From an uncultured Actinomycetota bacterium (GTDB lineage Bacteria > Actinomycetota > Actinomycetes > Propionibacteriales > Propionibacteriaceae): a stretch of DNA of 64,000 nucleotides. The stretch covers positions 3,707 through 67,706 of the forward strand of contig CAWEFW010000049.1 in NCBI GenBank assembly GCA_963808435.1, read 5' to 3'. Made by a program: the position numbers and the translations under genes. Below, in pieces: positions 1-64,000 of this stretch (position 1 is the stretch's first letter; each line of letters begins with the position of its first letter). Under the pieces are notes generated by a model. It saw only the letters and a program-made list of their open reading frames with translations, was not told where the DNA came from and ran no database searches.

Positions 1-23
1 TCCTACCCTTCCTAGGAGCTGGC

Positions 24-269
24 ATGTTCTTCCTCTTCCTGCTGCTGACCGCAGCCGCGCTGTTCTTCCTGTTCCGCACCGGCCGGATCGGTCCACCGCC
101 GTGGGCCGGCCGAGGCTCGCCCGAGGCGGAGGCCAAGAAGGTCCTGGCCGAACGCTTCGCCCGCGGCGACATCACCACCGATGAGTTCATGGAGAAGGCC
201 AGCGTCCTGAACTGGACGCCCGGCGCCGATCCGTACGAGAACTGGCGGCCGGGCAAGAAGGCCACGTAG
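24..269 (+). CDS. SHOCT-domain membrane protein, probably 5'-truncated by the window edge
   Basis: Hydrophobic N-terminal stretch, then 'AKKVLAERFARGDITTDEF' typical of SHOCT; the frame is open back to the window start. Confidence 0.65.
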   Translation: MFFLFLLLTAAALFFLFRTGRIGPPPWAGRGSPEAEAKKVLAERFARGDITTDEFMEKASVLNWTPGADPYENWRPGKKAT

Positions 270-353
270 CACTCACCGGCCCGCCGCTGGGCCTGTCGAA
301 GGCCACCCTCTGCCTTCGCCAGGCTCAGCCCGTGACTTCGAGCCGGGGTTTGC

Positions 354-366
354 GCAACCGGGTTGC
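354..366. promoter_or_regulatory. Candidate LacI-family operator (GCAACC-G-GGTTGC palindrome)
   Basis: Perfect 6-bp inverted repeat ~60 bp upstream of the LacI regulator; resembles LacI-type operators. Confidence 0.35.
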
Positions 367-424
367 TCGGCTAGCGTCGCTGGCGTTCAGACCAGTTCAG
401 ACCAGCTAGTAGCGAAGGCAGCCC

Positions 425-1456
425 ATGGCTCGGATCACCGTCAAGACGCTGGCGGCGGCCATCGGAGTGTCGCCGTCGACGGTGTCGAACGCCTACAACC
501 GGCCCGACCAGCTGTCTGCGGTGCTGCGCCAGCGCATCCTGGCCAAGGCCGACGAGCTGGGGTACACCGGGCCCGACGCGGCCGGGCGAACCCTGCGGGT
601 CGGCCGGGCCGATGCGGTCGGGGTGCTGCTCTCGGAGCGGCTCTCGTACGCCTTCTCCGACCCCTACGTCATCGAACTGCTGACCGGGTTGAGCGAGGTC
701 GCCGAGCGGCGGGCAATCAGCATCCTGCTGATGCCGTTGGCCGCCGACAGCGGAGAGCACGACCTGCGGTCGGTCCGTCAGGCCAGCATCGACGCGATGG
801 CGCTGCTGTCGATGTCGGCCGAGCACCCGGCCGCCCAGCTGGCCCGGTCCCGGGGCATCCGACTGGTCACGACCGACCCCGACCAGGATGCCGAGTCGAG
901 CTGGGTGGCCATCGACGACGCCGAGGCCGGTCGCCTGGTCGGCCGCCACCTGGCCGGCCTCGGCCACCGCGACGTCACGGTGATGGTGGAGACCAGCCGG
1001 CCGGCGGGCAGCCCGGCCCGGCGGCTCAGCATCCAGCAGGTGACCGCGTACGACTACTCCGCACGGCTGCGCGGGCTGGCCGAGACCATCCCCGGCCGGC
1101 TCAACCTGCTCTCCGGTGGCCACAACTCGTACGCCTCCGGCGCGAGCGCCGCCAGTCACCTGGTCGAGTCCGGGCCGCTGCCCACCGCGGTCGTCGGGCT
1201 GAGTGACGTCATCGCCCTCGGCGCCCTCTCGGTCTTCACCGAGCGCGGACTGTCCGTACCCGGCGACCTGTCGGTGTGCGGCTTCGACGACATCGCCGCG
1301 GCTCGGGAGGCGAACCTGACCACGGTGCAGCAGTCGATCCGGCGACGAGGGCAGCTGATCGGTCGGCTGCTGATCGACCCGAACGCCTCGCCCCGCCAGT
1401 TGATGCTGCCCATCCGGCTGATCGCGCGCTCGAGCTCGGGACGGGCCCGTCGCTGA
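425..1456 (+). CDS. LacI-family transcriptional regulator
   Basis: N-terminal HTH 'ITVKTLAAAIGVSPSTVSNAYN' and C-terminal 'VPGDLSVCGFDD...LTTVQQ'. Confidence 0.95.
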   Translation: MARITVKTLAAAIGVSPSTVSNAYNRPDQLSAVLRQRILAKADELGYTGPDAAGRTLRVGRADAVGVLLSERLSYAFSDPYVIELLTGLSEVAERRAISILLMPLAADSGEHDLRSVRQASIDAMALLSMSAEHPAAQLARSRGIRLVTTDPDQDAESSWVAIDDAEAGRLVGRHLAGLGHRDVTVMVETSRPAGSPARRLSIQQVTAYDYSARLRGLAETIPGRLNLLSGGHNSYASGASAASHLVESGPLPTAVVGLSDVIALGALSVFTERGLSVPGDLSVCGFDDIAAAREANLTTVQQSIRRRGQLIGRLLIDPNASPRQLMLPIRLIARSSSGRARR

Positions 1457-1462
1457 CGAGCC

Positions 1463-2092
1463 TCAGTCCGGTTCCTCGTCCGCCGGCCACGGAGCCTCGT
1501 ACGCCACGGCGGCCTCGAGGGTGAGCTCGCCGACTCGGCTGAGCAGCCGCTCCACGGTGGTGGCCTGGAGCAGCTCGACCTGGTCCAGCGGGCCGAGCGG
1601 AGCGATGGCCGCCAGCTGCCAGGCCGCGGCCACCGGGTCGTCGGACAGCTCGATGTCGGCCGGCCAGATGTTCTCTGCGAACTCACTGGCAATCGCCAGC
1701 GTCCGCCGCACCAGCCGCTCGGTGCGCTCCCGCAGCTCGGCCAGACCAGGGTCCCAGACCAGGTCGGGCAGCTCGCTGATCTCGGCCCACGGGTGTGGTG
1801 CGTCCGCCAGCCACCGCTCGACGGCGAACCGCCGCCCGCCCTGCGCCACCAGCCCGACGAACCCCTCCTGGGCACCCAGCTGGGTGATCTCGGCGAGCGT
1901 GCCTACCCCGAACCGCTCCTCCCCGCCGCCCACGTCGCGGCCCCGCTCGATCAAGACCACCCCGAACTGCGTGGAGTCGGTCTTGAGCAGCTCCGCCAAC
2001 ATCACCAGGTAGCGCTCCTCGAACACCCGCAGTCGCAGCGGCATGTAGGGGAACAGCACCGAGCCGAGCGGGAACATCGGCAGGGTGGGCAC
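1463..2092 (-). CDS. LON peptidase substrate-binding (N-terminal) domain protein
   Basis: 'LPMFPLGSVLFPYMPLRLRVFEERY...FGVVLIERG' motif; start moved to GTG 2092 (ATG 2077 is an alternative). Confidence 0.85.
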   Translation of the reverse strand: MPTLPMFPLGSVLFPYMPLRLRVFEERYLVMLAELLKTDSTQFGVVLIERGRDVGGGEERFGVGTLAEITQLGAQEGFVGLVAQGGRRFAVERWLADAPHPWAEISELPDLVWDPGLAELRERTERLVRRTLAIASEFAENIWPADIELSDDPVAAAWQLAAIAPLGPLDQVELLQATTVERLLSRVGELTLEAAVAYEAPWPADEEPD

Positions 2093-2166
2093 ACACCAAC
2101 CTTCCACTGCCGTCCCTCGGCGCGGGATACCGGGCACCGCCTGGTCGCTCCCCTACGCTGCGAAGC

Positions 2167-3012
2167 GTGACGGCCGACCGCTACGCGCAGGACGTTCTGA
2201 CTCCGGGCTGGCAGCGGACGGCCCGACCTTCCAGCACCGAGCACGTGCTGGCGACCGGACAGGTGCTCGAGGACGCGACCACCGGCTTCTGCGGCGCGGT
2301 GCTGCGCTGGGAACGGGGCCTGGTCGTCCTCGAGGACCGACACGGGAAGCGCCGCAGCTTCCCTCTCGGCGCCGGGATGCTGTACGAGGGACGCCCGGTC
2401 GTGTTGAAGGCTCCGGTGGCGGCGCGTGCCGCAGCGCCCACCCGAACGGCGTCGGGCTCGGTCCGAGGTTCCGCAGAGCGGGCCAAGACCGCCCTGGCCA
2501 GCCGGATCTACGTCGAGGGCCGGCATGACGCCGAGCTGATCGAGAAGATCTGGGGCGATGACCTGCGGCACGTGGGTGTGGTGGTCGAGTACCTGGGCGG
2601 CATCGACGACCTGCCGGCCATCGTCTCCGACTTCGCCCCCACCCGTGGTCGCCGGCTCGGCGTGCTGGTGGATCACCTGGTCCCCGGGAGCAAGGAGTCG
2701 CGGATCGCCGACGAGGTGCGGCGGCCGTCCGGCGGGGAGTACGTGTCGGTGCTCGGTCACCCGTACATCGACATCTGGCAAGCCGTGAAGCCGGGCCGGC
2801 TGGGCCTGGCCGCCTGGCCGCAGGTTCCCCGCGGCACCGACTGGAAGCACGGCATCTGTGCCGCGCTGGGCTGGCCGCATCGCGACCAGGCCGACATCGC
2901 CGCCGCCTGGCAGGTGATCCTGGGCCGGGTGGAGTCCTGGGACGACCTGGAGCGGCCGCTACTGACGACCGTTGAGCAGCTGTTCGACTTCGTCACCCAG
3001 GACCACGTCTGA
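2167..3012 (+). CDS. DUF3097-family protein (TOPRIM-like)
   Basis: 'ASRIYVEGRHDAELIEKIWGDDLR..GVVVEYLGGIDDL' matches the actinobacterial DUF3097 family, usually found near hemW. Confidence 0.8.
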   Translation: MTADRYAQDVLTPGWQRTARPSSTEHVLATGQVLEDATTGFCGAVLRWERGLVVLEDRHGKRRSFPLGAGMLYEGRPVVLKAPVAARAAAPTRTASGSVRGSAERAKTALASRIYVEGRHDAELIEKIWGDDLRHVGVVVEYLGGIDDLPAIVSDFAPTRGRRLGVLVDHLVPGSKESRIADEVRRPSGGEYVSVLGHPYIDIWQAVKPGRLGLAAWPQVPRGTDWKHGICAALGWPHRDQADIAAAWQVILGRVESWDDLERPLLTTVEQLFDFVTQDHV

Positions 3013-3013
3013 G

Positions 3014-4225
3014 CTAATCCAGCAGATTGCGGACCACCCCGTCGGCCAGCAACCGACCTGCCAACGTCAGCGTCAGCCGCTCCTCGGCGACCTCGGCCAG
3101 CCCCCGGGCAACCAGATCGGGCACCCGCCTGGACTCGGTCGCGGTCAGCACGTCCAGCGGCAGACCCTCGGCCAGCCGCAGCTCGAGCAGCACCCTTTCG
3201 GTCCGCCGCTCCTCGGCGGTCAGCACCTCGCGGGCGTACGCCGGCGAGCGGTGCGCGGCGAGCCGTTCGGCGTACGCGCTGGGGTGCTTGACGTTCCACC
3301 AGCGCACCCCGCCGACATGGCTGTGTGCGCCCGGCCCGACCCCCCACCAGTGGTCCCCGCGCCAGTAGGCCAGGTTGTGCCGGCAGCGGGCCGTCGGCCG
3401 GAGGGCCCAGTTGCTCACCTCGTACGCGGTGTGCCCGGCGGCGGTCAGCCGCGCCTCGGCCGCCAGATACTTGTCGGCCAGGTCGTCCTCGTCGGGCATC
3501 GGCAGCTCGCCCCGACGGACGCGGGCGGCCAGCCGGGTGCCGGGTTCGACGATCAGGGCGTACGCGCTCACATGGTCCGGTGCGGCGGCCAGCGCGGCGG
3601 CCAGACTGGTCTCCCAGTCGGCAGCGCTCTCCCCCGGCGTGCCGTAGATCAGGTCCAGGCTGACCTGGTCGAACCCGGCCGCCCGTGCGTCGGCCACCGA
3701 CTCGACGGCTCGGCCCGGCGAGTGCACCCGGTCCAGGGTGGCCAGGACGTGTGGGACCGCCGACTGCATGCCGAAGGAGATGCGGGTGAAGCCGGCCCCG
3801 CGGAGATGGGCCAGGTCGCTCGCGGTGACCGACTCGGGGTTGGACTCGGTGGTGACCTCCGCATCGCTGGTCAGCCCGAACCGCTCCCGCACCGCCGCGA
3901 CCAGTCGCCCCAGGTCTGCAGGCGGCAGCAGGGTCGGTGTCCCGCCACCGACGAAGACCGTCGAGACCTCATGAGCGTCGGGCCCCAGCACCCGGACGGC
4001 GAGGTCGAGCTCGGTGACCGCGGTGTCCACGTAGCTGGCGCGGCTGGCTCCCGGGCCCAGCTCCGCGGCGGTGTAGGTGTTGAAGTCGCAGTAGCCGCAG
4101 CGGGTGGTGCAGAACGGCACGTGCAGGTAGACGCTCAGCGATCGCTGGCCGACCTCAGCCCGGGCGGCCTCCGGCAGCGCGCCGTCGGGCGCCGGGGACT
4201 CGCCCTCGGGCAGGGTGGACGGCAC
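3014..4225 (-). CDS. hemW: Radical SAM heme chaperone HemW
   Basis: 'YLHVPFCTTRCGYCDFNTY' CxxxCxxC motif, 'GGGTPT', 'YEVSNWA...HNLAYW'. Confidence 0.93.
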   Translation of the reverse strand: MPSTLPEGESPAPDGALPEAARAEVGQRSLSVYLHVPFCTTRCGYCDFNTYTAAELGPGASRASYVDTAVTELDLAVRVLGPDAHEVSTVFVGGGTPTLLPPADLGRLVAAVRERFGLTSDAEVTTESNPESVTASDLAHLRGAGFTRISFGMQSAVPHVLATLDRVHSPGRAVESVADARAAGFDQVSLDLIYGTPGESAADWETSLAAALAAAPDHVSAYALIVEPGTRLAARVRRGELPMPDEDDLADKYLAAEARLTAAGHTAYEVSNWALRPTARCRHNLAYWRGDHWWGVGPGAHSHVGGVRWWNVKHPSAYAERLAAHRSPAYAREVLTAEERRTERVLLELRLAEGLPLDVLTATESRRVPDLVARGLAEVAEERLTLTLAGRLLADGVVRNLLD

Positions 4226-4266
4226 GCCGTGAGCCTAGGCCCGCAGGGAAGAGGACAGCAGTGTCC

Positions 4267-5169
4267 TCAGGGCAGCAGGACGAGCTTGCCGCGGAGGTGA
4301 CCCCCCTCGCTGATCCGGTGCGCCTCGGCCGCCCGGTCCAGCGGGAAGGTCTGCACCTTGACCACGAGCTTGTTCTGTTCCAGCAGCTCGGCCGCCTCGG
4401 CCAGCGCCTTCATCGGCTGGGATTCCTCGCCCCCACCGGTCACCCGGGCCCCCGCACCGGCCGCGCCGAAGTTGGCGATCGAGACGACCTGGCTGGGCTC
4501 CTCGACCAGACCGACCAGCTCATCGATCGGCGTCTTGCCGACCGCGTCCAGGACCGCGTCGACCGGGCCGCCAGTCACCGCGCGTACCCGGTCCTCCACC
4601 CCGGGCCCGTACAGCACAGGGATGGCGCCGATCTCGCGCAGGTAGTCCTGGTTGTCCGGTCCGGCGGAGGCGATTACCCGCACACCGCGGGCGATCGCGA
4701 ACTGGCTCGCCACCGCACCGACGCCTCCGGACCCACCGTCGATGAACAGGGTGTCGCCGGCCTTGACGTCGAGCAGCCGCAGGACCCGCTCGCTCGTCTC
4801 GCCGCTCACGCCGACCGCCGCGGCGACGGTCCAGTCGACCTGTGGCGGCTTGCGGGCCCAGGCGTCCAGCACGGCGTACTCCGCCTGGGTGTTATTGCCG
4901 TTACCGAGAACCTCGTCACCCACCGCCACCCCGGTGACGCCCTCGCCGACTTCGTCGACCGTGCCGGATGCGTCGAAGCCGAGGTAGGCCGGGGCCTCCA
5001 GCGGCTTGCCGCCGGCCATCATCCCGGACCGCAGCTTCCAGTCGAACGCGTTCACGCTCGCGGCCTTGACGGCGATCCGGATCTGACCGGGCCCGGCGTG
5101 CGGTTCGGGGGCCTCGGCCACCTCCAGCACCTCGGGGCCGCCATAGGACCTGTACTGCAATGCGCGCAT
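4267..5169 (-). CDS. NADP-dependent oxidoreductase (MDR/quinone-oxidoreductase-like)
   Basis: 'YGGPEVLEV..PEPHAGPGQIRIAVKAASVN' and 'GGSGGVG'; GAGGAGG RBS upstream. Confidence 0.9.
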   Translation of the reverse strand: MRALQYRSYGGPEVLEVAEAPEPHAGPGQIRIAVKAASVNAFDWKLRSGMMAGGKPLEAPAYLGFDASGTVDEVGEGVTGVAVGDEVLGNGNNTQAEYAVLDAWARKPPQVDWTVAAAVGVSGETSERVLRLLDVKAGDTLFIDGGSGGVGAVASQFAIARGVRVIASAGPDNQDYLREIGAIPVLYGPGVEDRVRAVTGGPVDAVLDAVGKTPIDELVGLVEEPSQVVSIANFGAAGAGARVTGGGEESQPMKALAEAAELLEQNKLVVKVQTFPLDRAAEAHRISEGGHLRGKLVLLP

Positions 5170-5187
5170 CGGACTCCTCCTCAGATC

Positions 5188-7032
5188 TCAGCTGACCTTG
5201 GCCGGCTGGCTGGTCGACAGGGCCGCCACGAACGCCTCCTGCGGCACCTCGACCCGACCGACCATCTTCATCCGCTTCTTGCCTTCCTTCTGCTTCTCCA
5301 GCAGCTTGCGCTTACGCGTGATGTCACCGCCGTAGCACTTGGCCAGCACATCCTTGCGCATCGCCCGGATGGTCTCCCGGGCGATCACCCGAGCCCCGAT
5401 GGCGGCCTGGATCGGCACCTCGAACTGCTGCCGCGGGATCAGCTCCTTGAGCTTGGCCGTCATCTGCACCCCGTACGCGTACGCCTTGTCCTTGTGGACG
5501 ATCGCGGAGAAGGCGTCGACCGGCTCACCGTGCAGCAGAATGTCCACCTTGACCAAGTCGCTGGGCTCCTCGCCGTGGGGCTCGTAGTCCAGGCTGGCGT
5601 AGCCCTTGGTCCGGGACTTGAGGGCGTCGAAGAAGTCGAACACGATCTCGGCCAGCGGCAGCGTGTAGCGGATCTCCACCCGGTCGGCCGACAGGTAGTC
5701 CATCCCGTGCTGGACGCCGCGACGGCTCTGGCACAGCTCGAGGATGGTTCCGATGTAGTCGGTGGGGCTGAGGATGGTCGCCCGCACCACCGGCTCGTAG
5801 ACCGAGGCGATCTTGCCGCTGGTCGGGTACTCCGACGGGTTGGTGACGATCACCTCCTCCCCGCTCTCCAGTTCAACGCGGTAGACCACGTTGGGGGCGG
5901 TCGAGATCAGGTCGAGGTTGAACTCCCGTTCCAGCCGCTCCCGAACGATCTCCATGTGCAACAGGCCCAGGAAGCCGATCCGGAAGCCGAACCCCAGCGC
6001 GCCGGAGGTCTCCGGCTCGTACGACAGCGCCGCGTCGTTGAGCTGCAGCTTGTCGAGGGCCTCGCGCAGCTCGGGGTAGTCGGCGCCGTCGATCGGGTAA
6101 AGCCCGGCGTACACCATCGGGTTGGGGTGTCGGTAGCCGCCGAGGCTGGTCTGCGCCGGGCGGGCCAGCGAGGTGACGGTGTCGCCGACCCGCGACTGGC
6201 GCACCTCCTTCACGCCGGTGATCAGGTAGCCGACCTCGCCCACGCCCAGGGCGTCGGTGCGCATCGGCTCGGGCGAGATGACCCCGACCTCGAGGGTCTC
6301 GTGTGCCGCCTTCGTCGACATCATCAACACCCGCTCACGGTGGGACAGCCGGCCGTCGACCACCCGGACGTACGTGACCACGCCACGGTAGGTGTCGTAG
6401 ACCGAGTCGAAGATCAGCGCCCGAGCCGGAGCGTCGGCGTCCCCGACGGGCGCCGGGATCTGTCGGACGATCTCGTCCAGCAGCTCGGCCACCCCCTCGC
6501 CGGTCTTCGCCGACACCCGGAGCACGTCGGACGGGTCGCCGCCGATGATCCCGGCCAGCTCGGCGGCGTACTTCTCCGGCTGGGCGCCCGGCAGGTCGAT
6601 CTTGTTCAGCACCGGGATGATGAGCAGGTTTGCGTCCAGGGCGAGGTAGAGGTTGGCCAGGGTCTGGGCCTCGATCCCCTGGGCCGCGTCCACCAGCAGC
6701 ACTGCACCCTCGCAGGCGGCCAACGAGCGGGACACCTCGTAGGTGAAGTCCACGTGTCCGGGGGTGTCGATCATGTTCAGCACGTACGCCGTGTCGGCGA
6801 CGGCCCAGGGCATCCGGACAGCCTGCGACTTGATGGTGATGCCGCGCTCGCGCTCGATGTCCATCCGGTCCAGGTACTGGGCGCGCATCGCCCGCCCCTC
6901 GACCACCCCGGTCAGCTGCAGCATCCGGTCGGCCAGCGTCGACTTGCCGTGGTCGATGTGGGCGATGATGCAGAAGTTGCGCAGGATCGCCGGGTCGGTA
7001 CGGCCGGCCGGCGGTACGGACGGGGCAGTCAT
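5188..7032 (-). CDS. lepA: Translation elongation factor 4 (LepA)
   Basis: '[19 protein letters not shown]', 'DTPGHVDF', C-terminal '[25 protein letters not shown]'; start set at ATG 7032. Confidence 0.98.
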
Positions 7033-7244
7033 GAAGTTGGTCCAGTTCGATTGAGGGCCAGGAGCGCAGACAAGCGAGTTTACTGGGCAGGCTCTTTCGT
7101 CCACCGAACGCGAGGCGTGAGGCCAGACTTGAGCCACGTGTGCGCTCGCTGGTACCGTGGGCGGTCGCGTCTACGGGCCGGGGACAAACCCGATCCGGAC
7201 GTGAACCCAAAAGAGCACTACACCCAGCGATCGAGGCGCGCCCA

Positions 7245-7505
7245 GTGGCAAACATCAAGTCCCAGATCAAGCGGATCAAGACCAACGAGACCGCTCGTCA
7301 GCGCAACAAGGCGACGAAGTCGGCTCTGCGTACGTCGATCCGCCGGTTCCGGGAGGCCGCCGACGCCGGCGACACCGCCAAGGCCACCGAGCTGGCCCAG
7401 GTGGCCACCCGTGCGCTGGACAAGGCCGTCTCCAAGGGTGTCATCCACAAGAACCAGGCGGCCAACCGCAAGTCGGCGATCGCCTCCAAAGCTGCGAGTA
7501 TCTGA
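7245..7505 (+). CDS. rpsT: 30S ribosomal protein S20
   Basis: '[26 protein letters not shown]...[13 protein letters not shown]'; GTG start at 7245. Confidence 0.98.
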
Positions 7506-7507
7506 TT

Positions 7508-7524
7508 GCGCCGCTCCGCGGCGC
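7508..7524. terminator. GC-rich hairpin right after the rpsT stop (possible terminator)
   Basis: GCGCCGC-TCC-GCGGCGC perfect 7-bp stem; no U-tract. Confidence 0.35.
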
Positions 7525-7684
7525 GAGGTTCGACGCTCCCGATCGCTCGGCCTTCCTCCCGCGCTCGCGAACGAAAAGCGTGTTCGCTCGCTGAGTCGTC
7601 CAGACCGAGCGGTCCGCGGCGAACCTGATCTGGCACACGGGACGGGATCGGTCTCCGCTCCGCGCTTGACTCCTCGCTAGACCG

Positions 7685-8656
7685 CTAGCCGCGGCGGGCG
7701 CGGGAAACCGTCAGCACCATCCGTTCCAGAGCGAACGACGCGTCGTCGGCCGCTCCTTTCACCTCGGCATCGGCGACCGCCACCGCCTGCAGCGCGTGCG
7801 CCAGGCCGGCCGCATCCCAACCCCGGGCCTGGGCCCGCATGCTCTTCAGCTTCCACGGCGGCACCCCCACCTCCCGAGCCAGGTCCGCCTCCCGCAGACC
7901 TCCCCCGGCGGTGACCAGCTTGCCCAACCCGCGTACGCCGGCGGCCAGGGCACTGGTGACCAGGACCGGCGCGACCCCGGTCGACAGGGCCCAGCGCAGC
8001 TGCTCCATGGCCAGCCCGGTCCGGCCGGCCAGGGCCGCGTCGGCCACCGCGAAGCTGGTCACCTCCGAGCGTCCGGCGAAGTAGCGACGGACCTGGTCCG
8101 CGGTCAGCTGGCCGCCCTCGCTGTCCGCCACCAGCTGCCGCACCGCCGCCGCCAGGGCGCGCAGGTCGTGGCCGACGGCGTCGACGAGGACCTGGGCCGC
8201 ACCGGGCTCCATCGGAGTATCCAGCCGTTTGGCCTCGGCCGAGACGAACTGCGGCAGCTCCCACGCCTTGACCGCCGGGCAGTCCACAACCGTCGCGCCC
8301 GCCGCCTTGACCTTGTCCAGCAGCGCCTTGCCCTTAGGCCCCCCGCCGTGCACCAGGACCAGGGCCACGTCCGCCAGCGGCGCCGTGGCCAGCGCGGTGA
8401 TGTCGGGCTGCAGCTCGGTGGGCAGGGAGGCGAGATCGGTGACCACCGCAGCCCGGCGCGCGGAGAACAACGACGGGTTGGTGATCTCGGCCAGCTTTCC
8501 GCGGTCCAGCCGGACCGCCTCGGTCTCGGTGACCTCGGCCTCCGGTGCCTCCTCGCGGATCTGCTGCCGGATCGCCTCCACCGCGCGGTCCGCCAGCAGC
8601 GCCTCGGGTCCGCTGACCAGGGTGACCCGGCCGAACGGGGATCCACGTGCCGCCAT
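7685..8656 (-). CDS. holA: DNA polymerase III subunit delta
   Basis: 'VTLVSGPEALLADRAV...LVHGGGPKGK...GHDLRALAAAVRQL..D...F.VADAAL'; context between comEC and rpsT. Confidence 0.93.
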   Translation of the reverse strand: MAARGSPFGRVTLVSGPEALLADRAVEAIRQQIREEAPEAEVTETEAVRLDRGKLAEITNPSLFSARRAAVVTDLASLPTELQPDITALATAPLADVALVLVHGGGPKGKALLDKVKAAGATVVDCPAVKAWELPQFVSAEAKRLDTPMEPGAAQVLVDAVGHDLRALAAAVRQLVADSEGGQLTADQVRRYFAGRSEVTSFAVADAALAGRTGLAMEQLRWALSTGVAPVLVTSALAAGVRGLGKLVTAGGGLREADLAREVGVPPWKLKSMRAQARGWDAAGLAHALQAVAVADAEVKGAADDASFALERMVLTVSRARRG

Positions 8657-8771
8657 GCCCGCCAGCATGCCAGCGCCCGCCGACACCCGGGGCGGCGCGT
8701 GCGGGGTCGGGATCTGGGGGCGAGAGTTGGTATACATGTGCCAGGGGCAGAAATCCTCGAAAGGGGCGACA

Positions 8772-9971
8772 GTGGCTGGCACACTCCGCACCTGGGTCCA
8801 GGGCTACGTTCGCGCGCACCGTTCCCACCCTGCCCCGCCGAACTTCAAGCCTCCCGTCAAGCTGCGCCGGCTGCGCCGCTCCCCGGAGGCCGACCTCGGC
8901 CAGAGGCTGGCCAGCGAGTCGCAGGTACTGCAGCGGTTGGTCGCGGTCCAGCCCCACACCATCGCCGTGGTGCTGCCCAGCGACCAACCACCGCAGATCA
9001 AGCGGCCTGGCGAGCAGCTGCGGCCCAGCCTGCTTTCGGGACGCAAGCCGAGCTATGTCGTAGTGATCAGCACGGCGGTAACCCGGCTTGACGTGACCAT
9101 GCGTGACCTGGCGACCCTGGACGAGAACATCCCGCTGGTCAAGATCAGGGTCGGAGTGCAGGTGAACGACCATGACGGGTATGCCGCCCTGATGGCCGCC
9201 GCACAGGTCAATCACACGGACCTCGACGGTTACCTCATCGAGCGCGTGAAGCGTGAGCTCGACGAGAAGGTCCGGCGGGCAGTCAAATGGAACGGAGCGA
9301 CCAACCTGAGGAGCAAGGCGCTGGACGAAATCCTGACCGGCGACGCGCTTCCGCACTCCTTCGCCGACGGAATCCTGGTTCAGCGGGGCGTCACCGTGCT
9401 GGAGACCGTCTGGCCAGACCCGGCCTCCGGCTCGCCACATTCCGCGCCGGTCTCCCCCGACGCGGTGTTCCGTCGTCCGGAGAGCGAGTGGCCCACCGAC
9501 TCCCCGCAGTCGGCACTGAACCTGACCAGCGACGCCCATCTGCGTGAAGTCTGGAACCACAACGCCGAGCTCGGGCTCCTCGGCATCGCCGGGGCCCAGG
9601 ACGGTGGCGGTAGTACCACGGTCATCGCCGTGCCGACGCGCGAGCCCGCAACACACGAGGAGACCCAGCTCCGCGAGGCGTTCGGCGCCTATTACCAGAA
9701 CCGGCGGGTTCGGCTGGTGTCCGCGGTCGCCGACACCTATGACGAGATCGTCCGCGCCTGGTTCAAGAAGGTGGACAGCTGGCCCCGCCGCCTGGTCGCG
9801 GTCACCGGGGCGGACACCAGCACGGTGCTGCGGATCCACGTCGACCAGAGCCGGCTGTCCGCCGACGAACGCAGTGCCGGCGTCTGGGTCGGCCAAGAGT
9901 CGGACCGCGAGGCACTGCGGCTGTTACTGCCGTACCGACGGATCGAGTTCGTCTCCGCGGACGCCGGCTGA
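8772..9971 (+). CDS. Hypothetical protein: SPFH/band-7-like region fused to a NusA-KH-like C-terminus
   Basis: Coding-like 3' part of ORF 8229-9971; GTG 8772 follows GAAAGGGG (ATG 8736 is an alternative). Domain calls rest on visual similarity only. Confidence 0.6.
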   Translation: MAGTLRTWVQGYVRAHRSHPAPPNFKPPVKLRRLRRSPEADLGQRLASESQVLQRLVAVQPHTIAVVLPSDQPPQIKRPGEQLRPSLLSGRKPSYVVVISTAVTRLDVTMRDLATLDENIPLVKIRVGVQVNDHDGYAALMAAAQVNHTDLDGYLIERVKRELDEKVRRAVKWNGATNLRSKALDEILTGDALPHSFADGILVQRGVTVLETVWPDPASGSPHSAPVSPDAVFRRPESEWPTDSPQSALNLTSDAHLREVWNHNAELGLLGIAGAQDGGGSTTVIAVPTREPATHEETQLREAFGAYYQNRRVRLVSAVADTYDEIVRAWFKKVDSWPRRLVAVTGADTSTVLRIHVDQSRLSADERSAGVWVGQESDREALRLLLPYRRIEFVSADAG

Positions 9972-9985
9972 GTCGGGAGGCGAAT

Positions 9986-11380
9986 GTGAGCCAGATCGAC
10001 TACGCCAACCGGGCGGCCCAACGGCCCGGGCTCGGGCCGCTGACCAGTTCGGAGAAGGAGCGGGAGACCGCGACCAAGAACCGGGCGTGGGCCACCGTGC
10101 CGTTATCGATCGCGCTGACCGTGCACCTGTTCTTCCTCCTTCAGTACTGGCTCCCCGAGACCGCCAACTTCCCGAACAGCCAGTGGTGGATGACCCAGCT
10201 CGCTCCGCTGGCCTCGCCCTGGCTGACCAGCCGGGGCGAGCCGCAGGTGCCGGCCCAGTACGAGTCGGGTCTGGCCCCAGCGGTGATGCTGGTCGCCGGG
10301 TTCTTCCTGGTCACGCTGTCCCGGAGCCCCAAGTGGTGGGCCCGGGTGGGCATCCTGGTGCCGGCCGCCGTGGGCGGCCTGGCCAGCCTGGGCATCCTGG
10401 TCCGGCTGCTGGCCACCGGCGGGAACCGCACCTCGACGCTGAGCGTGATGTTGCTCCTGCTCTGGATGGCCGCCGCCGCCTACGTCGCCGCCCAGGGGTT
10501 CCAGGACCGGCTCGGAACTCCGCCCCCGAAGAACTGGCGCAGTGGGCTGCCCGCCCTGGTCGGGTTGGCGCTGATGGGGCCGCTGCCCACCGCGGTCGGT
10601 CGGAGTCTCTTCGCGCCCGAGCTACGGGACATGGCGGTATCGCTCCAAGGGAACACCGTCGCTCTCCGGCTGTCGGCACTGTGGACCATCAGCACCCTCT
10701 GGCTGTATCTGAGCGGGTTGCTGGTCGGGGTGACCCTCTGGGTGCTGTACCGATGGTGGCCACTCCGTCGCGGAACCCAAGTCACCGGTCTGCTGATCGC
10801 CATGGCGATGATGCTGATCATCACCAGTGCCTTCGGCCTGACGGCGGCGCGGTTGGCCGGCGTCCGGACGACACAGATCGCCCTCGGCAGCCCCGCGGCC
10901 GAACCGGCGCTCGCGTGCGGGGCCTGGGCCCGACCCCAGAGCAGCCCGCGCGAGCCGATGCTCACCCTCGGGGTGACCGGCGCCGGATGTCGGACGGTGA
11001 CCATCTTCGAGGGTTACCGGCAGCTGTCCACCGGAACGGTGTCCGAGTCGCTGTCGCCGATCGAGGCGCGGACACCGGAGAACCAGCCGATCGCCACCGA
11101 GGAGGTCGGCGCGCTGTACGGGGACATCGTGGTGGTCGCCGCTACCGACCGGATGGACCGGGCTCCGACCAGCCTGCTGGGTCTGCGGATCACCGACGGC
11201 GCCGAGGTCTGGAAGGTGTCCTGCGACGACCTGACGGTTCGCTTCGCCATGGTCCCGGCCGGTGACGATCCCGCCAAGGGCCACATCACCGAGGAAGGCG
11301 AGAGCGTCCCGCAGGTGCTCGTCGGCTGCCCCGGCGTGTCCAGGTCGCTGGACCCGCAGACCGGACGGGACCGTACATAG
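9986..11380 (+). CDS. Hypothetical membrane protein (~7 TM helices plus a C-terminal soluble beta-rich domain)
   Basis: GGGAGG RBS before GTG; about seven hydrophobic segments; C-terminal 'LLGLRITDGAEVWKV' and 'SLDPQTG' resemble PQQ-type propeller repeats. Confidence 0.75.
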   Translation: MSQIDYANRAAQRPGLGPLTSSEKERETATKNRAWATVPLSIALTVHLFFLLQYWLPETANFPNSQWWMTQLAPLASPWLTSRGEPQVPAQYESGLAPAVMLVAGFFLVTLSRSPKWWARVGILVPAAVGGLASLGILVRLLATGGNRTSTLSVMLLLLWMAAAAYVAAQGFQDRLGTPPPKNWRSGLPALVGLALMGPLPTAVGRSLFAPELRDMAVSLQGNTVALRLSALWTISTLWLYLSGLLVGVTLWVLYRWWPLRRGTQVTGLLIAMAMMLIITSAFGLTAARLAGVRTTQIALGSPAAEPALACGAWARPQSSPREPMLTLGVTGAGCRTVTIFEGYRQLSTGTVSESLSPIEARTPENQPIATEEVGALYGDIVVVAATDRMDRAPTSLLGLRITDGAEVWKVSCDDLTVRFAMVPAGDDPAKGHITEEGESVPQVLVGCPGVSRSLDPQTGRDRT

Positions 11381-11412
11381 CTGTGCTCGTCTCCCACCCC
11401 TACTGCGTGCTG

Positions 11413-11523
11413 TTCTCGCACCCGTCGCGCCGGGGGGCTGCCGCCGTCGGGCTCCTCGCGTACACCAGAGCGCGTTCGCTCATCACTCCTCCATCGCCAG
11501 CGGACGCTCCTCCGATGCTCGAA
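11413..11523 (-). repeat. Dispersed intergenic repeat, copy 1
   Basis: Reverse complement shares TTCGAGCATCGGAGGA, TGGCGAT(C)GGAGGAG(T/C)GATG and GCGCGACGGGTGCGAGAA with 24099-24214. Confidence 0.75.
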
Positions 11524-11559
11524 CAGCGAGGACCCAAAGCCGTCTGAACCCATCTCACC

Positions 11560-13917
11560 TCAGCGCTGGGTGACCGCGGCGAGCCGCCCGTCCCGCACGA
11601 CGACCGCAGCCGCACCCTGCTCGTCGGTGCGCAGCACGGTCATTCCGTACGACCGGGCCAGTTGGACCGTACGCGGGGCCGGGTGGCCGTAGTCGTTGTC
11701 CTGGCCGGCGCTGGCGATGGCCAGCCGGGCGCCGGTGGCCGCGAAAAAGGCCGGGTCCTGGCGGGCCGAGCCGTGGTGCGGGATCTTGAGCACGTCGGCC
11801 CGCAGGTCGGCGTGGCGCGCCAGGAGAGCGGCCTGGCCCGGGGGCTCGAGGTCGCCGGTGAGCAGGATGCGGACGCCCGGAGCGGTGACCAGAAGGACGA
11901 GGCTGCTGTCGTTCTCCTCCGGCGAGTCGGGAGCCGGCCCGGGTCGGGTCACCGGTCCGATCACCTCCAGCCCCAGCTCGCCCGCAGTGGCCCGTACGCC
12001 GACCCCGGGGCTGGCCACCGGGATCTGGCGCTGGGCCGCCGCCATCCGCACGTCGTGCACCTCAACCGGCGGTGAGGCGACGCCGCTGACCCAGATCTGC
12101 CCCACCGTCCGACCCCGCAGCACCCCGGCCAGACCGTCGACGTGGTCGGCGTGGAAGTGGGTCAGCACCAGGACCGGCACCGACGTCACGCGAAGCTGGT
12201 CGAGGCAGCGCCGCATCGGCACCGGGTCCGGTCCGGTGTCCACCACCACCGCGGCATGGGCGGCGGCCCGCACAACCAGCCCATCACCCTGACCGACGTC
12301 ACAGGCGATCAGCCGCCAGTCGCGCGGCGGCCAACCCGGCCGCGCGGGCGGTCCGAGCAGCCCCATGACCATCACGGCGGCCACCGCGAGCGCGAGCCAT
12401 GGCCGGGACAGCACCCAGCCCATGGCCAGACCGGCAACGAGGGCCCCCGTCGCCAGCCAGACCAGGGCCAACGGCGTAGTCGGCCATGGCCAGGCCGACC
12501 CCGGCAGCTGGGCCCCGTAGTGCGCCACCCAGATGATCGCCTGCGCGCACCAGGCGGCGCCGAAGCCGCACACCGCCGCCCCGGTCGCGGTGGCCAGCGA
12601 CAGACCGGCGGCGGCGAAGCCCAGCACCGTGGCCGGCCCGACGAAAGCTCCGGCCACCGCGTTGGCGAACAGGCCGGACAGGCTGACCTGCCCGGAGATG
12701 GCCGCGACCACCGGGAGCGTGGCCAGGTGGGCGGCCAGCGGTACCGCCACCGCGTCGGCGACCACCGCGGGCAGCCAACGGGTCATGACCGCCGACCAGC
12801 TCCTGGCCCACCCGATGATTCCGGCGCTGGCCAGCACGGAGAGGACGAACCCGACCGACCGGCTGAGGAAAGGGTCGAGCAGCAGCAGCGCGAGCATGGC
12901 CACGGCCAGGTTGCGCAGGCCGGCCCGCCGCGCGCCGGAGCCGAGGGCAGCCAGCGCGACCAGCCCCATCGCGGCGGCCCGCAGCACGCTGGGCTCGGTC
13001 CGGCAGAGCGCGACGAACGCCACTACCCCGAGCAGACCGAGCGCACGCAGGCCCCACCCGCGCACACCGAGCCAACGGGCGGTGGTGAGGACGAACGCGA
13101 GCAGCAGGGTGAGGTTGGCGCCCGACACGGCGGTCAGATGGGCCAGACCCGTCGCCGCGAACTCCGCCTCCAGCTCGACCGACAGAGCGGCCGTGTCGCC
13201 CACGACCAGCGCCGGCACCAGTGCCCGCGGCTCGGGGTCCCGCTCCGCGACCGAGGCTCGCAGCCCACCGCGCACCCGCTCGACCAGCCGCTCCGGCGGC
13301 GACGGCCCACTGGCCAGGACCGGCTCGGCCCGTGCCCGGACCACGGCGGCGACGTCCGACCCGCGGTCGCGCGGTGCCAGCTTCGCCAACGCGGTCACCT
13401 GGGTTCCGACCGGCAGCCGGGACCACGCGGCGGCCTGCTCGCCACCGGCCACCACCAGCACCGGGGCCCGGATCCGCCAGGTCCGGCCATCGCTGGTCAT
13501 CTGCCGCAGAGTGGCGCGGACAACCGCGTACCCGGCACGGCCGGCCTGTCCTGGCTTCAGTGACGGGTCGGTCCGGATCTCCAGCCGCACCGGAACCACC
13601 GCCCCGGACTGCGCCAGGTCGGAAACCGTCCCGCTGGCCAGCCGGTGGGTGTGCAGCAGCCCCGTGGCACTGAGCGCGACCAGGACCACGGCGGCCGCCG
13701 CCCACCAGGCCGAGCGGCGAACGGCCGCCCCCAGCCCAAGGCCGACCACGCCCAGCGCCAGGACCAGCAGCGCCGTGGCCGTGGCCCAGGTGCCCAGGAG
13801 GGCAGCGGCCCAGCCAGCCAAGGCGAGGGGGACCATCCGCAGGTCCCGGCCGCGACCCTCGCGAGCGCGCTGGCTGCTGCCGAGCCGCCCAGGGTCCGCT
13901 GTCGCCGCCTCGTTCAT
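11560..13917 (-). CDS. comEC: ComEC/Rec2 competence protein
   Basis: 'GLAHLTAVSGAN', 'EPSVLRAAAM', and MBL domain 'CDVGQGD...LTHFHADH...KIPHHGS'. Confidence 0.95.
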   Translation of the reverse strand: MNEAATADPGRLGSSQRAREGRGRDLRMVPLALAGWAAALLGTWATATALLVLALGVVGLGLGAAVRRSAWWAAAAVVLVALSATGLLHTHRLASGTVSDLAQSGAVVPVRLEIRTDPSLKPGQAGRAGYAVVRATLRQMTSDGRTWRIRAPVLVVAGGEQAAAWSRLPVGTQVTALAKLAPRDRGSDVAAVVRARAEPVLASGPSPPERLVERVRGGLRASVAERDPEPRALVPALVVGDTAALSVELEAEFAATGLAHLTAVSGANLTLLLAFVLTTARWLGVRGWGLRALGLLGVVAFVALCRTEPSVLRAAAMGLVALAALGSGARRAGLRNLAVAMLALLLLDPFLSRSVGFVLSVLASAGIIGWARSWSAVMTRWLPAVVADAVAVPLAAHLATLPVVAAISGQVSLSGLFANAVAGAFVGPATVLGFAAAGLSLATATGAAVCGFGAAWCAQAIIWVAHYGAQLPGSAWPWPTTPLALVWLATGALVAGLAMGWVLSRPWLALAVAAVMVMGLLGPPARPGWPPRDWRLIACDVGQGDGLVVRAAAHAAVVVDTGPDPVPMRRCLDQLRVTSVPVLVLTHFHADHVDGLAGVLRGRTVGQIWVSGVASPPVEVHDVRMAAAQRQIPVASPGVGVRATAGELGLEVIGPVTRPGPAPDSPEENDSSLVLLVTAPGVRILLTGDLEPPGQAALLARHADLRADVLKIPHHGSARQDPAFFAATGARLAIASAGQDNDYGHPAPRTVQLARSYGMTVLRTDEQGAAAVVVRDGRLAAVTQR

Positions 13918-14717
13918 ACCCGGACGTGCGGGGCGATCTGCGCGTACGTCTTCGGCCCGATGCCGTCGACCTGCTGCAGCTCGGTGACCACGGTGAACCG
14001 ACCGTGCTGGGTCCGCCAGGCGAGGATGGCCGCCGCCGTCACCGGTCCGACTCCGGGCAGCTGCTCCAGCTCCGATGCCGTGGCGCGGTTCAGGTCGACC
14101 GTGGCCGCTGCGCTGGGACCGGCCGACGACCCCGGTGGCGCCGACCCGTCCCGCACCTCACTGACCGGGTCGCGGGCGGTCCCGATCACGACCTGCTGGC
14201 CGTCGGTCAGCAGTTGAGCCAGGTTCAGCCGGCCTGACCGAGCCGCGCCGGTCACTCCGCCGGCCGCGTCCAGGGCGTCCTGCACCCGAGCGCCTTCGGC
14301 CAGCCGGACCAGCCCTGGCCGGCGGACCGCCCCGACCACGTGCACGACGATGTCCGGGCGGGCGCTCGCCGAGCTCGACGTCGTCCCCGAGGCCCCGACC
14401 TCCGGACGAGGCGCCGAGGCCGCGACCACCACGTCCGGCGCCGCGACGGCAACAGGTCGGGCCCGGAACAGGGCCCAGCCGGCGCCGAGCAGCCCGACCA
14501 GGACCAGCACCGTCACCACCGCGAGATGGACCCGCCCGAACGGCCGCGCCGGTGAACGCCCAGGATCGGCATCGAGGACGTCCACCGGCTGCTCAAGGTC
14601 GTCCTCGTCCGGCGGCAGACCGCGCGACCGGCGGGGCGCGGTGGCCCCGAGGACGTACTGCAACCGGTCCGCGACCAGCGCGCGGACCTCCGGGGGAGAC
14701 TCGACGAGGCGCCTCAT
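13914..14717 (-). CDS. comEA: ComEA DNA-binding competence protein
   Basis: TM segment, SLBB 'VHVVGAVRRPGLVRLAEGARVQDAL', HhH 'DLNRATASELEQLPGVGP'. Confidence 0.93.
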   Translation of the reverse strand: MRRLVESPPEVRALVADRLQYVLGATAPRRSRGLPPDEDDLEQPVDVLDADPGRSPARPFGRVHLAVVTVLVLVGLLGAGWALFRARPVAVAAPDVVVAASAPRPEVGASGTTSSSASARPDIVVHVVGAVRRPGLVRLAEGARVQDALDAAGGVTGAARSGRLNLAQLLTDGQQVVIGTARDPVSEVRDGSAPPGSSAGPSAAATVDLNRATASELEQLPGVGPVTAAAILAWRTQHGRFTVVTELQQVDGIGPKTYAQIAPHVRV

Positions 14718-14766
14718 GACGAGACGTTAAGGACCGCACGACCCCTTCGACCGGGGCCGGCCGAAC

Positions 14767-14805
14767 CTGTGGAGAACCGTCCGGGCGGAGGTCAGCCTGT
14801 GGACA
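14767..14805. promoter_or_regulatory. Pair of DnaA-box-like motifs upstream of comEA
   Basis: CTGTGGAGAA and CTGTGGACAG, 30 bp apart (reverse TTCTCCACA and CTGTCCACA); a similar pair lies at 31195-31234. Confidence 0.4.
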
Positions 14806-15667
14806 GATCCCTATATCCCCGCGGCGCGACCACAACCCCGAGCATGCCGGGGCCGACGTGCACTCCGATCACTGCGCTGACCTCCCGCACGGCGATCGCC
14901 GACCCACCGACCCGGCTCTGCAGCCGGCCGACCAGGCGCGCCGCCCCCTCCGGGTTGTCCAGGTGGTGCACGGCGACATCCACGTACTCGCTGTGCCCGG
15001 CTGCCGCGGCTAGAGCGGACAGGGACAGCTCCTCCAGCCGGGCCAGCGCGCGAGACTCGGTCCGGACCCGTTCGCAGGGGCGGATCTGCCCGTCGGCCAC
15101 GGTCAGCAGCGGCTTCACCGACAGCGCGGAGCCGAACACGGCCGCGGCCGGGCCGATCCGGCCGCCGCGCCGCAGGAACTCCAGCGTGTCCACGTAGAAG
15201 TAGGTGGTGCTTGCCGCGGCCCGGCTCTCCGCAACCCGGGCCACGACCTCCGCCGTCGAACCGGAACCCGCCGCGGCCGCCGCGGACAGCACGGCGAACC
15301 CGGCTGCCATGGCCAGGGTTCGGCAGTCGACCACGATCACCGGCACGGCCGCGTCCGTCGCCGCTCGCTCAGCCGCCGCGCAGGTGCCCGAGATCGCCGC
15401 GCTGAGGTGCACCGACACGACCGCGGAAGCCCCCCGGCCGGCCAGGTCGGCATAGACGGACGCGAAGGACTCCGGGCTGGGTCGCGAGGTGGTGACCGCC
15501 CGGCCGGCCCGCAACGCCGCTGCCACCTCAGCGGCGGGCACCTCGCTCTCCGGTCGGCTTTCCCCGTCGACGACGACCTGGAGCGGGACGACCGTGACCC
15601 CGGCGCTTCGTGCCTCATCCGGCCGGAGCGACGACGTAGAGTCGGTCACCAGCGCCACCTCGGCCAT
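14792..15667 (-). CDS. DegV-family fatty-acid-binding protein
   Basis: 'VALVTDSTS...VTTSRPSP...VHLSAAISGT...EFLRRGGRIG...HVGPG'; ATG 15667. Confidence 0.93.
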   Translation of the reverse strand: MAEVALVTDSTSSLRPDEARSAGVTVVPLQVVVDGESRPESEVPAAEVAAALRAGRAVTTSRPSPESFASVYADLAGRGASAVVSVHLSAAISGTCAAAERAATDAAVPVIVVDCRTLAMAAGFAVLSAAAAAGSGSTAEVVARVAESRAAASTTYFYVDTLEFLRRGGRIGPAAAVFGSALSVKPLLTVADGQIRPCERVRTESRALARLEELSLSALAAAAGHSEYVDVAVHHLDNPEGAARLVGRLQSRVGGSAIAVREVSAVIGVHVGPGMLGVVVAPRGYRDLSTG

Positions 15668-15748
15668 CTGCTCAGCGTAGGACCACCTTGCCTGGGCGTT
15701 CGGGACGTCGTAACGCGGAGCGGGACCGCCTGGCAGGAAGTGACAGCG

Positions 15749-16708
15749 ATGACGGATCAGGCCCGACGCGTCTGGCGCGCCGGGCGGCCGAGTCTGGTCC
15801 TGGTCGGGCTGTTCGCCGCGGCGGCCGGGGTCGTCATCCCGGTGCTCGCCTACCTGATCTACCGCAGTGAAGGCTCGCCCTGGATCCCGGCCCTGCTGAT
15901 CGCCCTCACCCTGCTGGCGCTTGCGTACGCGTGGCGGTTCGGCCTGCACCCGCGGCTGGTGGCCACCGATGCCGGCATCGAGGTGGTCAACCCGCTGCGC
16001 AAGACCATGATCGACTGGTACGACATCACCACGATCGCGCCCGGGGAGAACGGGCTGGTGATCGCAACCGAGGACGGCGCCACCGAGGCCTGGTGCGTCC
16101 AGAAGTCCAGCCGCGCGGTGAAGCGGGGCCAGGCTACCCGGGCCGACCGGATCGCGCACCAGCTGCTCGACATCGTGGAGGTCGTCGACCCGCCGCTGGA
16201 GGACGAGCAGACGGGCCTACGGATCCGCCGGGCCCGGTTCGACGAGAGCCGGCTGCTGGCCTCGCTGGAACGAGGCGCCAATGAGCTGACCCTGGCCCAT
16301 CTCTTCCCGCCGGAGGAGTACCCCTACCCGATGGCGGAGGTGCAGAAGCGCTGGCGCCGACGGCTGCGGGACGGCCGGACCCGGATCTACCTGCTGCAGC
16401 GGCAGGAACAGCCGGTGGGCTACGTCGCATTCGGTGCGGGCGCCATCCACCATCTCGGCGTGCTGGCCGACCAGCATCGCCGGGGCTACGGCTCCGCTCT
16501 GCTGGAGTTCGCCAGCCTCGAGGTGTTCGCCGACGGCGCTCCCGAGGCAGTGCTGTGGGTGCTGAGCGGCAACGAGGTGGCCCGGGCCTTCTACCGCGCC
16601 CACGGCTGGACCGAGACCGAGGAGCGGAAGAAGGCCGAGTTCCCGCCCTACCCGGAGGAGCTGAAGCTGGTCCGCCGCAACCCGTCCGCCCCGCGGCGGA
16701 GCCGGTGA
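15749..16708 (+). CDS. Membrane bacterial-PH-like domain fused to a GNAT acetyltransferase
   Basis: Two TM helices plus 'GIEVVNPLRKTMIDWYDI'; C-terminal 'HRRGYGSALL...LWVLSGNEVARAFYRAHGW'. Confidence 0.8.
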   Translation: MTDQARRVWRAGRPSLVLVGLFAAAAGVVIPVLAYLIYRSEGSPWIPALLIALTLLALAYAWRFGLHPRLVATDAGIEVVNPLRKTMIDWYDITTIAPGENGLVIATEDGATEAWCVQKSSRAVKRGQATRADRIAHQLLDIVEVVDPPLEDEQTGLRIRRARFDESRLLASLERGANELTLAHLFPPEEYPYPMAEVQKRWRRRLRDGRTRIYLLQRQEQPVGYVAFGAGAIHHLGVLADQHRRGYGSALLEFASLEVFADGAPEAVLWVLSGNEVARAFYRAHGWTETEERKKAEFPPYPEELKLVRRNPSAPRRSR

Positions 16709-17706
16709 GCGGATCCACCGCCTGGGACACGCACCCGTCGTCGCTCGCCGGACAGGGCGTGCTGCTCACCGTGGCCGGGCTGTTCGCCGTGCCGGCAGTA
16801 GCCAGCACCGTGCTCTGGCTGGTGCCGCCGACCGACGACGCCACCGCGCTGGCCGCCTCCTTCATCGCGTACGGGCTGTTCGCATACCTGGTTGTCCTGG
16901 CCTGCCTGCTGGTCGCCCTGGTCCGCGCCCGCCGCCGGGCGGCGCTGGCCGTGCTGACCGGACTGACGGCGCTGCTCACCGCCGGCCACCTGGCCGGGCT
17001 CGGACCGCTCTTCGTGGCGGACCGCCGACCTGTGACCACCGATCCGTTCACCGTGCTGTCGCTGAACCTGCGTGCCGGCGAGGCCGATCCGGCCGTCCTC
17101 GCCCACCTCGCCGAGCAGGCCGACGTGGTGGTCCTGGTCGAGACCACCGCAGCCGCGCAGACCAGGTTGGCGGCCGAGGGCTGGGACGACCGGTTCCCGC
17201 ACGCCGTCGGGGACCCGCGGACCGAGGGCAGCAACACCGCAGTCTTCTCCCGGTTCCGGTTGAGCCGCGGCACCGTACTCGGCCGCTCGAACTTCAGCCA
17301 GTGGAGCGTCGCCGTCGAGGTGCCGGACGTCGGCCTGGTGCGGCTGCTGGCCGTCCACCCTTGCAACCCGTACTGCGGCGGCGGCCGCTGGCACACCGAG
17401 CACGAGGTCATCCGGGCCGCCGTGGCGGACCACGGAAGTGGGCCGCTGGTGCTGGCGGGGGACTTCAACGCCGTCGCCGAGCAGGGGCCGATGCAGCAGC
17501 TCCATCGCCTCGGGCTGCGCAGTGCCACCGACCTGGCCGGGGCCGGCTGGCTGCCGACCTACCCGACCGGCGGGCGCCTGCCACCGCTGCTGCCCATCGA
17601 CCACGTGCTGGTCAACGAGCAGCTGACCGCGACGTCGGTGGCGGCGTTCACCGTGCCGGGGACCGACCATCGCGGTCTGCTGGCGAGCATTGCCGGCACC
17701 CGATGA
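16705..17706 (+). CDS. Endonuclease/exonuclease/phosphatase-family membrane protein
   Basis: 'LSLNL', 'LAGDFNA', 'PIDHVLV', 'TDHRG'; GTG overlaps the upstream TGA. Confidence 0.9.
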   Translation: MSGSTAWDTHPSSLAGQGVLLTVAGLFAVPAVASTVLWLVPPTDDATALAASFIAYGLFAYLVVLACLLVALVRARRRAALAVLTGLTALLTAGHLAGLGPLFVADRRPVTTDPFTVLSLNLRAGEADPAVLAHLAEQADVVVLVETTAAAQTRLAAEGWDDRFPHAVGDPRTEGSNTAVFSRFRLSRGTVLGRSNFSQWSVAVEVPDVGLVRLLAVHPCNPYCGGGRWHTEHEVIRAAVADHGSGPLVLAGDFNAVAEQGPMQQLHRLGLRSATDLAGAGWLPTYPTGGRLPPLLPIDHVLVNEQLTATSVAAFTVPGTDHRGLLASIAGTR

Positions 17707-17715
17707 GGAGCGGGG

Positions 17716-18687
17716 TCAGCCGGCGCCGACCGGTGTTCCCGGTTCGGCATCCGGTCCGACGATGGTGACCGCGGGTCGCGGACGCACGTCCACCGTCAGG
17801 CGGAAGATGTCCGGCCGGGAGTAGTGACCCGTCGGGTCGAAGAACCGACGGGCGGCGTGAACCGCGGCGAGATCGACCTCGGCGGTCAGGATCGCCTCCT
17901 CGTGGCGCGCCGGGCCGGCCACGATGTTCCCGCCGGGGTCGACGATCACCGAGTTCCCCGGCTCCACCCACTCCCCGTTCCGCGTCCGGTCCCAGAGGCG
18001 GTCACGCTGCGGGAACCCGGCGGGTATCTGGTCGATGTGCAGGCAGGGGTTCACCCCGACCACGTAGCAACGACCCTCACGGGCGATGTGCCGCATGGTG
18101 GCCACCCAGCCGTCGCCGGCCGCGAGGGTGGGCGCGGTCCAGATGTCGACCCCCTGGGCGTAGAGGTGATACCGGACGAGCGGCATGTAGTTCTCCCAGC
18201 AGGTCAGCCCGGACAACCGGCCGAAGGGCGTGTCGATGACCGGCAGCGTCGACCCGTCACCCATCCCCCAGACCGTCCGCTCCGACCCGGTGGGCATCAG
18301 TTTTCGGTGCTTGCCCAGCAGGTCACCCTCCGGCCCGAGGTACAGGGTGGTGTTGTAGATGGTGCCGCCGTGCGGGTCCCGCTCCTCGACCCCCACGACG
18401 ACGTAGACCCCCAGTTCGCCGGCGACCGCACCCAGCGCTTCGCTGACGGGGCCGGGGACGATCACCGCCTGGTCGACCAGCAGGGCGTACCACTCGTCGT
18501 CACCGTCCCAGATCGGAACGGTGTCGATCCAGATCGGGGTGCCCGGGATGAAGGCTTCCGGCAGGACGATGATCTGGGCACCTCGGGCCGCGGCCTGCCG
18601 GATCAGACCGATGGCCTTGGCCAGGGTGGCCTGCTGGTCCATCAGCACGTACGCGGCCTGAACCGCCGCAACCGTCGTGGTCGGCAT
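17716..18687 (-). CDS. Carbon-nitrogen hydrolase (nitrilase)
   Basis: E-K-C triad in 'LPEAF', 'HRKLMPT', 'CWENYMP'; 'FDPTGHYSRPDIF'. Confidence 0.93.
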   Translation of the reverse strand: MPTTTVAAVQAAYVLMDQQATLAKAIGLIRQAAARGAQIIVLPEAFIPGTPIWIDTVPIWDGDDEWYALLVDQAVIVPGPVSEALGAVAGELGVYVVVGVEERDPHGGTIYNTTLYLGPEGDLLGKHRKLMPTGSERTVWGMGDGSTLPVIDTPFGRLSGLTCWENYMPLVRYHLYAQGVDIWTAPTLAAGDGWVATMRHIAREGRCYVVGVNPCLHIDQIPAGFPQRDRLWDRTRNGEWVEPGNSVIVDPGGNIVAGPARHEEAILTAEVDLAAVHAARRFFDPTGHYSRPDIFRLTVDVRPRPAVTIVGPDAEPGTPVGAG

Positions 18688-18817
18688 GGTGGGGCCTCCG
18701 TCCGCCGCCCGCCCTCGAGAGACCAAGAGCAGGACCCGGACCGCACGATACCGAGCCTGGACCCGGCGTACGAGACCGTCACCGCCGGCCGGCTGGGCAG
18801 CCGGTCCGCACGCGGTT

Positions 18818-19144
18818 TCAGTAAAGCCGGTCGGGGGCCACGGTCATCCGCTGCCGGTGGGCCTCCGCCGCCTTCACCACGCGCAGCAGGCTCGACTCCT
18901 CGCTCCCGTCGCCGAGCAGGCCCTGCCGCCAGCAGACGGCGTCGAGGGCGCGCAGCAGCATCGCGCTCATCACCTCGGCCCGGGCCGCGGCGGTGGCCGG
19001 CATGGCCACCGCCTCGGTGATCAGGTCGTCCAGCTCCGGCGACAACGTCACCGGATGTTGGTCGGCCGGGAGAACGACGGAAACCGCCGCTCCACTCGAG
19101 CCGGCGAGGCCGTTCGGCTCGCCGGCGACCATCGGACCGTTCAT
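18818..19144 (-). CDS. Hypothetical 108-aa protein coupled to the sigma factor
   Basis: ATGA overlap with the sigma factor stop at 19141-19144; GGAGG upstream; helical-looking sequence. Confidence 0.6.
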   Translation of the reverse strand: MNGPMVAGEPNGLAGSSGAAVSVVLPADQHPVTLSPELDDLITEAVAMPATAAARAEVMSAMLLRALDAVCWRQGLLGDGSEESSLLRVVKAAEAHRQRMTVAPDRLY

Positions 19145-19920
19145 GACGCCTCCCGCAGCTCCTCGAGTCCGCCGATCATGGTGCGCAGCCGCCGCAGGGT
19201 GCGGGCCAGCAGCCGAGAGACCTGCATCTGGCTGGTCCCGATCCGGTCGGCGATGTCGGACTGGGAGCGTTCCTCGTAGAAGCGCAGCACCAGCAGCCGG
19301 CGCTCCTCGGGAGCGAGCTGGCACCACACCCGGGCCAGCATCAACCGGTTCTCACACTGGCTGATCTCGTCCGGGCGACCATCATCCACCGACCCGCGGG
19401 GGCCGACCGCGTCCAGGGAGTCCGAATGGTAGCCCTGGTTCGCACACATCGCTTCGCGGACCGCGTCGAGGGAGGCGCCCAGGCTGGCGGCCAGCTCCCG
19501 GTCCGAGGGTACGGTCCGTAACCGCTGGGTGAGGTCGGGCCATTGCTGGCGCATCTGCGCAGACAGCTCCTGGGTGCGACGAGGTGGCCGGACCAGCCAG
19601 CCGTGGTCGCGGAAGTGGCGCTTCAGGACGCCAGTGATCGTCGGCACCGCGAACGCGGTGAACGGCCCGTGCTCGGGGTCATAGCGATGGACAGCCTGTA
19701 CCAACCCCGTCCGGGCGACTTGCTGCAGGTCATCGATGTCCTCACTGGGCCGGCGGAACCGCCGAGCCAGCGCGTCGGCCAGCCACAGATGGCTGTTCAC
19801 GACCTGCTCATGAATTCGGTCTCGCTCGTCCGGATCGCAGCTCTGTGCGATCCGTAACCGCTCCCGCGTCTGCTCGCCCAACGCATCGCGGTCGGCGGCC
19901 ACCTCAGCGGTCAACGTCAT
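19141..19920 (-). CDS. SigB/SigF/SigG-family RNA polymerase sigma factor
   Basis: 'DDLQQVARTGLVQAVHRYDP...FAVPTITGVLKRHFRD..W.VRPPRR'; region 4 'SQSDIADRIGTSQMQVSRLL'. Confidence 0.93.
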   Translation of the reverse strand: MTLTAEVAADRDALGEQTRERLRIAQSCDPDERDRIHEQVVNSHLWLADALARRFRRPSEDIDDLQQVARTGLVQAVHRYDPEHGPFTAFAVPTITGVLKRHFRDHGWLVRPPRRTQELSAQMRQQWPDLTQRLRTVPSDRELAASLGASLDAVREAMCANQGYHSDSLDAVGPRGSVDDGRPDEISQCENRLMLARVWCQLAPEERRLLVLRFYEERSQSDIADRIGTSQMQVSRLLARTLRRLRTMIGGLEELREAS

Positions 19921-20120
19921 GTGCGCTCCCCTACCAGATCAGCCTGGAGTGGCGCGCTGCTGGACCACTTGTTCCACCCGACCACCCCGCCCGAGGTGGG
20001 ACAAGCCGGGAAGCGACGTGATCACTTGACAATCGGCCAGCCCGGCGTAGCCGTGTGCCCCGGGCATCACCGACGATGACCAGGCGCTGGACGGCGGTAC
20101 TCGCGGTGTTGGGTGGCACA

Positions 20121-20693
20121 ATGAAAGGCGGGGTCAAGCAGTGGCTCAACTTCGGTCGCGACACCGCCAAGGAGTCCGGCGTGACACTGCTGCCCAGCGG
20201 AGACGCCCCAACCGCTGACCTCTCCTCTTCGACCCAGGTGCTCCTGGTCCGCAGCTACCTCGGGCGCACCCGCAAGCGTCCGCCGTCCCCCAGCCATCTG
20301 CAGCCCGATTGGGCCTTGGAGCCGGTAGACCTGTCCGTCCCGCCCGCGGCCAGCAGCATGCCCGTCGCCCTGCGTTCCGCGATGGGCTTCATCGATGCTC
20401 GCGCGGCCGATCCGATCGGCCTGACCGAGATCGCCACCGCCGCCCAGCTCAGCCCGCGGGCCCTTCAGGCCACCTTCCGTCGACACCTCGGCACCACTCC
20501 GCTCGGACACCTACGCTCGGTGCGGTTGGCGCGGGTCCATGCGGACCTGCTCGCCGCCCGGCGCGGCGACGGCCGGACGGTCTCAGAGATCGCCAGCCGG
20601 TGGGGCTTCAGTCAGCTCAGCCGGTTCGCCTCCGACTACAAGAAGCAGTACGGCCAGTCGCCGCGGGAGACCCTCAGCCAGGTTCAGCCGTGA
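20121..20693 (+). CDS. AraC-type HTH regulator with an atypical short N-terminus
   Basis: 'IATAAQLSPRALQATFRRHLGTTP...VSEIASRWGFSQLSRFASDYKKQYGQSP'; start uncertain. Confidence 0.8.
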   Translation: MKGGVKQWLNFGRDTAKESGVTLLPSGDAPTADLSSSTQVLLVRSYLGRTRKRPPSPSHLQPDWALEPVDLSVPPAASSMPVALRSAMGFIDARAADPIGLTEIATAAQLSPRALQATFRRHLGTTPLGHLRSVRLARVHADLLAARRGDGRTVSEIASRWGFSQLSRFASDYKKQYGQSPRETLSQVQP

Positions 20694-21673
20694 CCGAGGT
20701 CGTCCGCAGAACCCTCAGAACCTCGGCAGCTGCCGGTTATCGCGTCTTCTCTACCGCGGATCCAGTGCACGCCCATGACTACATCTGCGACGCCTACGCG
20801 AACACCACCATGCGGCTGATCGGCGACCAGACGTCGTTGCGCATGCGGGATGAGCAGCACGACCTGGGCTGGTTGACCATGTCGGACTTCAGCCACACGG
20901 CTGGTCTGGAACAGCTCGTCGAACCGCTCGACCGGCTCATGGTCGCCCGCGTCGTCGCCGGACGCTGGCGGCGCGACACCATCGGGGAGGCGCAGCAGAA
21001 CGAGCCGGGAGACGTGTGCATCGTGGCGCAACCAGACCGGCCCTGCCTGATCCGCTGGGACAACCCGGTCCACATGCAGTTCATCTCGATCGACCCGTCC
21101 GTCCTGCTGGACGCCGGGGCGGCGCCAGGCGACCTGGTGCCCCGGTTCACAACCCTGACGCCGCCGTCCGCCGGGAGCAAGCAGCTCGTTGCCGAGGTCA
21201 TGGACCATCTCGTCAGGGACGTCGTCGCCAACCCCACGGCCCGGACCAGCCCACTCGCCCTGCGCGGCGCCGCCCGGACCCTCGCCGCCGCACTGCTGGA
21301 GGCCTTTCCCAACAACGCCATGCGGGACCCGATCGTTCGCGACCGGATCGATGGAGCGCGGTCCCGGGTCCTGCGCGCCGCGGTGGGCTACGTGCACGAC
21401 CATGCCCATGAGGACATCACCATCAGCGACCTGGCCGCCGCGGCCGGCGTGAGCCGGCAGGCAGTGCACCTGGCCTTCCGACAGCACCTGCAGAGCACAC
21501 CGAGCTGCTATCTCGAACGGGTCCGACTGGACCGGGTGCATCGTGACCTCACCGACCTCGACCCGCAGTCGACCACCGTCCAACAGGTGGCCCTGCTCTG
21601 GGGCTTCACCCGGCTGGAGCGCTTCCGCCGCTACTACGGCCACACCTACCGGACCAGCCCGGAACAGACCTGA
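20690..21673 (+). CDS. AraC-family transcriptional regulator
   Basis: N-terminal cupin-like domain plus 'LAAAAGVSRQAVHLAFRQH...WGFTRLERF'; GTGA overlap with the upstream gene. Confidence 0.9.
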   Translation: MTEVVRRTLRTSAAAGYRVFSTADPVHAHDYICDAYANTTMRLIGDQTSLRMRDEQHDLGWLTMSDFSHTAGLEQLVEPLDRLMVARVVAGRWRRDTIGEAQQNEPGDVCIVAQPDRPCLIRWDNPVHMQFISIDPSVLLDAGAAPGDLVPRFTTLTPPSAGSKQLVAEVMDHLVRDVVANPTARTSPLALRGAARTLAAALLEAFPNNAMRDPIVRDRIDGARSRVLRAAVGYVHDHAHEDITISDLAAAAGVSRQAVHLAFRQHLQSTPSCYLERVRLDRVHRDLTDLDPQSTTVQQVALLWGFTRLERFRRYYGHTYRTSPEQT

Positions 21674-21712
21674 GGCTGACCGGCGCTCCGCCGCCCGCCG
21701 GCCATCCCCGGG

Positions 21713-22996
21713 TCAGCTGGTCAGCCGGCCGGCGGTGAGGTGGGCGTGATCAGCCGCCTCGCGTCCGGCCTCCCAGCCCACGGCGTTGTACCGCCCAGCC
21801 CGGGCCGACCGGGTCTTCGGGAAGAGCCGGTCGAACTCCTCCTGCACCGCTTCGGTCTGCCGTTGCAACAGCGGCACGAGCTCCGCACCGTACGACTCCG
21901 CGGCGGCCGTGCTGGTGTCGGTCAGCCGCTCGCCGATGCGCACCGCGTACGCCATCAGGAACGACCGGCGAAAGGAGGCCGAGCGGTCGAACGACCCGGC
22001 CCGGCGCGTGCCGGCTTCGGCCATCGCCCGGGTGGCCTGGATCAGGAGCGAGGTGAACAGCATCTCGACCTGGTCCACATCGACCGGAGTGCCGAGGACC
22101 GTGACCAGCCCGAGTGGCTTGTTCCAGACAGCGCGGCACCGGTTGGCCCGGGCGACCTGGTTGAGCAGCGAGACCTTCTCCCCGGCGTACGGGTTGTGGA
22201 TGTGCACACGTACGCCCCGGATATCGATCGGGCCGTCTCCCGAACCGCGGAGCAACGCCTCGTCGATGGCGTGCCGGGTCATCAGGTCCTGGGCCTTGGC
22301 GGTGAACGTCTCCGCCTCAGCCGCGAACTCGGTCGCCTCGGCCTTGGCCAGCAAGGTCCGGATCCGGTTGAGCACACGGCTGCGCTCCGACCCGTCCTCG
22401 GCGGGGCGGCTGTGGGCGGTGCTGCGGGCCCACGCCGACGGCGGGGGCAGCAGCTGCTCGAGCGCGGGCAGCGCTGCGAGCAGGACAAGCAGCTGGACCA
22501 GGTCGGTCCAGATCTCGACCAGCGAGCGGCTGGAGTCGGCGAAGGCCGCGACCAGGCGGTCCGGGGTCTGTTCGGCGCCCGGCGTCACCGCCTCGTCGGC
22601 CACGGCCCCCAGCTGGTCCCGCCACGCCGGAGGCGGCAGCACCGCCGAGCCGGCCGATCCGAGCTGGGCCATGATGGCAGTGGCCAACAGGGGAACCAGC
22701 CGGGCACGCGACCGACGCACCACGTGGACCAGGTCGGCCGGCTGCCAGCCGTACTCCCAGCGGGCGACCAGGGACTGCCGCAGCCGCATCGACGCCAGCG
22801 CGTCCATCTCGGTGAGCCCGGCCGAGTCGTGCGCGACCAGCTCGTCAGCGACCAACAGGCTGACCGCGTCGGCTGGCAATGCCTCGGCGGCGTGCAGCAA
22901 CCGGCCCAGCCCGCTCTCCACCGGGTCCAGGCGCTCCTCCCCCGGGCGCGGACCGGAGCGGAAGCCGTACCGCTCGTGCTGGTGCTGCCATGCCAC
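21713..22996 (-). CDS. DUF2786-domain protein
   Basis: 'LNRIRTLLAKAEATEFAAEAETFTAKAQDLMTRHAID' is the DUF2786 signature. Confidence 0.85.
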   Translation of the reverse strand: MAWQHQHERYGFRSGPRPGEERLDPVESGLGRLLHAAEALPADAVSLLVADELVAHDSAGLTEMDALASMRLRQSLVARWEYGWQPADLVHVVRRSRARLVPLLATAIMAQLGSAGSAVLPPPAWRDQLGAVADEAVTPGAEQTPDRLVAAFADSSRSLVEIWTDLVQLLVLLAALPALEQLLPPPSAWARSTAHSRPAEDGSERSRVLNRIRTLLAKAEATEFAAEAETFTAKAQDLMTRHAIDEALLRGSGDGPIDIRGVRVHIHNPYAGEKVSLLNQVARANRCRAVWNKPLGLVTVLGTPVDVDQVEMLFTSLLIQATRAMAEAGTRRAGSFDRSASFRRSFLMAYAVRIGERLTDTSTAAAESYGAELVPLLQRQTEAVQEEFDRLFPKTRSARAGRYNAVGWEAGREAADHAHLTAGRLTS

Positions 22997-23098
22997 GGGA
23001 AGTGATCTTGGCGGTCGGCACTGACAGTCACGGCACCGACACGCCAGGTCTCAGGTTGTCTTAGGCTGTCCGGGGTTCGAGGCGGGCGAAGGAGGCAG

Positions 23099-24073
23099 AT
23101 GACCTGGCTGGTCACCGGCGGTGCCGGGTACATCGGCGCCCACGTCGTCCGTGCGTTCGCCGAGCAGAGCATCCCGACCGTCGTGGTTGACGACCTGTCC
23201 AGCGGGCATCGCTCATTCGTCGCCGGCGAGGTGCCGTTCTACGAGGGCAACGTGACCGACGGCGCCCTGCTGCGCCGGATCTTCGCGCAGCACACCATCG
23301 CGGGGGTGGTGCATCTGGCGGGGTTCAAGTACGCCGGGGTGTCGGTGAGCCGCCCGCTGCACACCTATACCCAGAACGTGACCGGCATGGTGGCGCTGCT
23401 GGTGGCCATGGCCGAGTTCGACGTGCCCCGGTTCGTCTTCTCCTCCAGCGCCGCGGTGTACGGCACGCCGGATACCGGCGTGGTCACCGAGGACACCCCA
23501 ACCCGTCCGGAGTCGCCGTACGGGGAGTCGAAGCTGGTCGGCGAATGGCTGCTCGCGGACCAGGCGCGGGCGACCGCGGACACCGACGGTCCCCTCCGAC
23601 ACACCTCGTTGCGCTACTTCAACGTGGTCGGGTCCGGCTACCCCGACCTGCGCGACACCAGCCCGCACAACCTGTTCCCGCTGGTCTTCGACGCCCTGGC
23701 CGAGGGCCGGGTGCCGCACATCAACGGGACCGACTACCCCACCCCGGACGGCACCTGTGTCCGGGACTACGTCCACGTCTCCGACCTGGCCACCTCGCAC
23801 GTCGCCGCCGCGCAGGGGCTGCTGGAAGGGCGACCCCTGGAGCCGGTGTACAACCTCGGCAGCGGGAGCGGGCTGTCGGTCCGGGAGATCATGGACGCGG
23901 TCGCCCGAGGGACAGGTATCGACTTTGCCCCGGAGGTCCGGGCCCGCCGGCCGGGCGACCCGGCTCAGATCGTCGCCACCGGCGAGCTGGCGGCGCGGGA
24001 CCTGAACTGGCAGATGCGGCACACGGTCGACGAGATGGTGGCCTCGGCCTGGGCGGCCCGGCAAGCCGCCTGA
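23099..24073 (+). CDS. galE: UDP-glucose 4-epimerase
   Basis: 'LVTGGAGYIGAH', 'FSSSAAVYG', 'YGESK', 'LRYFNV', 'DGTCVRDYVHV'. Confidence 0.93.
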   Translation: MTWLVTGGAGYIGAHVVRAFAEQSIPTVVVDDLSSGHRSFVAGEVPFYEGNVTDGALLRRIFAQHTIAGVVHLAGFKYAGVSVSRPLHTYTQNVTGMVALLVAMAEFDVPRFVFSSSAAVYGTPDTGVVTEDTPTRPESPYGESKLVGEWLLADQARATADTDGPLRHTSLRYFNVVGSGYPDLRDTSPHNLFPLVFDALAEGRVPHINGTDYPTPDGTCVRDYVHVSDLATSHVAAAQGLLEGRPLEPVYNLGSGSGLSVREIMDAVARGTGIDFAPEVRARRPGDPAQIVATGELAARDLNWQMRHTVDEMVASAWAARQAA

Positions 24074-24098
24074 ACTGCTCGGCGTAGCCCGCCGGCGC

Positions 24099-24214
24099 TT
24101 CGAGCATCGGAGGACCGCTCTGGTGGCGATCGGAGGAGCGATGCGGGAAGGGCGTTCCTTCCGTTCCTGAAGAGCGACGACGACGCCAGCAGTAGAGCGC
24201 GACGGGTGCGAGAA
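24099..24214 (+). repeat. Dispersed intergenic repeat, copy 2
   Basis: Shares three conserved blocks, in the same order and with similar spacing, with the reverse complement of 11413-11523. Confidence 0.75.
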
Positions 24215-24239
24215 GAGCCCAAGGAGGGACCTCACACCC

Positions 24240-24286
24240 GAAACACCGTTGTCACATTGCCGCGAGAACTGGAACGCGGGCGTAAC
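24240..24286 (+). promoter_or_regulatory. Candidate GlnR-binding boxes upstream of amtB
   Basis: GAAAC-n6-GTCAC (24240-24255) and GGAAC-n6-GTAAC (24271-24286) fit the GlnR a/b-site pattern; the amtB-glnK-glnD operon is a known GlnR target. Confidence 0.45.
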
Positions 24287-24406
24287 TCGGCACCAATTTG
24301 ATGCAACACGGATCGAGCAGAGTTCTTCGTAACCTCGGGCGGCCCAGGATCCAGCTCGCCCGGTGGCGACGTACACGTTTCCAGTTACTTCACCGAAAGA
24401 AGCAAC

Positions 24407-28508
<4,102 letters not shown>

Positions 28509-28562
28509 CTGTCCCTTCGGCTATCCAGCGCACGGGACCGGCCAATGCCGTGGCACCGTCTC

Positions 28563-28975
28563 TCACTGCCGTCGAGGCGCTGTGGCGGCGAGGGCGTTGC
28601 GGATCCGGTTGTTGATCATTGGTCGGCGTTGGCGGTCGATGTGCCAGGGTGACCGCCACTCGGGCAGGCCGTCGGGGTTGATGGTGCAGTCCCAGCCGCG
28701 GGCGAGGAAGTTGTAGTTGTGGTACCGACACAGCAGGGTCAGATTGTCCAGATCCGTCGCATCTCGGCCTGGCCGGCCAGGTCCAGCGCCTTCGCGGTGG
28801 GGATCAGGGTGCCGTCGGAGGTGACCGCGTAGCCGGTCTTGTCGAGCAGGTTCTGCAGGTCGACCGTGACGATCACCGTCGCCGGCGTGCCCCCGGCATC
28901 CCGCACGCTGTCGGAGCGCAGCAGCCGGTCGCACACCGTTCCAGGGCGTCGTGCATCCGCTGCCCATACTTCACC
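28563..28975 (-). pseudogene. DUF222/HNH endonuclease (13E12-repeat-type) remnant
   Basis: Fragments 'QRMHDAL', 'TVIVTVDLQNL...DGTLIP' and 'TDLDNLTLLCRYH' lie in different frames; there is a 1-nt deletion and the central CxxC-HH part is absent. Confidence 0.75.
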
Positions 28976-29026
28976 CTCCACGCCACAAAGGACGGTGGGT
29001 ATTTGACTGAGGAGATTGATGCTGAC

Positions 29027-29998
29027 TCAGTCGTCCGCAGCCGTTGCGATCAGCTCGTCCACCTCAGCCGAGGTGGGCGGCTGAGCACCTTGACGGGAGC
29101 AGTTGATCGACGCGGCGGCGGCGGCCCGACGTAGGCACGATTCGAGGTCCACGCCGAGGCTGATCCGCGCGTCGAGGAAGCCCGCCATGAACGTGTCCCC
29201 CGCCCCGACCGTGTCGATCACCTTGGTCGGATAGCCGGGGACTCGGGTCGTCTTGCCCCCCGGCTCCACTGCAGCCCCGCCGCCGGGGCCCAGGGTGATC
29301 ACACCCAGCCCGAGGCCGTACTGCTCCACCCAGCTCGCGGTCAGCTCCACCGGGTCGGAGGTTCCCGACGCGGCGGCCTGAACGGCGGACGCCTGCGCCA
29401 GGAAGGCGATGTCGGCGTCACTGGCCTTGACGATGCCGCCACGCTGCCCGAGCACCCGCAGCCACGGCTGCACCTTGCCCCAGTAAGTCTCCGGGTCGGT
29501 GATCACCGTCGGCCGCACGTTGATGTCGTACGACACCCCGCACCGCACCCCACGCATCCACTCCAGCAGCACCTCCGCCCCGGGACTGACCACACAGGAC
29601 AGCGAGGCGATGTGCAGCCAGTCGTCTTCGTCCAGCTGCGGCAGGTCGTCGACCTGCCACCCGAAGTTGGCCGTGTCGTGGAAGTGGAAGGTGTAGCTCG
29701 CCACCCCCTCCGCGTCCAGACTGACCACGGCGATCGAGGTGGCCTGGGAGGACTCGGTGGCGAGGTCGAGCTGCACGTTGGCGCCTAGGATGTGCGTCCG
29801 CAGCTGCCGGCCGAACGCGTCCTTGGACAGCCGCCCGAGGAAATGGGTGTCGGCTCCCAGCCGACCCAGCGCAACGGCCGAGTTCATCGGACCGCCGGCC
29901 GACAAAGCCAGCCAGGTCGAGCGTTGCGCATCAGGTGGCGGGGAGTCGGACGGCACCAGGTCGATCAACGTCTCTCCGCACACCACGAAGCGCGTCAT
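29027..29998 (-). CDS. PfkB-family carbohydrate kinase (fructokinase-like)
   Basis: 'VVCGETLIDL', 'GGPMNSAVALGRLG', 'DTVGAGDTFMAG'; ATG 29998. Confidence 0.93.
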   Translation of the reverse strand: MTRFVVCGETLIDLVPSDSPPPDAQRSTWLALSAGGPMNSAVALGRLGADTHFLGRLSKDAFGRQLRTHILGANVQLDLATESSQATSIAVVSLDAEGVASYTFHFHDTANFGWQVDDLPQLDEDDWLHIASLSCVVSPGAEVLLEWMRGVRCGVSYDINVRPTVITDPETYWGKVQPWLRVLGQRGGIVKASDADIAFLAQASAVQAAASGTSDPVELTASWVEQYGLGLGVITLGPGGGAAVEPGGKTTRVPGYPTKVIDTVGAGDTFMAGFLDARISLGVDLESCLRRAAAAASINCSRQGAQPPTSAEVDELIATAADD

Positions 29999-30024
29999 GG
30001 TGGACAACCTAACGTCAGGGGGCC

Positions 30025-31080
30025 TCACCCGGCCAACCGTGCGAGCTCCCTGCGCAAGTCGTCGTGAACCTGGCCACCCATGCTCTGCCAGAGTCGCGGC
30101 GGGATCGCCCGCGCGCTGATCTGTTCCAGCAGAAGCCCCATCGAGTAGCCCGGGTGCCGGCGTGAAAGCTCCTCGCCGGCGCAGTTCAGCAGCGCTCCGT
30201 TGCCGCTGATCCAGCTCGCCATCCCGACCAGAGCCAGCGGCGCGGACGACAGATCCGGAGCCACTCCGCCGACGACCCGCAGCCACAGCCCCACGTGCTG
30301 CTCGGCGCTGTCCGGGTCGATCATGGCCCAGACCAGGTCGCGGAGCCGGATCTCGTCCACCAGCACGGCGAGCTCGGTGCAGTCCCGGTCGTCCAGAGCA
30401 CCAGGATCGGCCAAACCGGCCTGGACACCACGGACCAGCCGGGCCGCCGGATCCTCCCCCGAACGCCAGTCCGCCCGCGCCCTCCGCACCTCCCCCGCCA
30501 GCTCGACGAGCCGGGGCACCTCCGCCAACGGCGGTCCGGCGACCGTCGCGGCCAGCTCCTCCCGGCTCGCCCGGGTCGTCAGCCCAGCGAAGACCGCCTC
30601 CGCTGCCAGACGGTGCTCCGCCACGTCGTACGGCGTGCCCTCGGCCGGGCAGCAGGCCTGGTCGCAGGTCAGCGACCACCACCGCGATCCGTCGACGTAC
30701 AGGGCATCGGTCACCAGCCGCGCCGGCAGCGCCGCAACCAGCCCGCTCAGAAAGGACCGGGCCGGCTCAGGCTGCTCGCTGTAGGTGAAGAGCACGAGCT
30801 CGTTCGCCCGGTTCTGCCGGGCCAGGTGCCGCAGCTCGACGGCGAACCCCGGCGCCGCGCTCACGGCGGGGAGGTCCATTCGGGCGATCAGCCCGACGCT
30901 GCCGCCGCAGACGAATACCGCCACCAGCGACTCGTGCGGATGGAAACCCAGCTCATACGGGATCAGGGCCAGCAGGTCGGCCGGACCGCGGGCCCGCAGC
31001 CGTACGCGGTCGTCGGTCGGTGCCGATCGACCGACCAGGCTGCGGCGCACCCGTCCCGGCCGACTCAGTCGACGGCTCAT
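30025..31080 (-). CDS. DUF4192-domain protein
   Basis: 'GPADLLALIPYELGFHPHESLV...RMDLP...IRLRD...LVGMASWISGNGALLN'. Confidence 0.85.
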   Translation of the reverse strand: MSRRLSRPGRVRRSLVGRSAPTDDRVRLRARGPADLLALIPYELGFHPHESLVAVFVCGGSVGLIARMDLPAVSAAPGFAVELRHLARQNRANELVLFTYSEQPEPARSFLSGLVAALPARLVTDALYVDGSRWWSLTCDQACCPAEGTPYDVAEHRLAAEAVFAGLTTRASREELAATVAGPPLAEVPRLVELAGEVRRARADWRSGEDPAARLVRGVQAGLADPGALDDRDCTELAVLVDEIRLRDLVWAMIDPDSAEQHVGLWLRVVGGVAPDLSSAPLALVGMASWISGNGALLNCAGEELSRRHPGYSMGLLLEQISARAIPPRLWQSMGGQVHDDLRRELARLAG

Positions 31081-31194
31081 CGGACCACCGCCGGGCGAAT
31101 GCCAAGGATGCCTCGGGCACCTGGAACATCAACGAAGGGACTCATGCCGGCAGGATGCGGATCCGACCCAGCACCGTTCCGCTCCTGCCGAGAT

Positions 31195-31234
31195 CTGTGG
31201 ACAACCCCGTCCTGACCTCAAGCCTGTGGAAAAC
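31195..31234. promoter_or_regulatory. Pair of DnaA-box-like motifs upstream of DUF4192
   Basis: CTGTGGACAAC (reverse contains TTGTCCACA, the actinobacterial DnaA box) and CTGTGGAAAAC, 29 bp apart. Confidence 0.45.
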
Positions 31235-31286
31235 CTTGGTTACAGCCACTGCCTCGCTCCGCCCCCTGCGCTACCGTGGTCGGATC

Positions 31287-31943
31287 ATGGCCGAGCCCGA
31301 GGACGACCTTTCCGGGATGGGATCCGCCCCCCGCGGACCTTCGTTCGTGCCCTCGATGCCGGCCGCCGACCGGGCCTCCTTGACCCAGGGACCGTCGAGT
31401 CCAACCGGCCCCGTCGGTCCGCCTCGGTCGATCCGGCCGACCGTGATCTCGATCCTGGTCATCGCCTTCGTCGCCGTGGTGGTGGCCGGCGCCAGCCTCG
31501 TCGCCTACTGGGGCGACACTCATGTCGGCATCAGCGCCCCTACCCGGACCACGACCGTCCCGGTCTACTCCAGCCCACCCGACCGGATCGACTTCGTCAC
31601 CGCGAAGGGCACCGGCCAGCTGATCATGCGGACCCGGTCATGGGTGACCGGTGGCTCGGTGCCGCCGGCGTCTGGGAGCTACCTCCGCGTCGAGGTGGAG
31701 CTGGTCTGCACGAAGGGCGAGGTCGACTACGACCCCTACCTGTTCCAGGCCTTCGACCAGTCCGGACAGCTGTTCGAGATGGCCGCGGCGGGCGCCGGCG
31801 AGAAGGTGCTCCCGGTGGGCACGCTGAGCGCGGACGAACGGATCAGTGGCTCGATCGCCTTCGACATGCCCCGTGGCGAGGTCACCCTGCTGATGAGTGA
31901 CGACTCCGAGAACACCGTCACCGCACTCAAGGTTCCGGACTAG
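31287..31943 (+). CDS. Single-TM protein with an extracytoplasmic DUF4352-like Ig-type domain
   Basis: Pro-rich N-terminus, one TM helix, then 'YLRVEVEL...F.AFDQSG...G.IAFDMP'. Confidence 0.65.
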   Translation: MAEPEDDLSGMGSAPRGPSFVPSMPAADRASLTQGPSSPTGPVGPPRSIRPTVISILVIAFVAVVVAGASLVAYWGDTHVGISAPTRTTTVPVYSSPPDRIDFVTAKGTGQLIMRTRSWVTGGSVPPASGSYLRVEVELVCTKGEVDYDPYLFQAFDQSGQLFEMAAAGAGEKVLPVGTLSADERISGSIAFDMPRGEVTLLMSDDSENTVTALKVPD

Positions 31944-31985
31944 AGCCTGCCGCGCCCGCGAGCATCCATCGCTAGGCTGGCGGGC

Positions 31986-32954
31986 GTGGCCGACCTGGAG
32001 CGGCGGGAGCTACGCGGCTGGCCGGTTCTCGAGCTCGCTACCGATGCGATCACCGCCGCCATCGTTCCCGGTCTCGGTGGGGCCGTCTGGTCCCTGACCC
32101 GGAGGGCCGACGGAGCCGAACTGTTGGGCAGCACCCCGTGGGGCCTTCCGGCCTACGGCGCCCCGACGCTGCCGGGCAGATCCGACGCCCAGGCGATGAG
32201 CACCTTCGGCGGCTGGCAGACGCTGTTCCCCAACGGCGGTGACGCAACGACGGTGCAGGGCGTCGAGTGGGGGTTCGACGGTGAGGCGCGCCTCACTCCG
32301 CTGGACTGGGACTACACCGGGTCGTCCCTGATCATGAACGGCCGCCTCCGGCACACGCCGTTCAACCTGACCCGGACGATCTCGCTACGCGGCCACGAGC
32401 TCAGCCTCGTTGAGACGGTGCGCAATGTCGGCAACGAGCGGATCGCCACCATGTGGGGCAGCCAGCTCACGCTGGGCGGCGACCTGCTGGGTCCGGACAC
32501 CGTGCTCGATACCGCGGCCACCGTGGTCCGCCCCGACTCGCGGTTCGTCCCCTCGGCGAGCTACGACGATGTCAGCCCGTGGCCGCGTACGCCGGCGGGG
32601 GACGCGGTGGTCAACCTCCGGAGCGTCCCGGGCCCAGACACCGACGAGTCGCGGCTGGCCTACCTGAGCGACTTCACCCGGCCCTGGCTGCGCGTCACCC
32701 GGCCGGAGCGGCGGCTCGGACTGGACCTGGAATGGGACGAGAACCGCTGGCCGCACGTGTGGTACCGGCTGGAGGCGGGTGGCCAAAGCGGCTTCCCCTG
32801 GTACCGCGGCGGCTACTTCCTCAGCCTCACCCCGTCCACCAGCTGGCCGGCGCACGGGTTGCCGGAGGCCCGTCGGGTCGCCGACAGCACCCTGTCGATA
32901 CCGGCCGGAGCGACGCGTACGTCGTTCGCCACCTTGACCGTGCACCCCGGATGA
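31986..32954 (+). CDS. Aldose-1-epimerase/galactose-mutarotase-like protein
   Basis: 'ATDAITAAIVPGLGGAVWSL', 'GGWQTLFPNGG', beta-sandwich-type sequence. Confidence 0.75.
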   Translation: MADLERRELRGWPVLELATDAITAAIVPGLGGAVWSLTRRADGAELLGSTPWGLPAYGAPTLPGRSDAQAMSTFGGWQTLFPNGGDATTVQGVEWGFDGEARLTPLDWDYTGSSLIMNGRLRHTPFNLTRTISLRGHELSLVETVRNVGNERIATMWGSQLTLGGDLLGPDTVLDTAATVVRPDSRFVPSASYDDVSPWPRTPAGDAVVNLRSVPGPDTDESRLAYLSDFTRPWLRVTRPERRLGLDLEWDENRWPHVWYRLEAGGQSGFPWYRGGYFLSLTPSTSWPAHGLPEARRVADSTLSIPAGATRTSFATLTVHPG

Positions 32955-33064
32955 GGACATCGCGCGTCGAGGCCCCGATCGTTTGGCCGGACCGGGCACC
33001 CTGGAACCACCGGTCGCCCGGCACCTCGCCCGGTCGGCCGTAGACCCGAGAGAGACCGGAGTCC

Positions 33065-33670
33065 ATGGCTGTACAGACCACTCCCCGAGCCGGTGCCGCG
33101 GCCCTCGTCATGATCGCCCTGCTCGCCTGGATGTGGCTGCTGGAGGCCGTCGACACCGCCTCGGGCCACCAGCTGGACAACTACGGCATCCATGCCCAGG
33201 AGATCGACGGACTGCCCGGGATCATCTCCGCCCCGTTCCTGCACGGCGGTTGGGACCACCTGATCAGCAACTCGATGCCGTTCTTCGTGTTGGGCTTCCT
33301 GGTCCTGCTCGGCGGCGTGGCCCGGTGGCTGCTGTCCTCGATGATCAGCATCATCAGCTCCGGGCTGACCGCCTGGCTGCTGACGCCCGGCGACGTGGTC
33401 ATCCTGGGCGCCAGTGGCCTGATCTTCGGCTGGCTGACCTATCTGCTGGCGCGGGGGATCTGGTCACGACGGGCTGGGCAGGTGATCATCGCCGTGCTGG
33501 TGCTGCTGGTCTACGGCGGGCTCATCTTCGGCGTGCTCCCCGGCCAGCCCGGGGTCAGCTGGCAGGCCCACCTAGGCGGCGCGGTCGGCGGCGTACTGGC
33601 CGCCTGGCTGCTGCACCGGCGGCGCACCAGCCGTCAGCTGGTGGGGTCGGCCTCGTCGTCGGGTTGGTAG
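33065..33670 (+). CDS. Rhomboid-family intramembrane serine protease
   Basis: 'APFLHGGWDHLISN', catalytic 'GASG', 'SWQAHLGG'. Confidence 0.92.
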   Translation: MAVQTTPRAGAAALVMIALLAWMWLLEAVDTASGHQLDNYGIHAQEIDGLPGIISAPFLHGGWDHLISNSMPFFVLGFLVLLGGVARWLLSSMISIISSGLTAWLLTPGDVVILGASGLIFGWLTYLLARGIWSRRAGQVIIAVLVLLVYGGLIFGVLPGQPGVSWQAHLGGAVGGVLAAWLLHRRRTSRQLVGSASSSGW

Positions 33671-34023
33671 TGCGGGCCTGACGCCAGCTCGTCCTGCACC
33701 CGCCGGACCTGGTCGCGCGCGGTCGCCAGCCGGACCGAGTCGCCCAGGTCCGCCTCGACGAAGTACCGCTCGATCTCGCCGGCGAGGTGGGAAGCTTCCG
33801 CGAACCCGAAGGTGCCCGCCGACCCGACGAGCTGGTGGGCGACCTCGGTGGCCTCCCGGCGGCCCGACTCGTCCAGAGAGCCGGCCGCCACCTCGGCCAA
33901 CGCTTCGCTCAGTCGGTCGGCCCGGGACAGGTTCGCGGAGCGGGCGTGACCGCCGATGGACTCCACCACCGCGCGCAGCCGGTCCTCGGCGACGTCGTCG
34001 GGGCCGGCGTTGTCGACGTTCAC
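33634..34023 (-). CDS. Stand-alone Hpt (histidine phosphotransfer) protein
   Basis: 'AHQLVGSAGTFGF' Hpt motif; GTG overlaps the stop of the upstream response regulator. Confidence 0.85.
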   Translation of the reverse strand: MNVDNAGPDDVAEDRLRAVVESIGGHARSANLSRADRLSEALAEVAAGSLDESGRREATEVAHQLVGSAGTFGFAEASHLAGEIERYFVEADLGDSVRLATARDQVRRVQDELASGPHYQPDDEADPTS

Positions 34024-34406
34024 GTCGTCGCCTCCGCCCAGCCCAGCAGCGCGGCCATGTCGGCCGCCAGGGTCATCGGGTTGAAGGGCTTGGGAATGAC
34101 CCCGGCCAGACGCAGCGACTGCCACTCCCCCAGATCGTCGGACGGCACCTTGGCCGTCAGGAAGATGATCGGGATGTCGCAGGTGGCCGGGTCGGCCCGT
34201 AACGCGTTGACCGTCGTAGGGCCGTCGAGGCCAGGCATCATCACGTCGAGCAAGATGGCGTCGGGCCGTTCGACCCGAGCCTGCTGCTGTGCCTCACCGC
34301 CCGAGTGTGCGGTGCTGACCTTCCAGCCGCCGACCAGCTCCAAGGCGGTCTGCGCCACCTCCCGCAGCATGGCGTCGTCGTCGACCACAAGGATCCGCCG
34401 AGTCAT
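34020..34406 (-). CDS. Single-domain response regulator (CheY-like)
   Basis: 'ILVVDDD', 'ILLDVMMPGLDG', 'IIFLTAK', 'IPKPF'; only this 3' part of ORF 34020-36899 is coding. Confidence 0.95.
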   Translation of the reverse strand: MTRRILVVDDDAMLREVAQTALELVGGWKVSTAHSGGEAQQQARVERPDAILLDVMMPGLDGPTTVNALRADPATCDIPIIFLTAKVPSDDLGEWQSLRLAGVIPKPFNPMTLAADMAALLGWAEATT

Positions 34407-34550
34407 CGTCGGATCCTGCCGGGTTGGACCACCGGTCCACGGCGAAGATCGCCGTCGAGGCTGCTCACGCCCTGACACCTTCCTGCAGAGTGCGCCGGGC
34501 CCCGGCACCGACGCGCCCATGGTACGAAACTCCGATGGTAGCGTCGCCTC

Positions 34551-36755
34551 ATGGAGGGACTGTCCGGTCCCCAAGCAACGGGGACTTGGCGATTCCGTCG
34601 GATGGTCGTTGTCGCCGCCCTCCTCGTGCTTCTTTTCGCCATCCTCCTGCTCAGCCCAGTGCCGCAGCCGATCAGGCTGACCGTTACCGGTGTGGGCATG
34701 ATCGGCGGCGCCCTCACCATGGCCGCCGGATTCCGGATACGAGCCATTCAGGCTGGCCGCACCCGGCACGACCCCGAGGCGGACCGGCGGCGGCGGGCCT
34801 GGAATACGGTCGCACTGGCCGGTGTGCTTGCCGCGGTCTCGAACGTGCTCCTGATCGGCGCGGCGGCGACCGGCCCGCCAGTCAACCGCGGTCCGAGTAA
34901 TGTCGTCCTCGGTTTGGCCCTGCTGGCCGGCGCGGCCGGAGTCGCGGCCTTCCCGCTTGCCCGGCGCCGGGCGACCGACCTCGCCCGGATGGCGCTGGAC
35001 GGGGTCGTCCTGGCTGGGTCGGCTCTCTTCGTGCTCAGTGTTCTCGTCTTCCCTGAGCTTCTGACCCGAGCGGACGCCGGCGGTGCGTTCAGTCTCGCCG
35101 TCCCGGTCGCCGACGTGATCCTCGGAATCGTTGCCGCCCTGCTGTTCCTGCGCGCGGCGCCGCCCGACCGGCCGCCACTCGGGATCGCGGCTGCCGGCTT
35201 CTTCTGCTATGCCGCTACGGATTTCGCGGACGCGATGGGTTCGGGTTACCAGGCGACCTACACATTCGGCACGATCACCGACATCGGTTGGGTCCTCGGC
35301 TACGCGCTGTTCGCACTGGCCGCATTCAGCCCGGGCAGCGAGGCGACACCGCGCGGCGAGCGCCCGGTCGAGCGCGCGCCAGTGCTCGGCACCATCATCA
35401 TGTTCTGCCTGTTCCTGGGGGCAACGGTGTTCAGCCTCGTCCGGTCGGACGGCCAGGAATGGAGTCCGACCGCCACCGGGCTCGCCATCGTCGTGCTGCT
35501 GGCGGTGATGGGGCGCCAGGTCCTGTTGATCGTCGACAACGACCGGCTCCGACGGGACCTCGAACAGCGGGTAGAGGAACGAACCCGCTCGCTGCGCCAG
35601 CTCTCCCAGCAGAGCCAGCTGCTGGTCACGTCGGTCGGCGACGGCATCTACGGTGTCGATGCGGCCGGGATGGTGACGTTCGTGAACCCGGCAGCCCTCG
35701 AGGTTCTGGGCTACCAGGCAGGCGAGCTGATCGGACGGGACGCTCACACGAGCTTCCACGCCAAGCGTGCGGACGGGACGCCTTACGCGGTCGACTCCTG
35801 CTATGTGACCGAGGCAATCACCGAGCACAAGGTGACCAGTGCCGAAGAGGACAACTACCTGAGGGCCGACGGCCGGCTGGTTCCGGTCGAGGTCACCGCC
35901 ACCCCCTTGATCGACGACGGTCGGGCGATCGGGGCGGTGATGGTGTTCCGCGACGTGACCCAGCGCCGCGAGGTCGACCGGATGAAGAGCCAGTTCGTCT
36001 CCATCGTCAGCCACGAGCTGCGGACGCCGGTGACTGCGATCCGCGGCGCCCTCGGCCTCCTCGCTGGCGGGGCCGTGGGCGAGCTGAGCCCGTCGGCCCA
36101 GCGGATGGTCGACATCGCCCTGGTCAGCAGCGACCGGCTGGGTCGGCTGATCAACGAAATCCTCGACGTCGAGCGGATCGAGTCCGGGATGATGTCGATG
36201 GAGCTGGACATCCACGCCTGCCGGCCGCTGATCGAGTCGGCGGTCAGCCAGGTGCAGGTTCTGGCCGAGGACGCAGGCGTGCGGGTCAGTATCGGCGCTG
36301 CGGAGGGGCAGGTGTTCGCCGACGCCGATCGGGTGGTGCAGACCCTGCTGAACCTGCTGGGCAACGCGATCAAGTTCTCCCACACCGGCGGCAACGTTTC
36401 GGTCCGATCCGAGGCGAAGGGCGAGTTCATTGAGTTCGCGATTCGTGACGACGGCCGCGGCATCCCCGAGGACAAGCTGGACGAGGTCTTCTCCCGGTTC
36501 CACCAGGTCGACTCCTCCGACGCGCGGGAGAAGGCCGGCTTCGGGCTCGGCCTGTCGATCAGCCGCAGCATCGTAGAGCGGCTGGGCGGCCGGATCTGGG
36601 CTCGCAACAACGCCGGCGCAGGCGCAACGTTCTTCTTCACCCTGCCGGCCCCTCGGCCGGTCGACGGTGCGGCGAACGGGACCGGCCGGCCGCGCGAGGC
36701 CACGTTCGTCGACGCTAGCAAGAATCTTTCCGAGCCGGCGAAAGGTAAGTTTTAA
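34551..36755 (+). CDS. Membrane-bound PAS-domain sensor histidine kinase
   Basis: Many N-terminal TM helices, PAS 'GIYGVDAAGMVTFVNPAA', H-box 'SHELRTP', N-box 'NLLGNAIKF', 'DDGRGIP', 'GFGLGLSI'. Confidence 0.95.
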   Translation: MEGLSGPQATGTWRFRRMVVVAALLVLLFAILLLSPVPQPIRLTVTGVGMIGGALTMAAGFRIRAIQAGRTRHDPEADRRRRAWNTVALAGVLAAVSNVLLIGAAATGPPVNRGPSNVVLGLALLAGAAGVAAFPLARRRATDLARMALDGVVLAGSALFVLSVLVFPELLTRADAGGAFSLAVPVADVILGIVAALLFLRAAPPDRPPLGIAAAGFFCYAATDFADAMGSGYQATYTFGTITDIGWVLGYALFALAAFSPGSEATPRGERPVERAPVLGTIIMFCLFLGATVFSLVRSDGQEWSPTATGLAIVVLLAVMGRQVLLIVDNDRLRRDLEQRVEERTRSLRQLSQQSQLLVTSVGDGIYGVDAAGMVTFVNPAALEVLGYQAGELIGRDAHTSFHAKRADGTPYAVDSCYVTEAITEHKVTSAEEDNYLRADGRLVPVEVTATPLIDDGRAIGAVMVFRDVTQRREVDRMKSQFVSIVSHELRTPVTAIRGALGLLAGGAVGELSPSAQRMVDIALVSSDRLGRLINEILDVERIESGMMSMELDIHACRPLIESAVSQVQVLAEDAGVRVSIGAAEGQVFADADRVVQTLLNLLGNAIKFSHTGGNVSVRSEAKGEFIEFAIRDDGRGIPEDKLDEVFSRFHQVDSSDAREKAGFGLGLSISRSIVERLGGRIWARNNAGAGATFFFTLPAPRPVDGAANGTGRPREATFVDASKNLSEPAKGKF

Positions 36756-36825
36756 GTCTCCCGGTACCGTGGGCATCGCCGATGGATCACCCCATCCCCC
36801 CGACGGTGACCCACAGGAGGCCGCG

Positions 36826-37404
36826 GTGGAGAGACCACCCGATCGCGTCCCGCATGCCGGGGTGCCGGACGCCCCCCTGGTCGGCAGCCGGAGCGGCACC
36901 AGCCGGCTGCTGATCAGAGTCAGCGCGGGATCCGGCTCGGGGCCTACCCGGCTGGCCGCGTTCGACTCGGCCCTCTTCGCCGCCGGCGCGGCCGGCTACA
37001 ACATCGTCCGGCTCAGCTCGGTGATCCCACCGCACGCGTTCGTGCGCGAGGTCCCGGGCCCGGAGCAAGTGCAAGGCGTACCAGGCAACGTCGCCTACTG
37101 CGTCTACGCCGCCGCCTACGCCAGCAACCCCGGCGACCAAGCCTGGGCCGGGCTGGCGTGGGCCACCGACCGGGAACAGGCGGGCGCGGGTGTGTTCGTC
37201 GAGCACACCGCGTGCTCGGAGTCGGTGGTGCGACGCGATCTCTACGCCACGGTCGAGGCCATGTCCCAAACCCGGGGCAGCCGGTACCGGATGGCCGGCC
37301 AGACCGTCAGCTCCGCGGTCTGCGTCGACCATCCGGTCTGCGCGGTCGTGGTCGCCACCTACGGCACGGCGGGATGGAGCGACCTACTCAACTCGGAGGG
37401 ATAG
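36826..37404 (+). CDS. Pyruvoyl-dependent arginine decarboxylase-like protein (PdaD family)
   Basis: 'LAAFDSALFAAGAAGYNIVRLSSVIPP' with the Ser-Ser self-cleavage site; AGGAGG RBS before GTG 36826. Confidence 0.8.
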   Translation: MERPPDRVPHAGVPDAPLVGSRSGTSRLLIRVSAGSGSGPTRLAAFDSALFAAGAAGYNIVRLSSVIPPHAFVREVPGPEQVQGVPGNVAYCVYAAAYASNPGDQAWAGLAWATDREQAGAGVFVEHTACSESVVRRDLYATVEAMSQTRGSRYRMAGQTVSSAVCVDHPVCAVVVATYGTAGWSDLLNSEG

Positions 37405-37407
37405 ATC

Positions 37408-38001
37408 ATGAGTATTTCGACCGAACCTCAGCCGGGCACGGAGATCTGGACCAAAGGCGGACCGTGGCGGTTCACCCGGGAATTCGTGATCGACAAGGCT
37501 GCCGCAGGCGTCCTGTACTCGCTCTACCACAGTGCGTTCGAGCCCCTCAAGATCCGTGCCGCCGCGCGTCAGGTGCTGACCCGGACCGAGTTCTTCGCCC
37601 AGATGGGGGACGACAGAATCGACAAGTATGTGGCTTGGGAGCCGGACGGCCAGCCGATCGGCTTGATCACGCTGACCCGGCACCTGGACGCAGTGCCTTG
37701 GGTGAGCCCGGAGTACTTTGCCACCCGGTTTCCGGAACAGTGGGCCCGGAAGGCCGTCTACTACCTTGGATACGTGCTTGCCCAGCCTGTCACCCGACGT
37801 ACACAGTTCCTGGAGACCATCTGCCGGGTGTGCATCGAGCCATTAGTTGCGGAACGGGCAGTAATTGCGTATGACGTGTGTTCTTATAACAATGACATGC
37901 TGCGCTTCGCGGATCGCATCTCCCGGGTGGCACGGCAGTTCGCTAGCTCCCATGTTCACAAGCTCGACGCCCAGGTCTACTACGCCGTGAATCTCGCATG
38001 A
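37408..38001 (+). CDS. Hypothetical protein, possible GNAT-like acyltransferase fold
   Basis: GGAGGGA RBS; 'KYVAWEPDGQPIGLITL' and 'YYLGYVLAQPVTRR' echo GNAT strand/motif-A patterns. Confidence 0.6.
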   Translation: MSISTEPQPGTEIWTKGGPWRFTREFVIDKAAAGVLYSLYHSAFEPLKIRAAARQVLTRTEFFAQMGDDRIDKYVAWEPDGQPIGLITLTRHLDAVPWVSPEYFATRFPEQWARKAVYYLGYVLAQPVTRRTQFLETICRVCIEPLVAERAVIAYDVCSYNNDMLRFADRISRVARQFASSHVHKLDAQVYYAVNLA

Positions 38002-38828
38002 ACTCTGCCCCGCCACCACGGGTCGCCGTGGTTATCGAAGACGACGCAGACATTCGGAACCTGCTCGAGGCCATCCTCGGGCAGGCCGGCTTCACCTGTC
38101 ACACCGCCGGAACCGGTCCGGAGGGCATCGCGGCCATCCGCGACCACCAGCCGATCCTGACCACGCTGGACATCAGCCTGCCCGGGATCGACGGGTTCGA
38201 GGTCGCCCGCCAGATCCGCAGCTTCAGCTCGACGTACATCGTCATACTGTCGGCCCGGGACGAGGAGATCGACACCTTGATGGGGTTGGACGCCGGGGCG
38301 GACGACTACCTGACCAAGCCGTTCCGTCCCCGCGAGCTCCGGGCCCGGATCGAGGCCATGCTGCGGCGCTACCACCTCAGCCAGCCGCTGGTCACCGCCG
38401 GCGCTCCGGCAGCCGGCCGATCGGCACCGCTGACTCCTCTGTCCCCGGCGTCCCCGGCCGAGCCCGAGTTCAACAGCGAGGCCGACGGCGAGGGCGGCTG
38501 GCTGCGCCACAACGGACTGCGGATCAACGCCGAAATGTGGCTGTGCGACCTGGACGGCGCCCCGGTCGAGCTCACCCGTAGCGAGTTCGACCTGCTGATG
38601 GCGATCATGTCCGGGGCCCGACGGGTGATCTCGAAGGACAGGCTCGCGCTGGAGCTGCGCGGGGACTACGGAGGCAGCAGCAGCTACGTCAGCGACTCCG
38701 ACCGGCGGGCGGTCGAGGTGCACATGGCCAACCTGCGCCGCAAGATCAACGACCCCGTGGGGTCGCCCCGCTACATCGAGACCGTACGGGGGGTCGGCTA
38801 CCGCCTGGCCGAGGTCCAGCGCCGCTGA
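37998..38828 (+). CDS. OmpR/PhoB-family response regulator
   Basis: 'VVIEDD', 'LDISLPGIDG', 'GADDYLTKPF', winged helix 'ELTRSEFDLL...VHMANLRRKI...IETVRGVGYRL'. Confidence 0.96.
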   Translation: MNSAPPPRVAVVIEDDADIRNLLEAILGQAGFTCHTAGTGPEGIAAIRDHQPILTTLDISLPGIDGFEVARQIRSFSSTYIVILSARDEEIDTLMGLDAGADDYLTKPFRPRELRARIEAMLRRYHLSQPLVTAGAPAAGRSAPLTPLSPASPAEPEFNSEADGEGGWLRHNGLRINAEMWLCDLDGAPVELTRSEFDLLMAIMSGARRVISKDRLALELRGDYGGSSSYVSDSDRRAVEVHMANLRRKINDPVGSPRYIETVRGVGYRLAEVQRR

Positions 38829-38853
38829 CCCGAGATGGTGAGGCGCCGGTCGG

Positions 38854-39156
38854 TCAGTGCGCGGACCGAAACTGCTGGTGCACCCGAACGACTTCCTTGG
38901 TCATCGCCATCACCAGGGCCGGTACGACGTGCTTCTGCTGACGCTCGACCGCTCCCCGCAGCAACCCCGCGATAGAAGCCAGCTCCTTGGCCCCCACCAT
39001 CGAGCTCGTGGACTCCAGGCTAAGCAGCGAGATGTGGGCGGTCAGGTCGTTCCCCGACTCGAGCTGCGTGGTGATGGTGGCAACGCGCTCGTCGATCAGG
39101 CCAAGGTAGTCCTGCACGAAGCGGGCCATGATCGCGTCGTCTTCCTGTCTCGCCAT
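38854..39156 (-). CDS. Hpt-like four-helix protein lacking the canonical His
   Basis: 'FVQDYLGLIDERV...LLSLESTSSMVGAKELASIA'; start may instead be at 39408. Confidence 0.7.
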   Translation of the reverse strand: MARQEDDAIMARFVQDYLGLIDERVATITTQLESGNDLTAHISLLSLESTSSMVGAKELASIAGLLRGAVERQQKHVVPALVMAMTKEVVRVHQQFRSAH

Positions 39157-39560
39157 GTTCCCATCCGTCTGGGGAAGAGTGACCGGCCTCGGGACCTCGG
39201 AACGCGCCGAGGCCGATCCTCCCCCTGACCCGTCACGAACGGGTTCTCCCCCACCGACGAGGCCGCTCCCCGCGGCGATCTCATCCGGCGTCACCTGGTC
39301 GTCCCCTGTGCCGACCCAGCGCGCAGCACGCCCTGCGGCCCCCGATCCGCAGCGGGCGCGTGCGTCCCAGGACGTTCCCCGATGCGTCCCGAGAGTACGT
39401 ACGGCCATGCGGGCTGCCCCGACCCACTCGCGATGACCACTCCTGTGCCACCTGCCCTCCGAGACATCAGGTCCCGGGCGCCGACCTGTCCCTGGTCAGG
39501 TCAGGCAAGATCAGCATGGTCCGATGGACTCGGGCCGTAGTCCGGTTAGGGCTAAGCGCC

Positions 39561-39590
39561 GCTCAAGATTGGCTCAAGATTGGTCAATTG
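39561..39590. promoter_or_regulatory. 11-bp direct repeat, candidate OmpR-family binding site
   Basis: GCTCAAGATTG x2 followed by a partial third copy, upstream of the Hpt-like gene. Confidence 0.45.
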
Positions 39591-39607
39591 TGCCGAACGG
39601 CGTACTT

Positions 39608-40711
39608 TCACCGCAGCCGGTAGAACCGGAAGAACGCGAAGCCCTCGATCGGCAGCACGTCCACACCGGCGAACCCGGCCTCGGAGGCGTACGCAGCGAG
39701 CCGCGACCGGCGCATCACAGTCCCGGTGCCCGCCGAGGGCGAGCTCGAGAGACCGTCGGGCAGACAGATCAGCGTGCTGTAGCCGTACATCGCCCGCTCG
39801 ACGACGTCTCCCGGCGCGATGAACTCGTCCGCCACCGCCTCGTCCATGACCACGACCAGGCCGTCGCGCCTCACCGCGCGGCGCACCGCCGCCAGCACCT
39901 CCACCGGCCGGGGCATGTCGTGCAGCGCCTCGAAGACGAACGCGGCGTCGAAGGCGTCCGACTGGTCCAGCGCAGCGCCGCCGGGGTCGGTGAAGCTGAT
40001 CCGGTTGCTCAGCCCGGCCTCCTCCGCATGCGCCCGGGCAGCCCTAACCGACGGCGCATCGATGTCGATACCGGTCACCGTCGCCTCCGGATAGGCCCGG
40101 GCCAGCGCGAGGGTGGACCAGCCCTCGCCACAACCGACATCGGCGATCCGGCAGCCCGGTGTGGACAACACCGCGTGCGCGTCCGGTACGCCGGCCAAGG
40201 CCGGACCCAGCTCCGTCTCGAACCATGGCCGGTTGGTGGCGGCCTGCGACTCGCGGGCGTCGGCCCCCAACTGGGACCAGCTCACCCCGCCGCCGGACCG
40301 GTAGGCGGCTAGCAGGTCCTCCAGGTGCAGGCCGACCGCCGCAAACATCCGGGGCAGCGCACCGAGATAGCTCAGGCTGTGCTCGTCGGTCAGCACCTCA
40401 GCCGCGGCAGGCGGCAGCTCGTAACGCCGGCCCGCCGGGTTCTCCACGTCGTCCTCGGTGACCACCACGTTGCCGTAGACCGCCTGCATCTCCAGCCACT
40501 CGACGGCGTAGCGCTCAGCGGTCTCGGTCTGCGCCGCCAGCTGGGCGGGAGTCAGCGGCCCGGCGGCAACTGCGGCCAGCCAGCCCAGCCGCTCCCCCAG
40601 GTAGAGACTGAAGGTCTCCATGGTGCCCAGCAGGGCGGTGAAGATCTTGTCCGCGAAAACCTCGGTCGCGCATGCGGCACTCGACTCGGAAACAGCGTCG
40701 GTCGCGGTCAT
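39608..40711 (-). CDS. Class I SAM-dependent methyltransferase with N-terminal winged-helix (Rv2258c-like)
   Basis: 'YLGERLGW...ERYAVEWLE', 'IADVGCGEG', 'FEALHDMPRP'. Confidence 0.9.
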   Translation of the reverse strand: MTATDAVSESSAACATEVFADKIFTALLGTMETFSLYLGERLGWLAAVAAGPLTPAQLAAQTETAERYAVEWLEMQAVYGNVVVTEDDVENPAGRRYELPPAAAEVLTDEHSLSYLGALPRMFAAVGLHLEDLLAAYRSGGGVSWSQLGADARESQAATNRPWFETELGPALAGVPDAHAVLSTPGCRIADVGCGEGWSTLALARAYPEATVTGIDIDAPSVRAARAHAEEAGLSNRISFTDPGGAALDQSDAFDAAFVFEALHDMPRPVEVLAAVRRAVRRDGLVVVMDEAVADEFIAPGDVVERAMYGYSTLICLPDGLSSSPSAGTGTVMRRSRLAAYASEAGFAGVDVLPIEGFAFFRFYRLR

Positions 40712-41113
40712 GAACGCTCGCTCTCAGACGTCGGGCCTGGGTGTGCACGATATCGCCGGAGAACACTCGTGCCTCCCACCAGAGGCGAGAGGCACGAGCA
40801 AAATCCCCGAGCACGAGCGGCCGTGGGTCACGCGACGGGTACCCCAGACGCTGGCGGCGAGGCGCATCTCTGCCGACCTCACCGACAACGTGAGCGGTGC
40901 TCGTCCGACCACACCCCGACGTTCCCTCCCCCATAGAGGAACGTTCAAAGTGAACGCTGTCGAAGGGCGATGCCCGTCAGTAATTGGCGAACCAACTACT
41001 GACAGTTCACGAAATTAGCCCCGGCCCGGATGAGTGTCGAGGCCAAACCCCCCGTTTGTCCGCTTCTGGCCATGTCAAAAAACGGACACCTTCGGCGGGG
41101 TGGTTACGAGATG

Positions 41114-44100
41114 TCAGCCGGCCACCAGCTGGCGGATCTCTTCGGCGGTCAGTGCCGCTCCGGACAGGGCCTCGTCGTCGAAAATCGACCCGAAAAGCTC
41201 CTGCTTGGCCGTCTTGAGCGCCATCACCTTCTCTTCGATGGTGCCCTTCGCGACCAGTCTATAGACCATCAATGACTTCGTCTGGCCAATTCGGTGCGCC
41301 CGGTCGACGGCCTGGGCTTCGGTCGCCGGGTTCCACCACGGGTCCAGCAGGAAGCAGTACCCGGCCTCGCTCAGGTTGAGCCCGAACCCACCGGCCTTGA
41401 GGCTGATCAAGAACACCGAGGCCTCGCCGCCGCGGAAGCGCTCGACGACCTGGTCCCGGTTCCGGGTGTGTCCGTCGAGATACGCGTAGGTCACGCCGGC
41501 CTCCTCGAGCCGGGTGCGGATCCGGCCGAGGAAGCTGGTGAACTGGCTGAACACCAGCGCCTGGTGGCCCTCCCGGACGATCTCGGCCAGGTCGCCGAGC
41601 AGCACCTCGACCTTGGCGGCCGGGACGCTGGAGTTGGCTTCGTCCAGCAATGCCGCGTCGAGGCTCAGCCGACGCAGCAGGGTCAGCGAGCGCAGCACCG
41701 TGAACCGGTTGGCGTCCAGGTCCTCGATCAGCCCGAGCACCTTCTGCCGCTCCCGTTGCAGGTGGGTCTGGTAGAGCCGCTGGTGGCGCGGGTGCAGCTC
41801 GACCTCGACCACTTGCTCCTGCTTGGGCGGCAGCTCAGCGGCCACGGCGTCCTTGGTCCGGCGGAGCAGGACCGGCCGGATCCGCCGCCGGAGCTGGGCC
41901 AGCCGGGCGGCGTCCCGGTTCCGCTCGATCGGCCGGCGGAAGTACTCCGCGAACCGGTCCGCCGAGGGGAACAGGCCGGGCGCGGTGATCGAGAGCAGCG
42001 CCCACAGGTCCATCAGGCTGTTCTCGAGCGGGGTGCCGGTGATCGCCAGCTTGAACGGGGCCCGCACCCGACGAGCGCACGCGTAGGTCTTCGCCCGATG
42101 GTTCTTGACGAACTGCGCCTCGTCCAGCACCAGCCCGGACCAGGCCAGCTCGGCCAGCTGGTCGCACTCGATCCGTAGCAGGGCGTAGGAGGTGACCACC
42201 AGGTCGGCGCCGGCGACGACCTCGTCGACCGGTCGCCCGCGCTTGCCGGTTGATTCGGTCAGCGAGACCGTCCGGAGCCCGGGGGCGAACCGGTTCGCCT
42301 CAGCCGTCCAGTTGGAGACCACGCTGGTCGGGGCGACGACCAGGAACGGTGGAGCGTCCGGCTCCGTCTCGCGAGCCCGGGCGACCAACGCCAGGGTCTG
42401 CAGCGTCTTACCCAGACCCATGTCGTCGGCCAGGATCCCGCCGAGCTGGTGGGTCCACAGGAAGTCAAGCCAGCGCAGGCCGTCCAGCTGGTAGGGCCGC
42501 AGCTGCGCCTGCAGCCCGGCCGGCGGATGAACCGGCTCGACCACGGTGGTGCCGGCCAGCCGACGGACGGCCGCGTTCCACTGCACCGACTCGTCGATCT
42601 CGGCGCCGAGAGCCGCCAGGTCCTCCCACAGGCTGGTCTGGAAGCGGTTGATCGACAGCTCTGGGTGCGGCCGGTCGACCAAGGCCTGGGACTCGGTGAT
42701 CAGCTCCCGCAACGCGGTGAACTCCGGCCTCTCCAGGTCGAAGTACACCCCGGTCTCCAGGACCAGGTACTCCTCACCCGAGGCGAGGGCGACGAACAGC
42801 TCGTCGAACGGCACCTCCTCGCCGTCGATCGTCACGCGGACCTGCAGGTCGAACCAGTCGGTGACCCGGGGTCGGGGGGTGGCGGCGACCCGGATCTGTG
42901 GTTCGGCGGTGGTCTGGCGGTAGTCGACCACAGCACCCGACAGCACGACGTCCACCCCCCGCGCGGCCAGCTCCGGTACCTGGTGCTCGACGAACCGCAG
43001 GGCCTCGCGGCCGGCCAGATCGGTCGGGACCTCCGCATTCGGCAGACCCAGTCCGGCCACTAGGTCCTGCTCGGCGGCCAGGTCACGGACGCTCCGCCCG
43101 ACGGGCGGCTCGTCCAGGGCGAACGACATGGGGCCTTCCGCTGCGGCGTACCGGACGGTCCAGTCCAGGCGTACGCGGTGGTCGGGCAAGAAGGACACCG
43201 TGAGAGCCAGCGTCGGCCGGACAGCGTCGGGCATCCGGACCGACCCGTCGATGGACGTCAGCGGCACGTGCTGACGCAGGGATGGCGCGAACTCCGCCCA
43301 GAAGCGAGGCTCGTCGGCCTCGGGAACCGCTACCGAGCGCTCCTCCACCAGCAGGTGCCGCAGCTCGCGGCTGAGCAGCGTCTCCAGCCGGGCCAGGCAG
43401 ATCTCCTCCGTGCCGTCCGCGCCGGGCTGCAGCCAGAACACGCCGTGAGCGGGCTCGCCGACCACCCCGAGGGCGCCGGCGGGCAGCGGCCGGCCCTCGA
43501 CCAAGACCCGCGGACGCAGCTCGAGGCCGCCGCCGTCGGCCCGCTGAGCGTCCAGCTGGACCTGCGCCCGGCTCGCCGTCCGTACGGGACCGCTCAAGGG
43601 CGAGGCGGTGATCAGCGCCAGGCCGGCCGCGGCCGCCTGGTCGAGCAGCCCCCAGAACCCGCTGCCCACCGAGCTGAGCGACAGCCAGGCGCTCCGCGGC
43701 AAGGTGTAGCGAGCACTCGAGCCGGCCGCCGCCCTGAACTGCAGCAGCAGCTCACGGTGCTCGGGGACGTAGGAACGGGCGACGAAGTCCAGGTCGTCCC
43801 AGCCGATCCCGCTGCGGACCCAGTGGCCCCCCTTCCCCCGCCGGACGGGCCGGATCCGCAGGTCCTGTCGGCCGGCGTAGCCGCGGAACGCCGGGATCCG
43901 CTCGACCCCGAACTCGCAGGCCAAGGGGGCGATCTCCACCTGCGTCGGCGCCGGCCCGGCGACCAGCTTGTCCAGGGTCTTCTCCCAGGCCGGGCGCTCG
44001 TGCGCCGGTGCGGTCGCCAGGTGGCGGGCCACGATGAGTACGGCGGCCGCGTGCTTGCAGTCGACCACCACGGGGCAGGTGCACTGGCTGCGGTACGCCG

Positions 44101-44320
44101 TGACCGTGCCGGAGCGGGAGCTGGCCAGGTACACGCGAACCGCGTAGTCGTCGCGGTACGTGCCCTTGACCCGGCCGCTGACCACCAGGTTCTGCTCGTC
44201 CAGCTCGACGTCGTGCACGTGGCCACCGCGGGCCGCGACCAGGGCGCGGGCGAAGGCCTCGTGGCCGACCATCTGGGTGATCGCCTCGTTGCTGAGCAGC
44301 GAGGTCCAGGCGGCGGCCAC
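41114..44320 (-). CDS. SWIM zinc-finger SNF2-family helicase
   Basis: SWIM 'CTCPVVVDCKH', 'LRPYQLDG', 'LADDMGLGKT', 'DEAQ', 'TGTPLEN', 'SLKAGGFGLNL', 'QAVDRAHRIGQ'; exact start uncertain. Confidence 0.95.
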   Translation of the reverse strand: MAAAWTSLLSNEAITQMVGHEAFARALVAARGGHVHDVELDEQNLVVSGRVKGTYRDDYAVRVYLASSRSGTVTAYRSQCTCPVVVDCKHAAAVLIVARHLATAPAHERPAWEKTLDKLVAGPAPTQVEIAPLACEFGVERIPAFRGYAGRQDLRIRPVRRGKGGHWVRSGIGWDDLDFVARSYVPEHRELLLQFRAAAGSSARYTLPRSAWLSLSSVGSGFWGLLDQAAAAGLALITASPLSGPVRTASRAQVQLDAQRADGGGLELRPRVLVEGRPLPAGALGVVGEPAHGVFWLQPGADGTEEICLARLETLLSRELRHLLVEERSVAVPEADEPRFWAEFAPSLRQHVPLTSIDGSVRMPDAVRPTLALTVSFLPDHRVRLDWTVRYAAAEGPMSFALDEPPVGRSVRDLAAEQDLVAGLGLPNAEVPTDLAGREALRFVEHQVPELAARGVDVVLSGAVVDYRQTTAEPQIRVAATPRPRVTDWFDLQVRVTIDGEEVPFDELFVALASGEEYLVLETGVYFDLERPEFTALRELITESQALVDRPHPELSINRFQTSLWEDLAALGAEIDESVQWNAAVRRLAGTTVVEPVHPPAGLQAQLRPYQLDGLRWLDFLWTHQLGGILADDMGLGKTLQTLALVARARETEPDAPPFLVVAPTSVVSNWTAEANRFAPGLRTVSLTESTGKRGRPVDEVVAGADLVVTSYALLRIECDQLAELAWSGLVLDEAQFVKNHRAKTYACARRVRAPFKLAITGTPLENSLMDLWALLSITAPGLFPSADRFAEYFRRPIERNRDAARLAQLRRRIRPVLLRRTKDAVAAELPPKQEQVVEVELHPRHQRLYQTHLQRERQKVLGLIEDLDANRFTVLRSLTLLRRLSLDAALLDEANSSVPAAKVEVLLGDLAEIVREGHQALVFSQFTSFLGRIRTRLEEAGVTYAYLDGHTRNRDQVVERFRGGEASVFLISLKAGGFGLNLSEAGYCFLLDPWWNPATEAQAVDRAHRIGQTKSLMVYRLVAKGTIEEKVMALKTAKQELFGSIFDDEALSGAALTAEEIRQLVAG

Positions 44321-44514
44321 GTCTTCGACCCTAGTTGCCGGTTCCGACGGATTTGGTCGGCTGGCCTCTTCGCGCTGTCGCGCTCTACCCTCGCCAACAC
44401 ACGAAGCCTGACCCCATGCGCAGCTCACCCACCCCAGTGGACCGATCGGGCGGAGTGTAAAAGTAGGGATGACCGGGTCACGACGGCGCGGTCTCACTAC
44501 TCAACGGAGGATCG

Positions 44515-44820
44515 ATGAGCGAACCAACGTACGGATCCAGCGACGGGCTCGAGGACCTCGAAGGTCCGGCGGACGGCGGCGCCGAGGGTGTACCGGGTGT
44601 GCAGGATGGCGGGGCCGACGGGGGCGCGGACGGCGGGGCCGATGGCGGGGCCGACGGGGGCGCGGACGGCGGGGCCGACGGTGGGGCCGACGGGGGCGCG
44701 GACAGCGGCGCCGAGGGTCCGGCCGACGGCGGAGCAGGCGGCGTGACGGGCGTACGGGATGGCGGCGCTGACGGCGGGGCCGACGGCGGCGCGGACACCG
44801 GCGCGGGACGGTTCAGCTGA
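44515..44820 (+). CDS. Asp/Gly-rich (DGGA)n repeat peptide, 101 aa; candidate precursor or substrate
   Basis: GGAGG RBS before ATG; repeats vary mainly at synonymous codon positions; directly upstream of the JmjC gene. Confidence 0.8.
   Translation: MSEPTYGSSDGLEDLEGPADGGAEGVPGVQDGGADGGADGGADGGADGGADGGADGGADGGADSGAEGPADGGAGGVTGVRDGGADGGADGGADTGAGRFS
44605..44712 (+). repeat. 12-bp coding tandem repeat (8x DGGA + DSGA)
   Basis: GAY-GGN-GGS-GCS units from 44605; a second shorter array (3x DGGA + DTGA) at 44758-44805. Confidence 0.9.
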
Positions 44821-44858
44821 CCACGACCGCATCAAGCAGGTCCGCGAAGGTCGACGGA

Positions 44859-46073
44859 GTGTCCGGGCCAGGTCCCGGGCACTCCGTGCTTTCGCGTCTG
44901 GTCAGCGTGGACCCGGAGCGGTTCGCCACCGAGTTCTGGGGTCGCCAGGCGCTGCTGTCGACCGCGGCTGAGCTGAGCGGCTCACCAGCCGACCTGCTGA
45001 CCGCCGAGGCGGTCGACGAGCTGGTCTCCGAACGCGGGCTGCGCACCCCGTTCCTCCGGGTGGCCAAGAGCGGCAGCACCCTGGCCGAGGGCAGCTTCAC
45101 CGCTCCCGGAGGAGTCGGGGCCGGCGTCGCCGACCAGGTCAGCGACGACAAGCTGGTCCGGTTGTTCGCCGACGGCGCGACGATGGTGCTGCAGGGGCTG
45201 CACCGAGTCTGGCCGCCCGTCATCGCATTCAGCCAGCGGCTGGCGGCCGAGCTGAACCACCCCGTGCAGGCCAATGCGTACGTGACCCCGCCGCAGAACC
45301 AGGGTTTCAGCGACCACTACGACGTGCACGACGTGTTCGTGCTGCAGGTCGCCGGCGAGAAGCGCTGGTCGATCCACGCTCCGGTGCTCGACGCACCCTT
45401 GCGAAGCCAGCCGTGGACCGACCGGCGGCGCGCGGTGGAGCAGCAGGCGCAACTGCCGCCGCTGATCGAAGCGGTGTTGCGGCCGGGCGACTGCCTCTAC
45501 CTGCCCCGGGGGTTCCTGCATGCCGCCGTCGCGCTGGGCGGCGTGAGCACCCACCTGACCATCGGAGTGCACTCCTGGACCCGGTACGCGGTGGCCGAGC
45601 AGCTGCTCGACCAGGCCCTGCGGACGGTCGGGAACGACCCCGCCCTGCGGCAGTCCCTGCCGCTCGGAGTTCGCTTCGACGACCCCGTCACCTTCGCCGA
45701 GGATATGGAAGCGGCGCGCACGGCGCTGGTGGCCGCACTGCAACGCGCAGACCTCGAGCAGGTTGCGCGGACCCTGCAGAGCGCGGCCCGGGACACCTCA
45801 CGGGCGGCGCCGGTCGGACCCCTGGCCCAGCTGGCGGCCGCCGACACCCTCGCCGTCGAGACGCCCGTGCGACTCCGGGAGCATCTGGCCGCCGCGCTCG
45901 AGGCGACCGGGTCCAGTAGCGTGCTGCGCAGCCGGGCCGGCACCGTGGCGCTGCGCGAGGAGGACGTCGCCCCGGTCAAGGCTCTGCTGGCCGACGGCCG
46001 GCTGACCGCGGGCGACCTGGGACTGGATCTGGCCCGGCGGCTGCTGTTGGCCGGAGTGGCCGTGGCCGGTTGA
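44859..46073 (+). CDS. JmjC/cupin Fe(II)/2-oxoglutarate hydroxylase (NO66/MINA53/RoxA-like)
   Basis: 'ANAYVTPP..QGF..HYDVHDVFVLQVAGEKRW...L.PGDCLYLPRGFLH...STHLTIG' with HxD...H triad; frame is open back to CTG 44817. Confidence 0.92.
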   Translation: MSGPGPGHSVLSRLVSVDPERFATEFWGRQALLSTAAELSGSPADLLTAEAVDELVSERGLRTPFLRVAKSGSTLAEGSFTAPGGVGAGVADQVSDDKLVRLFADGATMVLQGLHRVWPPVIAFSQRLAAELNHPVQANAYVTPPQNQGFSDHYDVHDVFVLQVAGEKRWSIHAPVLDAPLRSQPWTDRRRAVEQQAQLPPLIEAVLRPGDCLYLPRGFLHAAVALGGVSTHLTIGVHSWTRYAVAEQLLDQALRTVGNDPALRQSLPLGVRFDDPVTFAEDMEAARTALVAALQRADLEQVARTLQSAARDTSRAAPVGPLAQLAAADTLAVETPVRLREHLAAALEATGSSSVLRSRAGTVALREEDVAPVKALLADGRLTAGDLGLDLARRLLLAGVAVAG

Positions 46074-46990
46074 GCGAGGCTCCGGCTGCCTTCCGGTGTG
46101 CGACGGCCGCACGCGGTCGGGCCGACCCGATGGCGGGCTCCGCACCCCAGGCCCGGGGCTGGCTGTTGTTGGAGCACCCCGGTCCCTGGCCGGTCGATGC
46201 CGTAGCCGGGTCCGGGATCGAGCCGCGGATCCTCCAGACCCTGCAGAACGCGGCGGCGGCCGCGGGCGCTCGCATCCTCCTGGTCCGTCGGCCGGGTCGT
46301 CCTGAGCGCGATGCGGGGCGGCGCTGGGCGGTGGTTCGTCCCGGTCTGGCTACGGTCGCGGCGCCGTGGCGGGAGGACACGGATCTGCGGGCCGCGGCGG
46401 CAGCCCTGGCGGGCGCGCCGGCCACCGACGCCCGGACCGCGAATGCGGCTGACGCTCTCATCCTGGTATGTGCGCACGGGGTGCACGACGCCTGCTGCGC
46501 CATCCGCGGTCGCCCGGCCGCGGCGGCCCTGGCCGAGCACTTCCCTGGCCAGGTGTGGGAATGCAGCCATGTCGGCGGCGACCGGTTCGCGCCCAACGTG
46601 GTGCTGCTCCCCGACGGTTTCTACTACGGCAACCTGGACCCCGAGTCGGCGGTCCGCGCCGTGCGGGAGCACCTGGCCGGCGCGGTGGACGCACGGTGGT
46701 TACGGGGCATGGCCAGCGTTCCGCCGCCTGTGCAGGCCGCAGCGGTGGCCGCGTACGAACGCCTTTGGCCTCTGCCGCCGGGAGCGGTGTCGGTGGAGCA
46801 GGTGCAACAGGTCGGCCCGCACGATGGCCACGGCTCCGAGACCACCGTTCGACTGCGCACCGCCGCCGCCACTCGGGTGCAGGTCCAGGTCGTCGCGGTC
46901 CGCCGCTCGGCCGCCCAGCTGACCTGCCGCGCAGCGCGGGAGACCCCGGCCACCGCGTACGAGATCGTGTCGTTCGCGGTGCTGACCTGA
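46070..46990 (+). CDS. Sucrase/ferredoxin-like thioredoxin-fold protein (Apd1/Aim32-like)
   Basis: 'WLLLEHPGPW', 'LVCAHGVHDACC', 'WECSHVGGDRFA'; TTGA overlap with the JmjC gene. Confidence 0.88.
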   Translation: MSEAPAAFRCATAARGRADPMAGSAPQARGWLLLEHPGPWPVDAVAGSGIEPRILQTLQNAAAAAGARILLVRRPGRPERDAGRRWAVVRPGLATVAAPWREDTDLRAAAAALAGAPATDARTANAADALILVCAHGVHDACCAIRGRPAAAALAEHFPGQVWECSHVGGDRFAPNVVLLPDGFYYGNLDPESAVRAVREHLAGAVDARWLRGMASVPPPVQAAAVAAYERLWPLPPGAVSVEQVQQVGPHDGHGSETTVRLRTAAATRVQVQVVAVRRSAAQLTCRAARETPATAYEIVSFAVLT

Positions 46991-46996
46991 GATCCG

Positions 46997-48160
46997 CTAC
47001 AGGGTGACGCGCAGGATCTTGTCGTCGTCACGGCCGGGGTCGACCCGACCGTCGGTGTTGCTCGTGGTGACCCAGAGCGCGCCGTCGGGAGCGACGGCCA
47101 CCGTGCGGATCCGGCCGTGGTCCTCGGCGAAGTACCCCTTGGGCTCGCCCGCGTCGTCGCCGGACAACGGCACGGCGAACAGGCACTGGCCGCGCAGGGC
47201 GCCGACGAAGGCGGTGCTCCGCGTGATGGCCAGACCGGCCGGGGAGCAGGTGTCGGTCGGCGACCAGGTGGCCTTCGGAGAGACGAATCGCGAGGCGCGG
47301 GAGGTGCCCTCCACCTCGGGCCAGCCATAGTTCTTGCCACGGGTGATCAGGTTCAGCTCGTCGGTGTCCTGCTCACCGAACTCCGTGGCCCACAGCCGGT
47401 TCTGGGCGTCCAGCGCCAGTCCCTCGACGTTGCGGTGACCGTAGCTCCAGGTGCGGTTGCCGAACGGGTTGCCCGGGGCCGCGCGGCCGTCGGGCCGGAC
47501 TCGGAGGATCTTCCCGGCCAGTGAGTCCCGGTCCTGAGCCAGCTCCGACTGTTCCGCGTCGCCGGTGGAGACGTACAGCAGACCATCGGTGGCGAAGCGG
47601 AGCCCGCCGCCGTTGTGGTGGACGCTGGTCGGGATGCCGGTGAGCAGAGGGTTGGGCCGGCCCACCTTGCCTCCGGCCAAGCTCAACCGGACCACCCGGT
47701 TGTCGTTCGCGGTCGACATGTACGCGAACAGGGTCTCCTCGTCACCGGGGGCGAAGGCGATGCCGAGTAGCCCACCCTCCCCGAAGTCGGCCGGTGCAGC
47801 GACCCCAGTCACCTCGCCGATGGTGCGCACCTTGCCCTGCGCGGTCACCCGCCGGATCCGGCCGGTGTTGCGCTCGCTCAGCAGCGCGTCGCCGGAGGCC
47901 AGGAACACGATTCCCCACGGCACGTCGAGGTTGTCGGCCACAGTGCCGGCCAGCCGCGGTCGGGGCGGGCCGGTCGGTGTCGGAGTGGCGCTCGGCGTCG
48001 GGCTCGGGCTGGCGCTGCTCGGCGACGCCGCGGCGTTGGACGGCGCGCTGCTCGACGGCGTCGGCGCCGAAGGGCCGGACTCGGTGTCGTCCGCACAGCC
48101 GGCCAGCGCGCCGACCGCCGCGCCAGCGGTCACTGCCAGGAAGTGACGTCGCGAGACCAT
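46997..48160 (-). CDS. PQQ-dependent sugar dehydrogenase-like lipoprotein (Tat)
   Basis: 'SRRHFL' twin-arginine motif, lipobox 'LAGC', 'GEGGLLGIA', 'HNGGGLRF', 'SYGHRNVEG'. Confidence 0.92.
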   Translation of the reverse strand: MVSRRHFLAVTAGAAVGALAGCADDTESGPSAPTPSSSAPSNAAASPSSASPSPTPSATPTPTGPPRPRLAGTVADNLDVPWGIVFLASGDALLSERNTGRIRRVTAQGKVRTIGEVTGVAAPADFGEGGLLGIAFAPGDEETLFAYMSTANDNRVVRLSLAGGKVGRPNPLLTGIPTSVHHNGGGLRFATDGLLYVSTGDAEQSELAQDRDSLAGKILRVRPDGRAAPGNPFGNRTWSYGHRNVEGLALDAQNRLWATEFGEQDTDELNLITRGKNYGWPEVEGTSRASRFVSPKATWSPTDTCSPAGLAITRSTAFVGALRGQCLFAVPLSGDDAGEPKGYFAEDHGRIRTVAVAPDGALWVTTSNTDGRVDPGRDDDKILRVTL

Positions 48161-48215
48161 GCTCCGATTGTGACGTGGCACCGTAGGGCGACGGGTCACG
48201 GTCTAGATTGACGCG

Positions 48216-48932
48216 GTGACGCGCATCCTGGTCGTCCAGCACGAGGCCGACGCCGGGATCGGGTTGGTCGGCGAACGGATGCAGGAGCTCGGGGTCGACA
48301 TGGCCGTGGTCGGGCCGGAGACCGGACGCGAGGTACCGCGTTCGGCCGAGGGCTACGACGGCGTCGTCGTCCTGGGGGGCAGCCCAAGCCCGACTGACAC
48401 GACGCAGCCAGGTTCTGCGAACGTGCAGGCGCTGCTACGTGACTGCCTGGACCGGGAGGTCCCGCTGCTCGGGATCTGCCTGGGTGCCCAGCTGCTCGGC
48501 CTGGCCGCGGGCGGACGGACCGACCTCGTACGCGGGGGCCCGGAGATCGGCATCGGAGTGCTCCGGCGGACGCCGGCCGCGACCGACGACCCACTGCTCG
48601 GTGACGTGCCGGAGACCCTGCGGTCGCTGCAGTGGCACTCCTATGAGGTGCGCGATCTGCCGCCCGGGTCCGAGGCCCTGGTCAGCAGCGACCGCTGCAC
48701 CAACCAGGCATTCCGGGTCGGCCCACACGCCTGGGCGCTGCAGTTCCATCTCGAGGCGCTCGGCGATACGCCGGCGGCCTGGGCCCCGGGCCACGACGAC
48801 GAGCTGGCGCACGCGGGCCTGGCCGCCGCCGATCTGACCGCCGCAATGTTCGCGGCCGAGCCCGAGCTGCGCGCGACCTGGGCGCCGGTCGCGGACCGCT
48901 GGCTGCGGATCGTCTCCGAGCACCGCGGCTGA
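48216..48932 (+). CDS. Type 1 glutamine amidotransferase-like protein
   Basis: 'PLLGICLGAQLL' nucleophile elbow, 'LQWH', 'LQFHLE'. Confidence 0.9.
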   Translation: MTRILVVQHEADAGIGLVGERMQELGVDMAVVGPETGREVPRSAEGYDGVVVLGGSPSPTDTTQPGSANVQALLRDCLDREVPLLGICLGAQLLGLAAGGRTDLVRGGPEIGIGVLRRTPAATDDPLLGDVPETLRSLQWHSYEVRDLPPGSEALVSSDRCTNQAFRVGPHAWALQFHLEALGDTPAAWAPGHDDELAHAGLAAADLTAAMFAAEPELRATWAPVADRWLRIVSEHRG

Positions 48933-48988
48933 AACGCTCGATCACCGCCAGGCAGCTGTACTTCTACGTGGTCGGTGACGTTCTCGGC

Positions 48989-49432
48989 TCAGCGGAGAGC
49001 AGGGGCGGTCAGCTCCTCCAGCGTCAACGTCGTGACCAGCGGATCCGCGTGCCGGTGAACGAGCAACCAGTCGGAACCCTCGCGCCGATAGACCTGGGTG
49101 ACCCGCAGCGACAGGTCCTGGTCGGGTTGACCCCCGACGCGGCCGTGCTGCCGTTCGATCATGCTCAGGACGACGGTGTCGCCCCAGGTGTGCGCCGCCA
49201 CATGCTCGAGTGTCGCCTCACCGTCGGAGAAGGAGCTCGTCCACGTCGACAGCTCCCCGGCCCGGTCGTCGTGCTGCCTCGCCGGCCCGCCGTCAGGCGC
49301 CAGGAGCGTGAAGCCGCGGGCGTGGTGGACCAGATCGAGGTAGCGGCCCAGGTCTCCGCGCACCCAGGCATCAGCGGCCTGCTCGGTGCGCGCGAGGAAC
49401 TCGTTCAGGTCCTCTCCAGTTCTGCGATCCAT
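48989..49432 (-). CDS. NTF2/SnoaL-like (DUF4440) protein
   Basis: 'LRVTQVYRREGSDWLLVHRHADP'. Confidence 0.8.
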   Translation of the reverse strand: MDRRTGEDLNEFLARTEQAADAWVRGDLGRYLDLVHHARGFTLLAPDGGPARQHDDRAGELSTWTSSFSDGEATLEHVAAHTWGDTVVLSMIERQHGRVGGQPDQDLSLRVTQVYRREGSDWLLVHRHADPLVTTLTLEELTAPALR

Positions 49433-49524
49433 CCGAGCATTGTCGCCCTACGCAGTTCGGTGTGGCGCCGAGAGGGGTCGGCAGGCCAGTGGCTGGCCTG
49501 CCGACCCCTCTCGTCCAGAGCTTG

Positions 49525-51627
49525 TTACTTCGGGCTGCCGGTCAGCCGGAAGCGATAGTCCGCGTCCAGCACCTGGATGTCACCGGTCGGCATGTTGGAG
49601 ATGGCGACAGTGAACGTGTCCTTGGTTCCCTTCAGGCAGGAGGTCGAGAAGCCCGCCTGCGAGATGGTGTCGCCCTCGAACCGGTAGACGAAGTTGCCCT
49701 CATCGTCGACGATCTCGCCGGTGGACGTGGCCCCCGGTGTCAGGTCGCAGGGCGAGATGACCTGGACGACCCAGTTGTTGGTCTGAATGCCCGTGGTCTC
49801 GATCCAGTTGCCCGCAGCGGAGGACAACGTCGCCGTCTGGCCCCCCACGGTCACGTCGTCGACGAAGAAGCCGGTGTCGACGTACGCAGCGTCGGTGGAG
49901 TAGCGGAACCGTACGTCGGTCGTTCCCGCGGGAAGCGGCGCGCTCTCCAGGTGAATGTAACTCGGCTCATCGACGAAGTACTCGCCACCCGAGGTGCCGG
50001 TCAGACCGTTGCCCTCGTCATTGTTGTCGTGCGGGTTGGTGTCGGTGGTGATCTCGGTGCCGTCCTCGGTGAACAGAGGCACCGTCACCCACTCACCGTT
50101 GACCTCCGCCTCGAGGTAGCCGTAGTCCCAGCCCTCCTCGATGAAGTACCAGGTCCAGAAGTCGACGGTCGCTCCTGGCGCCGTTCCCGCACTGTCGACG
50201 TCGAGGATGCTCTCCTCCAGGCTGTCGGCGCCGCCCCACCAGTGGGTGTCACCGCTGTGTGGCGCCACCTGATCGGTCGGGTCGCCCTCGAAGGTGAAGG
50301 AGAAATACTTCCCGATGTTGCGGAAGTCCTCGTACGAGACACCGAAGGGTAGGCCGCTCTGTCCGGGCACCCGGGGATGGTTCGCCCACTTCGCCTCCGG
50401 CATCCGTCCCTGGTACTGGCCCCGCTTGTTCCAGAAGGTGTCGTTGGCGATGTCGATGGTGTAGGGGGTGTACGCCGGATCACCGAAGTTGATGTTCCGG
50501 AAGTCCCAGCGGTCGGACCCCTCGTCGTCGATCTTCACCGCGATCGCCCAGTCCTGGAACAGCTCGGTGGCCGAGCGCAGCTCGCTGCCGGTCTGGTCGT
50601 TGAACTGGTCGATGGCGGCTTGGACCCCGGCCATGCCGTCCGCCGCGTTCTGGAAGATCAGCTTGATCAGCAGGTCGCCACCGGCACCGTCGTACTCCGA
50701 GTCGGCGTTGTAGGTGCCGTCACCGTTGCCGCCCGCCTGCTCCCAGAGGTAGAGGAAGTAGGTGAAGGAGGCGCCGTAGTTCTCCAAGCCGCCACCCCAT
50801 CGGGTCAGCGACGTCTCCCGGTGGAACACCTGGTGGTAGGTCAGGTGCGAGCCACCGACGTCGTAGCCGTTGAGGAAGGCCGCCATGTCGGCGAGGCCCT
50901 CGTCCACCCAGGACGGCTCGCCCGGGTCGGAGTAGTTCATCAGCAGGTGCTCGAGCTCATGGGCGATGACACCCTCGTACAGGTTGGGGGCCGCCGCATC
51001 GTCGCCGATCCGGTTCGCCCAGTCGTACGCGTCCACGACAATGACATTCATGCCGGCGTCGCTGATGTACTCGGGCGCGAAGTAGCCGGCAGTGTAGGTG
51101 TCGACGGAGCAGTCGTAGTAGAACTCGTCCTGGACGTTGTAGACCAGCATGACCAGGGCGTCGCTGCTCGTCCCGTCCTCGCCGACCGCCGTGCCGATGT
51201 CGCCGTAATGCGCCTCATCGACCGCGACGATGTGGTTGGCCAACTCGTCGCCCAGGGCATCGATCTGAGCCTGCGTGATCAGATAGTCATCCGCGCTGCG
51301 TTCGGCGCAGGGGGTGAACTCATCGCCCGGGTTGGGATCGAAGGCGGGGTCGAGGAACGGCACGTCGCCGGCTCCACCGATCCCACCCTCGGGCACGTAG
51401 ATGTAGACGGGCGTGCCATCGGGCGCCGTGCCGGCGTACGCCTGCTCGAAGGTCTGGTGGTAGGAACCGCCGGCGGCACTGTCGTTGAGGTGCACCAGCA
51501 TCGTGGGGTCCCCAGGCTCCCCCACCGTGTGAGCGGCCGCCGGTGTGACGGCGAGTCCGATCGTAGTCAGAATCCCGAGTGCCGCTGCCGCGCCGACCGC
51601 CGCGACCCGCCGTGAAAAGTTGAGCAA
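49525..51627 (-). CDS. Secreted zinc metalloprotease with an immune-inhibitor-A-like C-terminal domain
   Basis: Sec signal ending 'PAAA', 'IAHELEHLL', 'WVDEGLAD', C-terminal 'FWTWYFIEEGWDYGYLE' and 'VRFRYSTD...GFFVDDV'. Confidence 0.85.
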   Translation of the reverse strand: MLNFSRRVAAVGAAAALGILTTIGLAVTPAAAHTVGEPGDPTMLVHLNDSAAGGSYHQTFEQAYAGTAPDGTPVYIYVPEGGIGGAGDVPFLDPAFDPNPGDEFTPCAERSADDYLITQAQIDALGDELANHIVAVDEAHYGDIGTAVGEDGTSSDALVMLVYNVQDEFYYDCSVDTYTAGYFAPEYISDAGMNVIVVDAYDWANRIGDDAAAPNLYEGVIAHELEHLLMNYSDPGEPSWVDEGLADMAAFLNGYDVGGSHLTYHQVFHRETSLTRWGGGLENYGASFTYFLYLWEQAGGNGDGTYNADSEYDGAGGDLLIKLIFQNAADGMAGVQAAIDQFNDQTGSELRSATELFQDWAIAVKIDDEGSDRWDFRNINFGDPAYTPYTIDIANDTFWNKRGQYQGRMPEAKWANHPRVPGQSGLPFGVSYEDFRNIGKYFSFTFEGDPTDQVAPHSGDTHWWGGADSLEESILDVDSAGTAPGATVDFWTWYFIEEGWDYGYLEAEVNGEWVTVPLFTEDGTEITTDTNPHDNNDEGNGLTGTSGGEYFVDEPSYIHLESAPLPAGTTDVRFRYSTDAAYVDTGFFVDDVTVGGQTATLSSAAGNWIETTGIQTNNWVVQVISPCDLTPGATSTGEIVDDEGNFVYRFEGDTISQAGFSTSCLKGTKDTFTVAISNMPTGDIQVLDADYRFRLTGSPK

Positions 51628-51946
51628 GGCCTGATCCCTCCGAGTGGTCCCGATAAAAGTTCGCCGACAAGCGGATTGCGCGAGTCGAGTCCCTGCCTGC
51701 TACCTGCAGCCGCCTCAGAGGCGGACTCGGGGATGGTAACAACGGCGTTTCGGGTACGTCGAGGGTGGTCGGGAAAGATTCGCGGCTGAAGGGCCTTTCG
51801 AGCCGGTTTTTATCGATCATGGTGTATCGATCCCCCGGGTGTTCGGCCAGCGACCGCGGCATGGGCTGCTAGCGCCGCCGCCCCGACGCCGCCTAGCGTG
51901 TACCCACGACTCACACCCCGGTCCGCGAAACAGAGGAGGGCAAGGC

Positions 51947-52999
51947 ATGGAGTACAGGCAGCTTGGCCGGTCGGGTCTCAAGGTGTCCACCGTGACCTTG
52001 GGGACTATGGGCTTCGGCGGTACGGGGTGGGCGAGCCCCGTCGGCCATCTCGACGTGAAGGCGGCGCGGCAGCAGATCGACATCTGCCTCGAGGCGGGCG
52101 TGAACCTGATCGACACCGCCGACATCTACTCCGACGGCCTGTCCGAGAGGATCCTGGGGGAAGCCCTGGGCGCCGACCGCGAGAACGTTCTGATCGCCAC
52201 CAAGGTCCGCGGCGCGATGGGCCCGGGCCCCAACGACGAGGGTCTGTCCCGCCACCACATCGTGCGCGCCGTCGAGGCCAGTCTGCGTCGGCTCGGCACC
52301 GACTACATCGACCTCTACCAGGTCCACGAGTGGGACGGACTGACTCCCCAGGACGAGACGCTGTCCGCCCTGGACGCGCTGGTCCAGTCCGGGGAGGTCC
52401 GCTACATCGGCTCGTCGAACTACACCGCGCGGCAGCTGATGAAGGCGCTCTGGATCTCCGACCTGCGCGGATGGGAGTCCTACGTCAGCCAGCAGATCTA
52501 CTACTCCCTGCAGGCCCGGGACGCCGAGAACGAGCTGATCCCGATCGCCATCGACGAAGGGCTGGGTGTCCTGGTCTGGAGCCCGCTGGCCGGCGGCCTG
52601 CTCTCCGGCAAGTATCGCCGGGGGCAGGAGGCGCCGGAGGGCACCCGTCGGTTCGAGGGCTGGACCGAGCCGCCGGTCAACGACGAGGACCGGCTCTACG
52701 ACACCATCGACGTGCTGGTCGAGATCGGCCAGGGCTACGGCGTCTCGGCCGCCCAGGTCGCGCTCGCGTACACGCTGGCCAAGCCCGCAGTCACGTCGGT
52801 CATCGTCGGCGCCCGGACCGAGGAGCAGCTCCGCGACAACCTCGCGGCCGCCGAGCTGACCCTGACCGCGGACGAGCTGGACCGCCTCGACACCGCGAGT
52901 GGGGTGCCTCTGCTCTACCCCTACTGGCACCAGGCGAACGTCCAGCCCGGCCGGTTCAGCCCGGCCGACCTCAGTCTCATCGAGCGACACCGGGCGTGA
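51947..52999 (+). CDS. Aldo/keto reductase
   Basis: '[16 protein letters not shown]', 'DTADIYS', 'IATK', '[16 protein letters not shown]'; GAGGAGG RBS. Confidence 0.95.
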
Positions 53000-53138
53000 C
53001 GCCGGAAGTGTCGGCTCGTCGTCTCTGGAGGCGCGCGCCCTAGGTCCGCGGAGGCGCTGTGCTGGCGCGTATGACGAGCTGCGGCTGCACGAGGTCGGTG
53101 CTCACCGGAGGCAGGCCTTCGATGGCCGCGCATGCGCG

Positions 53139-53754
53139 CACGGAGTCGTCGACGGCATCCTGCCGGAGACCGGGCGTCGGCTGCCGCCGGACTGGGCGCT
53201 GCAGGTGCCGCAGGACTACCGCGACGTCCTCCGGAACGGCGTCTCCGGCCGCGGTCCGGTCCGCCGGGGTGGACCCGAGCGACGTGATCGGCCTCGCCAC
53301 CGACTTCACCGCCTGCACCATGGTGCCGACCACAGCCGACGGCGTTCCGTTGTCCGAGGCCGGCTTCGCGGACCGGCCGCATGCATGCGTCAAGCTCTGG
53401 CGACACCACGCCGCCCAGAGCCAGGCGGACCGGATCAACGCCCTCGCCGCGGAGCGGGGCGAGTCGTGGTTGCCCCGCTACGGCGGCCTGATCTCCTCCG
53501 AGTGGGAGTTCGCCAAGGCGCTGCAGGTCCTGGAGGAGGATCCTGAGATCTACGCCGCCATGCGGCACTGGGTGGAGGCGGCGGACTGGATCGTCTGGCA
53601 GCTGACGGGTCGCTACGCCCGCAACGCGTGCACCGCCGGCTACAAGGGCATCCGGCAGGACGGGGCGTACCCGTCGGCGGAGTTCCTGGCCGCGCTCAAC
53701 CCCGACTTCGCCGGTTTCGTGGCCGACAAGCTGGAGTGGCCGATCATCGACTGA
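53139..53754 (+). pseudogene. Ribulokinase (AraB-like, FGGY family) fragment
   Basis: 'LPPDWALQVPQDY' in one frame and 'TDFTACT...KLWRHHAAQ...SSEWEFAK...EAADWIVWQL' in another; frameshift near 53245; both ends missing. Confidence 0.85.
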
Positions 53755-53803
53755 CGGTCGCCTCGAGGCACCTCGGCGTGCTGAACCGCGGCTCGTCGTC
53801 GTC

Positions 53804-53988
53804 CTATCCGAACACGCTCATGGAGCGGGCCACCCGGTTCGGGCGGTGGTTGAGCTCGTCGATGGCGGCCTGGACCCGGGCCGCAGTGGTGGGCTTCAAC
53901 CCGCCGTTGGTCCGAAGGTAATGAGAGACCATCTGGTGGGGGACGCCGGCCGACCGGCAACCTCGTGGATGGCCGAGCGCTTGGGCAC
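53804..53988 (-). pseudogene. LacI-family regulator N-terminal HTH remnant
   Basis: 'SAIHEVA' then frameshift to 'AGVPHQMVSHYL...RVQAAIDELNHRPNRVARSM'; no effector domain. Confidence 0.75.
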
Positions 53989-54032
53989 CAAGACATCCTC
54001 CACATTCGGCCGGCACATCCGTCGACACGAAA

Positions 54033-54079
54033 GTGATCGATTACTACAGTTCTGCACAACCTCCAAAGTGATCGATCAC
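54033..54079. promoter_or_regulatory. Two palindromic operators (GTGATCGATYAC)
   Basis: GTGATCGATTAC at 54033-54044 and perfect palindrome GTGATCGATCAC at 54068-54079, each preceded by AAA, between the LacI remnant and the oxidoreductase. Confidence 0.55.
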
Positions 54080-54172
54080 CTTTACCGATGTGGACTGCGC
54101 AGGTTCGGGTCCCGCGCCAGGTGACCACCTCTACACCCGCCCCATGCCGGCCGGACAAAGGACTGATCAGCT

Positions 54173-55237
54173 GTGAGCACAGCACCCCAAGACCGAGGAC
54201 CCATCCGGTTCGCCGCCGTCGGCCTGGACCATTCCCACGCGTTCGGGCAGATCGAGGGCCTGCTCAGCCAGGGTTGCCAGCTGGTCGGGCTCAGCTCCGA
54301 CGACCCTGCCGCGGCCATCACGCAGACAGCTCGGAGCCGCTGGCCGGACGCGACCTGGACCGACGACCCGGGGAGCCTGCTTCGGGACCCGTCCATCGAC
54401 CTGATCGTGACGGCGGCCGTTCCGGACCGACGCTCCACCATCGCGGTCGAGGCCCTGAGAAACGGTAAGGACGTCGTGGCCGACAAGCCCGGCTGCGTCA
54501 CCCTCGAGCAGCTCGACGAGATCGAGCAGGCGGTTGCGCAGTCGGGTCGCTTCTGGTCGGTCACCTTCTCGGAGCGCTTCGAGGTGCGCTCTGCGGTCAA
54601 GGCGGGAGAACTGGTCCGGGAGGGCCGGATCGGGCGGGTCGTCCAGACCCTGGGTCTCGGTCCGCACCGAGAGGGTGACCGAGGCCACCTCGCCGGTGGT
54701 GCGGGACGCCCGGACTGGTTCTACGACCGGGACCGGACCGGCGGCATCCTCACCGACATCGCCAGCCACCAGATCGACCAGTTCCTCTGGTTCACCGGGT
54801 CCGAGGCGGCAGAGGTCGTCTCCAGCACGGTCGCCAACTACACCCATCCCGAGTCGCCGAAGATGCAGGACTTCGGCGAGGTGACACTGCGGTCCGACGG
54901 TGCCCACGGCTACGTCCGCGTCGACTGGTACACCCCGCAGGGCCTACCGACGTGGGGAGACGGACGGTTGGTGATCCTGGGCACCGAGGGCTATCTCGAG
55001 CTCCGCAAGTACGTCGACCTGGCCGGTCGCCCGGGCCGGGATCACCTGTTCGCCGTCGACGGCGCCGGCACCGAGTACATCGACTGCACCGACGTCGCGC
55101 TCAGCTACTACCCCGACCTCGTGCACGACGTGACCAACCGGACCGAGACCGCCTGTCCGCAGCGTCACACCTTCCAGGTGATGCGGTTGGCGATCCAGGC
55201 TCAACAGAGCGCCACGAAAACGGGGTTCGCCCAGTGA
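54173..55237 (+). CDS. Gfo/Idh/MocA-family oxidoreductase
   Basis: 'FAAVGLDHSH', 'VVADKPG', 'GGILTDIASHQID'. Confidence 0.9.
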   Translation: MSTAPQDRGPIRFAAVGLDHSHAFGQIEGLLSQGCQLVGLSSDDPAAAITQTARSRWPDATWTDDPGSLLRDPSIDLIVTAAVPDRRSTIAVEALRNGKDVVADKPGCVTLEQLDEIEQAVAQSGRFWSVTFSERFEVRSAVKAGELVREGRIGRVVQTLGLGPHREGDRGHLAGGAGRPDWFYDRDRTGGILTDIASHQIDQFLWFTGSEAAEVVSSTVANYTHPESPKMQDFGEVTLRSDGAHGYVRVDWYTPQGLPTWGDGRLVILGTEGYLELRKYVDLAGRPGRDHLFAVDGAGTEYIDCTDVALSYYPDLVHDVTNRTETACPQRHTFQVMRLAIQAQQSATKTGFAQ

Positions 55238-55449
55238 ACGAACCGGCTGGCCAAGACGAGTCTCCGGGTCGGGATCGTCGGCTGCGGCTCGATCGCCCGA
55301 GCGCATGCCCTCCGGACACCCGATGCCGCGCGAGCGGTACCACTGACCGTCCGGCCTGACTACTGTCGTGCTGTACTGGGCACGGTTGGAAGGGTGATAT
55401 CTGAGGCCGCAGCCGAGGCGCTCGAACAGTCCAAGACAGGAGGGCGGTT
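55234..55449 (+). pseudogene. Internally deleted Gfo/Idh/MocA remnant
   Basis: 'LRVGIVGCGSIARAH' Rossmann start followed within ~60 codons by a C-terminus-like '...EAAAEALEQSKTGG'; out of frame with the GTG at 55234. Confidence 0.55.
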
Positions 55450-56244
55450 GTGGCCCAGACCGACACCTCACCTCGACGAACGGCCAGCATGCTCGACGGC
55501 CTCATCATCCTCATCACCGGTGCGTCCAGCGGAATCGGTGCCGCCCTCGCCACGGGTGTAGGCGACGCCGGGGCATCAGCGGTCGCCGTCCACTACAACA
55601 CCGGTCAGGACGGTGCGGAGGAGGTGCTCCACCAGTTGACCGGCTTGGGTGTTGACGCTGCGCACTTCCAAGCCGACCTCTCGGTGAGAGGCGCTGCAGA
55701 GGCTCTGGTCCGACAGGTGATCGACCGGTTCGAGCGGATCGACGTGCTCATCAACAACGCGGGCACGATGGTCGGCCGGCGCCCGACGGCCGAGATCGAT
55801 GACGCCTACTACGACGCCGTCCTCGATGCCAACTTCTACTCCACGATCGCCTGCTGCCGAGCGGTGCTGCCGCAGATGATCGACCGCCGAGGTGGCTCGA
55901 TCATCAACGTCAGTTCCGTGGCGGCGCGGATCGGGGGTGGCAGTGGGGCGGTCCTCTACGCCGCGTCCAAGGGGGCCGTCTCGACGTACACCCGAGGGCT
56001 CGCACGCGAAGTCGCCAGTCACGGCATCCGCGTCAACGCCATCTCCCCCGGAACAATCGCAACGCCATTCCACGAAAGGTTTACCAGCCCAGAGGCGTTG
56101 GCAGCAGTCCAGGCCACTATCCCGATGGGACGTCTGGGTCGAGCCGACGAGCTGGTCGGTCCAACGGTGTTTCTCGCCTCCGACGCAAGTAGCTACGTAA
56201 CCGGACAGATCATCGAGGTGAACGGCGGCCAGTACTCGCCCTAA
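55450..56244 (+). CDS. SDR-family oxidoreductase
   Basis: 'ITGASSGIG', 'INNAG', 'YAASK', 'IRVNAISPG', 'YVTGQIIEVNGG'. Confidence 0.95.
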   Translation: MAQTDTSPRRTASMLDGLIILITGASSGIGAALATGVGDAGASAVAVHYNTGQDGAEEVLHQLTGLGVDAAHFQADLSVRGAAEALVRQVIDRFERIDVLINNAGTMVGRRPTAEIDDAYYDAVLDANFYSTIACCRAVLPQMIDRRGGSIINVSSVAARIGGGSGAVLYAASKGAVSTYTRGLAREVASHGIRVNAISPGTIATPFHERFTSPEALAAVQATIPMGRLGRADELVGPTVFLASDASSYVTGQIIEVNGGQYSP

Positions 56245-56440
56245 GCGGCTGACCCGGTTGGTAAGCGTACGGGTAAGCAGCAGCCCCGAGGCGACACCTG
56301 CATCGAGACCTGGCTGGTGCGTCCCGGAGATCAAGACTTGAACATTCCAGCCCGGGCCCGCCAGAGCCCGAGGCCGAGCGCGAGCTGGCCGAGGAAGCGC
56401 GCGCGCCAAGATCATGCACGTCGCCGCCTAGCATGCCGTC

Positions 56441-57205
56441 ATGGTCAGACCAACTGCTGTTCCTGGACTCGCCGGCCGTCGAGGCCTAGCCCTGGTCGGC
56501 TTGACAGGAGCGCTCCTGGGCGGGATCGGAGACGTGCTCATCCTCGGCCGGCCCTGTTCTGGCAGGGACTTCGACCAAGCTGCCGGCATGGTCCCTCCGC
56601 ACATCGATCCCGACAACAAATGGCGGTCCTTGTGGAACGGCGCCGCCCTTCCCGAGCGTCGCGTCCAGGTCGGAACGCTCACCGGACATGTCGGGATCGG
56701 CCTGCTGCAATGGCTGGCCATGCGGGGAATCAGTCGGACCATCCACGCCGGACGCGAGCGCAGGATCGCCGCAGCCGCGGCTGCCGCGTTCGCGGTATCG
56801 GGGGTCATCACCCACCAGTGCTGTGCAACGGTGATCCTGGCGTACAAACGGGCGACGGGAGACGCCCTCGAGTCGAACAACGGTGCACAGCGTTCGCCGC
56901 GCTCCAGCACCCGCCTGCTCGCGGTAAGCGCTGCCGCGTCGCTCAGCGCGCTCGCCGTCTTCAGTGCCAGCCTGACGGTCGCGGCGCTGCGTCGTCGCAG
57001 CTCCGCACCCGCCGAGTGGTCGGCCGTGACGCCCTTCCCGTGCGTGATGGCGACCCTGCTCAGTTTCGGCGTACTTCCCGCTCCCATAGGCGGATACGCC
57101 CGTCCAGCATCCATCAGCATCGGATTGATGACGTACTTCGCCATCACCGCCGCATCGGGCCAGCGACACGCGACCAACTTGCGGCTGGGTCGCACGGGCA
57201 GTTGA
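56441..57205 (+). CDS. Hypothetical multi-pass membrane protein
   Basis: About 5-6 hydrophobic segments; 'GGIGDVLIL' near the N-terminus; no family recognised with confidence. Confidence 0.6.
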   Translation: MVRPTAVPGLAGRRGLALVGLTGALLGGIGDVLILGRPCSGRDFDQAAGMVPPHIDPDNKWRSLWNGAALPERRVQVGTLTGHVGIGLLQWLAMRGISRTIHAGRERRIAAAAAAAFAVSGVITHQCCATVILAYKRATGDALESNNGAQRSPRSSTRLLAVSAAASLSALAVFSASLTVAALRRRSSAPAEWSAVTPFPCVMATLLSFGVLPAPIGGYARPASISIGLMTYFAITAASGQRHATNLRLGRTGS

Positions 57206-57283
57206 GGTCGGGTAGCGACAGCCGCCGCGCTCCGAATCACCGACTCCGGACGCGTAATACCTGGTCAGGCTGGGATTGAGAGA

Positions 57284-57324
57284 GTGGAGCTTAGGGATCG
57301 AACCTCTGACCTCTTCCATGTCAT
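57284..57324 (-). pseudogene. Degenerate tRNA 3'-half fragment (tRNA-Ala-like), possible att-site relic
   Basis: Plus-strand GTGGAGCTTAGGGATCGAACCTCTGACCTCTTCCATGTCAT resembles the reverse complement of an actinobacterial tRNA-Ala acceptor/T-arm/anticodon region; no 5' half. Confidence 0.55.
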
Positions 57325-57453
57325 CGACAGACGGGCCGATCAACTCACACGGCACAACGAGCACTTCAGTCCGCTGGCGTTCGTGCAAGCCTCACGAGGC
57401 TGGACCGACCGGCGGGGGTCACCTGAAAGTCCGCTTCAACTACGCTGAGGACT

Positions 57454-58443
57454 GTGGAGAGGGTGCGGTGGGGAATTATCGGCGTCGGGAATGTGACCGA
57501 ACGTAAGAGCGGGCCGGGTTTTCAGCTGGCCGAAAGGTCTGAACTCGTTGCGGTAATGCGCCGAAATGCAGGTCTCGCTGCTGACTACGCTCGACGAAAC
57601 AATGTCCCGCGTTGGTACGACGATGCGGACGAGCTGATCAACGATCCAGAGGTCGACGCCGTCTACGTTGCAACGCCACCGGACTCACATAGGGAGTATG
57701 CGGTCCGCGTCGCACAGGCTGGCAAGCCGGTCTATGTAGAAAAGCCGATGGCCCGCACAGCACTGGAGTGTGAGGAGATGATTTCGGCCTGCGAGCGCGC
57801 AGGGGTGGGCCTGTTCGTGGCCTACTACCGTCGCGCCCTACCGCGTTTCGCGACAGTCAAGGAACTATTAGACGGTGGTCGGATCGGTGAGCTTCGGTCG
57901 GTGAGCATCCGCAACGAGCGGCTCGTCCAGGTTGGTGGGGCCGGCGACGGAGGGTGGAGGGTAGAGCCAGAGATATCGGGCGGTGGCTACTTCGTCGACC
58001 TCGGGTCGCATGTCCTCGATTTGCTTGACTGGCTACTTGGTCCGGTGACCTATGTGACCGGAGTCGCTACAAACCGCGGTGGACGCTACCGAGCCGAGGA
58101 CCTAGTCACCGGGGTCTTCAGCTTTCGTTCCGGCGTGGAAGGTGTCGGTGTCTGGAACTACGACTCGTTCCAGGACAAAGATCAGATCGAGATTATCGGA
58201 ACAGCGGGAGCATTGCGCTTCTCCTGTTTCGGCGACGAGCCGTTGAGCTTGCTCACTGGTCGCGGCGCGGAACTGATTGAGGCGCCCTATCCCGAAATTG
58301 TTCAACTGCCCCTCATCCAGACCGTGGTCAATAACTTGACGGGTCATGGCCAGTCGCCCAGCAACGGACATAGCGCTATGAGAACGACTCGGGTTATCGA
58401 CGGCCTGCTCACTGACTATCGGAATAGCCACGGAATCAACTAG
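57454..58443 (+). CDS. Gfo/Idh/MocA-family oxidoreductase
   Basis: 'RWGIIGVGNV', 'VYVATPP', 'YVEKPMA', 'SGGGYFVDLGSH'; more A/T third positions than in core genes. Confidence 0.92.
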   Translation: MERVRWGIIGVGNVTERKSGPGFQLAERSELVAVMRRNAGLAADYARRNNVPRWYDDADELINDPEVDAVYVATPPDSHREYAVRVAQAGKPVYVEKPMARTALECEEMISACERAGVGLFVAYYRRALPRFATVKELLDGGRIGELRSVSIRNERLVQVGGAGDGGWRVEPEISGGGYFVDLGSHVLDLLDWLLGPVTYVTGVATNRGGRYRAEDLVTGVFSFRSGVEGVGVWNYDSFQDKDQIEIIGTAGALRFSCFGDEPLSLLTGRGAELIEAPYPEIVQLPLIQTVVNNLTGHGQSPSNGHSAMRTTRVIDGLLTDYRNSHGIN

Positions 58444-58623
58444 GGCGTGTCTCCTGAATATTGGGCTTCGGCACGTTCCTGGCGATATCTACCTAACGGA
58501 GGCAGTCCATGTCAGTCGAAGGGAACTACGCTTCTCATCCAAGCGTTACTAATAACGCTGACGCTGAGGTCGAAGAACACTTAAGCCCCAGCCCGGGTCG
58601 ATGAGGGCTGGCGCCGCTGCGAC

Positions 58624-59598
58624 TCAGGCTCTGCATCCTGCAGCTGCTGGTGGGATATCGCTGAGGGTCGCTGACGAAGTGAGGATCACTCGGTACACGT
58701 CGGCGACCGCAGCGGCGATCGCCTGCCACCTGGGCAGGTTGGTGTCGGGGATCGTCCCGGAGCGGGCCTGGGGCTGCTGTTCGATCTGTATGCCGTTGTG
58801 CTGGTCCGTGGTGAGCCGGTTGACGATGTTGGCTTCGTCGGCGCCGTCGAGGGGGTCCCCGATGCTGGCGATCTCGACGCTGAGTCCGGTTCCGGCGACG
58901 GCAAAGGCGATGACGGCCCGCATCACCCGTTTGAGCGGGTCGGGCGCTGCCCCGCCGATCAGGATGTCCGGACGTCCCTCCTCGGTGAAGCCGTGGAACG
59001 ACACGGCATGACGGAATCCTCTCGCCGCTACAGTCGCGAGCCGGGGGAAGCTGGCGGTGCTGATATCGGTCGAGGTGATGTGCCACCGGGCCCCGGCCCC
59101 GCCATCGGGCTTCCAGCCCTTGCAGCGCCAGCAGCTCACGCCGACGTCGGCCAGCAGATTCCTAACGTGTTCGGCCTGGTCATCGGTGCGTGGCTCGATC
59201 TGGCCGCCGTGCGGAGCGATGACGAGCAGGTCGCGGTGATGATCATCGTCGTCGAGCAGCTCCAGCAACTTCTGTCCGTTGCGGGCCTCCTGCTCGCTGG
59301 CTGCCGGATCGACAGCCGCGCTGTCGAGGATGCCGCGGAACTGCTCCTCCTCGGCGCCGTCGAGCCGGCCACGGCCGTCAAAGCCCATGCGGACCGTGTT
59401 GACCGACAGCTCCGACACGGCGTCGGTGAGTGTGTAAAGCGCGAACGTGGCGTTGTCACGCCGGATGATCGCCTGTCGGCCGACATCGAGGCCGAGGGGC
59501 TGCAACAGGTCCGGCAGAACCGAAGCATGTTCCCCTTGCCGGCGCAGGTCGCCCTGGTCCGGCCGCGATCTCCTGATCGAGATTGACGCATGAGGCAT
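58624..59598 (-). CDS. Poly-gamma-glutamate hydrolase-family protein with N-terminal extension
   Basis: 'LLVIAPHGGQIEP.T', 'WHITST.I', 'AVSFHGF', 'G....NIVNRL', 'GIQIEQ' motifs of the phage-type gamma-PGA hydrolase family. Confidence 0.8.
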   Translation of the reverse strand: MPHASISIRRSRPDQGDLRRQGEHASVLPDLLQPLGLDVGRQAIIRRDNATFALYTLTDAVSELSVNTVRMGFDGRGRLDGAEEEQFRGILDSAAVDPAASEQEARNGQKLLELLDDDDHHRDLLVIAPHGGQIEPRTDDQAEHVRNLLADVGVSCWRCKGWKPDGGAGARWHITSTDISTASFPRLATVAARGFRHAVSFHGFTEEGRPDILIGGAAPDPLKRVMRAVIAFAVAGTGLSVEIASIGDPLDGADEANIVNRLTTDQHNGIQIEQQPQARSGTIPDTNLPRWQAIAAAVADVYRVILTSSATLSDIPPAAAGCRA

Positions 59599-59817
59599 GG
59601 CAGCTCCAGTGGTCAGCACCTTGAAGAGCAACGAGACACGTCACATGACCTTGATACACGCGTGCGGTAATCCGGACATCCTCGCAGCGCCGTGCCGACA
59701 GGTGGCGAACGGTGCGCCGTCAGCACTCGCATGGGGTGCGGACTGCTGGAGTATGTGTTGGCCAGTTGTCGGGTGCGATCAGGACGCGGCGGCGCTCATG
59801 GCATCGCGCCGCCTCAC

Positions 59818-59946
59818 CTACAACCTGAGCGCCAGGTAGTAGGTCAGCCAGACGAGGCCGACCACCCAAAGAGCGACGATCAGCAGGAAGGGAAGATCTG
59901 CGACTGCTACGCGCGACTCGCCCGCCTCCGGTTGGGGGGCGATCAT
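59818..59946 (-). CDS. 42-aa single-TM small protein (below the ORF-track cutoff)
   Basis: MIAPQPEAGESRVAVADLPFLLIVALWVVGLVWLTYYLALRL*; GGGAG RBS right after the upstream gene's stop. Confidence 0.55.
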   Translation of the reverse strand: MIAPQPEAGESRVAVADLPFLLIVALWVVGLVWLTYYLALRL

Positions 59947-59954
59947 CCACTCCC

Positions 59955-61352
59955 TCAGTTGTTCCGGACCGTCATCTGCGGCTCGACCAGCTCATTGCGG
60001 GGCGTGAGTGCAGTCATGAGATGGAGCTGTCCGTCGTCGAGGAGGCCCGCGATCGGGGTCAGTGTTGCCTTCGGCCCGTCGACCTCGATAAGCACGAGAT
60101 GCGCCTGAGCCGCCCAGGCCGTTGTGGAGGCGTCGGCGAAGCCCTTCGGCACCCTCTCGTCGAGCTGGCCTGCTGATCCGGATACGACATACGTCCGGCC
60201 GCCGACCTGGTTGACCTGGAAGTTGTGTTCATGCCCGGCGAGCACGAGGCGCACGTCGGCGGCGTCGAAGTGCGGCTCAAGCGCCTTGCGCATCTCCTCA
60301 TCGTTCTCATGGTTCGGTCCCGCCGTGTAGATGGGATGGTGAGAGTACGGGATGAGCCAGCGATCCCCACGCCAGCCGAACGTCGAGTGAAGCCACTCCT
60401 GATGTTTCGGAGCCTGGAAGTAGCGGTGGATCTCCTCCTGCTCGCTGTCGAGCGAGGTGTCGAGGCAGGCGAGTTCGAGGCCGGCCCCGTACCGCAGCCG
60501 GTAGAACAGTCCAGGCATCACTGACGCCGTCTCGAAGCCGTGGTGGAAGCGCTCGCGGATGTGAAAGTTGTCCTCCATCTGGGCACGGTCATCGCTGCCC
60601 TCGGAGTCGGCGCTGTCGTGGTTGCCGATGGCCGGAAAGATGGGCACTCGCGCGATGGCGAGACGGTACGGCTGGAAGAAGCTGGAGTACCAGTCGTCAT
60701 CCTCTCCCCCGCCCTCCTGATCTACTCGTCCCTGCTCACCCTGATAGACGTTGTCACCGAGCGACAGGACGAAGCGGACCTCGTGGTCAGCGACCAGCCG
60801 TTCTAGCACGTCGGCGATGCGCCGCTGGCGGCGGCTGGACTCCGCGTCGGCCCGCATCCCAACTCCGTAGTCGCCCATGGCCACAAATCGGACCGGCGGC
60901 GTGGGGTCGTCGGGGTGCGGCCAGGTACGGAACCGCAGGTCGTAGTGCCGCCCGGCCGGAGCGAGGTCGTAGCCGCCGCGCGCACTGGGAACCCAATCCC
61001 ACAGCTCCCCCGCGGCCCACTCCTCACCATCGACCTCCACGCGGTATCGGTAGTCAGTCTCGGGCACAAGACCCTCCACCCACACCCACGCCCGTTCGTC
61101 GGTGGATGCCTCCGCCGCCACCTTCCCGTCCGCCGTCATGACTCGAACGGTCGCCCGACCAAACGGCTCGGCCGTCGCCCCGATACACGTGCGGCGACCC
61201 ACCCGGGCTTGGAGCTGCTCGTCGTCGACAATCTCCCAGCGGGTGCTCTCGGTGCGCTCGAAGTAGAACGCGCCCCAGGCGATGAGGACCCTGTCACACG
61301 CGAGATCGACCAAGTGGATGAAGGGCTCACGGTGGATCTCAGCGGAGCTCAT
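59955..61352 (-). CDS. Metallophosphoesterase (purple-acid-phosphatase-like)
   Basis: 'AMGDYG', 'LGDNVY', 'AIGNHD', 'SHHP.Y', 'AGHEHN'. Confidence 0.92.
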   Translation of the reverse strand: MSSAEIHREPFIHLVDLACDRVLIAWGAFYFERTESTRWEIVDDEQLQARVGRRTCIGATAEPFGRATVRVMTADGKVAAEASTDERAWVWVEGLVPETDYRYRVEVDGEEWAAGELWDWVPSARGGYDLAPAGRHYDLRFRTWPHPDDPTPPVRFVAMGDYGVGMRADAESSRRQRRIADVLERLVADHEVRFVLSLGDNVYQGEQGRVDQEGGGEDDDWYSSFFQPYRLAIARVPIFPAIGNHDSADSEGSDDRAQMEDNFHIRERFHHGFETASVMPGLFYRLRYGAGLELACLDTSLDSEQEEIHRYFQAPKHQEWLHSTFGWRGDRWLIPYSHHPIYTAGPNHENDEEMRKALEPHFDAADVRLVLAGHEHNFQVNQVGGRTYVVSGSAGQLDERVPKGFADASTTAWAAQAHLVLIEVDGPKATLTPIAGLLDDGQLHLMTALTPRNELVEPQMTVRNN

Positions 61353-61433
61353 GCCCCCTAGCATGCCCTCTCGCACCTGCGGGCCCCGGCTGTATGCCTG
61401 GTGAGCCGACTTCCACGCGGTGGCTCCAAAGCC

Positions 61434-61733
61434 TCAGCCAGGCTCTCCTCGTCGTTTACGTCGGAGGATGACCGCTATGTCAATGACGGCGACCGCTGCC
61501 AACGCGAGCAGCACGACAACGAAGCCGATCGGCACATCTATCAAGGACAGCCAGATCGCGAAGGCCGCGCAGATGACTAAACCAAACACAGCAAGCCAGA
61601 GCCTCAGCGTAAGAGCGCTGAGGGCTGGCACAGCGCCGCCGATCCCGACCGTCGGGTCGTGGTAGCCGGGCAACCCCTTGTGATACCGGCCCTGTGTATC
61701 GGATACCTCGCCGCGTGGCTCATCGCGGACCAC
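61434..61733 (-). CDS. Small two-TM protein (DUF6343-like)
   Basis: 'SALTLRLWLAVFGLV...AVIDIAVILRRKRRGEPG'; start uncertain. Confidence 0.6.
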   Translation of the reverse strand: MVRDEPRGEVSDTQGRYHKGLPGYHDPTVGIGGAVPALSALTLRLWLAVFGLVICAAFAIWLSLIDVPIGFVVVLLALAAVAVIDIAVILRRKRRGEPG

Positions 61734-61762
61734 TCCTTGAAGATACCTCGCAGTCAGGAGGC

Positions 61763-62160
61763 ATGGGCGTGCCGCCATTGGACCGGTCTGAACCTGCCCC
61801 GAGGCGACTCCACCCTTGGCGCTACCGCATCCCGCCGCGCGGGCCGATCGCGATGATCGGAACTTTGGTCTACCTGGCGAGCCCGGTCGACGTGCTGCCT
61901 GAGGTGATGCTTGGACCGCTCAGCCTCCTCGACGACGCCGGCGCAGCACCGCCGCCGCGGTCTTCGTCTACCAGCTCGTGACAGTCAAGAGGCGACTCGA
62001 GGATGCGGACGTGAAGGCCGGCGAGGTCGATCTGCTGGAGCGCCCGCGGTTTCCGGACATAGGAGCGATCGAACAGTGTCTGAGGGGTACGAGTCTGTGC
62101 GATCAGCGTTGGCGGTGTTGTCACCCAAACTGTCACTCACCTGTTCATCTATCGCTGTGA
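61763..62160 (+). pseudogene. YkvA/DUF1232-family gene, frameshifted
   Basis: AGGAGG RBS; 'LVYLASPVDVLPEVMLG..LLDDA' then a frameshift near 61945 to 'TAAAVFVYQLV'. Confidence 0.6.
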
Positions 62161-62326
62161 GTGGCTCGCCTGACGCCGGATGCCAGAGGGTCGTCCTCGA
62201 CGCCCGGTATCCGTGGGTGGGCGTGCTGCGGGCCGTGAGTCCGCACCCTCGTAATGTGCTCGGCTCGAGGCAACGGAAAACACTGAAGCAAATTCGGCGA
62301 TGTGCCCTGGCGAGCCGACTCAGGCG

Positions 62327-63100
62327 CTATCCGCGCTTTGTGAGATGGGCGCTGATATACCGCCGGGTGCCGTTTTCGAACCCGACATAGTTCGTGGTGC
62401 CTTCGATGCCGGCAAAAGCTCGGAACGGACGCCGCAATGGCCATGGGATCAGGTCGTGAATGAGTTCCAACTTCCTGTCATTGTCGAGGCGAAGTGCCAT
62501 CAAGACGCTCGCCGTGATGTCATCTTCGCGCTGTAGGATGAGATGGCTCGCTTCGAACTGTCGATGGAGAACGTCCAGACCGTGAGACGTGCGCAAGTCA
62601 GCGAACAGAAGGCTGCCGCGCGGTCGCAGCACGCGATGCACTTCGGACAGGAATCGTCCCACTGACGGATAGCAGTGCGAAGACTCGATATTGATGACCG
62701 CGTCGAAGGAGGCGTCGGGAAACGGCATGGATTGGGCATCGCCTTGGATGAAGGTCAGACCAGGCGCCTTCCGATGTCGGGTGCAAAGGTCTATCGCCTC
62801 TTGTGAAAAGTCAAGTCCCGTCACCGATAATGGCCGCAGGTATCGACTTATGTAGGAGGCGCCACCGCCACGTCCAGAGCCGACTTCTAACACGTCCTTC
62901 TCGCGAAGGACAATGTCCCTTATAGCATGCTGATACAACTGTATACACAGGCGGTCCGACTCGTCGGAAACCTCCAAACGCAGCTCTGAGGCCGGCTCGA
63001 GCGATGCGTATCCGTAATTCATGAACGCCCAATCGGGCGAAGGCACGCGACTGGCCAAGAACTCGTAACACAGACGCCAGGCGGATTGACGCGCGGGCAC
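62327..63100 (-). CDS. Class I SAM-dependent methyltransferase (mycobacterial Rv2952-like)
   Basis: 'FMNYGY', 'LEVGSGRGGGASY', 'INIESSHCYP'. Confidence 0.88.
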   Translation of the reverse strand: MPARQSAWRLCYEFLASRVPSPDWAFMNYGYASLEPASELRLEVSDESDRLCIQLYQHAIRDIVLREKDVLEVGSGRGGGASYISRYLRPLSVTGLDFSQEAIDLCTRHRKAPGLTFIQGDAQSMPFPDASFDAVINIESSHCYPSVGRFLSEVHRVLRPRGSLLFADLRTSHGLDVLHRQFEASHLILQREDDITASVLMALRLDNDRKLELIHDLIPWPLRRPFRAFAGIEGTTNYVGFENGTRRYISAHLTKRG

Positions 63101-63471
63101 CAGCCCACGCTACCCCTAACCCCTCATGTGGTCGCTGACACAGCTCAGGACGACGTTCACAAGGGCCGCAGGCTCGGTAATGGCCCGTTGGTCGGGGCGC
63201 AATCATCGGCCGAGCGGGAACCTCGGGGGATTGTGTCCGCTACATCCTTGGCGAGGACATGAGCTGCTCGGCTGGCGACTGCGGGACATAGGGCTGAAGC
63301 GCGGCCGCTTCAGATTGATCCACAACGGCCGGGACGAACCTGCGGCCGCCCTCCCGACTTCGACACGGTCAGATGGCAGCCTGCCTTCTCGTCCCGGGAC
63401 TGTCCTTGACACCTGTTGCGGGTTGTCAAAGTATGGGCTGATCACACCAGATCAGAGTTAGAGGGGGAAAC

Positions 63472-63813
63472 GTGCCCGGATTCGCGTTCGCAATGCCAGT
63501 GGTATCCGGCAAGGAGGAATTCGATCGCAAGACACTCGAAGAGATCGCCGGGCCGCGCCTCGCTGAGCACGAGGCGGCGATGCGAGAGGCGGGCATCAGT
63601 CGTCACGCTGCCTGGCATCAGCAGACGCCTGGGGGCACACTTGCCGTGGTTTACATGGAAGCGCGTGACGAATCGGCTCTCGGACAGTTCACAGCGTCGG
63701 ACGCGCCCTTCAACACCTGGTTCCGTGAGGCGATGAAGGAAGTCCACGGTGTCGACATCTCCCAGCCGATGCCACCCGTGACGAAGGTTATGGACGTCCA
63801 TCTCAAGGACTAG
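63472..63813 (+). CDS. Hypothetical 113-aa protein (possible dimeric alpha/beta barrel)
   Basis: GAGGGGG RBS before GTG; 'TPGGTLAVVYME...F..W....KEVHGVD' pattern. Confidence 0.7.
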   Translation: MPGFAFAMPVVSGKEEFDRKTLEEIAGPRLAEHEAAMREAGISRHAAWHQQTPGGTLAVVYMEARDESALGQFTASDAPFNTWFREAMKEVHGVDISQPMPPVTKVMDVHLKD

Positions 63814-63933
63814 TTCCACCCAGCTCGGTGCCGGCGTCGGTCGCCTCTGCGCCACACTGCCCCGGGCAAGCCGAACCTGCGACACCTTGACCCCAGATCG
63901 GCGGGCTGATGGCTGGAGCGGCGACTGGGCGTG

Positions 63934-63967
63934 GCACTGAGCACTGAGCACTGAGCTCTGAGCTCTG
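63934..63967. repeat. Heptamer tandem repeat (GCACTGA x3, GCTCTGA x~2)
   Basis: Read directly from the sequence. Confidence 0.85.
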
Positions 63968-64000
63968 CCCAGGCTTCTAGCCATGCACTCGTGCATAGTG

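Follow-up and report, generated by a model that had tools for sequence, protein, structure and literature searches.

The window analysed here, a stretch of 64,000 nucleotides from an uncultured Actinomycetota bacterium of the family Propionibacteriaceae, raises the question of what is encoded by a + strand gene (8772-9971, 399 aa, uninterrupted by stops) situated between holA and comEC. An initial annotation, made from the sequence alone, had read its product as an SPFH/band-7-like domain joined to a region resembling the KH1-KH2 domains of NusA, and had proposed that such a protein might localise RNA to the membrane or act as a defence or stress factor. The explanation that we favour as a whole, at somewhat better than even odds (roughly 0.55), is that the gene specifies an SPFH scaffold that docks on a predicted seven-transmembrane (7-TM) partner and carries an accessory module of KH fold.

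On the - strand, the flanking genes are holA, encoding the DNA polymerase III delta subunit (7685-8656 or 8668; TIGR01128, E 3.4e-51, and PF21694), and, on the other side, comEC (11560-13917; PF03772, E 6e-42, and Lactamase_B), followed by comEA (13914-14717; SLBB and HHH_3). The + strand unit between holA and comEC consists of exactly two genes, as had been described: the gene in question, hereafter the SPFH-KH gene, and a partner gene (9986-11380, + strand, 464 aa) that opens 15 nt after it, the two forming an operon. The divergent intergenic region read from the sequence between the holA start and the SPFH-KH gene (8657-8771) contains no sigma-70 consensus promoter, and no convincing terminator was found for the locus. 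A GAAAGGGG ribosome-binding site at 8759-8766 precedes the GTG start at 8772, which lines up with the MAGT/VAGT start in 38 aligned homologues; the sole alternative start is an ATG upstream, at 8736. Every peptide string quoted in the initial annotation is present in the translation.

The DNA is 70% GC, a composition in which long spurious ORFs are frequent, and the frame is open upstream to 8229, antisense to holA and with the same third-position phase. These features would suit a reading in which 8772-9971 is no real gene and represents an antisense or chance open frame. Against this reading, codon-position GC of ~0.70/0.45/0.85 over both 8772-9971 and 9986-11380 is the pattern of + strand genes; the pattern turns to + strand coding at ~8770, with coding-type GC3 periodicity starting at 8772, and the frame changes again at ~9986, where the second gene begins. 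A word-indexed search returned 52 homologues of ~400 aa, full-length down to 40% identity and with a conserved start, all of them unannotated proteins without a Pfam match from Propionibacteriaceae soil MAGs, and an exhaustive profile search returned 162 representative clusters at E values up to 1e-3. Both domains of the protein are, in addition, confidently folded in the structure model described below. The conservation data rule out a spurious ORF, to which we give a probability close to nil.

An AlphaFold2 model of the SPFH-KH protein, built on a shallow alignment of 38 sequences (mean pLDDT 73.7), contains two folded domains, with pLDDT values of ~80-90 for the block formed by residues 54-216 and of 66-91 for residues 251-399. 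The protein begins with a basic, Pro-rich tail (residues 1-45; 8772-8906) that is predicted to be disordered (pLDDT <50 over 1-43), contains 10 K/R against 2 D/E, with one short helix predicted over residues 6-15; this tail is conserved in the close family only and is missing from distant relatives. Next come a divergent SPFH/band-7 domain delimited by structure matches (residues 46-216; 8907-9419), a disordered Pro-rich linker (residues 217-250; 9420-9521; pLDDT <50 over 218-247), and two KH-like halves delimited by secondary structure and by matches to NusA KH1 (residues 251-319; 9522-9728) and NusA KH2 (residues 320-399 plus the stop; 9729-9971), all encoded on the + strand. The linker sits where canonical SPFH proteins have a coiled coil. 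Mean pairwise identity among family members is 63% in the first KH-like half, 56% in the second, 55% in the SPFH domain and 25% in the linker; the KH-like tandem is the best-conserved part of the protein and is under strong purifying selection. The protein has no transmembrane (TM) segment, its highest 19-residue hydropathy being 1.11, and it contains no cysteine.

In the predicted model, residues 54-216 have the SPFH fold. They superpose on the PHB domain of prohibitin (9o9z_A) with Z 12.9 and rmsd 2.5 over 149 aligned residues (VIA-align), and structural searches also matched flotillin (Z 11.9), HflK/C (Z 11.8), erlin, QmcA, stomatin and the MVP vault shoulder, with SPFH matches overall at Z 10-13. 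A Foldseek search of the PDB yielded the same pair of fold classes, SPFH and NusA KH, with E 2.5e-6 for the SPFH region, and Band 7 proteins are among the matches to this domain in a viral structure library. The SPFH/band-7 resemblance first noticed by eye in the N-terminal part is therefore borne out at the level of fold, and the alpha/beta core topology expected of the class is present in the predicted domain. In sequence terms the support is transitive only. PF01145 does not match the SPFH-KH protein in a search of its own genome, even at E values up to 10, and the same model identifies three ordinary Band_7 paralogues elsewhere in that genome. Within the broadened alignment it matches 9 of 34 members weakly (E up to 0.1), and the homologue P0162, which scores 1.2e-10 against the family profile, passes the PF01145 cut-off (24.6 bits against 23.6). 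Neither the SPFH-KH protein nor its partner is covered by any Pfam, NCBIfam or PADLOC model, and phmmer and profile searches with the SPFH-KH protein against PDB sequences returned noise only. A protein atlas offered low-score leads only, one of them a Band_7 cluster at 0.75.

The C-terminal tandem has the NusA KH1-KH2 fold in the predicted model. Residues 253-399 match the KH1-KH2 region of NusA from M. tuberculosis (1k0r, Z 10.1), E. coli (5lm9, Z 10.0) and T. maritima (1hh2, Z 10.0), the M. tuberculosis NusA-RNA complex (2asb, Z 9.6; Foldseek E 3e-4) and archaeal NusA (Z 8.3), each superposition extending over ~125 residues at rmsd 3.0-3.3. Matches to single units, including the S3 KH domain, the KH-like domain of Der, EscJ and the C-terminal domain of CzcD, reach at most Z 7. 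The second half displays the full type II topology, alpha-beta-beta-alpha-alpha-beta (helices at 323-335, 364-368 and 376-385; strands at 341-346, 352-357 and 390-395). The first half, alpha-beta-beta-alpha-beta, is one helix short and carries the invariant motifs LDLT.DA..R.W and L.GIAGA. Thus, structure searches assign both an SPFH and a KH fold to this protein, with the KH assignment resting on fold.

Other KH signatures were sought at the levels of profile and loop. No member among 34 of the family matches a KH Pfam family at E values up to 0.1, and TIGR01953, the NusA model, misses the SPFH-KH gene and finds only the bona fide nusA of this genome, on contig C22. When the C-terminal domain was compared with a NusA KH alignment by hhalign, E was 0.12-0.45 and probability below 1%, with a colinear alignment of 117 columns at E 0.12, a weak negative in view of the shallow NusA alignment used (Neff 1.6). 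The two hand alignments to NusA offered in the initial annotation were reproduced at low stringency by this procedure and fell short of significance (E 0.12). What marks a KH domain as a nucleic-acid binder is its GxxG loop. The first half has none, and at the corresponding position the second half of close-family members reads VG[RQ]x[SA]DR, a G-x-x-S/A variant with G374 and R379 invariant and S or A at 377; in distant relatives the position reads P/G-x-x-S/A/P, and G374, R379 and S-or-A377 are not kept. The proposed parallel to NusA KH1-KH2 therefore stands as to fold (Z ~10 over ~125 residues) and not as to profile match or the GxxG loop. With KH assigned from fold and GxxG missing or degenerate, the suggestion that the protein brings RNA to the membrane is, if anything, weakened.

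The tandem also occurs by itself, in proteins of 150-160 aa that appear to be complete (P0183, P0198 and P0202), for which no Pfam match was obtained. These stand-alone copies, together with the high conservation of the module, indicate that the tandem constitutes a genuine sequence family in its own right, one not described before. A full-text literature search yielded no paper describing an SPFH protein with a KH module, in keeping with the earlier statement that the combination was not recognised, and the architecture of a divergent SPFH domain followed by a NusA-KH-shaped tandem appears to be undescribed.

The partner gene encodes a protein for which Pfam and NCBIfam gave no match. Its AlphaFold2 model (pLDDT 85, from a shallow alignment of 34 sequences) shows a membrane region made of helices, with a beta domain at the C-terminus (residues 307-464). 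From hydropathy and positive-inside counts taken across the family, we favour a topology in which the chain starts inside the cell, crosses the membrane as seven TM helices and ends outside. The beta domain is modelled as ~3 blades and resembles a propeller, with matches to a fragment of 2yms (Z 9.4) and to BamB (Z 8.5) and a Foldseek E of ~4e-3, values close to background that make the propeller assignment a weak one. Four cysteines, at positions 311, 335, 413 and 448, are invariant, a feature that fits an extracytoplasmic placement, and this propeller-like, cysteine-bearing domain is probably outside the cell. We also considered an NfeD-type partner; no NfeD-type match stands among the structure matches listed, and nothing was found in its support.

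The association between the two genes is strict. In 12 of 12 genus genomes, for each of which 18 kb was examined, the SPFH gene and the partner gene are adjacent in the same order, and the pair always lies between holA and comEC where comEC is within range. Across 32 genus genomes, both genes are present in 23 and both absent in 9, with no discordant case, so that the co-occurrence with the downstream membrane gene that the initial annotation had suggested examining is complete in this set. Natural fusions provide a further link: P0113 (695 aa) and P0127 (681 aa) join an SPFH domain in one frame to a homologue of the partner and omit the KH-like module; identity to the partner, along all of its length, is 37-38%. 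As the fusion connects the SPFH domain to the N-terminus of the partner, which is predicted to be inside, the SPFH domain would be placed on the cytoplasmic side of the membrane. By this genetic evidence, docking of the SPFH domain on the partner is suggested.

Among whole genomes, the close family was encountered in the window's own genus only. A first draw of genomes found it in 21 of 24 genus members and in none of 16 genomes from other families of the order; a second found it in 25 of 34 genus members and in none of 266 genomes representing 39 other genera of the family. Named matches to the partner include Friedmanniella luteola, Microlunatus lacustris and Microlunatus capsulatus, which identifies the genus as Microlunatus/Friedmanniella and shows that cultured strains are included. 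Within this genus the gene varies in composition: among 35 genomes, 12 carry the SPFH domain with the KH-like tandem, another 12 carry a clear SPFH domain only, 2 have weak SPFH fragments and 9 have nothing. The two halves lie in different frames in four MAGs (G001, G004, G006 and G020), which may reflect sequencing frameshifts. In two genomes (G017 and G070), only ~100-150 bp separate the SPFH domain from the partner gene, a gap too small to hold the tandem, which is therefore truly absent there. With about half of the SPFH-bearing genus members lacking the tandem, its role must be dispensable or specific to certain lineages.

Distant relatives, at 450-500 aa, have ~100 extra residues between the SPFH domain and the tandem. 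We read this segment, which stands at the canonical place of the coiled coil, as helical from its sequence. In 400 sampled Actinomycetota genomes, a profile of the distant relatives matched nothing besides the window's own gene; scanning metagenomes with P0130 gave no match, and a phage collection contained no homologue. The only distant homologue that is isolate-derived, and the only one with genomic context, is P0162 (WP_290467981.1), annotated by NCBI as an SPFH domain-containing protein and encoded on a mobilizable plasmid of Kocuria rosea; only one Kocuria plasmid copy was found, and a search for homologues that started from P0162 brought in one more sequence. Its gene lies directly upstream of one for a DUF87/HerA-like ATPase that matches PADLOC mad8 (E 6e-17).

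The junction that houses the cassette was also compared across genomes. Of 44 genomes that represent other genera of the family, ~20 have holA and comEC on the same strand with a gap of less than 300 bp, in agreement with the earlier remark that the two genes are commonly adjacent, and in the rest they are 1.2-20 kb apart. Five genus members without the cassette were compared: in one, 156 bp separate holA from comEC, and in the other four the junction is filled by different inserts of 7-14 kb. The junction, being empty or differently filled across genomes, is a variable insertion site, and since it carries unrelated inserts elsewhere, the proximity of the pair to comEC and comEA is probably incidental. 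A functional link to ComEC was down-weighted on this ground.

These observations can be accommodated by a model in which the SPFH-KH protein is a cytoplasmic SPFH scaffold that has no membrane anchor of its own and functions in a complex with the membrane protein whose gene follows directly. The SPFH domain would dock on the cytoplasmic face of the partner, and the pair may constitute a lineage-specific unit for membrane organisation or envelope surveillance. The nearest working analogy is provided by the Bacillus SPFH protein YdjI/SamI, which is recruited by the membrane proteins YdjG/H (PMC8581546; PMC13713150). The C-terminal tandem would then be an accessory cytoplasmic module. The coiled-coil region normally builds the rings of SPFH proteins (PMC12624060). 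Given the absence of GxxG and the loss of this ring-building element in the close family, we consider it somewhat likelier that the tandem serves protein contact or self-assembly, taking over from the lost coiled coil, than that it binds RNA in the classical way; this preference is modest.

A different reading of the same locus makes the SPFH-KH protein a membrane-tethered nucleic-acid binder, in which the tandem binds ssRNA or ssDNA while the SPFH domain and the partner hold the nucleic acid at the membrane; in one version it would receive ssDNA imported by the neighbouring ComEC channel. That the tandem matches NusA KH1-KH2, the RNA-bound structure included, that its second half retains full type II topology and has two invariant residues, G374 and R379, where GxxG would lie, that it is strongly conserved and that the gene adjoins comEC and comEA would all be in keeping with such a function. 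The degenerate state of the loop, absent from the first half and lost from the second in distant relatives, argues against it, as do the lack of any KH Pfam or NusA model match, the insignificant profile-profile comparison with NusA KH and the slightly acidic character of the tandem (18 K/R against 21 D/E). Natural variants dispense with the tandem altogether, and, given the unrelated inserts found elsewhere at the holA-comEC junction, the position next to comEC is probably incidental. We consider this reading doubtful, with perhaps one chance in several of being correct.

Less probable again is an accessory cassette for phage or plasmid defence or for another kind of conflict, lodged in a variable hot spot. 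The state of the junction in other genera, empty in ~20 of the 44 genomes and occupied by other DNA in the rest, and its emptiness or alternative contents in cassette-free members of the genus are what such a cassette would lead one to expect, and the position of P0162 on a mobilizable plasmid, upstream of the mad8-like ATPase, points in the same direction. Set against this are the failure of both window proteins to match any PADLOC model, the lack of a nuclease, ATPase or other effector in the window cassette, and the lack of homologues in the phage collection; the constancy of the site across the genus is as expected for vertical inheritance with losses, and no established defence system built on SPFH proteins emerged from a search of the literature. 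Comparably improbable, in our estimate, is a more ambitious version of the docked scaffold, in which a receptor-like 7-TM protein, its propeller-like domain facing outward, is coupled in the cytoplasm to an SPFH scaffold whose functional, divergent NusA-type KH tandem captures or regulates ssRNA or imported ssDNA at specific membrane sites. If true, this assembly of 7-TM, SPFH and KH elements would tie membrane microdomains physically and directly to bacterial nucleic-acid handling, and would represent a new class of SPFH assembly.

The docked scaffold with an accessory KH-fold module, which remains our preferred reading, bears on a general problem. SPFH proteins occur throughout life, and how they select their clients is still debated. 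A single genus here offers three natural versions, namely SPFH with the KH-like tandem, SPFH alone and the SPFH-partner fusion, and these versions, together with a fixed single partner, make client recognition by an SPFH protein that has no TM segment directly testable. The tandem poses a question of its own, as a family absent from Pfam in which a NusA-like KH fold without GxxG might either bind nucleic acid or have been reused for protein contacts. Confinement of the close family to one genus of soil actinobacteria limits how far these findings reach in practice.

Comparison with known systems helps to place the pair. With NusA KH1-KH2, the SPFH-KH protein shares two consecutive KH-type alpha/beta units that are packed, in the predicted model, as they are in NusA. 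It differs from NusA in having neither the NusA N-terminal domain nor S1 domains, and sequence and profile similarity between the two are insignificant; its first unit is one helix short and has no GxxG loop, and its second has G-x-x-S/A in that place. P0162 of Kocuria is a true homologue with the same module order, SPFH followed by the C-terminal tandem, whereas its length of 490 aa, its ~100 extra interdomain residues and the absence of a basic N-terminal tail set it apart, as does its downstream neighbour, the DUF87/HerA-like ATPase in place of the 7-TM partner.

Most SPFH members have an N-terminal membrane anchor, either a TM helix or a hairpin. The predicted core alpha/beta fold of the SPFH-KH protein is shared with canonical members of the class, including prohibitin, flotillin, HflK/C, stomatin and QmcA (Z 10-13). 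In contrast to these proteins, it falls below PF01145 detection, a disordered linker replaces the coiled coil of the ring or cage, and its partner is not FtsH and does not appear to be NfeD. It also departs from most of them in having neither an N-terminal TM helix nor a hairpin, a trait that it has in common with YdjI (PMC8581546).

The latter protein offers the closest comparison. In Bacillus subtilis, YdjI/SamI is an SPFH protein without a TM segment that is recruited by YdjG/YdjH (SamG/SamH) (PMC8581546; PMC13713150). The two systems differ in that the two-gene cassette between holA and comEC contains no PspA gene, and in that the partner, instead of YdjG/H, is a single protein with seven predicted TM helices and a propeller-like domain; YdjI, for its part, has no KH-like tandem, and no sequence similarity between it and the SPFH-KH protein was detected. 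What the two systems have in common is an SPFH protein that has no TM anchor of its own and shares an operon with integral membrane protein genes, whose products in B. subtilis bring it to the membrane (PMC8581546; PMC13713150). The present locus adds to the SPFH proteins a divergent member, confined to one genus, whose C-terminal module is undescribed and whose partner is of a new type.

The junction between the core genes holA and comEC, which in the window (8657-11559) contains the SPFH cassette, is a variable insertion site. When the corresponding position was compared across further genomes of the Propionibacteriaceae, no insert lay between the two genes in approximately 20 of 44 genomes of other genera, and 1.2-20 kb of DNA intervened in the remainder. 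Members of the genus (Microlunatus/Friedmanniella) that lack the SPFH cassette carry differing inserts of 7-14 kb at this junction. Several genus members also contain about 1.2 kb of additional DNA, comprising one further gene, between the partner gene of the cassette and comEC (for example, locus L011, 10871-12162, and locus L013, 5741-7028; likewise at other genus loci). This extra DNA is missing from the window, where the 3′ ends of the partner gene and comEC are separated by 180 bp. Neither an inverted repeat nor a terminator was detected within positions 11413-11523 of this gap. Adjoining holA, the plus-strand ORF at window 4261-7680 encodes a large, conserved, uncharacterised protein of 1139 amino acids, which has no match in Pfam or NCBIfam; each of the 12 genomes of the genus that were inspected carries it beside holA, at 44-70% identity.

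The SPFH and KH-like halves of the SPFH-KH protein match in neighbouring but different frames in several MAGs, including genomes G001 (contig C3, 1204465-1205668), G004 (C17, 56048-57075), G006 (C162, 2352-3431) and G020 (C158, 5315-6394). Such frame changes could represent either assembly frameshift errors or genuinely split genes. Three metagenomic proteins of 151-163 amino acids (P0183, P0198 and P0202) are apparently complete, free-standing copies of the C-terminal tandem domain. They carry an additional insert, QAAQGSGRG, and a Pfam search with these proteins returned no match.

A distant homologue of 490 amino acids is encoded on the mobilizable Kocuria rosea plasmid NZ_CP127858.1 (locus L084, 6992-10869, including the neighbouring ATPase gene), in which the SPFH domain is followed by a segment read as helical and then by the same C-terminal tandem. 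The gene for this homologue shares 4 bp with the beginning of a gene for an 802-amino-acid DUF87/HerA-like ATPase. The pair may represent a separate SPFH-ATPase system, and the ATPase matches the PADLOC model mad8 (E = 6e-17).

Follow-up and report, generated by a model that had tools for sequence, protein, structure and literature searches.

A small acidic repeat protein and a ROX-family JmjC oxygenase form a conserved actinobacterial cassette and a candidate enzyme-substrate pair

The ROX-family JmjC oxygenases (human NO66/RIOX1 and MINA53/RIOX2, E. coli YcfD/RoxA and Rhodothermus YcfD) act on basic ribosomal proteins that are encoded elsewhere, the hydroxylated residues of their known substrates lying in Gly-rich loops. 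To our knowledge, very few substrates have been described for the bacterial JmjC/ROX oxygenases, all of them ribosomal proteins. FIH, a JmjC hydroxylase of another clade, works at many sites: in ankyrin-repeat proteins it modifies, on the beta-carbon, Asn, Asp or His residues that occupy equivalent repeat positions. Ankyrin repeats, however, have a folded structure and are encoded apart from the enzyme. Fe/2OG beta-hydroxylation of peptidyl Asp by CinX (in cinnamycin) and AspH (in EGF domains) generates a metal-binding residue; neither enzyme is a JmjC_2 protein, and the substrates of both are folded or cyclised and are modified at single sites. Two JmjC enzymes, CzlI of curacozole (PMC11575548) and BipG of biphenomycin (PMC12707348), hydroxylate the ribosomal peptide of their own RiPP cluster. 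They work at a single site, on Phe or Orn, within multi-enzyme clusters that have leader-dependent recognition, proteases and transporters. Finally, for bacterial operons that encode a 2OG hydroxylase together with a Gly-rich collagen-like protein, the latter has been predicted to be the enzyme's substrate (Iyer, Aravind et al. 2010, PMC2938197), although there the enzymes are classical 2OGFeDO beta-hydroxylases, the partners are secreted tripeptide-repeat proteins and the operons contain sulfotransferases and other enzymes. The actinobacterial DGGA/JmjC pair considered below is not described in that paper, and searches of the literature returned no match to its motif strings and nothing on such a pair in the general JmjC/RiPP and ROX literature.

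The window analysed here is a stretch of 64,000 nucleotides from an uncultured Actinomycetota bacterium (GCA_963808435.1, CAWEFW010000049.1:3707-67706). A first-pass annotation of its sequence had delimited three consecutive genes, and all three ORFs were reproduced at the same coordinates, each on the + strand: a small acidic repeat protein of 101 aa (44515..44820), a ROX-family (NO66/MINA53/YcfD-like) JmjC Fe(II)/2-oxoglutarate oxygenase of 404 aa (44859..46073) and a Suc_Fer-like thioredoxin-like ferredoxin of 306 aa (46070..46990). As had also been noted, the first gene has its own Shine-Dalgarno sequence, GGAGG (44506..44510, + strand), which ends 4 nt ahead of the ATG, and it encodes exactly 13 DGGA units together with one DSGA and one DTGA. 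The overlap described between the second and third genes is likewise present, at 46070, where the TTG start of the Suc_Fer-like gene overlaps the JmjC TGA (TTGA); Cys10, which lies upstream of the next ATG and is invariant in 64/64 homologues, supports this early start. The region is a cassette of two or three genes that is conserved in actinobacteria and most likely constitutes a single operon. The three-gene operon originally envisaged thus stands as regards the conservation of the cassette, but its constant core is the peptide plus the JmjC, the Suc_Fer-like gene being missing in about a quarter of the loci.

The JmjC gene product matches Pfam JmjC_2 (PF08007) with 95.8 bits against a cut-off of 22 (E 1.8e-27). 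Its H153, D155 and H221 align to the metal-binding triad of NO66 and are invariant in 36 homologues, which bears out the initial description of a NO66/RoxA-type enzyme with an intact triad. K168 (GEKRW), also invariant in homologues, aligns with the K of NO66 GRKLW, which we take to be the Lys, 15 residues beyond the first His, to which the C5 carboxylate of 2OG binds. The JmjC_2 domain, the triad and this Lys are all held in common with the ROX enzymes. Among sequences in the PDB the matches are NO66 (E 4e-19), MINA53 (2e-16) and YcfD (3e-6), and the best Foldseek matches are these three and YxbC, with about 20% identity to NO66 in the Foldseek alignment. The model, a low-confidence AF2 prediction (pLDDT 57) too poor to support arguments from docking or the active site, aligns over its full length to NO66, MINA53 and YcfD with TM-scores of only 0.32-0.41, and its order of secondary-structure elements is compatible with the three-domain ROX layout of a JmjC barrel, a helical dimerisation domain and a C-terminal winged helix. 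The cassette enzyme is NO66-like, whereas CzlI is YxbC-like, and no homology to CinX or AspH was detected. It also has an HxT motif (H232-L-T234), a feature that Iyer et al. (PMC2938197) note in those bacterial members that lie nearest the eukaryotic ones. A few exact metatranscriptome contigs cover 45026-45188 and 45789-46095, over the JmjC gene, but they are fragmentary and could reflect DNA carry-over; none matches the peptide ORF exactly, and a search for RNA runs for the Streptomyces locus gave none. Of the distant Streptomyces paralogues, some belong to a TOMM/thiopeptide-type cluster and others directly follow further small ORFs, among them one for a 48-aa peptide with eleven Asp, and a distant paralogue was also found beside an MFS transporter.

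At least 582 JmjC matches were obtained in one-genome-per-species contigs, and 78 loci among them, those in which 250 nt or more of sequence precede the gene, were taken as assessable. Every one (78/78) has a GACGGCGGNGCN repeat ORF just 5' of the JmjC homologue, in lineages that span Propionibacteriaceae, Nocardioides, Terrabacter, Humibacillus, Paenarthrobacter and Angustibacter. The reverse search, starting from the peptide, gave a JmjC directly 3' in 20/20 assessable loci: 14/14 from metagenomes and 6/6 reached via peptide homologues, in Streptomyces, Phytohabitans, Amycolatopsis, Aeromicrobium (two loci) and one MAG. The suggestion of the first-pass annotation that DGGA peptides might be co-conserved upstream of JmjC homologues is thus strongly confirmed, and the contrary outcome it had allowed for, homologous pairs that usually lack the peptide, proved false. 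The genes flanking the cassette, on the other hand, differ completely between lineages and are otherwise unrelated. While the substrates of the described ROX enzymes are encoded at a distance, this JmjC always has an acidic repeat protein encoded beside it. Linkage of this kind proves that the two are functionally connected, not that one is the substrate of the other; nevertheless, the encoding of the repeat protein directly before the JmjC in many actinobacterial genera suggests, at the level of sequence, that the two form an apparently undescribed enzyme-substrate pair.

The repeat protein is poorly represented in the databases: only 85 clusters were matched among 1.84 billion representative proteins. 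Set against its presence upstream of the JmjC in all of the assessable loci, this figure reveals an annotation gap, the small gene usually having been missed or fused to the JmjC in the wrong frame. The label "BatC protein" carried by some of the database entries was rejected, there being no supporting model for it.

Given so repetitive a sequence, one may ask whether the ORF encodes a functional protein at all. It could instead be a regulatory uORF or leader, a non-coding or unstable DNA repeat, or the mis-split N-terminus of the JmjC, a set of explanations that we regard as highly improbable. The underlying DNA is indeed a tandem array (44604..44796, detected by TRF without regard to strand) with a period of 12 and a higher-order period of 36. 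Yet the 11 occurrences of DGGADGGA/EGPADGGA in the window all fall within the repeat ORF, and in a six-frame translation of 685 kb of homologous loci 702 lie no more than 1 kb upstream of a JmjC and none elsewhere; the ORF is not a product of chance. Nor is it an artefact of assembly: soil and rhizosphere metagenome contigs, which are independent, match both of its ends exactly. (Short-read metagenome contigs end at the repeat array.) An ATG with a Shine-Dalgarno-like site, mostly GGAGG or its four-base core, is conserved in the DGGA frame in 72/78 assessable homologous loci, and the amino-acid motifs are invariant across families while being encoded by 2-4 synonymous codons per position. Divergence is concentrated at third positions, both in the family (13.7k, 14.4k and 36.5k differences at codon positions 1, 2 and 3) and among strain SNPs in metagenomes, where 8/9 are at third positions (binomial P about 0.001) and the ninth, an R to Q change, is at the variable site of the repeat family. 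The codon-position composition and the synonymous variation rule out a non-coding repeat as well as a minus-strand PSAP ORF. Many database JmjC entries do have a long N-terminal extension through the repeat's +1 frame, but these extensions are highly variable in sequence; furthermore, the repeat ORF is in frame 0, 1 or 2 relative to the JmjC (19, 28 and 25 loci, respectively) and always has its own stop in between, so that it cannot be an N-terminal part of the enzyme. A regulatory role could draw on the conserved leader hairpin described below and on the short distance between the two genes (a median of 29 nt from the repeat-ORF stop to the JmjC start, with an overlap in 17 loci), which where they overlap would permit translational coupling. 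Taken together, the conserved ATG and Shine-Dalgarno site, the synonymous codons, the third-position SNPs and the use of all three frames make it very likely that the repeat ORF is a real coding gene.

The 101 residues of its product in the window comprise 38 Gly, 17 Asp and 17 Ala, with 22 acidic residues against 2 basic ones and no Lys, Cys or His. The peptide had initially been described as a (DGGA)n repeat, but what the family conserves is a module, EGPADGGA-x-G-x-P-G-x-[H/Q]-DGGADGGA, and not a bare (DGGA)n; between modules lie DGGA spacers, whose number varies. The protein of the window has two EGPADGGA...DGGADGGA modules plus spacers. Family members are 56-242 aa long, and while their DGGA units vary freely in number, the EGPADGGA modules are kept. 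Across the family, the residue that precedes DGGADGGA is H (75 cases), Q (63), S (13) or R (12). The AF2 model has a pLDDT of 52 and is devoid of secondary structure, and the protein is predicted to be cytoplasmic and intrinsically disordered. No match was found to Pfam or NCBIfam models. A test for RTX nonapeptides (GGxGxDxUx) failed: the repeat period is 4 residues (12 nt), and a HemolysinCabind or any other Pfam match is absent. A peptide that could serve as a candidate substrate for the JmjC is EGPADGGAEGVPGVQDGGADGGAD.

If the acidic protein is not the substrate, the JmjC might be an oxygenase of ribosomal or other housekeeping proteins, like YcfD/RoxA, to which the repeat protein would act as an Fe(II) donor or metal-buffering chaperone, as a regulator or inhibitor, or as a competing substrate mimic. 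We judge this alternative unlikely. The characterised close relatives NO66, MINA53 and YcfD all act on ribosomal proteins, and a disordered polyanion is just what might be expected of a metal binder or nucleic-acid mimic; however, the conserved 8-residue module with its variable centre looks more like a recognition site than generic acidity. Similarly, one Streptomyces cassette lies directly 3' of a zinc-independent alternative ribosomal-protein/CobW cluster, but among some 100 loci ribosomal genes adjoin the cassette in that one only, and strict co-occurrence in both directions, with frequent overlaps, is rather what enzyme-substrate or obligate partner pairs tend to show. A link to the Zur (zinc) regulon was entertained on account of the same Streptomyces adjacency and rejected, that adjacency being confined to one locus and inspection of the window's leader showing no AT-rich Zur-like box.

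The locus had originally been proposed as a RiPP-like modification system. As in a RiPP cluster, a small precursor-like gene sits beside a modifying enzyme in all of the assessable loci, whichever of the two genes the search started from (78/78 and 20/20); a leader/core layout, a recognition element, a leader protease and an exporter, however, are missing in every lineage, and the only Pfam domains found in the cassette are those of the JmjC and the Suc_Fer-like protein. RiPP is therefore a loose label, and a protein hydroxylase with a small protein as its dedicated substrate is the better description. It is conceivable that the repeat protein is nonetheless a true multi-core precursor, oxidised and then cut, for example through hydroxylation of Gly at the alpha position followed by scission of the backbone, or by a protease encoded elsewhere, so that Asp/Gly/Ala peptides are released to act as a chelator or signal. 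Multi-core precursors typically consist of identical units in repetition, oxidative cleavage of the backbone by 2OG-dependent enzymes has been reported in RiPPs (PMC12636437), and distant paralogues are found in clusters of RiPP type and next to an MFS transporter. Nevertheless, no protease or transporter near the cassette is conserved in any lineage compared, and neither is a recognition element or leader/core layout; moreover, what varies freely is the DGGA number, the modules being the conserved part. We therefore consider a multi-core RiPP improbable. A signal peptide associated with the cassette is likewise absent in every lineage, and the lack of all three (signal peptide, protease, exporter) fits a product that probably stays in the cell, as the first-pass annotation had thought possible.

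The third gene is more variable. It lies 3' of the JmjC in 59/80 loci and is missing from 20/80; it is an accessory to the core of peptide plus JmjC and cannot be essential to the chemistry. In any case, the coupled turnover of 2OG oxygenases needs no external reductant. The product of the third gene matches PF06999 with 73.7 bits against a cut-off of 34.9 (E 2.7e-20), and invariant in 64 homologues are C134-x8-C143, C165-x-H167-x3-D171-RFA, C10, H201 and C286. Its C-terminal half weakly matches the Aquifex [2Fe-2S] ferredoxin Fd4, with D171 at chain position 59, presumably the fourth Cys ligand in the wild-type protein. PF06999 and the C-x8-C motif are shared with Fd4 and with yeast Apd1/Aim32, whereas the second half-site is C-x-H-x3-D in place of the H-x3-H or C-x3-C of the Aim32/Fd4 types, and Cys10 and Cys286 are additional invariant residues. 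For Aim32 the motif has been given as CX8C...HX3H (PMC8482512). The searches made here gave no link of the Suc_Fer-like family to a JmjC enzyme.

Returning to the repeat protein as the dedicated substrate of the JmjC, the cassette might operate as follows. The first cistron would supply a small, Lys-free, strongly acidic and disordered cytoplasmic protein composed of modules and DGGA spacers, and the JmjC, often translationally coupled to it, would hydroxylate this protein at multiple sites, one side chain per module or repeat. As with FIH, a JmjC hydroxylase would thus address a repeated motif at many positions. The likeliest target would be the beta-carbon of the invariant Asp in its A-D-G-G context, the same chemistry as that of CinX and AspH; Asp is favoured solely for its invariance and this precedent, and the variable residue before DGGADGGA is an alternative. 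We infer that the Suc_Fer-like [2Fe-2S] protein is a redox partner that either re-reduces the iron after uncoupled turnover or redox-gates the activity. The product would probably remain in the cell as a hydroxylated polyanion, and our guess is that it serves in metal binding or buffering or as an oxygen-dependent switch. To this reading as a whole, with the repeat protein as the JmjC's own substrate and the Suc_Fer-like protein as redox partner, we would give, from the sequences, about even odds. The broader idea that actinobacteria widely encode unrecognised JmjC-hydroxylated polyanionic proteins (for example poly-beta-hydroxy-Asp), with a dedicated ROX oxygenase and its own [2Fe-2S] partner, is tentative and rather doubtful. 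Were it to hold, the JmjC would be the first ROX enzyme of bacteria known to act on a co-encoded substrate that is not ribosomal, and the pair a new system of protein modification linked to oxygen or metals; confirmation of the substrate hypothesis would bring a new protein family, a new multi-site hydroxylation and the first bacterial role for a Suc_Fer-like ferredoxin. The strictly co-inherited small protein is, moreover, a directly testable candidate substrate for a bacterial ROX enzyme, and there are culturable carriers in Streptomyces, Amycolatopsis, Nocardioides, Terrabacter and Paenarthrobacter. A defence system was also considered and set aside, the three cassette proteins having no PADLOC match.

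The region upstream of the cassette is an intergenic region shared with a divergent SNF2 gene. A scan of it for the sigma-70 consensus found no promoter, but a putative -10-like box, TAGGGA (44464..44469, + strand), may be proposed with low confidence by positional analogy to the GGGTAGG / GCTATACA boxes that are conserved upstream of the leader hairpin in relatives. The hairpin itself, GACCGGGUCACGACGGCGCGGUC, would lie in the 5' untranslated region (44471..44493, + strand) and is present in both the MFE and the centroid fold of the window sequence, though the fold is not better than those of shuffled sequences; an Rfam search of the leader matched no known RNA element. Nocardioides, Terrabacter and related loci have a corresponding stem, in which 84% of the cells are paired as against 25-58% when the stem is slid, and four of its pairs show compensatory changes, in addition to U.G wobbles.

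The cassette at 44515-46990 lies in a window of 69.6% GC, whose genes have their closest named relatives in the Propionibacteriaceae (e.g. Friedmanniella and Microlunatus), and it consists of three ORFs, all on the same strand. The first (44515-44820, +) encodes a predicted protein of 101 aa, MSEPTYGSSDGLEDLEGPADGGAEGVPGVQ(DGGA)8DSGAEGPADGGAGGVTGVR(DGGA)3DTGAGRFS, with a GGAGG Shine-Dalgarno sequence ahead of it at 44506-44510 (+); TRF places a tandem DNA repeat at 44604-44796, with a period of 12 and a higher-order period of 36. The product contains 38 Gly, 17 Asp and 17 Ala, has 22 acidic versus 2 basic residues, and is devoid of Lys, Cys and His. The JmjC gene follows (44859-46073, +; Pfam JmjC_2, E 1.8e-27), and the TTG start of the third, Suc_Fer-like gene (46070-46990, +; PF06999, E 2.7e-20) overlaps its TGA stop. 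Thus the count of 13 DGGA units plus one DSGA and one DTGA in the first-pass annotation, the small ORF's own ribosome-binding site and the stop/start overlap are all present in the sequence. A large SNF2/SWIM helicase gene is divergent upstream and a glucose/sorbosone dehydrogenase gene convergent downstream.

We take the repeat ORF to be a real, predicted coding gene, on the evidence of 80 loci fetched around JmjC homologues (55-73% identity; one-genome-per-species contigs; at least 582 matching stretches). In nearly all of them TRF detected a repeat of the GACGGCGGNGCN type immediately ahead of JmjC, and the upstream search for co-conserved peptides that had been proposed earlier recovered a frame with at least four D-x-G-x units in all 78 loci with enough upstream sequence. 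In 72 of these 78 the frame is opened by a conserved ATG (M-S/T-E/D/Q…), preceded by a Shine-Dalgarno-like site that is mostly GGAGG or a four-base core; it has its own stop, at a median of 29 nt ahead of JmjC, and in 17 loci it runs into the JmjC start. Relative to the JmjC frame it lies in frame 0, 1 and 2 in 19, 28 and 25 loci, respectively, and since all three occur, the possibility that it is an extension or a frameshifted part of JmjC is ruled out. Differences between orthologues at codon positions 1, 2 and 3 of the repeat frame number 13.7k, 14.4k and 36.5k, and the 163 copies of EGPADGGA and 496 copies of DGGADGGA employ two to four synonymous codons at each position. Strain variants from independent metagenomes of soil and rhizosphere show nine SNPs relative to the window within the small ORF (44559-44805). 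Eight of them are at third codon positions (binomial P about 0.001), and the remaining one replaces Arg81 by Gln, at the sole module position that also varies between genera. Judged from these three sequence patterns, the repeat frame is under purifying selection. Furthermore, in six frames of 685 kb of homologue loci its motifs were found 702 times shortly ahead of JmjC and nowhere else. The ideas that the upstream ORF is purely regulatory, that the repeat is non-coding or that it extends JmjC deserve hardly any credence in the face of this coding evidence: an own start and stop, frame independence, selection and motif specificity.

The linkage of the peptide and JmjC genes is seen from both sides. 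Six loci reached via peptide homologues (in Streptomyces, Phytohabitans, Amycolatopsis, Aeromicrobium (two) and another MAG) have the same gene order, peptide, JmjC and then usually the Suc_Fer-like gene, in otherwise unrelated neighbourhoods, and scanning metagenome contigs for the motif turned up 18 loci, of which each of the 14 long enough to show it has JmjC immediately downstream. Of the 80 genome loci, 59 have the Suc_Fer-like gene behind JmjC, and convergent genes take that place in 20, including those of Terrabacter, Humibacillus and some Microlunatus or Friedmanniella; because these 20 go without it, we regard the peptide and JmjC as the core and the ferredoxin-like gene as a frequent accessory. 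Of the three-gene operon initially thought likely, the constant peptide-JmjC pair therefore stands, and the Suc_Fer-like gene as a fixed member does not. Synteny of the SNF2 helicase with the cassette is limited to the Propionibacteriaceae. The cassette is accompanied by no protease, exporter or recognition domain, in keeping with the first-pass annotation, which had seen neither of the first two in the operon; the product is thus probably cytoplasmic. For the same reason a multi-core RiPP, cut up and exported, seems quite improbable, as nothing for processing or export is linked.

The conserved unit of this predicted protein family is a module and not bare (DGGA)n. It reads E-G-P-A-D-G-G-A, a short variable turn (x-G-x-P-G-x), one variable residue (H 75, Q 63, S 13, R 12) and D-G-G-A-D-G-G-A; there are one to five modules per protein, with DGGA spacers, free in number, between them, and total lengths range from 56 to 242 aa. 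The small-protein sequence has no hydrophobic segment or signal peptide, and its AF2 model (pLDDT 52) no secondary structure.

The window JmjC is a ROX-family oxygenase. Among solved structures, the best sequence matches are NO66 (E 4e-19), MINA53 (2e-16), the Rhodothermus and E. coli YcfD proteins and B. subtilis YxbC, and the same ROX proteins occupy the top Foldseek ranks of an AF2 model that is itself poor (pLDDT 57). The triad earlier described as an intact HxD...H of NO66/RoxA type is confirmed, with H153, D155 and H221 aligning with that of NO66 and K168 with its 2OG-binding lysine; all four residues are invariant among homologues, and the enzyme is presumably 2OG-dependent. We consider it unlikely that the enzyme has a ribosomal protein as its substrate and that the acidic protein is a partner of some kind, for example an iron donor, a regulator or a mimic. 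In the best-supported reading the JmjC would be the enzyme and the small protein its dedicated multi-site candidate substrate, in view of the two-way linkage, the frequent translational coupling, the conserved module in a disordered protein and the protein-hydroxylase chemistry of the family. The preferred target would be the Asp in the A-D-G-G context, since it is invariant and JmjC enzymes such as FIH are able to hydroxylate Asp; alternatively, the residue before DGGADGGA may be modified. The ferredoxin-like protein would most simply serve as a redox helper or redox gate, and one might guess at metal buffering or an oxygen-dependent switch as the role of the product.

Hydroxylases encoded together with the protein or peptide that they modify are a kind of system already known. 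CzlI (PMC11575548) and BipG (PMC12707348) are JmjC enzymes that modify ribosomal peptides, and for 2OG hydroxylases encoded beside Gly-rich proteins, the latter have been predicted to be the substrates (PMC2938197). The present pair is likely undescribed so far: searches of openly accessible literature with motif strings and JmjC topics found nothing on it, a comparative-genomics survey of bacterial JmjC neighbourhoods (PMC2938197) does not mention it and no curated family covers the small protein. Distant Streptomyces JmjC paralogues (28-37% identity, on linear plasmids; loci L106 2971-4155, L107 2793-4188, L108 2259-3598 and L109 2468-4872) lend the peptide-directed theme some support, as anecdotes and not as a survey. 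One is in a TOMM/thiopeptide-type cluster, one, in S. clavuligerus, is behind a 48-aa Asp/Pro-rich peptide with eleven Asp (MDDKKTSLEPDEIEVIPPVSTPDFVIADNDPSDPPIAIADPDPFDPVI), one is behind a 45-aa ORF, and two are tandem cupins beside an MFS transporter.

Cys10 of the Suc_Fer-like protein is invariant in 64/64 homologues, and we have accordingly preferred the TTG start at 46070 to the ATG 60 nt downstream chosen by one gene caller. Also invariant are C134-x8-C143, C165-x-H167-x3-D171-R-F-A, H201 and C286. A weak alignment of the C-terminal half to the thioredoxin-like [2Fe-2S] ferredoxin of Aquifex places D171 at chain position 59, which we take to be the fourth Cys ligand in the wild-type protein. 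A predicted [2Fe-2S] site with an unusual ligand set is likely, the pattern being C-x8-C ... C-x-H-x3-D in contrast to H-x3-H or C-x3-C; in Aim32, which belongs to the same family, it is CX8C…HX3H (PMC8482512). The C-x-H-x3-D pattern and the two further invariant cysteines, C10 and C286, hint at a non-standard cluster or a second site.

The small gene drops out of annotations because public calls often fuse the +1 frame of its repeat to JmjC. Many deposited JmjC homologues are extended at the N terminus by 40-120 residues, in repeats of 4 or 8 residues (TAGPMVAQ, VEPT), which are the +1 reading of GAC-GGC-GGN-GCN, the DGGA repeat. Such false extensions were noted on the homologue entries P0024, P0026, P0028, P0032, P0059, P0075, P0085, P0091, P0093, P0103 and P0118, and two falsely extended entries carry the tag PF04886 (PT repeat). 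When a profile of the small-protein family was run against 1.84 billion representative proteins, it returned 85 clusters only, which argues that the gene is mostly unannotated; the long ones among these clusters stem from frameshifted or over-extended gene calls. The small protein has no match among Pfam or NCBIfam models, and deposited names are either 'hypothetical protein' or an unsupported 'BatC protein'. The latter, carried in UniRef or NCBI by some Amycolatopsis and Streptomyces members (P0152, P0183, P0184 and cluster members), seems to be a misnomer that has propagated, as no NCBIfam model was found to back it.

Rhizosphere metatranscriptome contigs match JmjC exactly at 45026-45188 and 45789-46095, and these metatranscriptomes also hold fragments of related repeat genes; they support expression of the cassette weakly, given that DNA may have been carried over. 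A conserved hairpin (CGGCGYC-N4-GGCGCCG type; 44471-44493 in the window) is present in the 5' leader of the small gene, seen in the leaders of loci L052-L081 (e.g. L057 3656-3753), right behind a -10-like box (GGGTAGG or GCTATACA). Across 20 loci 84% of cells are paired, versus 25-58% when slid, and four pairs with compensatory changes and eight sequences with U.G wobbles favour an RNA stem over a DNA operator; an Rfam search gave no match. In Streptomyces sp. NPDC059398 (L082 3042-8305) the cassette is directly 3' of a zinc-independent alternative ribosomal-protein cluster (S14, L28, then L33, L31, CobW_C, S18), a type that is typically Zur-regulated; this adjacency was seen in no other locus. 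Finally, the divergent helicase (41114-44497, -) is a full-length match to the DpdE model of PADLOC (E 2e-218), as a single gene. Its homology begins near residue 35-65, so that translation probably starts some 100-200 nt further downstream than the listed GTG; this would widen the promoter region shared with the cassette.
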